Positions 1-64,000 of a DNA stretch of 64,000 bases are shown here, one piece after another. The stretch covers positions 11,036,001 through 11,100,000 of the forward strand of contig OX597820.1 in the NCBI GenBank assembly GCA_951406725.2, given 5' to 3'. Under the pieces are notes generated by a model that saw only the letters and a list, made by a program, of their open reading frames with translations, made no database searches and had not been told where the DNA came from. The position numbers were made by a program, and so were the translations under genes. Position 1 is the first letter of the stretch; each line of letters opens with the position of its first letter. Origin of the DNA: Octopus vulgaris. Its lineage: Eukaryota.

Positions 1-2287
1 TTCGTTTATTGATAAGAAAGATTTGTATTATTCACAGAAAAGACATTTAATTGCTTCTGAGTCAAGCTCTTAGCAACGTCGCTGCTTAGCTAGCAGTTAC
101 AATCGTACTTGGGAAGAAGAGGACAGAATTTTCAGTTTGGTCAATAGAGAAAAGATTTTCTAGGTTCATACTTTAAATACACTGTATGGAAAAAAATGAA
201 CATTTCAAGTTGTGCATCAAGGATCGACTGAGCTCTTAAACAAACACGGACACGCGCACACATGCAGACACTACATACATACATACATACATGCATACAT
301 ACATACATACATATATACATAGTTCCATGCGTTGGCTCTTATCAAAGGTTTTATATATATATATATAGTAGGGTCAGTTGGGCACCGTCTGTGAGAAAAG
401 CAGCAATTCACTCTGCTAGAAATTTGGAAACGACATGCTGCGCTGTTTGGCACAATCAAATTCAAACAACGCGCATGCGCGAAATTGGGGAACACATACG
501 CCATAGAAACCGGGAAGCCGGGCCCATGAGCCTAGCTAGGCTTTAAAGGGGCGCATTTATTATTCTACATTTATATCTATATTACCTTTGTATTTCGATG
601 AGGATGCGATGCTTCGTTTGTAAATATATATATATATATAATGAATGTGTTTTATGTCAGGTTGTATAAAAAACCTATTTAACATAAATTGCTCAATACA
701 TTTAAGTAGAGTACATGCTTATTAAAGTTTTTACAAGGACAGGAGTGATAGTGACTTCGCAGTCTCGTCCTGCTATCTTTCATCGGATAGTCCGACGTAG
801 GTCAGCTGGCCGAATCGTCGGAGTCAGTCTCATCCCTCTTCTTGTAAAATTTTGATAAATGAGTAAATACATACACTCACACACATGCAAACAAGAGCCC
901 CCTTGTGTTTGTGTAATTAAAACCAACAATAATATACGTGTACACACTCATACATGTATATGTGCTATATGCACATGTGTGTGTGCGTTTACTGTCTTTC
1001 TAATTTTTTAATTCTTCCTATAAAATTAGATGTTTACTAACAGAGAAATAAAATTCTATCACCGGAATTTTAGATAATAAAAATAAAGTAAATAAATGAA
1101 TGATAAAGTTACATGTTGAATTTAAGGTAATGTTGTTCCGATATCAGATTGAACTGACAGAGAGCATGTTAACTAGAACATTTTGATGACCCGAAAAATC
1201 GAGAATGTCGAGATCTTTACTTAATCACTTAGTAACATAACGAAGTGTATAAATGATCGTGGATGCATATCTACATTATTACCAATGTACACACACACAC
1301 ACACACACACACAGTACACTCGCATGTAAGATAAATTTCTTCACTTATAGATCTTTATATGATCATACCAAATTGTTGTATATGTACATATATATATGTG
1401 TATGTGAGTATAAATACATACGTTTATATGAATACAAAAATTGAGACACACACACGTGTGTGTGTGTGTATGTGTGTGTGAATGTGTGTGCGCGCACAAA
1501 ATGTCTGCAAAGTATATACTATGTATGTACCTCATCATCAAAGTTAATGACTTAACCTGAAGTAAGTTATGAAACAACTGTAACCAAACGGAAATATCAA
1601 ATCTTCTTTTGCTTTTCATGTTTCTTGCTCCTTTCCTCTTTTGCTTATTATATACTCCACTATGAAGGAATACTGCTCTGTTTCTCCCAGATTTTCAATG
1701 CATAGTTATCTTAAATTATGTCGTAATTTCATTGATGTGTGATATGATAGCCAGTTCCTCAGCCAGAATGGTTACCGTGATTTTTCCGAATCTGGCAAAG
1801 TGGCAGAACCGTTAGCATAACGAACAAAATGCTTAGCTCAATTTCGTCCTTGTTTACGATCTGTACCGTTCATCATTTAAGGGTCGATAAAATAAGTACC
1901 AGATGAACACTGGGGTCGATGTAGTCGACTTACTCCCCTCCTGGTGAGTGCTCAACACCGAGTTCATGGATAAAGATGCTTTATTTCTGTATTAAGGCTA
2001 CCATTTGTTTCATGTTAAGGAAGTACCTTAATATTTCAACAATTTTTCAAGCCGATAACACGGAGGAATGATTTTTGCTTCCATTTTGAAGTGAGAGTGT
2101 GTGTGTGCGCGCGCCTGTGTGTGTATGTGTGTGTGTGTGTGTGTGCGCGCGCGCGTGTTTGTGTGTGTGTGAAAGTAAGTACTTAAGTAATTATTAACTC
2201 ATATTTGCAGACTGTTATCAACATGTAAAATTTGAGATTTGAAGCTGTGTTCGTCAAGCGATTTGGTCGGCCCCGAATATATATATA

Positions 2288-2800
2288 CTAGCAGTATCGC
2301 CCGGCGTTGCTCGGGTTTGTAAGGGAAATAACTATATAAGCATTTTTAGAGAGTTACTTCCCTTATAGATGCCAATTCGGGCTTTCTTAGCCATTTCTGT
2401 TTTGGTGTCTTCAAGCCATGAAGTCGTTGTTCTAAAAGAACGCTGGTCTCCTTGACAACGCTTTACGACGTTGATTTCCTTACACTCCCTTCCCCACAGC
2501 TTCACGAGGGAGGGAAGAAGGGTGAGAGGCAAACAGGTGCAGGTGTGACCATGGAAGCCAACTCCGCCGCTATCGACACACGAAAAATTATGCATTAAAA
2601 TGGAATAAAAAATGATGTTAAATTATTTTTAAAATCGTAGACTCATCGTAGACGCGCGCTAATACTCAGACGGGCTCGATATGAATCACGACTATAAGAT
2701 ACCCGAATTTGGTTAAACTGCACCGCAAAATGTGGGAGTAGTTAGGAATCTAAATCGAAGGAGGCAGACACTCACACAACTACAGTTTTATATATATAGA
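2288..2800 (-). mobile_element. Non-autonomous Helitron
   Basis: The minus strand starts TCTATATATA and ends with a GC hairpin (CCCGAGCAACGCCGGG) followed by CTAG. It sits between A and T with no TSD. Confidence 0.8.
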
Positions 2801-3741
2801 TATCCAATCTTAAAAATATACCTGTTTTTAGAAATAACTTTACTTCAGCCAAGTTTAACACAATCAAATATATATTAGGCTAATTTAACTTCAGCGAAGA
2901 GATAAATAGCACAATATTATCTTCGCGAATTATTATTTATGGCTGAATAATCTCTCTTTATGTCAGCTATTCTGCCATGAAATCCCTGATGAGGTGGAAA
3001 TTAGCTTATTTATAGACAAAAATAGGATGAGGCGGATAACTGTACATTCAAAAATTTTGATGTAATTTTATACATAAATTCTATACGTTAATCGCATCCT
3101 TTTAACTTTTATCATTTACTTCTTTATAGCAACTGGACTGCGGCCATGATGGAGCACCGTCTTGAAAGGAGTTTTGGTGGAACAAATTCACACCAGTACT
3201 TCTAAGTCAGATGCTTATTCTATCGGTCTTTTCTGCCGAACCCCTACGTTACAGAGACGAGAAGAAACCAAGTGGTGGTGGTGGTGGTGGCGGCGGTGGT
3301 GATGGTGATGGTGGTGGTGATGATGGGGGGGGGGTGATGGGGTGATGACAATCCCAGACACAAAGACACACACACACACACTCATAGACATTTATTTAAT
3401 TCACTCACAAGTCATGGTAGGCCCAGGGTAGTCTCTCGCCCAAGCTGCGGCGCCAGGGGACGGAAACTGGAACTACGTGGTTAAAAGTGAGCTTCTTAAC
3501 CACAAACCATTCCTGGTCACATTCATTACTGTGACGTTATCTAAGTAAACTAAATGTTGTCGGCATGGCAACGAATGAATCTTTGACTAATTATTATGGC
3601 AGTCGCTTGCAGGAATCCGTTATATTACAACATACAATTGCCAAGTGGAATAAACTGGATTGCAATGAGGAAGATACCGAATAAACACATAGCTATCTCC
3701 AATTCGATTTTCGTGCCTATCTTCACGTATTGTGAAGAATA

Positions 3742-4148
3742 GGCGCAGGAGTGGCTGTGTGGTAAGTAGCTTGCTTACCAACCTCATGGTTTCGGGTTCT
3801 GTCACACTGCGTGGCACCTTAGGCAAGTGTCTTCTACTAGAGCCTCGGGCCGACCAAAGTCTTGTGAGTGGGTTTGGTAGGTGGAAACTGAAAGAAGACC
3901 GTCGTATATATGTACATATATGTATGTATGTGTGTGTTTGTTTGTCTGTGTTTGTCTCCCCAACATCGCTTGACAACCGATGGTGGTGTGTTTACGTCCC
4001 CGTAACTTGGCTGTTCGGCAAAAGAGACCGATAGAATAAGTACTAGGCTTACAAAGAATAAGTCCTGGGGTCGATTTGCTCGGTTAAAAGCGGTGCTCCA
4101 GTATGGCCACAGTCAAATGACTGAAACAAGTAAAAGAGTAAAAGAGTA
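3742..4148 (+). mobile_element. tRNA-derived SINE, family A (full length)
   Basis: A-box TGGCTGTGTGGT and B-box-like GGTTC, a CORE-like CCTTRGGCAAG segment, an internal microsatellite, and tail GGTGCTCCAG..TGACTGAAACAAGT(AAAAGAGT)n. More than 15 homologous copies lie in the window. Confidence 0.85.
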
Positions 4149-4159
4149 ATGTTTGTTAA

Positions 4160-4751
4160 TCCCTTCTACAATAGGCACAAGACCTGAAATTTTGGGCGAG
4201 GTGGGGGACAGTCGATTAGATCGATCCCAGTACGCAACTGGTACTTAATTTATCGATCCTGAACGGATGAAAGGCAAAGTCAACCTCGACGAAATTTGAA
4301 CTCAGAACGTAAAGACAAACGAAATGCTGCTAAGCAATTCGCCCGGCGTGCTAACGATTCTTATTTCTTTATTGCCCACAAGGGGCTAAACATAGAGGGG
4401 ACAAACAAGGACAAAGGGATTAAGTCGATTACATCGACCCCAGTGCGTAACTGGTACTTAGTTTATCGACCCCAAAAGGATGAAAGGCAAAGTCGACCTC
4501 GGCGAAATTTGAACTCAGAACGTAACGGCAGACGAAATATCTATTTAGATTTCTTTACTACCCACAAGGACAGGCAAACGGATTAAGTCGATTATTTCGA
4601 CCCTAGTGCGTAACTGGTACTTATTTAATCGACCCCGAAAGGATGAAAGGCAAAGTCGACCTCGGCGGAATTTGAACTCAGAACGTAACGGCAGACGAAA
4701 TACGGCTACGCATTTCGCCCGGCGTGCTAACGGTTCTGCCGGCTCGCCTCC
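4160..4751 (-). mobile_element. SINE family B (MetaSINE-like), concatemeric copy
   Basis: Head GGCGAGCYGGCAGAA and central TTGCCTTTCATCCTTTCGGGGTCGAT..AAGTACCAG (Meta-domain-like), repeated about 3 times in tandem. Confidence 0.8.
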
Positions 4752-4756
4752 TTGAA

Positions 4757-5045
4757 GAATGGTTATTGACGAAAGAATACGAATACAAATGCAAGTGACC
4801 GAAATGGGATTCCTCGGATGGACCTCGAGAGTAACGTTACTCAACAGGGTGCGTAAATCAGAGATCAGAGCGTCTCTGCAAGTCGTGCCTCTGCTTCTCC
4901 GCATTGACAGGTTACATCTCCGGTGTGATGGGCATTTGATTAGAATGTCGCAGGAAAGGATCACAATATGAATCCTTGAAGCCGAGCTGACCGTCACAAG
5001 ACCTAACGGTTGACGATATCCTTAGTCTCACTTGGTCACGCTTTC
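4757..5045 (+). pseudogene. RTE-clade LINE ORF2 C-terminal fragment
   Basis: Peptide MQVTEMGFLGWTSRVTLLNRVRKSEIRASLQVVPLLLRIDRLHLRCDGHLIRM matches the RTE pattern AEM.FLR..GVT.LDRVR..IR..L.V.PLL..IE...LRW.GH..RM. Confidence 0.75.
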
Positions 5046-5218
5046 CACCACCCCCTAGTTTCACTTATTGAACTACGGCCATGCTAATCCACCGCCAGGA
5101 AGGGTCTTGTCAAACAAATCAAGCCATAACACTTTGTTTTAAAAGTCTGGTACTTATTATATCGGTCTGTTTTACCGAACTGCTACGTGTAAGGGGGCAA
5201 GCAAAAATACAATAATAT

Positions 5219-5405
5219 ACATGCATACATACATACATACATACATAATACATACATACATACATACATATATACATACATGCATGCATACATACATACA
5301 TACATACATACATACATACATACATACATACATACATACATACATACATACATACATACATACATGCATGCTTACATACATGCATACATACTCACATACA
5401 TACAT
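5219..5405. repeat. (CATA)n microsatellite
   Basis: Direct reading of the sequence. Confidence 0.95.
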
Positions 5406-5615
5406 AAAAACCAGAAAGAAGAAAGCCAATTCGAAAACTACAGATCCAATCCATCACTGGAACTGTAAAAATCTGTAAAACTTTCCGGAAGTTTATCATT
5501 TAAATAAATAAATGACCATGTCTAGATATGCAATTATATGCATGAGAATAAATACATAAAACAAAACATACAAATCTGCAGACATACATACATATATACA
5601 TGCATATATACTTAC
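5406..5615 (+). mobile_element. 5'-truncated 3' end of an RLE-type non-LTR element (copy 1)
   Basis: Homologous to 5910-6130, covering the last codons GTVKI.KTF.KFII* and the 3' UTR. Embedded in (CATA)n. Confidence 0.7.
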
Positions 5616-5619
5616 ATAC

Positions 5620-6130
5620 AAAAAGGAATACTGGTGGAATGTACTAGTGAAGACCTCAATAAAATGTAAGCACAACAGACCTGATATAATGATTTGAAAT
5701 AGAAAAGAGAAACTGTGCACAGATGTGGAAATTAGCTGCCCAGTGGATGTTAACATAAAGCTGAAGATCAGTGAAAAAGAGAACACCTATGATGAAGTAT
5801 TGAGAAATCTGCAGTTACTCTATCCAGATTACAAGTTCAGGTTTATACCTGTAATTATTTGGGATATGTAACACACTGCCTAAATACCAATCTTGAGAAA
5901 TTAGGCTACTCAAAACCAGAAAGGAGAAAGATGATTCGAAGACTACAGATCCGATCCATTACTGGAACTGTAAAAATCTGGAAAACTTTCCAGAAGTTTA
6001 TCATTTAAATATATATGAGCAGGTCTAGATATGCAAATATATGAGCATGTAGATATGTAAGTATATGCATGAAAATACACACATAAAGCAAAACATACAA
6101 ATCTGCACATATACATACATACTTACATAC
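5620..6130 (+). mobile_element. R4/Dong-like non-LTR retrotransposon 3' end with restriction-like endonuclease remnant
   Basis: Manual translation KEYWWNVLVKTSIKCKHNRPDIMI*NRKEKLCTDVEISCPVDVNIKLKISEKENTY..FIPVII contains the RPD..E..P..K..KY PD-(D/E)xK RLE signature. It has a stop and a frameshift. Confidence 0.75.
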
Positions 6131-6199
6131 GTACATATATACATATGCCTTCACACATGCATACATACACAAACATACACACACACACACACACACATA

Positions 6200-6277
<78 letters not shown>

Positions 6278-7031
6278 TATATACTAAGGCCTTCCATAGA
6301 GTTTCTTTCGACCAAATTCACACTCAAGTCTGTGGTCGGCCCAAGGTTAAAGTAGAAGAATGCTTCGCATTGGGACCGAACTCGAAATCACGTGGTTGTA
6401 AAGCGATCTTCTTAACCATGCAGCCACGGTTAAGCCTACGTATAAAGCTTTTTTTCCTTGCCGCATGCACAAGAGATTTTTCATCCGACATTCATATATC
6501 ACAGGTCTTAAATCAAGAACACAATATACCAAAGCAACATTTCAGTTAAATATTTAGCTTTATATTGTCTGTGTCTTTACTATTCCTCTGTTTTACTGCC
6601 ATAACATTAACAGCTATCGATTTTAAGAGCTTTCACGACGGTGATATTATCACGTAAATCGGTGACCGAATGGCATTAGAGGCAAATTTCCGGGCCATGC
6701 TGGTTAATTAGGCACAGATCCAAATTTGGTATGCTCACGTGAAGAGGTTTTTAATGTTAATTCCCTTTCTAATTAATTTCAGTAATACCCTTGCTCACTT
6801 TCCTCTGTCAGATACCATTTATCAACCTAACCTATTCAACCAGATTGCAGAGATAAAGGATGCAGCTCGTTATGTTATACAGTCACTCATCATAAAAGTT
6901 TTCATAAACTTTTTATATAATAACTATGATTATTTAAGAGCATCTCTTCTTCTGTTCTATATTTAAGAGATTAGGAATTATTTACATTATTTACATTATT
7001 TACATTTGACGGATATTTGTCTTAATCTTAT

Positions 7032-8508
7032 TTATTGTTAACACAACGTTTCGGCTGATATACCCTCCAGCCTTCATCAGGTGTCTTGGGAAATTTTCGA
7101 ACCTGGGGTCTCATTCCTTTGTTGTTAACATAACGTTTCGGTTGATATACCCTCCAGCCTTCATCAGGTGTCTTGGGGAAATTTCAAACCTGGGTTCTCA
7201 TTCCTTTGTTGTTAACACAACGTTTCGGCTGATATATCCTCCAGCCTTCATCAGGTGTCTTGGGGAAATTTCGAACCTGGGTTCTCATTCCTTTGTTTTT
7301 AACACAACGTTTCGGTTGATATACCCTCCAGCCTTCATCAGGTGTCTTGGGGAAATTTCAAACCTGGGTTCTCATTCCTTTGTTATTAACACAACGTTTC
7401 GGTTGATATACCCTCCAGCCTTCATCAGGTGTCTTGGGGAAATTTCAAACCTGGGTTCTCATTCCTTTGTTTTTAACACAACGTTTCAGTTGATATACCC
7501 TCCAGCCTTCATCAGGTGTCTTGGGGAAATTTCAAACCTGGGTTCTCATTCCTTTGTTGTTAACACAACGTTTCAGTTGATATACCCTCCAGCCTTCATC
7601 AGGTGTCTTGGGGAAATTTCAAACCTGGGTTCTCATTCCTTTGTTGTTAACACAACGTTTCGGTTGATATACCCTCCAGCCTTCATCAGGTGTCTTGGGG
7701 AAATTTCAAACCTGGGTTCTCATTCCTTTGTTGTTAACAAAACGTTTCGGTTGATACACCCTCCAGCCTTCATCAGGTGTCTTGGGGAAATTTCAAACCT
7801 GGGTTCTCATTCCTTTGTTATTAACACAACGTTTCGGTTGATATACCCTCCAGCCTTCATCAGGTGTCTTGGGGAAATTTCAAACCTGGTTCTCATTCCT
7901 TTGTTGTTAACAAAACGTTTCGGTTGATATACCCTCCAGCCTTCATCAGGTGTCTTGGGGAAATTTCAAACCTGGGTTCTCATTCCTTTGTTGTTAACAA
8001 AACGTTTCGGTTGATATACCCTCCAGCCTTCATCAGGTGTCTTGGGGAAATTTCAAACCTGGGTTCTCATTCCTTTGTTGTTAACAAAACGTTTCGGTTG
8101 ATATACCCTCCAGCCTTCATCAGGTGTCTTGGGGAAATTTCAAACCTGGTTTCTCATTCCTTTGTTATTAACACAACGTTTCGGATGATATACCCTCCAG
8201 CCTTCATCAGGTGTCTTGGGGAAATTTCAAACCTGGTTTCTCATTCCTTTGTTGTTAACAAAACGTTTCGGTTGATATACCCTCCAGCCTTCATCAGGTG
8301 TCTTGGGGAAATTTCAAACCTGGGTTCTCATTCCTTTGTTGTTAACACAACGTTTCGGTTGATATACCCTCCAGCCTTCATCAGGTGTCTTGGCGAAATT
8401 TCGAACCTGCTTTCCCATTCCTTTGTTGTTAACAAAACGTTTCGGCTGATACGCCCTCCAGCCTTCATCAGATTTCTTAGGGAAATTTCGAACCTGGGTT
8501 CTCATTCC
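7032..8508. repeat. 87-bp tandem repeat, 17 copies
   Basis: TCATCAG recurs at 7074, 7161, ... 7857, then 7943 (1-bp deletion), ... 8465. Units are near-identical. Confidence 0.97.
7040..7085 (-). ncRNA. Minimal type I hammerhead ribozyme (intact copy 1 of the array)
   Basis: Minus strand reads GACAC-CUGAUGA-A-GGCUG(gaggguauau)CAGCC-GAAACGUU^GUGUU. Stem I is GACAC/GUGUU, stem II is GGCUG/CAGCC, and stem III is the palindrome ACGU. Confidence 0.8.
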
Positions 8509-8512
8509 CCAA

Positions 8513-8558
8513 GACACCTGATGAAGGCTGGAGGGTATATCAGCCGAAACATTGTGTT
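8513..8558 (+). ncRNA. Inverted hammerhead copy (stem III mutated)
   Basis: GACAC CTGATGA A GGCTG..CAGCC GAAAC ATT GTGTT. A G-to-A change breaks the ACGU palindrome. Confidence 0.65.
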
Positions 8559-9290
8559 AACAACAAACAAGATGAGGACAAATATCCGTCAAATGTAAAT
8601 AATGTAACATCTTTTCTGTGCTCAATGTATCCGTAACGAAGTTCTCTACGGTCTCTGCATCTATGGCGTTGTACTTATTCTACCATAATTCTACCTCTTA
8701 CTAATTGAAGTGTGAAGATGCCTGGTCTTGTGGTTAAGGTGTTGCACTAACAGTCACAGAATCGTGGTTTCGATTCCCAGACCCGGTGGTGTATATTGTG
8801 TTCTTGGACATAAGTCATCATTTCACGCTGCTCCAGTCCACTCAGTCGTAACTGAATTCCATCAATAGCTGAGAAGTTAACCCGGCGACACACGGACAGG
8901 TGTTTTATTCAGGTTGTGAGAGTGTCGTAACATCAGTTATTTACACGATACAGAAAGCTTTATGAATCTTTGAGTTCATGACAGATCTTTGTTTGGGGTA
9001 ACTTATTTCCTATTGCCGAGAGAAGTCTCCACAGCCGGCCCAAACTAAAGTAGGCTTGCTTCAATTATTTTACACATAACATAACGTGCACATGATTAAG
9101 GGTGGGATGTGTATCGGGTTTTCTTGTTTTTTCCTCCAGTACGAATTCGTACCTATTTCCCATCTAATTATGCTGAAGAGTAAAGAGCTAATTTCTTTGC
9201 CCCCCGACAATATCAAACATCAATGCGTTGCATTCTAACTACAATGCATTCTGACTGCAATTGTGCATCACATATAACCTGATGTATAAG

Positions 9291-9627
9291 TGAAGGTCCA
9301 AGGCTCAGTGGTCAGAGCATCGGGCTCACAATCATGAGGTAATGAGTTCGATTCCCGGACCGAGCTGTGTGTTGTGTTCTTGAGCAAGACACTTTATTTC
9401 ACGTTGCTCCGTGAAATGAGTAGAAATGAGTTGCGATGTCACAGGTGCCAAGCTGTATCAGCCTTCGCCTTTCCCTTGGATAACACTGGTGGCGTGGAGA
9501 GGGGAGGCCGGTATGCATGGGCGGCTGCTGGTCTTCCATAAACAACCTTGCCTGGGAGGGAAACTTTTTAGGTGCAACCCCATGGTCAGTCATGACCTTA
9601 GGGTGTCAGTCATGACCTTAGGGTGTC
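9291..9627 (+). mobile_element. tRNA-derived SINE, family C
   Basis: GGCTCAGTGGTCAGAGC...GAGTTCGATTCC head and GTGTTCTTGAGCAAGACACTT central segment, with a 20-bp duplication at the 3' end. Related copies at about 8712-8990, 15610-15935, 43661-43995 and 63418-63520. Confidence 0.75.
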
Positions 9628-9879
9628 TTCTTCTTTCCAATATCGTAATACCTATTTTGAAGAAATTTTACTACAAAGAAATGTAATACTAAACAACGGG
9701 GCAAAACTGTTTAGTTCCTAGTATTTCTCTTTGAGCCTTTTAATCTAAAGTGTTACTGCCTTTGTGAAATATATAATCCTAAACAGCACAAAATTTAAAT
9801 CATTACCAAAGAACGGGTTTCATAATAACATCCTAACTCCTCCTCCCCAGACAAATATATTTGCGTGTCAGTATTCTTG

Positions 9880-10246
9880 TCAAGCGATGTTGGGGGAACA
9901 AACACAGACACACAAACACAGACACACATACATACATATGTACGTACGTACATACATGCATGCATGCATGCATGCATTCATACATGCATGCATGCATACA
10001 TACATACATACATACATACATACATACATACATACATACATACATACATACATACATACATACATACATACATACATACATACATGCATGCATGCATGAT
10101 GGGCTTCTTTCAGTTTCCGCCTACGAAATCCATTCACAAGGCTTTGGTTATAGTAGAAGGCACTTGCCCAAGGTGCCACGCAATGGGACTGAACCCGGAA
10201 CCATGTGGTTCGTAAGCAAACTACTTACCACCCAGCCACTCCTACG
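9880..10246 (-). mobile_element. SINE family A with expanded internal (CATA)n
   Basis: Reverse-complement match to 3742-3975. Confidence 0.8.
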
Positions 10247-11140
10247 TGTATGTATATAAAAATATAAAGAAACATATATACATTATAATGCGATACTTTA
10301 TAAACAGAGACTAGTAATAACCACATAATTTACTTGGATATTGCAACTTTTAAGATTTCGAAGTCCTTCAAAGTCTTGTCCAATATTTCCTTCAATTTTT
10401 CCCTTATTTAATGGCAGGAAAGAACAGCCATTAAGTTGATAATAATGGCTAACTAAGACTTGAAAATTACTGGACCAATAAAATAGATATAGTCTACTAT
10501 TTTATAGTTTATGATTAACCTCGTTATTACATCCCATTTCGCCTCTTTATTACGTTTATTTGGTTATGCAATTAGTGGCTTACTCCTGACTCTTGAAACG
10601 AAATATTTGGATATTGGTGTATCCACTGAAAGAGTAGTTTTGTGGTTGTACTGTGAAAACGCTCGCTTTACAAGCATGTGGTTTCGGGTTCCACTCCACT
10701 CTGCTGCACTTTGGGGTGAATGTATCTTATAATAGCCCTGAGCCGACTTTGGTGCTTTGCGGATGATTTTGGTTGACCGAAAAATGTGTTTCACTGACTC
10801 GCATAAATATATATGTATGTGTGTGTGTGTGTGTGTTTGTTGTGTGTGTGTGTGTGTTTGTGTGTGAGTGTGTGTGTGTGTGTGTATTAAAGGCGGAGGC
10901 GTAGATGTGTGCTAAGCTTGCTTCTAGACCACATGGTTCCTGGTTCAGTCTCACTGCGTGGCATTTCAGACAAAAGTCTTTTACTATAGCCCTGAGCCAA
11001 CCAAAGTCTTATCAGTGGATTTGGTAGACGGAAACTGAAAGAAGCTCGTCGTATATATATATGTGTGTGTGAATGTGTGTGTGTGTGTGTATAGATATCG
11101 CGAGATTGGTTCCTGACTAAAAGTTGTTATTGGGTACAAT

Positions 11141-11520
11141 AGTTAGTTAGTTAGTTAGTTAATTTGGCTCGAAAGCAAATAGCAAGGCCATGTAGGGGGA
11201 CATGGAATTAAGTACAGGGTGGTGTTCATGTAAAGAGTTCAGGCCACTTGAGGTCCAGGGAGGCTTTGAACAAAGCGGTCGTCGGCATCCTCACCATCTC
11301 TTCTGGCAGCTTGTTCCACGGATCCGCAACCCGGACGAAGAAAGCTCCTCTCCTTCGATTGAGATGAAATCGTCGCAGGTAGAGCTTTTCGGAATGACCC
11401 CGCAGCCGACGCTCTGGAGCAGGAGTGAAGAACAGCTCTTTCGAGAGGTTACACTTTCCGCTTATGATGTTGTGGGCGAGAATGAGATCACCACGGCGGC
11501 GGCAGCAATCCCTCGCCATA
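11141..11520 (-). mobile_element. CR1-clade LINE 3' end, 5'-truncated
   Basis: Peptide LRGHSEKL..RRGAFFVRVADPWNKLPEEMV..FKASLD matches the CR1/L2 ORF2 C-terminus. A short 3' UTR and a (TAAC)n tail at 11141-11162 follow. Confidence 0.85.
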
Positions 11521-11586
11521 TCGCGGTTCCCCTATCTCAGTTCCCCTATCACAGCTTATTATCTAAGCATATACTCTCTCTTTCTC

Positions 11587-12002
11587 TCTCTTTTACTCTT
11601 TACTCTCTTTTACTTGTTTCAGTCATTTGACTGCGGCCATGCTGGAGCACCGCATTTAATCGAGCAACTCGACCCCGGGACTTATTCTTTTGTAAGCCCA
11701 GTACTTATTCTATCGGTCTCTTTTTGCCAAACCGCTAAGTAACGGGGACGTAAATACACCAGCATCGGTTGTCAAGCAATGCTAGGGGGACAAACACAGA
11801 CACACAAATACACAAACGCCTATATATATATATATATACGACGGGCTTCTTTCAGTTTCCGTCTACCAAATCCACTCACAAGGCTTTGGTCGGCCCGAGG
11901 CTATAATAGAAGACACTTGCCCAAGGTACAACGCAGTGGGACTGAACCCGGAACCATGTGGTTGGTAAACAAGCTACTTACCACACAGCCACTCCTGCGC
12001 CT
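11587..12002 (-). mobile_element. SINE family A (full length)
   Basis: Reverse-complement match to 3742-4148. Confidence 0.85.
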
Positions 12003-25438: not shown

Positions 25439-25852
25439 GGCGTCGAGCTGGCAGAAACTTTAGCACGTCGGGCGAAATGCTTAGCGGTATTTCGTCTGCC
25501 GCTACCTTCCGAGTTCAAATTCCGCCGAGGTTGACTTTGCCTTTCATCCTTTCGGTGTCGATTAAATAAGTACCAGTTAAGCACTGGAGTCGATATAATC
25601 GACTTAATCCGTTTGTCTGCCCTTGTTTGTCCTCTCTGTGTTTAGCCCCTTGTGAGTAGTAAAGAAATAGGTATTTTGTCTGCCATTACGTTCTGGGTTC
25701 AAATTCCGCCGAGGTCGACTTTGCCTTTTTTCCTTTTGTGGTCGATTAAATAAGTACCAGTTACGCACTGGGGTCGATATAATCGACTTAATCCGTTTGT
25801 CTGTCCTTGCTTGTTCCCTCTGTGTTTAGCCCCTTGTGGGTAGTAAGGAAAT
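25439..25852 (+). mobile_element. SINE family B, dimeric
   Basis: Head followed by two bodies joined at AAAGAAATA|GGTATTT. Confidence 0.8.
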
Positions 25853-26373
25853 GCGTAGATGTGGTTGTGGTAAAAAGCTTGCAAGCAGAGATTTTGTTGT
25901 TGGTGTTAGCGATGGTGGTGATGGCAACGCTGTCGGAAGAGGCTCTCCAATGTAAATCAATCCAAACACGGCGAAGAGTTGAATTTTCTTATGTGCTTGT
26001 TTCTATATTTCATGATAAATCTTGTCATTTCGACAGAAAAATTCGAACGTTATTATATGACACATTTGAAAGTCCAAAGAGCAGGAAAAAGACATTATTT
26101 TTCCTTTTTTCATCAAAACTTGTATATTATAAGTGCAACGAAAATTATTGCATCTATGATAGTTTGTACATAAATCCAAATGCAACGAGTTCTCTCACCT
26201 GCTGGCCTCACCTCTGATTAATGAGCGGGTTAATAAATTTTCCTTCTTCTCCACACAATTAATATACTGATGGCTTGATTAGTTATTCTATACACCTGAT
26301 ACTAATAGGTTTTCTTTTTCAGCCTCTTCATCACTTCATCGCATCATATATCTTAGCTACCTCATTCATACTA

Positions 26374-26418
<45 letters not shown>

Positions 26419-26534
26419 TTTCGCCCATATCTTCTCCTTTCGCAAGCCTCTCGCTCTCTCTGTCCATCTCAATACATGCATACATATACACATATCCACA
26501 CTCAAACTCACACACACATATATATGTATACGTA

Positions 26535-26603
<69 letters not shown>

Positions 26604-26687
26604 CTATTCATAGATATATACATATATTTACATGTACAGAGTCGTACACACACACACACATATATATATAGGTATATATATATATAG

Positions 26688-26734
<47 letters not shown>

Positions 26735-26735
26735 A

Positions 26736-26815
<80 letters not shown>

Positions 26816-27030
26816 ATACACACACATTATATGTCATACATTTTATTACTTTCCTTCAACGCTTCATTTTCTTCTTCTTTTTCCTTTCTCCATTCATTCG
26901 CTGCCTTTATTTCTCTCTTTTCTCTTCTGGCGCGTCCTCTTTCAGTTTCCCCCCATAAATCTCTCAAACTATTCTCGCGTCTTTCTATAGTTAATTGACA
27001 AATACACGACTACACTTACACCAAAGCACC

Positions 27031-27070
<40 letters not shown>

Positions 27071-27218
27071 TACGAGTGCGCAAGTACGCAACCGCATGTG
27101 GACGGATGTCGGTGATGGGGAGTCAGAAATAATGAACAGCATACACCAATGCATACATACATACATACATATATATATATATATATGTGTGTCATGCAGG
27201 TGTAGGCATCTTCAAACT

Positions 27219-27267
<49 letters not shown>

Positions 27268-27272
27268 CATAG

Positions 27273-27330
<58 letters not shown>

Positions 27331-27430
27331 TAGTATTTATGAATAATAAATATGTCCAATTAACAGTATGTATGTATACATGCTTACATATCCCTATACA
27401 TATCCATACTTATATATTTGTGTGTGTATG

Positions 27431-27462
<32 letters not shown>

Positions 27463-27582
27463 TGTATATATATAATATATATATATATATATACTCACAT
27501 ACAGACAGACGCGCATGCCCACCCATGCATGCGTGTATATATATATAATATACATATATATATATGCTTATATATGTATGTG

Positions 27583-27620
<38 letters not shown>

Positions 27621-27652
27621 TCACGCACGCACACGCACACACACACACAGAT

Positions 27653-27713
<61 letters not shown>

Positions 27714-28071
27714 ATTCACATAGGCATACATGTATATGAAGGAGTCAGCGCTGAATCGTTGATAGGCTGTCTCTTTTCATCCATAAACAATTCACATCGA
27801 AGCGTGCAGCCAACTGGCTTTTCCTTCTAACAGCTTCTTTTATGTTCGTTGTTCACCTTCGCCGTCTCTATTTTGTTGAAGTTGTCAATGGCGGTCGCAC
27901 CCTGTCACTTCCTCTCTGTCTCGGTGTCACTTAGTCAGTTAGTGTGTCTGCTTCTGGTTATTACATTACATTTAGACGTGTGTGTTTGTATATATATATA
28001 TATATATGTGTGAGTGTGTGCGTGTGTGTGTGTTTGTGTATACACGCTATTTCTCAATCAGCAGTATATCA

Positions 28072-28105
<34 letters not shown>

Positions 28106-28220
28106 CTCGTTGCTTATTTTGATTATATTCACTCCATTTGATTTATATGGATAATACCATACAAAATTCTGGTGCCTTTAACTTAAGTACCATATTCATC
28201 TGAATCTAAATTTTGGTGAA

Positions 28221-28278
<58 letters not shown>

Positions 28279-28315
28279 CATACATACATACAAACATACA
28301 TACATACATACATAC

Positions 28316-28355
<40 letters not shown>

Positions 28356-28365
28356 TTATTTATTT

Positions 28366-28597
28366 ATATTTCTGTACTACCCACAATGGGCTAAACACAG
28401 AGGGGACAAACAAGGACAGATAAACGGATTAAGTCGATTATATCGACTCCAGTGCGCAACTGGTACTTAATTTATCGACCCCGAAAGGATGAAAGACTAA
28501 GTCGACCTCGGCAAAATTTGAACCCAGAACGTAACGCCAGACGAAATACGGCTACGCATTTCTCCCGGCGTGCTAACGTTTCTGCCAGCTCGCCGCC
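28366..28597 (-). mobile_element. SINE family B monomer
   Basis: Reverse-complement match to 29663-29892. Confidence 0.8.
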
Positions 28598-29009
28598 TTT
28601 TTATTTATATATATAGGTATTTCTACATATGTACATATGTACATGCACGTATGCGTGTATATGTTTGTGTGCGTGTATGTGTTTATATATATGTGTGCGT
28701 ATATGTATGTACGTATGTATGCATATATGTATGTATTTATGTATGTACGTGTGTATGTATGGATGTATGGATGTATTTATGTATATGTATATATGTATGC
28801 ATGTATGTATCTATGTATAACTAATTATAACAAACCTGGATGACACAACTGCTCAAACACTATAAAGACATCGAAGGAAAATTGAATTGTATTTTTTTGT
28901 ATTCAATGCCTGCTATATTTCCTGGGAATATCTATTGACACTATTGGGAATCGAAACCAGGGCAATTCCCGCTCGATTAGCGTTTAAGTGTGCCATGCAA
29001 ATAATGTAT

Positions 29010-29071
<62 letters not shown>

Positions 29072-29662
29072 GTGTGTATGTGTGTGTGCGTGCGTGCGTG
29101 TGTGTGTGTCTACATTTAAAAACGTACCTCTTCCAAATTCTGTTGAGATGTAAAGCAGGAATTTCACGTTGTTTCTTGCTCAGCAGTATTTTTTAGTAGA
29201 GGGACAAATTGAAATTGGTACGTATTAGTTTTCCGAAAGAGAATTGTTCTCAGAATAAATGTTACTTGCGATCAGTAAACGAACCTAAATGACAAGTTTC
29301 ATTTGGATAATTTCTTCGGTACACTAACTAATGCGCTTTGTAAAGAATATTGTCACGTCTTGTAATCATCGGCAGATTAATTCTTTCAACTTATCATCAT
29401 GGACATAAGGAAATAAAAAAAAATACACTGATTTACGAGCGATGGGAGGCAAGAGACAAAATTAGACACTAGAATTGCAGATGCGGATGGATTGAATACA
29501 AAATGATCTCAACGAATGAAACCGCACAGGCTGAGCGAAAGATGAACAACGTAAGCTGTTTGTGGACTTTCCTGGGTTTTGTTTAAACGTGTAAACACAA
29601 AATCTTCTGCACTTCTAAATTCTTTCATAAATTTTATTCCAATAATAAAAATGTAAACGAAA

Positions 29663-29892
29663 GCGGCGAGCTGGCAGAAACGTTAGCACGCCGGACGAAA
29701 TGCATAGCCGTATTTCGTCTGCCGTTACGTTCAGAGTTCAAATTCCGTCGAGGTCGACTTTGCCTTTCATCCTTTCGGGTCGATAAAATAAGTACCAGTG
29801 ACGCACTGGGGTCGATATAATCGACTTAATTCGTTTGTCTGTCCTTGTTTGTCCCCTCTGTGTTTAGCCCCTTGTGGGTAGTAAAGAAATAA
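29663..29892 (+). mobile_element. SINE family B monomer
   Basis: GGCGAGCTGGCAGAAACGTTAGC ... GTGGGTAGTAAAGAAATA. Confidence 0.85.
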
Positions 29893-30069
29893 ATAATAAT
29901 GTAAACGACTTGAGATGCTTCTTTTTCCGTAATGTTTGTTGTCCTCCTTAACAATTATATATCCGCTATATCGAAAATCTGCAGAGGAGGTGGTGAGGTT
30001 GTTAAAGAAGCCAAATGTGCTGTCTTCAATTCGGTTTCTGCGTCTATTCTTACTCGGATTCATGTATTT

Positions 30070-30255
30070 TGGAATTGACTAAAAGAGCACAATTGCGAAT
30101 ACAAGCTGCCGACCGAAATGGGGTCCTTCTGAAGGATCTCTGAAGTTTCATTACACATCAGGGTGCGTGGCTCGGAGATGAGGAAGTCTCACAACGTCGA
30201 GCCGCTTCTTCTCTACATTTCGAGGACAGAACTGCGATACTACGGTCACGTGGTT
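30070..30255 (+). pseudogene. RTE-clade LINE C-terminal fragment
   Basis: RVRGSEMRKSHNVEPLLLYISRTELRYYGHVV, homologous to 4757 and 18175. Confidence 0.7.
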
Positions 30256-30258
30256 ATA

Positions 30259-30488
30259 ATCCTTTCTATTATAGGTACAAGACCTGAAATGTTGTGTGAG
30301 GGGGATATTCGATTACATCGACCCCAGGGGTCAACTTGTACTTATTTTATCAGCCCTGAAAGAATGAAAGGCAAAGTAGACCTCGGCGGAATTTGAACTC
30401 AGAACGTAACGGTAGACGAAATACCTCTTTCTTTACTACCCACAAGGAGCTACACACAGAAGGGACAAAGAGAGACAAACGGATTAAG
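30259..30488 (-). mobile_element. SINE family B remnant truncated by the purine tract
   Basis: GAAAGGCAAAGTAGACCTCGGCGGAATTTGAACTCAGAAC and the dimer junction. It ends at GGATTAAG, where the tract begins. Confidence 0.7.
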
Positions 30489-33400
30489 GAGAGAAAAAAG
30501 AAGAGACAAAAGGAGAACAAAAAAGGAAAGCAAAAAAAGGAGAGCAAAGAAGGAGAACAAAAAAAGGAGAGAAAAGCAGAGAAAAGAAGGAGAGCAAAAA
30601 AGGAGAGAAAAAAAAGAATAAAGGAGAGAAAAAAGAAGACAAGAAAGGAGAGAAAAAAGGAAAGAAGAAAGGAAGAGTAAAAAAGAGAAAAAAAGGAGAG
30701 AAAAGGGAGAGCAACAAAAGAAGAGCAAAAGGAGTGACAAAAGGAGATAAAAAAGAAGAGTAGAAAGGGAGAGACAAAAGGAGAGCAATAAAAATAGAGC
30801 AAAAAAAGAGCAAGGAAGGAGAGCAAAAAAACAAGAGAAAAAAGGGGAGCAAAAAGGGAGACAGAAAAGGAGAGCAACAAAAGGAGGGCAACAAAGCAAG
30901 AAAGGAGAGCAAAAAGGAGAGGAAAATGTGAAGAAAAAAGAGGAGAGAAGAAAGGAGAGAAGAATGGGGAGAAAAAAAGAGAGCAAAAAATGACAGGATG
31001 GAGAGAAAAAAGGAGAGCAAATAAAACGGGAAAAAAGGAGAGCAACAAAAAGGAGAGAAAAAGGGAGAGAAGAAAGTAGAGAAGAAAGAGAAAAAAGCAA
31101 GGAAGGAGAGAAAAATGGAGACCAAGGATGGAGAGAAAAGAACGAGAGGAAAATAGAGAGCAAAAATGGAGTAGAAAAAGCAGAGAAAAGGAGAGCAAAA
31201 CAGGAGAGGAGCAAAAAAGGAGAGAAACGGAGAAGAAAGGAGATAAAAAAGGAGAGAGAAAAAGGAGAAAAAAAGGAGAAAAAAAAGGAGGGCAACAAAA
31301 GAAGAACAAATAAAGGGGGCAAAAGGAGAGACAAAAGGAGATAAAAAAGGAGAGTAGCAAAGGGAGAGCAAAAAGAAGAAAAAAAGAGAGAAGAAAAAGG
31401 AGAAAAGGAGAGCAAAGAAAGAGATGAAAGAAGAGCAAAAAAGAGAAGAAAGGAGAGAAGAAAGGAAGAGAAAAAGGGAGAGCAAGGAAGGAGAGACAAA
31501 AAGGATGGAAAAAAGGAGAGCAAGGAAGAAGAGCAAAAATGGAAAGATAAAGGAGATAAGAAAGGAGAGAGGGAGAAGAAAGGAGAAAAAAGGAGGGAAA
31601 AGGAGAAAAGAAAGAGAAGAAAGGCAGTGCAAAAAAGGAGAGTAAGACAGGGGAGAGAAAATGAGATATGAAAGGGAGAGAAAAAAGCCAGCAAAAAAGA
31701 AGAGCAAAGAAAGAGAGAGAAAGGCGAGAAAAAACGAGACAAAGAGAGCAAAAATGGAGAGAAGAAAAGGAGAGCAAGGAAGGAGGGCAAACTAGCAGAA
31801 AAAATAAAGAGAAGAATGGGGAGCAAAAAAGGAGAGAAAAAAGGAGGGAAGAAAGGAGATGAGAAGATGGAGAGAAAAGGAGAGCAACGAAGGAGAGAAG
31901 ATAGGAAAGAAGAAAGGGAGAGTAAGGAAGGATATAAAAAAAGGCGAGAAAAGAGAACAAAAGGAGAGCAAAATGGAGAGCAAAACAAAGGAAAAAATAG
32001 AGAGAAAAGGAGAGCAACAACGGAGGGCAAAACAGGAGAGAAAAGGAGAGCAAAGAAGGAGAGAAAGTACCGAAAAAGGAGAGCAAAAAAGGAATTCATG
32101 AAAGGAGAGCAAAAAGGGAGCAAGGAAGAAGAGAAGAAAGAGAAAAAAGGAAGGAAGGAAAGCAAAAAGCAGAAAAAATGAGAAAGGGAAAGAGAAAGAA
32201 AGGGAAAGAAAGAAGGAGAGCAAGAATGGAGAGCAAGTAAGGGAAGAAAGAGGTGAGAAGAAAGGGAGAGAAAAATGGAGAGCAGGGAAGGAATGAAGAA
32301 AGGAGAGAAAAAAGAAAAGAAAGGAGAGAAAAAAGAAAAGAGAGCAACAAAAGGAGATAAGAAACGAGAGAGAAAAGGAAGAGAAAAAGGAGATCAAGAA
32401 AGGAGATAGGAAAGGAGAAGAAAGGCAAAGAAAAAAGGGGAGATGAAAGGGAGAGAAAAAAGATCAAAAGAGACAAAAAAGGAGAGAAAAAGGAGAGCAT
32501 GGAAGGAGAGCAAAAAGGAGAGCATGGAAGGTGAGCAAAAAGGAGAGCATGGAAAAAGAGCAATATAGGAGAGAAAAAGAGCAAAAATGGAGGTTGAAAA
32601 TGAGCGAAGAGGGGACAGAAGAAAGGAGAGAAAAAAACGGAGAAAAAAGAGAGAAAGGGGAGAGCAAGATAGAAGAGCAAAAAGGAGAGCATAAAAGGAG
32701 AGCAAAAAGGAGAGAAGAAAGGAGAGAAAAGGAAACAAAAAAGGAGAGCAACGAAGGAGATCAATAAAGGAGAGTAAAAAGGAGAAAAGAAGGGAGAGCA
32801 ACAGAAGGAGAGACAAAAATGATAGCAAAAAAAGGAGAATAAGTAGAAAGGAGAGAAGAAAAGAGAGCAACAAAAGGAGACCAAAATAGTAAAATAGTAA
32901 AGAATGGAAAGAAAGGGAGGTTAAAAAGGGAGAGCAAAACTTGGGAGAAAAAGGAGAAAAGAAAGGACGGAAGAAAGGGATAGAAAAACGAGAAGAAAGG
33001 AGAGTAGAAAGGGAATGAATAAAAGTAGAGCAAGAAAGGAAATCAAAAAAGGAGATAAAAAAGCAGAGAAGGAGAGAAAAGGAGATAAGAAAGAAAAGAA
33101 AGTAGAGAAAATGGAGAGCAAAAAGGAGAGAGAAAAGGAGAGTAACAAAAGGAGAGCAGAAAGGAGAGTACAACAGAGAGTAAAACGGAGAGCAGGAAGG
33201 AGAGCAATAAAAGGAAAGAAAGGAGAGCAACAAAATGAGTCCAAAAAAGGAAATAAGGGTAAGTCAAAAAAGGAGAGCAAAGATGGAGAGAAAAAAGGAA
33301 AAAAGAAAGGAGAGCAATAAAGGAGAGCAACAATAGAAGAGCAAAAAAGGAAAGCAAGGAAGGAGAGATGAAAGGAGAGAAAAAAGAAGAGAAGAAAGGA

Positions 33401-33885
33401 AACAAAAAAGGAGAGCAACAAATGGAAATAAGAAAGAAAAGGTGAGAAGGGAAATGAAAGGGAGAGAAAAATGAGCAAATAAAGGAGAGAAAAAAGAAGA
33501 GAAAACAGGAGAGCAAAAAATGAGAGAGGATAGGAGAGAATGGGAGAGCAAGAAAGGAGAGTAAAAAGGAGAGCAAAAACGGAGAGTAAAAATAGAGCAG
33601 AAAGGAGAGAAAAGAAGGGAGAGAAAAGGAGTTCAAGAAGGAGAGCAAAAAAGGGAGAGTATAAAAGAGAGAAAAGGAGAGCAACAAAAGGAGAGTAAGG
33701 AAGGAGAGCATAAAATAAGAGAGAAAAGAAGAGATGAAAGGGAGAGAGAAAAAAGAGAGCAAAAAAGGAGTGCAAAATGAGAGAAAAAAGGGAGAGAAAA
33801 AAGGATAGCAAAAGGGAGAGCAAGGAACGAGAGCAAAAAAGGAGAGAATAAGAGAAGAAGGGAGAGAAAAAAGGGGAGACAAGAT
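30489..33885. repeat. 3.4-kb strand-asymmetric purine-rich degenerate minisatellite (AAAAGGAGAG(C/A)A)
   Basis: Plus strand is almost entirely A/G, with GGAGAG recurring at roughly 11-14 bp spacing. Confidence 0.9.
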
Positions 33886-34037
33886 GAAACCAGCAAAAAT
33901 TACTGGTATCATCATGTATCTGTCTTCTCTCCATGTTGCTATATGAACACTTAAGGCAGTTTTAGAGTCGGATCATGGCTACTATTTTCAGCATGGTGGT
34001 GTGTCGTAGATACCCTAATTTATAATTTTAAACTCCA

Positions 34038-34340
34038 GGCGTAGGAATGGCTGTGTGGTAAGAAGCTTGCTTCCCAGCCACATGGTTCTGGGTTCACTCC
34101 CACTGCGTGGCACCTTGGGCAAGTGTCTTCTACTATAGCGTCGGGCCGACCAAAGCCTTGTGAGTACCGATGCTGGTGTGTTTACGTCCCCGTAACTTAG
34201 CGGTTCGGTAAAAGAGACCGATAGAATAAGTACTAGGCTTACAAAGAATAAGTCCTGGGATCGATTTGCTCGACTAAAAGGCGGTGCTCCAGCATGGCCG
34301 CAGTCAAATGACTGAAACAAAAGAGTAAAAGAGTAAAAGA
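34038..34340 (+). mobile_element. SINE family A, internally deleted
   Basis: Head joined directly to tail at GTGAGT|ACCGATG. Confidence 0.8.
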
Positions 34341-34357
34341 ATATATCTATCTATCTA

Positions 34358-34394
<37 letters not shown>

Positions 34395-34481
34395 ACAATT
34401 GAGGGTAAAATTAATTAATTAATCAATTTCACCAAGTGTTCAATATGTAAAGGACCATTTAAGGCGAATTCAAAATATTAC

Positions 34482-34645
34482 ATTATATAATTAGGGCTTA
34501 GTAAAATAAATTACTTTGCCACATACTGAACTTAGTATTCTACTAAGTTCTTCTACTAAATACTGAACTTCTACTAAGTTCAGTATTTCTACTAAGTTCA
34601 GTATGTGGCAAAGTAATTTATTTTACTAAGCCCTAATTATATAAT
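34482..34645. repeat. Perfect 56-bp inverted repeat with patchwork spacer
   Basis: 34482-34537 is the reverse complement of 34590-34645. Confidence 0.9.
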
Positions 34646-34729
34646 ATATAGATAGTTATTTCGATCTTGAAAGGATGGACTTGGTGCTAACTTAACTGTA
34701 TCTATTTTTAGTATTTTTTATTATTATTA

Positions 34730-34773
<44 letters not shown>

Positions 34774-35121
34774 AGTAATTTTTATTAACTTTTATAGCTT
34801 TAGAATTTTATGAACTGTACCACGGATTTAATTATTATTTTTCATCTCCATATGTGTTAGCCCTTTTTTTTTTTTTTTTATAAAAACAACTATTAGCCAA
34901 ATATGTATAATATCGGTACTTATTAATATTAATATATACACTGTTATATATTTTGTTTTATTTTGTTCTGTTTACCTTCCTTTTTGTACAAATGTGTATT
35001 ATATTATATAAGTGTAGCATTATGATGTATAAGTTTTTATATTTTACATTTTTATATTTTTATATTTATATGTATATGATTATATAATATTTTTCACTAT
35101 TATAACAAATTTAATTTAATT

Positions 35122-35229
35122 CTCTGAAGAGGCCGTGGGGCATCCTTGTTAATGCCTCATTTATACCTGCCTTTATGGCTTATAGGTTAAATGAGGTATG
35201 ACTGTCCTCACTGCCGAAACAGCTGTCAG
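35122..35229 (+). ncRNA. Type I hammerhead, PLE-type, with long stem II
   Basis: CT-CTGAAGA-GGCCGTGGGGCA...TGTCCTCACTGCC-GAAACAGCTGTC^AG. Stem III is the palindrome ACAGCTGT and stem I is short. Confidence 0.7.
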
Positions 35230-35625
35230 TTTTGATTTATTTGCATATTATATTTGAAATTTTTTACTTATATCTCTTTATCTTTTTACTTTTACTATTA
35301 CTGTATATCTCATTTCATTTTATATATTGCCTTTACTCATATGTAATGGTGTATTAAAGTATGGATTGAGTATCATCGGATAGTTGATGTTTTACTGATT
35401 TAAGTATGTTTCTCCATTCTCTAATTTTGTAGTATTAATTTACGGTAATATTATTACCTTTACCCATTTAATACAATAGATGAACTGATTGCTTGACAAT
35501 TTTTAACATCTATGTATTAATTTTGTTGGGTACCTATCTAGCAGTATATTGGATATATATTATCCCATGGTGGGTTGAATTTTCAACCCCTATCTCATTT
35601 TATAACCTATATATATATATATATA

Positions 35626-36181
35626 TTTGTTGCACACACGCATTTTTGCTAATACATACGCGGTGAAGCTACACATTAGCGTCGTATTTTTACGTTCGCT
35701 ATTTCCAGTAAATATCGGTACTTAGTTGTGCCATTTATTTACTAATTTGTGTATTTTTCCCTCACGGGCTACTTTTTTCTGGAAGGCAATACTTTGTATT
35801 GCATTACTGATATTTTGAAACTTCTTCACCGTTTCTCGTACTGTTAGCGTTCCGCATTTCAGTCGAGTGTGTTAGTATTAATGTGGTAACATCGTAGATT
35901 TCGTCTTGGTATATGTTTGGCTGATGAAGGTAAAACAAAATATGGGTGAGAGACATATCTTGTAAAACCTGAAACCTGCAGGTACCACATTATCCTTTTC
36001 CGGGTGTTTCATCTTTCAGATGTTCTCCCTGGAGGTAAGACGGTTTTTTTCTCTAATTTGTTGCACACACGCATTTTTGCTAATACATACGCGGTGAAGC
36101 TACACATTAGCGTCGTATTTTTACGTTCGCTATTCCCAGTAAATATCGGTACTTAGTTGTGCCATTTATTTACTAATTTGT
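35626..36181 (+). mobile_element. PLE-like/retrozyme-like element: 431-bp unit with ~125-bp direct terminal redundancy
   Basis: 35626-35750 repeats at 36057-36181. It contains the hammerhead at 35918 and is flanked by (TA)n on both sides. Confidence 0.75.
35918..35987 (+). ncRNA. Type I hammerhead ribozyme, intact core
   Basis: TGG-CTGATGA-AGGT...ACCT-GAAACCTGCAGGTA^CCA. Stem III is the palindrome ACCTGCAGGT, and predicted cleavage is after 35984. Confidence 0.8.
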
Positions 36182-36206
36182 ATATATAAATATATATATA
36201 TATATA

Positions 36207-36596
36207 GGCGCAGGAGTGGCTGCGTGGTAAGTAGCTTGCTAACCAACCACATGGTTCTGCGTGGCATCTTGGGCAAGTGTCTTCTGCTATAGCCCCGGGC
36301 CGATCAATGCCTTGTGAGTGGATTTGGTAGACGGAAACTGAAAGAAGCCTGTCGTATATACGTATATATATATAAGTGTGTGCGTATATGTTTGTCTGTG
36401 TTTGTCCCCCTAGCATTGCTTGACAACCGATGCTGGTGTGTTTACGTCCCCGTTACTTAGCGGTTCGGCAAAAGAGACCGATAGAATAAGTACTGGGCTT
36501 ACAAAGAATAAGTCCCGGGGTCCATTTGCTCGACTAAAGGCGGTGCTCCAGCATGACCGCCGTCAAATGCCTGAAACAAGTAAAAGAGTAAAGAGT
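36207..36596 (+). mobile_element. SINE family A
   Basis: Match to 3742-4148. Confidence 0.85.
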
Positions 36597-37206
36597 ATAT
36601 ATGCATACCTACATACATATATGCGTACACTAAATAAGGACGAATATATTAGTGGTAGGTGGATGCTTGTATGGATGAACAGGTATTTAATGTATGTGCT
36701 GTAGATGTAAACGAAACTTGATCTCTCTACCTGTAATAATGTATGTACGCGTGCGTTTTTTTTCCATTAACGCATGCGTATAAGCCTCCGACCGCGTCTG
36801 TGTGTCCGTGTGTATATTTGCTTTTAAGCATTTAGGAATATAGACCGAACGTATAGACCGTATGCTTATCGATGTGTCCCTTCGTCTTAGGATTGTCTGC
36901 GTTAAAAGGAGACGAGAGAAAAGCAACAGTAGCAACATTAGTAGATAAAAAACAACAACAACTATTAATAACAAAAACAATAACAATAACAAAGAATGAA
37001 GACAAAAGAAAGCGTCTTCATTTTGCTTTTCTTTTTGTTTGATTCACTCTTTTAGTGCAGCCATTGTTTTCTTTACAGCTGTTGATGTTTCGTTTGGTTA
37101 CTTTCTGTCCGGCCTTTGTCTAGCTTTTATTTGGTTTTCCTTTTTAAGTTTTGTTCGTTGGTTTTTGCTAATGTTTTTTTTTATCTGTTTTCTCTCTTTC
37201 TTTCCT

Positions 37207-37238
<32 letters not shown>

Positions 37239-37404
37239 TTTCTTTTTTGTGTTTGGTTTTTTTGTTTGTTTGGGGGTTTTTTTATGGGGTTGGACGAGGT
37301 TTCGATTTTTCTTTTTTTTTTTCCATAGTCTCTCTCTCTCCTTGTTCAGAATGTGTTATCATGTTTTAAAGCGAAGACTGAAAGCTCTCTGATTATTGGT
37401 TGAG

Positions 37405-37810
37405 TGGAAAGAAGAAGGAAGAAAGAAGAAAGAAGAAAGAAGAAGAAGAAGAAGAAGAAGAAGAAGAAGAAGAAGAAGAAGAAGAAGAAGAAGAAAGAAG
37501 AAGAAGAAGAAGAAGGAGGAGGAGAAGAAGAAAGAAGAAAGAAGAAGAAAGAAGAAGAAGAAAAGAAAGAAAGAAAGAGAAAGAAGAAGAAATAAGAAGA
37601 AGAAGAAGAAGAAGAAGAAGAAAGAAAGAAGAAAAAGAAGAAAAAGAAAAAGATGAAAAAGAAGAGGAAGAAGAAGAAGAAAAAGAAGAGGAAGAAGAAG
37701 AAGAAAAAGAGGAAGAAGAAGAAGAAGAAGAAGAAGAAGAAGAAGAAGAAGAAGAAGAAGAAGAAGAAGAAGAAGAAGAGAGGAAAAAGAAAGAAGAAGA
37801 AGAAAGAAGG
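37405..37810. repeat. (GAA)n-rich polypurine tract
   Basis: Direct reading of the sequence. Confidence 0.95.
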
Positions 37811-38752
37811 CGGGTGAGTTTCTTCCTATCCAGACACGCACATCTATAAACCTAAGCACTGAGTGACACTCGACTCCGACCGTTCTTCGTTCATATCCAT
37901 TTTTCTTTTGTTTTCTTGGATTAGTTTGAGTTCTTTCCTCTTTTTTTCCATTCAAATATTGCATGACATCGCCATTTGCGTTTGCGCCCGTTTCTATTAC
38001 CGCACGCGGCCTGTGTGCGCATGTGCGTGTACACACTTCTCTATCTATGTCTATCTTTATCTATCAATCCATCTCTCTTTATCTGTTTATCTCTCTTTAT
38101 CTATCCATCTCTATTTATCTATTTATCTGTCTGTTTATCTATCTATCTACGTATCTGTGTGGTAAATAAAGATCCCAACCTTTCGTGCAATCAATTTGAA
38201 TACGTTCAGGTGACTTCAGCCATCGGTGGTGGTATGGTTAAATAACAGCAAATGTTGTTATAGGTTGTTTTTCATTTTTTTTTTTTTTGCTTTAATTTTT
38301 CTTCTTTGTTTTCCTTATCACATCATTTCATCTATTTACGTTGTTTATAAACATCAGACGGTGTCATCTCCTGGGCGCTGCGTATAAAAATACAAAAAAA
38401 GAACAAATATTGTTGACAGGTTGAGAAGAAGTCCAAAATGTCATATTACAAGATGGAAATACAGCAAAATACTTAATCCGTCACTCCACCGATTCTTCTA
38501 GTCCTCCATTCTCTTCCACTACAGATTATTAACTACCAATACCACTCCATGTTCTTAACTAGTCGATATTTCTCCATGTTATAAACCAATCAATGTGTCT
38601 CCATGTTTGAAGTAATCAATATGTCCCCAGGTTATTAGCTGGGCAATTTCTTTCCGTGTTATTAACTTAAAACTTAGCAAATATCTCGTGGCATTAAGTG
38701 AATTAGTTAACATCCTTTCATGTTTATTAACTAGACTATCTCAGTCCTTTAA

Positions 38753-39398
38753 GGCGGCGAGCTGGCAGAAACGTTAGCACGCCGGGCGAAATGCTTAGCG
38801 GTATTTCGTCTGCCGATACGTTCTGAGTTCAAATTCCGCCGAGGTCGACTTTGCTTCTCATCCTTTCGGGGTCGATTAAATAAGTACCAGTTACGCACTG
38901 GGGTCGATATAATCATCTTAATCCGTTTGTTTGTCTTCTCTGTGTTTAGCCCCTTCTGGGTAGTAAAGAAATAGGTATTTCGTCTGTCTTTATGTTCTGA
39001 GTTCAAATTCCGCCGAGGTCGACTTTGCTTCTCATCCTTTCGGGTCGATTAAATAAGTACCAGTTACGCACTGGGGTCGATATAATCATCTTAATCCGTT
39101 TGTTTGTCTTCTCTGTGTTTAGCCCCTTCTGGGTAGTAAAGAAATAGGTATTTCGTCTGTCTTTATGTTCTGAGTTCAAATTCCGCCGAGGTCGACTTTG
39201 CTTCTCATCCTTTCGGGGTCGATTAAATAAGTACCAGTTACGCACTGGGGTCGATATAATCATCTTAATCCGTTTGTTTGTCTTCTCTGTGTTTAGCCCC
39301 TTCTGGGTAGTAAAGAAATAGGTATTTCGTCTGTCTTTATGTTCTGAGTTCAAATTCCGCTGAGGTCGACTTTGCCTTTCATCCTATCGGGGTTCATT
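38753..39398 (+). mobile_element. SINE family B with 3.5 tandem 174-bp bodies
   Basis: GGTATTTCGTCTG occurs at 38800, 38974, 39147 and 39321. Confidence 0.9.
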
Positions 39399-39559
39399 AG
39401 CTAATTTCGTTCATGACACTCACTTTTCCTTGAATATGAGCTGCTGAAGTTAGAGTGCATCTTAATATACCCGTGTGTCTTTTATGCCGTGAAATACGGT
39501 TTGTTTTATTTAAAATATTTTATTTTGTTGGATTGAAGAAAGAACGAATCTCTGACGAT

Positions 39560-40075
39560 CTCAGATCCTCAAAGACCGGTGAAAAGGAAACGGGTAATTA
39601 TCTTCTTAAACAATCGTAAGCCACTGGTGACGGGGAAAGCATGTTTAAGGAGAGAATTCCAAACAGTCAATATTCTGGGGAGAAAGACCTGGGTATTGTA
39701 ATTAGTGCCGTTTCTGAGTGACACTACGTGGATGACACGAGAAGGGGAGACGTGGAAATAGGAAGTGTTTAATTAGAAATAGTATGAAACAGTGAGGGTG
39801 TAGTCAGGTCAGAGAAAAGAAACAAAGCTTATAGGCTAGAAATTAGAGTTAGTATTGGTGTTGGTGCTGATGTTAGCTTTGATTACTGGGTGTGACTTCA
39901 TATCAATCAACGGGGTGGCCTGCTTTGGATACGATTTCACATGTCTGGTTGTGTAGATGCAGCAACATCCCATATGTGCAAGTAGTAATCTTTTGGTGGT
40001 TTTACTGAAGCTTAAAAATATGATTAGTAGTTGTTGGGATCTAGAGTAAATTTTGACACTCAGGAGTGAGGGTAA
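39560..40075 (-). pseudogene. Highly decayed LINE ORF2 C-terminal remnant
   Basis: Minus-strand fragments like YYLHIWDVAAS..NRIQSR resemble Y.SHIWD....LDRIQ.RA. There are many disablements. Confidence 0.4.
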
Positions 40076-40123
40076 TCAATCATCTCCTAATATAATAATG
40101 AGCGAAATGTTTTTATAAATTTG

Positions 40124-40221
<98 letters not shown>

Positions 40222-42529
40222 GAATCACGCCGGACGCGGAGGAGGAGAGAATATAGTAATTCAGTGAAGGAGAAGTAGTGAGAGTAATAGCCCTGACCGA
40301 TCGGGAATGAGAGGAAGTCATAGCAATGACAGAAAAGAAGGGCTGATAGAGGAATAACGAAGGAAGGGGTGAAAAAAACAAATCAGCGTTTTAATTGCGT
40401 GAATATTTGTGTGTATGTGTGTGCATGTACAAGGGAAGTATGCGAATGTTTGTATGTGTGAGCATTATGTACCTTATTTATATATAAAATACTACAATTA
40501 GCCGTCATATTTGACGGCACGTGGTCGCATGAAGGAATCGCAAGATAGATTCTTTAAGCCGAGTCAATCGATAAGAGACCTAGGGGAAACTCGTGAGTGA
40601 ATTGGATAGATAATATCTATAGTCTGAGATGGTCACGGTTGGGAATCTAATCAGAAAATGTAATGACGATAGAACCTTGTGGGGGTGGAAAAGGACTCTA
40701 CCACACGACTCCCTCCCCTCCTGGAATAATGGTCAGTGAAACAGATGGAAATGAATAAGAAGTTACTAAAAATATACGACAAAGCGGAATATTTCAAAAA
40801 TATACTGACAGGAGTATATTTTTTATATATTTTCCAATTATACGCTGAACTTCATCCGTGAATAATATTGTAACATTCTCAGGAATTTTCCAAAATAATT
40901 GCAATAAATAAATTTCTCCTTAAATAATTATCTACTCAAGTTAGCAATGTTTCAATTATCTTTCAAATATATTCCACTGACGAAATATTTTATCATTTAA
41001 TACATTCCAAACTTCGATTAATATCTCTTCAAATTCATATAACTTGTCGCAGCTAATTTTCTCTTCCCTAGAATGTACCACATGACATTAGCTGCTCCAA
41101 CCTACGCCTATCATACAATAGATCGGCCTATCGTTGTAATTTCGGTATTCAAAGAGGACAGTAAATTAATATTTAATCGCTTTAACTCTTATCTTTGATC
41201 AATCAGATTAATAAGCATTAGTCGCATTCACCTCCATCCTCCTTTCCATCATCCGTATTCTAGTTCGTTATACATTAATCTCCTTCCCATTGTTCCTGCA
41301 TCTCTCGTCCTGCATCAAGATAATACATCTCAGTTAACCCTTCTATAGAGTCATTACCATTAGAGATATCAATGTCCACAGCACATGGCACTCTTCAATT
41401 AAACACTGTTGGTATGTAAGTGCAAACTTTTGCGGTTTTGAACCCTCTAATTTTGCCCATTGCACAGACAAGCCAAAAAACCGTAGCTGAACTCCAAGTA
41501 TATCACAAGCAACATTGAGAAAGAACGTGACCTGTAACAACGAGAAAATACCGTCTGCCTCAACATACTGAAGAATATGACCTACAACAACCAGAAACTA
41601 CTAAATACCAACCATCTCTACAGGTTTAGTAGGTTTACACACGATCACAATTTCTGAAATTACAGTCGAAAATCATGCATTCGTACATTGCACATCCTAC
41701 ATCTCTTCCAATTCACAAGGTGCAGTCGTCACTTTTGGGGCTTTCCCAGGAAGATTTCTACCAGCTTGTCTGAAATCTCCTGCCTCCACTCTTCAACCGA
41801 GATATACTCTCGGCAGTATTCCAAGAAAGGAGTGTTTTATATTTGCTGCCCGCTTTGCCACCAACTCTGTATTACTCGTGCTCAGAGAAACCTCTCCACT
41901 TCATAAGTTTTACCATTACGAGCATATACGTACCAAATGCAAATCACTAGTCTATTCGAAGATGCCCAAGAAGGCTAAAATCAGCCGACTATCGATCTAT
42001 CTCTCAAACTTCCAGCATCTCAAAGTTAATGGAAATAATTGTTTATTATAATCCACCTTCTCCAACATCCCTTGAATGTCTTGCTCTCTCCAGTACTTTA
42101 TTGAACGAGTTATGTTGAGGATCTGCCCATCTGTGTCACACAAAGGGACTCCCCATCATTGACAAACTCAGTTGAAATCATTTCGCTTCTCTTAGCTGAA
42201 TCTATCTCCCACCGGAATCTCCAGTGCAAGTTGCCAATTTATAGGTTCTATCTGTTTGTTGCCACTTTCAATATCAGATGATACCCTCACAGTGCACGTG
42301 GATGGGGCCCTTCCGAAATAACAATCTGTCAACTCCGATATACCTTAAGTTCTTCACGTTGCCGGCACTCTCTTTGCTTCTACTTTATCTACCTTCATAT
42401 TGTTGCCTATAACAAGAATCATATGATATTAATCTTCGTTTGTCCCTCTATTTCTGACCACAGGTGTCATGAAAATGTCACCAAGATGTCATACAACATA
42501 CTGCACTTCACTTTCTCCAGGTAAACAGA

Positions 42530-42860
42530 TTTCGAAAACAATCTCCAATGGAGCTGTACCAATCTTGTAACATTCAACACTACAAAAACACAATCACTGT
42601 ATATAGCAAGGAAGGGCTTTTTCTACTTTTTTGATCTTAGACATCACGAAGCTAAAATCTCAAAGTCATGTTGGACTTACCATCACCGATCATCCCTCCT
42701 TGTGATCTCTCACTTATAACAGAAAAAATTGCATCCCTAAGACTAACCTTCAACTTTAGGTCCAGAAAATACTTTAAAACCTTCTTGACTATAAAATCCA
42801 AGTTTGTCACGCAAAGTGATATTGCTCCGACATGTGAGGTAGTGTTTGTGTTAATCTTAC
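42530..42860 (+). pseudogene. Highly decayed LINE RT thumb/C-terminal remnant
   Basis: QWSCTNLVTFNTTKTQ and FRSRKYF motifs are typical of CR1/Jockey-type ORF2. The remnant probably extends upstream. Confidence 0.45.
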
Positions 42861-44204
42861 ACACATGAACAAAAGAAAACCTGTATGGATCCACAATTCG
42901 AATAGTGATGATGAACTCGAAATGAAGGACATAAATTAGAATACTGGTCAGTAGATCTTGTGGGCGTTGTCTCGCGCCAGTGAAAGGAGCCGAGGAGCTG
43001 TAAAAACGTCGAAAAGATGACCCTTGAAATCTACTGACTCAGGTATGCGGAGCTCTCGATTGGTAACACTTGCACAAGCAAACTGTTTGCGAGACTCAGG
43101 GTGATAGCCAAATGCTCACACATTAATGCACTTCCCAATTCTAGCCCACAGATGCGCTTCATATTCAGAATGTCTCACTAACTAACAGTCTTATAACGGC
43201 CTGTATATCTCGGAGTTGGAGTTAATTAATCTTGTATCACCTCCACCTGTGTTCACCAAATATACTTGCCTCGCTTCCTTTTTGTCTCCTGTTTTCTGAG
43301 GGAAAAAACACAGAATGGTTGATGAATAGAGGAGATACATGCTTACTGCTCCTGTCGTGTTTCTTCTTCCAGGCTCTGAACTAAATTACCAAACAGGGCA
43401 ACACTCTGGAATCACTTTTCTGTCTGCGATGGTCTTTCAGGGATCGATTTCAAGATGTTTAAGCTGAAAGTCAAATGCATCCAACTTTCCCAACTCGAAA
43501 TGTCAGAGAGGTAATGTAAACAACCGCATTTTTCTCGATTCACCATAAAGAAATAAAAACTTAAAAGCATTATAAACATACGATGTTATAATTTTGAAAA
43601 TATATTTATCGCATGTGAGAAACAGTTAAAGGTGTTTATGAATTCAGTGTATAAATCATTATGAGAAGACGCGTAGCTTAGTGGTTAAGGCTTTCGGCTC
43701 ATGATTGTAAGGTCGTGAGTTCAATTCCCGGCGACTCGTTGTGTCCTTGAGCAAGACACTTAATTTCACATTGCTCCAGTCCATTCGGCTGACAAAAATA
43801 AGTAGTACCTGTATTTCAAAAGAGCCAGCCTTGTCACATTCTGTGTCAAGCTGAATCTCTCTGAGAACAACGTTAAGGATATACGTGTAGGTGTCTATGG
43901 AGTGCTCAACCGTTTGCACGTTAGTTTCACGAGCAAGCTGTTCCGTTGATCGGATCAGCAAGAATCCTTGTCGTCGTAAGCGACGGAGGGCCAGTGTGAA
44001 TCATTGAGAAGGTATGACATAGCTTGAAACATTAAGAAGGCACAAGTATGGCTGTTTGATTAAGAAGTTCGCTTTGCAACCACGTAGTTCCAGGTTCAAT
44101 GCCACTGCGTGGCACTTTTAGCTTGCATCTTCTATTATAACTCCGGACTGACAAAAGCCTTGTGAAAAAAATTTGATGGAAGGAAACAATGTGGATGTCC
44201 GTTG

Positions 44205-44236
<32 letters not shown>

Positions 44237-44256
44237 CGTGTGTGTGTGTATATGCG

Positions 44257-44329
<73 letters not shown>

Positions 44330-44725
44330 CTTTGCACCTGTCTTTGTCTCCTTGTATTGCTTGAGAACCTAGGTTGGTTGGTTTAAGAACCTGTAACTTA
44401 GCAGTCTAGTGAAAGAAACCAATAGAATAAATAACAGGCTTCTAAAAAACACCTAAGTTAATTTGTTCAACAAAAGCCCTCTAATGTAGTGCCCTAGTAT
44501 GGCCGCAGTCCAGTGACTGAAACAAGATAAGAATAACCACATGAAAAGAAATATGAAGTCTATCGAAATGTGATAATGAGATGAGTGACGATGGTTGAAG
44601 ATAGATCAATCCTTGATCTACAGGGACATACACATAAACATGACCATTTCTGCATGCACAACATTCGAGTTTCTAAAGTTCAGCAGATATGGAAGATAAA
44701 ATTTTATAACATCTCACGCCAACAA

Positions 44726-44940
44726 GGCGGCGAGCTGGCAGAATCGTTAGCACGCCGTGCGAAATGCTTAGCAATATTTCGTCTGCCGCTATGTTCTGAG
44801 TTCAAATTCCGCCGAGGTCGATTTTGCCTTTCATCCGTTTGGGGTCGATAAATTAAGTACCAGTTGCGTACTAGGGTCGATATAATCAACTGGCCCCCTC
44901 TGCCATAATTTTGGGCCTTGTTCCTAGAGTAGGAAAGAAT
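44726..44940 (+). mobile_element. SINE family B (alternative tail)
   Basis: Standard head and Meta-like body, with tail TTTGGGCCTTGTTCCTAGAGTAGGAAAGAAT. Confidence 0.75.
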
Positions 44941-45710
44941 ATCTCACATCAAGAACGGAGACTCCATACGGTTGTCAAGCACATAGAATAGGTCCCTTTC
45001 ACTGATGTGAGACACCACTTACAGGGTCTACTGACTAGCGGTCTATTTTATGTCCTTTACTTCGGGTTCATCAGCGCTATTCGAATTGTGAAGCCATGTA
45101 GGTTTTCTTTAGTTTCCTTCGTATCTGACCCCTTTGCCTGTCTTGTGTATCACATGTGGCACACAGACCATATTTCCCTGGTGTCCATGCATCATATATG
45201 ATACACATGTTCATGTTTTTTAACCACCGGAATGAGTTAAAACTTACGAAAGGAAAGCTTTATGTTACTCAGAAAACAAGCGTGAATGTTTAGCACAAAC
45301 TTATGAAAATGCTTTTGGGCAGACAAAGGGTGAAGAATCAATCATATTGTGATGTTCCCAGAACAAAGTATTACAGGGATGGTCTTCACTTTGATGCTTT
45401 AATCGAAGTTGTGTTTGATCAGGGACAGCGTCGGATGAAACAAAGACACGATTCTTGAAAGAAAAGAGATCAAAATTAAGGAAAATGTCAAACAATGATT
45501 GAAGACTTTAAATCTTATTTCAATGAGAGAATTTCTTTATTTCGAAATTAATTCACAGCAATCTTTGTTTCTGCTAAGCATTTAATCTCATTATCGCCCA
45601 TTCTCTATCTTTCTCTTACATCCACCCCCTTCACTCTCTTCTTTCACCCTCTCCTCTTCCTGTCCATCTCTCTCTCTCTCTCTTTTTCTCTGTATACGCA
45701 TATACACACC

Positions 45711-45756
45711 TATAGATAGATAGATAGATAGATAGATAGACATACAGACAGACAGG

Positions 45757-45807
<51 letters not shown>

Positions 45808-45808
45808 G

Positions 45809-45866
<58 letters not shown>

Positions 45867-45907
45867 TGCAGACAGACAGACAAGCAGACAGACAAGCAGA
45901 CAGACAG

Positions 45908-45960
<53 letters not shown>

Positions 45961-45975
45961 GGCAGACAGACAGAC

Positions 45976-46044
<69 letters not shown>

Positions 46045-46465
46045 TCTTTATTAGCCACACAGAGCTGCACACAGACGGGTCAGATTACAAAGTAGAGTTT
46101 TTCTTTTTGGTGGAGAGGAGAAAAAAAAAGAGGTGGGTTCGGTTTTCAATCAAAAGGGATCGTAAAAGGGAAAGAAGAAAAAAAGGGGAAAAAAAACGAA
46201 TAGCGATCATGTGTCATGGTGTAAAGTGTAAAGGGGGAAGCAGATAAGGTTTATCCGTGGGAACAAAAGCCTACAGAAAAGACCACGGTAACCTCGGTCA
46301 ATGATGTTACATGTTACCACATTTTTTTGCAAGTAGGTAACCCTCTGTTTTAAATTTTCCGGGTTCATAGGATTATGCTCAAGGTGGCTTCATCATTCAT
46401 ACGTGCCATCCTTGCTACATTCACTCATCTTTCTTTGAAACATTCGCTCGACAAAACTTGCCTCT

Positions 46466-46562
<97 letters not shown>

Positions 46563-46710
46563 CAGGTAGGTAGCTAGATAGTATGTATGTAGGTAGGTAG
46601 GTAGGTAGGTAGGTAGGTAGGTAGGTAGGTAGGTAGGTAGGTAGACGGGCAGACAGACATACAGACAGACAGACAGACAGACAGGCAGGCAGACAGACAG
46701 ACAGACAGAC

Positions 46711-46800
<90 letters not shown>

Positions 46801-46852
46801 GCAGGCAGGCAGGCAGGTAGGCAGATAGACAGACAGACTGATGGATGGATGT
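45711..46852. repeat. Compound (GATA)n/(GACA)n/(GGTA)n microsatellite, interrupted by a LINE end
   Basis: Direct reading of the sequence. Confidence 0.9.
46045..46465 (-). mobile_element. Tx1/L1-like LINE 3' end inserted in (GATA)n
   Basis: Minus translation [23 protein letters not shown] (F..RW C-terminal motif, W mutated to stop), then a pyrimidine-rich 3' UTR ending CTAATAAAGA. Confidence 0.55.
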
Positions 46853-47297
46853 ATATGCACTGTTCCTATATAAGTACAATAGACTGTGGTGATTGTTCTC
46901 CTAACGACCTTCTTTATTCTCTTCAACTCCTGTTTTTTTCTATTACATAATATCAATAAAGACATGCAACAACGACTCGGCCAACCTCGACATCTGAGCA
47001 TCGTTTTAAGTCTGAACCTCTTTTGTACAGAACGATGTATGTGTATGAACTTGTTCGATTCTTTTAATGTGCATATAAGAATATGCACCTGAAAGCCAAT
47101 TTCTCTCTCTCTCTTTCTCTTTCTCTCTCTATCTCACTCTCTCTCTCTCCCTCTCTCCCTATTAGTAACTCTCTCTGGCTCTCTGATACTCACTGTCTCA
47201 CACACACTCGCTCTCTCTTTCTATCAATCTATTCTCTCTCTTTCTCTCTCTCTCTCTCACTCTTTCTACTTCTGTTTGATTCTCTCTCTCATATCTT

Positions 47298-47355
<58 letters not shown>

Positions 47356-47356
47356 G

Positions 47357-47399
<43 letters not shown>

Positions 47400-47413
47400 A
47401 TATGTATGTATAT

Positions 47414-47486
<73 letters not shown>

Positions 47487-47536
47487 TATATATGTGTGTA
47501 TGTATATACATATATATGTGTGTGTATATATGCGCG

Positions 47537-47585
<49 letters not shown>

Positions 47586-48217
47586 GCTTGATCTTATTAG
47601 TAAATAGTTTGATATGTAATTCATATCTGAAGCAATCTATCAACAGCTAAAATGCTATTAATCTGTTACTGTGATTGTTTGGTCCCGAGATTAGCTCAAA
47701 ATGAGATAACCAATAATTTTAAGCCACACGTTTTTCGGGGCTTTTGTTGTTTTTCTTTCACAGACCTAGTAGGGGCAGGCGTGGCTATGTGGGGGAAAAG
47801 TTCGTTTACACCTACGTCGTTTCGGATTCTCTCTCACTACGCAACATCCCGGACTGGTGTCTGCTACTATAGCCCCATACCGACTAATGACTAATTCTTT
47901 GTGAGTGAATATGATAGACGGAAACTGTGTGGAAGCTCGTCATGTATATATGTGTGTGCGTGTGTCTGTGTCTATGTTTGTCCATCATACTCATCACTTG
48001 ACAACTTGTGTTAGCTTGTGTACGCGCCGATGAATTAGAGGTTCGACGATAGAAAACGATAAACGATGAAATTGATTCATTCGTTAAAACCCTTTAAAAC
48101 AGTGCCCCAGCATGTCCATAGTTCAACGGTTGAAACAATAAAAAATAAAGATTAAAATAATAAAATAGTTCATTAAGGCTACTCTGTTCATTTCTAAAGA
48201 CGTTGGAGCGCAATATA

Positions 48218-49075
48218 CGAGGAGGTACCCAAAAGTAACCGAAAACGTTCTCTGAGAGACAAACCCGCTGTAGTTAAGGCTTCCGCTGCTAGAATCCACT
48301 TGATGCGATCCTCAGGCATCAGTCTGCCGACCGGCGTCGTCGGGTGGGGTCCTACAGCAACGAGGTGCATCTTTGTTTTGCAGTGCTTCTTCTCTGTTCG
48401 TCGATTTTTGCGATGGCTGAAACGATGGAACCGCGTGCTTCCGTTAAATTTTGTTTTCTGCTGAGGAAAATGGCGGCCGAAATAGTTGTCATGCTTCAAA
48501 CAGCAAGTTTACAAGTAGTTTTCGCACTTTAGGAATGGCTAGTTGTCGCTTGAAGATCAATCTCGTTCAGAGCGACCGTCGACCTCTCGAACGAATGAGA
48601 ACATCAAGAAAATTCACGAACTGATCTTGGAGGACCGTCGCCGAGCAATTGACAAACTTATGACTGGTGTGTCCTGGAGCTTCTACCGCCGGGTTTTGAA
48701 CGAGGGATTGCAAATGAAAAGTGTTGCGGTAAAATTTGTCTCGCTTGCTCATGGAAGATCAAAAGTAGTCACGACTGAATGCGTGTCGTAAACTGAAAGA
48801 ATAGCTAGAAGTTGATCCGGACCTTTTTTTCGAAGATCCTTACTGGTGACGAAAGCTGGTGCTACGGAATTTGCAGATGTGCAAGAGGTGAACAAAAAAT
48901 CGACGGAGGCGTTAAAATGCATCACTTCGCAAGAGTTCCAGCACTGCTTCGAGCAGTGGGAAACGCGTATGAATCGATGCTTTGCTTCAAATGGAGAATA
49001 TTTAGAAGGTAATAAAAGTGTAAACATATAAAACTAAGTGAATAAAATAATATTACAAAATTCCGGTTTCTTTTG
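48218..49075 (+). mobile_element. Mariner DNA transposon, internally deleted (second copy)
   Basis: Homologous to 14601-15514, including the TGDESWCYG|FADV junction. The right TIR is truncated. Confidence 0.88.
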
Positions 49076-49583
49076 ACAACTATTTCTAGCAGACCGTCTC
49101 ACTGCCTCCATAAAGGCTACTTCATTTCGTGGTTCTTAATAGAAACCGCTTAATAGGATAAACAAGATGAAATGTTGAAGCATAACAGCGTTATGTTACT
49201 GAGTTATTCTCCGTATAACTTATTGGAAACATCTGTCTTTTAATGCATCGTTGTAATAATGAGTAACGCGATTAAAGAATTAATCGCTATAGGATAAGCT
49301 TCATAAGTGCGTAATAATGCTCTTAACTAAGTTTTAAGAATTATTAAAGGTCGGTTGAACTTCATGTTAACGTACTACAAAATTCGATTCCTTTTTATAT
49401 GTAACGACAGTATCGAAAACTGAGTTATGTCTCAGAAATTAATTACGCCCAGATTCCTATCTACTTTAATCTTTAAATCTAACTCTTCGAAGGAATTAAT
49501 GAATTCGTTTCTGACAGCGTGCATTTAATGGCAATTCATGTTTCGAAAACTTTGTAGTCCAACATCACGATAAAGACTGACTA

Positions 49584-49655
<72 letters not shown>

Positions 49656-50144
49656 AGTTAACTATAAATTGCATCCTCTATGAATTGGATTTGTCGAAGT
49701 TAGATCATGTAATTTCAGATAAGCCACAATCTTCTTTAGAAATACGCTACAAGGCCAACGAAGTGTTTATGATGTAATGATGTCTGAAAGGGTCATATGT
49801 TGCTATGTTGTGGAATCCCTTGCTTTCACCTTCCTCCGATATTTATTATAGACATTGCTATGAGCCTGTCATAGTGCCCATGGACAAGTGGGCAGTTTGT
49901 TGACGGAACTCACCGGAGAAAGAGGAACAGAGAGTAAAGATGAGTCTCACTAAATAAACATGAATGGTAGTGCTTTGTAGTAAATATTGTTTGCCAACAT
50001 AACATGGCAGTCCTGGTTTATGACTAATGTGGCTGTAATTTCGCCCCAGGAGACATCGTCTCCAGTTAGTTATACGACACGATCTGTATCCTTATATTTT
50101 CGAACAAGGGAATCTAGCACCCCCTCTCAGCTCAAAACACATAC

Positions 50145-50208
<64 letters not shown>

Positions 50209-50614
50209 GTGTATATATATATATATATGTGTGTGTGTGTACAAAAATACAAACTGGGACAAGAACGCAAAACATTTAGAAGACGATGTAAAAAAACACG
50301 GACGGGACATTCGAAGCCTTCAATCTTCAGTAAAGAAAATAGAAAGATAATTAATAAATTATTATTTATTAATTAAAAAATTGACAAACATCTCTTCCAG
50401 CTGTTTCATTTGAAGACCTTCAGAAAGTTAATTAATGAAATTGACAATTATTTGAAAGTCGAATCTCGACAGAGTAGTTTAAGATAAACAAAATAGGTGT
50501 TCAATTCCTGCAAGTTAGCCCCAGGAGACACCGTCTCCAGCTGGTTATACGACACGATCTGTGTCCTTGTATTTTACGAACAAGGGAATCTAGCACCCCA
50601 ACTCAGCTCAAAAC

Positions 50615-51170
50615 AATATCGTAAGTTCCTTTTAAAATTACAGAATCTGCAAAGGGTACAGATGGGAAAGCATTGCCATTACGTAAGAGAACAGTCTTAG
50701 TACTGTACAGAGACGTATCGATAAACAATCTGAAGTCTTCTGGGTCGTAGACAATATTAAGGTCATTAAACAATCCCTGGATATTGTTGCAAAAAACACA
50801 AGTTGTTCTCCACTGAAAATGATGCTGCAAATTATCAGAACAGGCTCTAAATTTCGTAATCCTTACATCCTTTTCTAGTAAATTTTTCCATTGAAGCCGG
50901 GAGGCGAGTGATTCACTTTGCTGTTTTGTTAAACCTATTTCTCGTATTAAATCGTTTAATTCAGGCCGGTTAAGAAACTTTGGCTCCGATAATGTTTGTG
51001 CTTGTTCAAATGAGTCGTTAAATTTTGCGTCTGTGCCATCTGAGTCTTCTAAATTGGCTGATATTTGCATTTCTGAGGGTGGTTCGAGAACTGGATATCT
51101 GCAGAATGGGTCCCAGTACGCATAACTGATCTGAGGCTTGGATACACAATCGATTTTCCTCTTTTCTTGA
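50615..51170 (-). pseudogene. DNA transposase fragment, probably Chapaev3-like (CMC/Transib-related)
   Basis: ELNDLIREIGLTKQQSESLASRL..FCNNIQGL..YDPEDFRLFIDTS..KTVLLRNGN.FPSVP, with IVYPSLRSVMR..H upstream. The superfamily assignment is from recalled motifs. Confidence 0.6.
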
Positions 51171-51335
51171 ACAAAAAAGTTGAATTATAAACTTCAATAT
51201 TACAGAGAATAAATTCGATACAAATTATAATATATAGGTATTATAATAGTATACTACAAATAAATCAATATGTTATATATACATATGTGTTATATAAACA
51301 CACACATATACATACATATATATACATATATATAG

Positions 51336-51540
51336 CTCCTGCAACACTATGACTGGGTATTAAAACAGCTACTAAATGACTCAAATGTGGATGTGATATA
51401 TCTTGACTTTGCAAAGGCCTTTGATAAAGTCGACCACAGTATGATTTGTCACAAACTGCATGGTCTCGGCATTGGCGGAAAACTCGGAGAGTGGCTGCAC
51501 AACTTCTTAAAAGATAGAAGGCAGGCAGTTGTGACCAATG
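51336..51540 (+). pseudogene. Isolated reverse-transcriptase fragment, CR1-like LINE
   Basis: Open translation LLQHYDWVLKQLLNDSNVDVIYLDFAKAFDKVDHSMICHKLHGLGIGGKLGEWLHNFLKDRRQAVV. Confidence 0.85.
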
Positions 51541-52044
51541 CTAAATAATAGTTTGAGTGGATTTTTAACTAAAAAATATTAAAGTATTCGAATTGGAAGA
51601 AAACTAAAGAAAGCAAAATATTTAATTAAATAAAAGCTGAAAGATAGAGGAAGTAATAGGGAATGTGTTAGGAGACAGGTGTAAGTAAACTGTGATTATA
51701 GTGTGTATATATAGGTGGAGATAGGAACAAATATAGTTTAAATAGTTGGACAGTAGTGTAGTGAAGGCTCAATTGCGGGACGTGCGAAAAAATTCTTTTC
51801 ATTTATACTCCATTGTATAAATGTAAAATCTTATAATGCTGTCTGTAAAGAAGTTGTATCCTAATTTTTCTTTTATGTATTTTCTGTTTCACGTTTATCC
51901 TTGTTGATGATCTCACACCGTTTGTTATGACGACAGTAATGTTAGAATCACTAATCACCATAAGTATTAAGGAAGTATATCAAGTTTAGAAAAGTGAAGT
52001 CTCATTCTTTTTCTTTAACCCGGACAACGCCGGATACTTCTGCT

Positions 52045-52098
<54 letters not shown>

Positions 52099-52100
52099 GG

Positions 52101-64000: not shown

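What the first reader, a model, noticed from the sequence alone, without database searches (positions are those of the whole stretch)
6954..8607. Array of 17 tandem minimal hammerhead ribozymes with an 87-nt monomer: a retrozyme-like locus
Seen: every 87-bp unit reads on the minus strand as GACAC-CUGAUGA-A-GGCUG..CA(G/A)CC-GAAACGUU^GUGUU. That is a full hammerhead core with stems I and II and a loopless palindromic stem III (ACGU). Established: such minimal type I hammerheads are typical of Penelope-like elements and tandem non-LTR retrozymes (newt satellite 2, Schistosoma Sm-alpha), and they cleave as dimers through the palindromic stem III. Inference: a tandem transcript supplies adjacent partners for double-hammerhead folding and could be cut into 87-nt monomers or circles. 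That is smaller than the retrozyme monomers I know of (hundreds of nt). The 29-aa repeat ORFs on the plus strand hide this signal.
Basis: partly seen in the sequence, partly recalled or inferred. Interest (0 to 1): 0.9.

Follow-up and report, generated by a model that had tools for sequence, protein, structure and literature searches.

The report
Jumping-gene remnant expanded into hammerhead array
Seventeen tandem 87-base copies of a self-cutting-RNA (hammerhead) motif sit inside one truncated insertion of a very common Penelope-like jumping gene, most copies have mispaired stems, and the array likely grew by ordinary DNA repeat expansion, so it looks like a known way such repeats are born rather than a new active RNA circle.

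Summary
The array is real: 17 units of 87 bp (7031-8508), each with the hammerhead core on the minus strand (0.02 expected by chance). Only 2 of 17 units have fully paired stems. The unit is a slice of the terminal repeat (pLTR) of a Penelope-like element (PLE); one 28-mer of its hammerhead occurs 2,795 times in the genome, nearly always singly. The locus has PLE insertion marks: inverted 5' arm, one-sided tail, probable 10-bp target duplication. The same unit junction occurs at four loci, each with its own target duplication: two dimers, this array, and a 15-copy array in which 0 of 15 units keep the catalytic core. Expansion therefore does not need a working ribozyme and most likely happened in DNA after insertion. 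No promoter motif, no RNA on the flank and no junction-bridging RNA piece were seen. This fits the published model of animal retrozymes as locally amplified pLTRs (51-972 bp units), so 87 nt is not exceptional. Copy number and cleavage are untested. The scan noted a ribozyme-free look-alike in another genome.

The parts
7031..8508 (-). Tandem array, 17 units of 87 bp (one of 86); each unit is a slice of the PLE pLTR holding one minimal type I hammerhead core and about the first 29 codons of the PLE reading frame
7040..7085 (-). Unit 17 hammerhead, fully paired stems I and II; predicted cut 7045/7044
7214..7259 (-). Unit 15 hammerhead, the only other fully paired unit; predicted cut 7219/7218
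6954..7030 (-). 3' end of the element including the roughly 34-bp PLE-type tail present at this end only; in a near-full-length copy (L219) this sequence runs on in frame into the PLE ORF
8504..8607 (+). Inverted, 5'-truncated second pLTR copy with a damaged hammerhead (core at 8518, stem III broken), joined to the array through a shared GGAA; predicted to pair with an array unit in a long hairpin if transcribed
8608..8617 (-). Probable target-site duplication, upstream copy (10 bp, 9 of 10 identical to the other copy)
6941..6950 (-). Probable target-site duplication, downstream copy; a contig of run X4 (organism B) fits the flank up to 6950 and then continues with other letters
63848..63958 (-). 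Separate truncated copy of the same pLTR family

Best explanation
This is a 5'-truncated insertion of a high-copy Penelope-like retroelement whose hammerhead-bearing 87-bp pLTR slice was likely present as a dimer at insertion and then likely expanded to 17 copies in the DNA, by slippage or unequal exchange, independently of ribozyme activity. Shown: unit identity with the PLE pLTR, the insertion marks, the same junction at three other loci with their own target duplications, and a sister array of catalytically dead units. Inferred: the PLE RT/endonuclease made the insertion by priming on both strands (inverted arm, tail); three loci on contig C7 descend from one dimer-bearing template; the array is now mostly silent, and a read-through RNA would cleave weakly at best, near units 14-17.
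For: One 28-mer of the hammerhead occurs 2,795 times genome-wide. Among 60 unselected copies on C1, 33 have an inverted arm, 4 adjoin the ORF end and 1 has a second forward hammerhead. In 26 of 30 loci picked by the ORF 3' end, the hammerhead-bearing segment follows downstream; the ORF has RVT_1 (E 1e-9) and its C-terminal part is nearest to clusters with HTH_animal/GIY-YIG members (score 0.97; GIY-YIG on 19-24% of members). Junction searches found four loci: window, L072, L089, L133; target duplications of 13, 14 and 14 bp flank the other three. Window, L072 and L089 share a G-to-T change at position 1.1 of unit 1 (28 of 29 single copies have G) and an A-to-G change at the start of unit 2. 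L072 has 15 copies of an 83-bp unit, 0 of 15 with a full core, inner units differing by 0.94 nt on average while 13-16 differences from the family's commonest letters. In the window 13 inner units share each of two derived changes, one of which breaks stem II; differences grow with distance (Mantel r 0.41, P 0.0002). No adjacent pair can form a double hammerhead without at least one missing pair.
Against: 0 of 23 distinct variants in the array fall on the 14 core and stem III positions (P 0.018 under a uniform model, one post hoc test), although the stem III CpG is the fastest-changing site in single copies; this hints at constraint. The distance effect is not significant among inner units alone (P 0.09). 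L133 has the same junction but its inverted arm lacks it and its two units share a private change, which suggests the junction can recur, weakening the single-source step. RNA evidence is thin: the raw-read run is from organism B, which probably lacks the insertion, only 6% of it was read, and 54,781 contig pieces were not shown.
Confidence: 0.75

Rival explanations
1. Active retrozyme: the array is transcribed by read-through, neighbouring units fold into double hammerheads and release 87-nt monomers or circles that the PLE machinery can re-insert.
For: All 17 cores intact; 0 of 23 variants in core or stem III; a dimer with this junction has reached several loci; the autonomous partner is abundant.
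Against: 2 of 17 units fully paired; 7 of 23 variants hit stems I and II, 6 of them breaking pairs, none compensatory; no A or B box motif in the element; zero RNA depth on the unique flank in both RNA sets and no pile-up of read ends; the exact array junction pattern occurs only at this locus; 8 of 9 predicted Xenopus dimers did not cleave in vitro (10.64898/2026.07.22.740005).
Confidence: 0.1
2. The multimer was made during insertion: the PLE reverse transcriptase repeatedly jumped back 87 nt (an imperfect 8-nt repeat brackets the unit) or rolled round a small circle, and units diverged afterwards.
For: The array starts at the same nucleotide as each unit, next to the inversion junction; the same junction is seen at four loci; partial tandems are typical of PLEs (PMC8557442 passages) and other independent dimers exist (L218, 97 nt).
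Against: Inner units share derived changes absent from the end units, and neighbouring units share private changes; L072 inner units are nearly identical while its end units are decayed. Both point to expansion after insertion.
Confidence: 0.1
3. The insertion is real but the 17 copies are inflated by assembly.
For: The best indexed run holds only 0.52 of the 66 sampled words of the array; no listed contig piece bridges a unit junction.
Against: Units differ in patterned ways (mean 2.5 nt among inner units); a second array with different variants exists; a contig of an independent sample (X2) runs from the unique flank 28 letters into the element (below the tool's 31-letter bridging rule).
Confidence: 0.05

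Closest known systems
Animal non-LTR retrozymes as non-autonomous derivatives of PLE pLTRs (bioRxiv 10.64898/2026.07.22.740005; parts 1-3 of 5 read, supplements not seen)
   Same: Tandem repeat with a type I hammerhead core in each unit, derived from a pLTR; unit length inside the reported 51-972 bp; the paper proposes local amplification of an inserted pLTR.
   Different: That survey covered 31 vertebrates, 3 insects and a coral; here the series single copy, dimer, 15-mer and 17-mer is seen in one genome, with a dead-core array as a control.
[quoted passage not shown]
   Same: No loop 3, palindromic positions 15.2-16.2, extra base between A9 and G10.1, 5-bp stem I; single or opposite-strand copies genome-wide; predicted to need dimers; low activity in vitro.
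   Different: Here 17 motifs lie 87 nt apart in one orientation, not about 3 kb apart in flanking pLTRs.
Expressed metazoan retrozymes of coral, mussel, axolotl (PMC7229834; passages and Discussion read)
   Same: Short tandem repeats with type I hammerheads; axolotl motifs need dimers.
   Different: Those are 170-400-nt, abundantly expressed as circles, with thousands of copies; here 87 nt, minimal motif, four junction loci, no expression seen.
Poseidon PLE of Anolis, PAc (PMC11167929; passages read)
   Same: Hammerhead overlapping the ORF start, RT initiating shortly into the ORF, optional 30-40-bp tail, both strands cut and extended; hammerhead cleavage not needed for insertion in vitro.
   Different: No tRNA mention in that paper's text (0 occurrences); this family's pLTR starts with a tRNA-like A/B-box segment.
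Schistosoma Sm-alpha SINE-like repeats (via review PMC6765202, passages read)
   Same: Pol III-type promoter followed by a hammerhead; resembles the parent pLTR of this family.
   Different: The array itself lacks the promoter-like head; Sm-alpha hammerheads are canonical and cleave.

Membership tests
Minimal type I hammerhead (PLE type) | Core CUGANGA...GAAA, U16.1, H17, palindromic 15.2-16.2 | tested here: met
   17 of 17 units
Minimal type I hammerhead (PLE type) | Paired stems I and II | tested here: inconclusive
   Met in 2 of 17 units, one or more mismatches in 15; 12 of 29 single family copies fully intact
Minimal type I hammerhead (PLE type) | Self-cleavage as a dimer | not testable with these tools
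   Folding puts the double-hammerhead 13-24 kcal/mol above the ensemble for all 16 adjacent pairs, but no active dimer was folded as a control
Penelope-like element remnant | Sequence belongs to the pLTR of an RT plus GIY-YIG element | tested here: met
   GIY-YIG rests on the Atlas lead and a recalled motif, Pfam gave no GIY-YIG hit
Penelope-like element remnant | Inverted 5'-truncated copy and one-sided 30-40-bp tail | tested here: met
   described in PMC8557442
Non-LTR retrozyme (sequence definition, 2026 preprint) | Tandem repeat with at least two consecutive units holding complete hammerhead motifs | tested here: inconclusive
   Met for the core (17 consecutive); no two consecutive units are fully paired; their rnabob descriptor was not run
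Non-LTR retrozyme (functional definition, PMC7229834) | Transcribed and processed to monomeric linear or circular RNA | tested here: inconclusive
   No flank RNA, no end pile-up, no listed junction-bridging piece; weak test
Non-LTR retrozyme (functional definition, PMC7229834) | Dispersed as a family of tandem copies | tested here: inconclusive
   Junction at four loci with separate target duplications, but the array's own derived unit is at one locus only

The most novel reading that the evidence does not exclude
A retrozyme caught at birth: a pLTR dimer became a mobile template, hopped to three sites on one chromosome, and at this site its 17 invariant cores are kept by selection and release 87-nt RNA circles, among the smallest self-processed circles in animals.
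Probability: 0.08. Interest if true: 0.65.

Novelty: new member of a known kind. Interest (0 to 1): 0.3.

Why it matters
It is an ordinary by-product of a known element class, but a clean natural series. Single pLTRs, dimers, a 17-mer with intact cores and a 15-mer with dead cores share one junction in one genome. That bears on whether animal retrozyme arrays arise by rolling-circle reverse transcription or by local DNA amplification, and here favours the latter. It also warns that a tandem of hammerhead cores is not by itself evidence of an active ribozyme repeat.

Tried and rejected
Rfam: nothing at gathering score in the window; only hairpin-driven miRNA hits at the inversion junction; hammerhead models did not match. 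tRNA identity of the pLTR head: ARAGORN 0 genes in 11 loci; Rfam tRNA 14.7 bits, E 3.7 in L009, nothing in L133, so only A/B-box motifs (recalled consensus) support it. Pfam found no GIY-YIG family in ORF fragments; solved structures gave only weak RT matches, best E 5e-5. My first reading, that the junction is unique to this locus, was overturned. The idea that the unit start is a truncation hot spot was not borne out in 60 unselected copies, whose 5' ends scatter. L015 begins near the junction but its upstream letters match another repeat, so it was not counted. Lunse et al. on dimer cleavage was not held and is known here only through its citation in PMC6765202. Paper searches listed no paper describing a hammerhead array or tRNA-like pLTR in an octopus; PMC13282606 has 0 occurrences of hammerhead or ribozyme in its main text (supplements not read, and its repeat library may contain this family). 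Repbase and Dfam could not be searched. Earlier scan notes: nothing by sequence or for this genome.

Full report
Observation. TRF finds a tandem at 7031-8508, period 87, 17.0 copies, 96% matches. On the minus strand each unit holds CUGANGA...GAAACGUH: 17 matches against 0.02 expected from shuffles. But only units 15 and 17 have all stem I and II pairs; 14 of 17 have a central stem II mismatch and 7 of 17 lack the pair next to the cut. Rfam does not detect the motif; the minimal motif is defined by descriptor in PMC4209133, whose features (no loop 3, extra base before stem II, G10.1-C11.1, palindromic 15.2-16.2) fit.

What the unit is. The window is G000:C7:11036001-11100000 in a 2.8-Gb genome of 227 contigs; I take it to be octopus-like from recall, not from a call. 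The array's 3' end matches a dispersed family (2,563 candidates, 40 scored, 92-94% identity), and one exact 28-mer of the hammerhead occurs 2,795 times. L005 showed coding sequence directly upstream. Searching with it gave 30 loci, in 26 of which the hammerhead-bearing segment follows the ORF stop after a tRNA-like head and an (AAT)n run. The ORF has an RT domain (RVT_1, E 1.2e-9) and a C-terminal part nearest to HTH_animal/GIY-YIG clusters (GIY-YIG on a minority of members). In L219 the element's tail continues in frame into the ORF's N-terminal region, so the 87-nt unit is about the first 29 codons on the minus strand, broken by a stop in most units. This is the layout of Penelope/Poseidon elements, where the hammerhead overlaps the ORF start and RT initiates just downstream (PMC11167929).

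Anatomy of the locus. Reading the minus strand: probable 10-bp target duplication (8617-8608), inverted pLTR arm (8607-8504), 17 units, 3' end with tail (7030-6954), second target copy (6950-6941, 9 of 10 identical). Inverted arms and one-sided tails are PLE insertion marks (PMC8557442); 33 of 60 unselected family copies have an inverted arm and 1 of 60 a second forward hammerhead. A contig of run X4 (organism B) fits the flank up to 6950, the edge of the proposed duplication, then continues for 377 letters that do not fit; I read this as an empty site but could not see the letters. A contig of X2 (organism A) runs from the flank 28 letters into the element.

Relatives with the same junction. 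Pattern searches, which scan the whole genome, found the junction at four loci: the window; L089 (C7, 0.46 Mb; same inverted arm junction, two units, 14-bp duplication); L072 (C7, 9.52 Mb; 15 units of 83 bp, 13-bp duplication); L133 (C9; two units in a full pLTR, 14-bp duplication). The three C7 loci share two derived changes in units 1 and 2, so I infer one dimer-bearing source and separate insertions. L133 may be an independent origin: its inverted arm lacks the junction and its units share a private change. L218 is an unrelated 97-nt dimer. Exact or near-exact patterns miss diverged loci, so four is a lower bound.

How the array grew. In L072, 0 of 15 units keep a full core, yet inner units differ by only 0.94 nt. 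An array can therefore grow from this dimer without a working ribozyme. In the window, 13 inner units share each of two derived changes absent from units 1, 15 and 17, one breaking stem II; neighbours share private changes; difference rises with distance over all 17 units (r 0.41, P 0.0002) though not significantly among inner units (P 0.09). This is the pattern of slippage or unequal exchange after insertion (established repeat biology; inferred here), and the scenario proposed in the 2026 preprint.

Could it still cleave? No adjacent pair forms a double hammerhead without a missing pair; the constrained fold lies 13-16 kcal/mol above the ensemble for pairs 14-15 to 16-17 and 18-24 for the rest, without a positive control. 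The element lacks the promoter-like head. Both RNA sets had zero depth on the unique flank, no pile-up of ends, and loose ends at the junction showed the ancestral neighbours; the test is weak because the raw reads come from organism B. Against my reading, none of 23 distinct variants hits the 14 core or stem III positions (P 0.018, post hoc; one of the 23 is a family polymorphism), while 7 hit stems I and II against 5.3 expected. Copy number is not confirmed: the best run holds 0.52 of 66 words.

Comparison and verdict. By sequence this is a non-LTR retrozyme-type repeat derived from a PLE pLTR; published units run 51-972 bp and up to 300 copies, and 8 of 9 tested dimers did not cleave. The expressed retrozymes of PMC7229834 are 170-400 nt with demonstrated circles, which is not shown here. 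My searches listed no description of this family's array, but repeat databases were not searchable. New member of a known kind; interest 0.3, mainly for the natural series with a dead-core control and for the tRNA-like head in the parent pLTR.

Noticed in passing
L047:1845-1915 and L158-L217 (family pLTR head): The parent pLTR begins with a tRNA-like segment bearing Pol III A- and B-box motifs (recalled consensus). Of 60 unselected copies 16 keep it; by eye 14 of these start within about 8 nt upstream of it and 2 adjoin the ORF end, suggesting an RNA start there and SINE-like spread of a hammerhead-bearing pLTR. ARAGORN found none and Rfam tRNA is below threshold. Not found described.
   Followed up: partly
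L072:1436-2789 (G000:C7 near 9.524 Mb): Sister array of 15 x 83-bp units with dead hammerhead cores inside a 13-bp target duplication.
   Followed up: yes
L089:1327-1670 (G000:C7 near 0.460 Mb): Two-unit relative lying in sense orientation just downstream of what looks like a pre-SET-domain exon with a GT donor (read by eye); could be transcribed within a pre-mRNA.
   Followed up: partly
G000:C7 0.46, 9.52 and 11.04 Mb: Three of four junction-bearing loci lie in the first 11 Mb of one contig, unexpected for dispersed retrotransposition; unexplained.
   Followed up: no
L218, L173, L132: Independent partial tandems of the same pLTR with other periods (97 nt in L218, 195 nt in L173).
   Followed up: partly
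window 30486-33879: 3.4-kb purine-rich degenerate tandem with strong strand skew.
   Followed up: no
window 25486-25852 and 38800-39393: Tandem copies (184 bp x2, 174 bp x3.4) of another dispersed repeat, so tandem growth of short repeats is not special to the hammerhead unit.
   Followed up: no
window 50603-51184: 193-aa minus-strand frame that is not a simple repeat, probably a transposon fragment.
   Followed up: no
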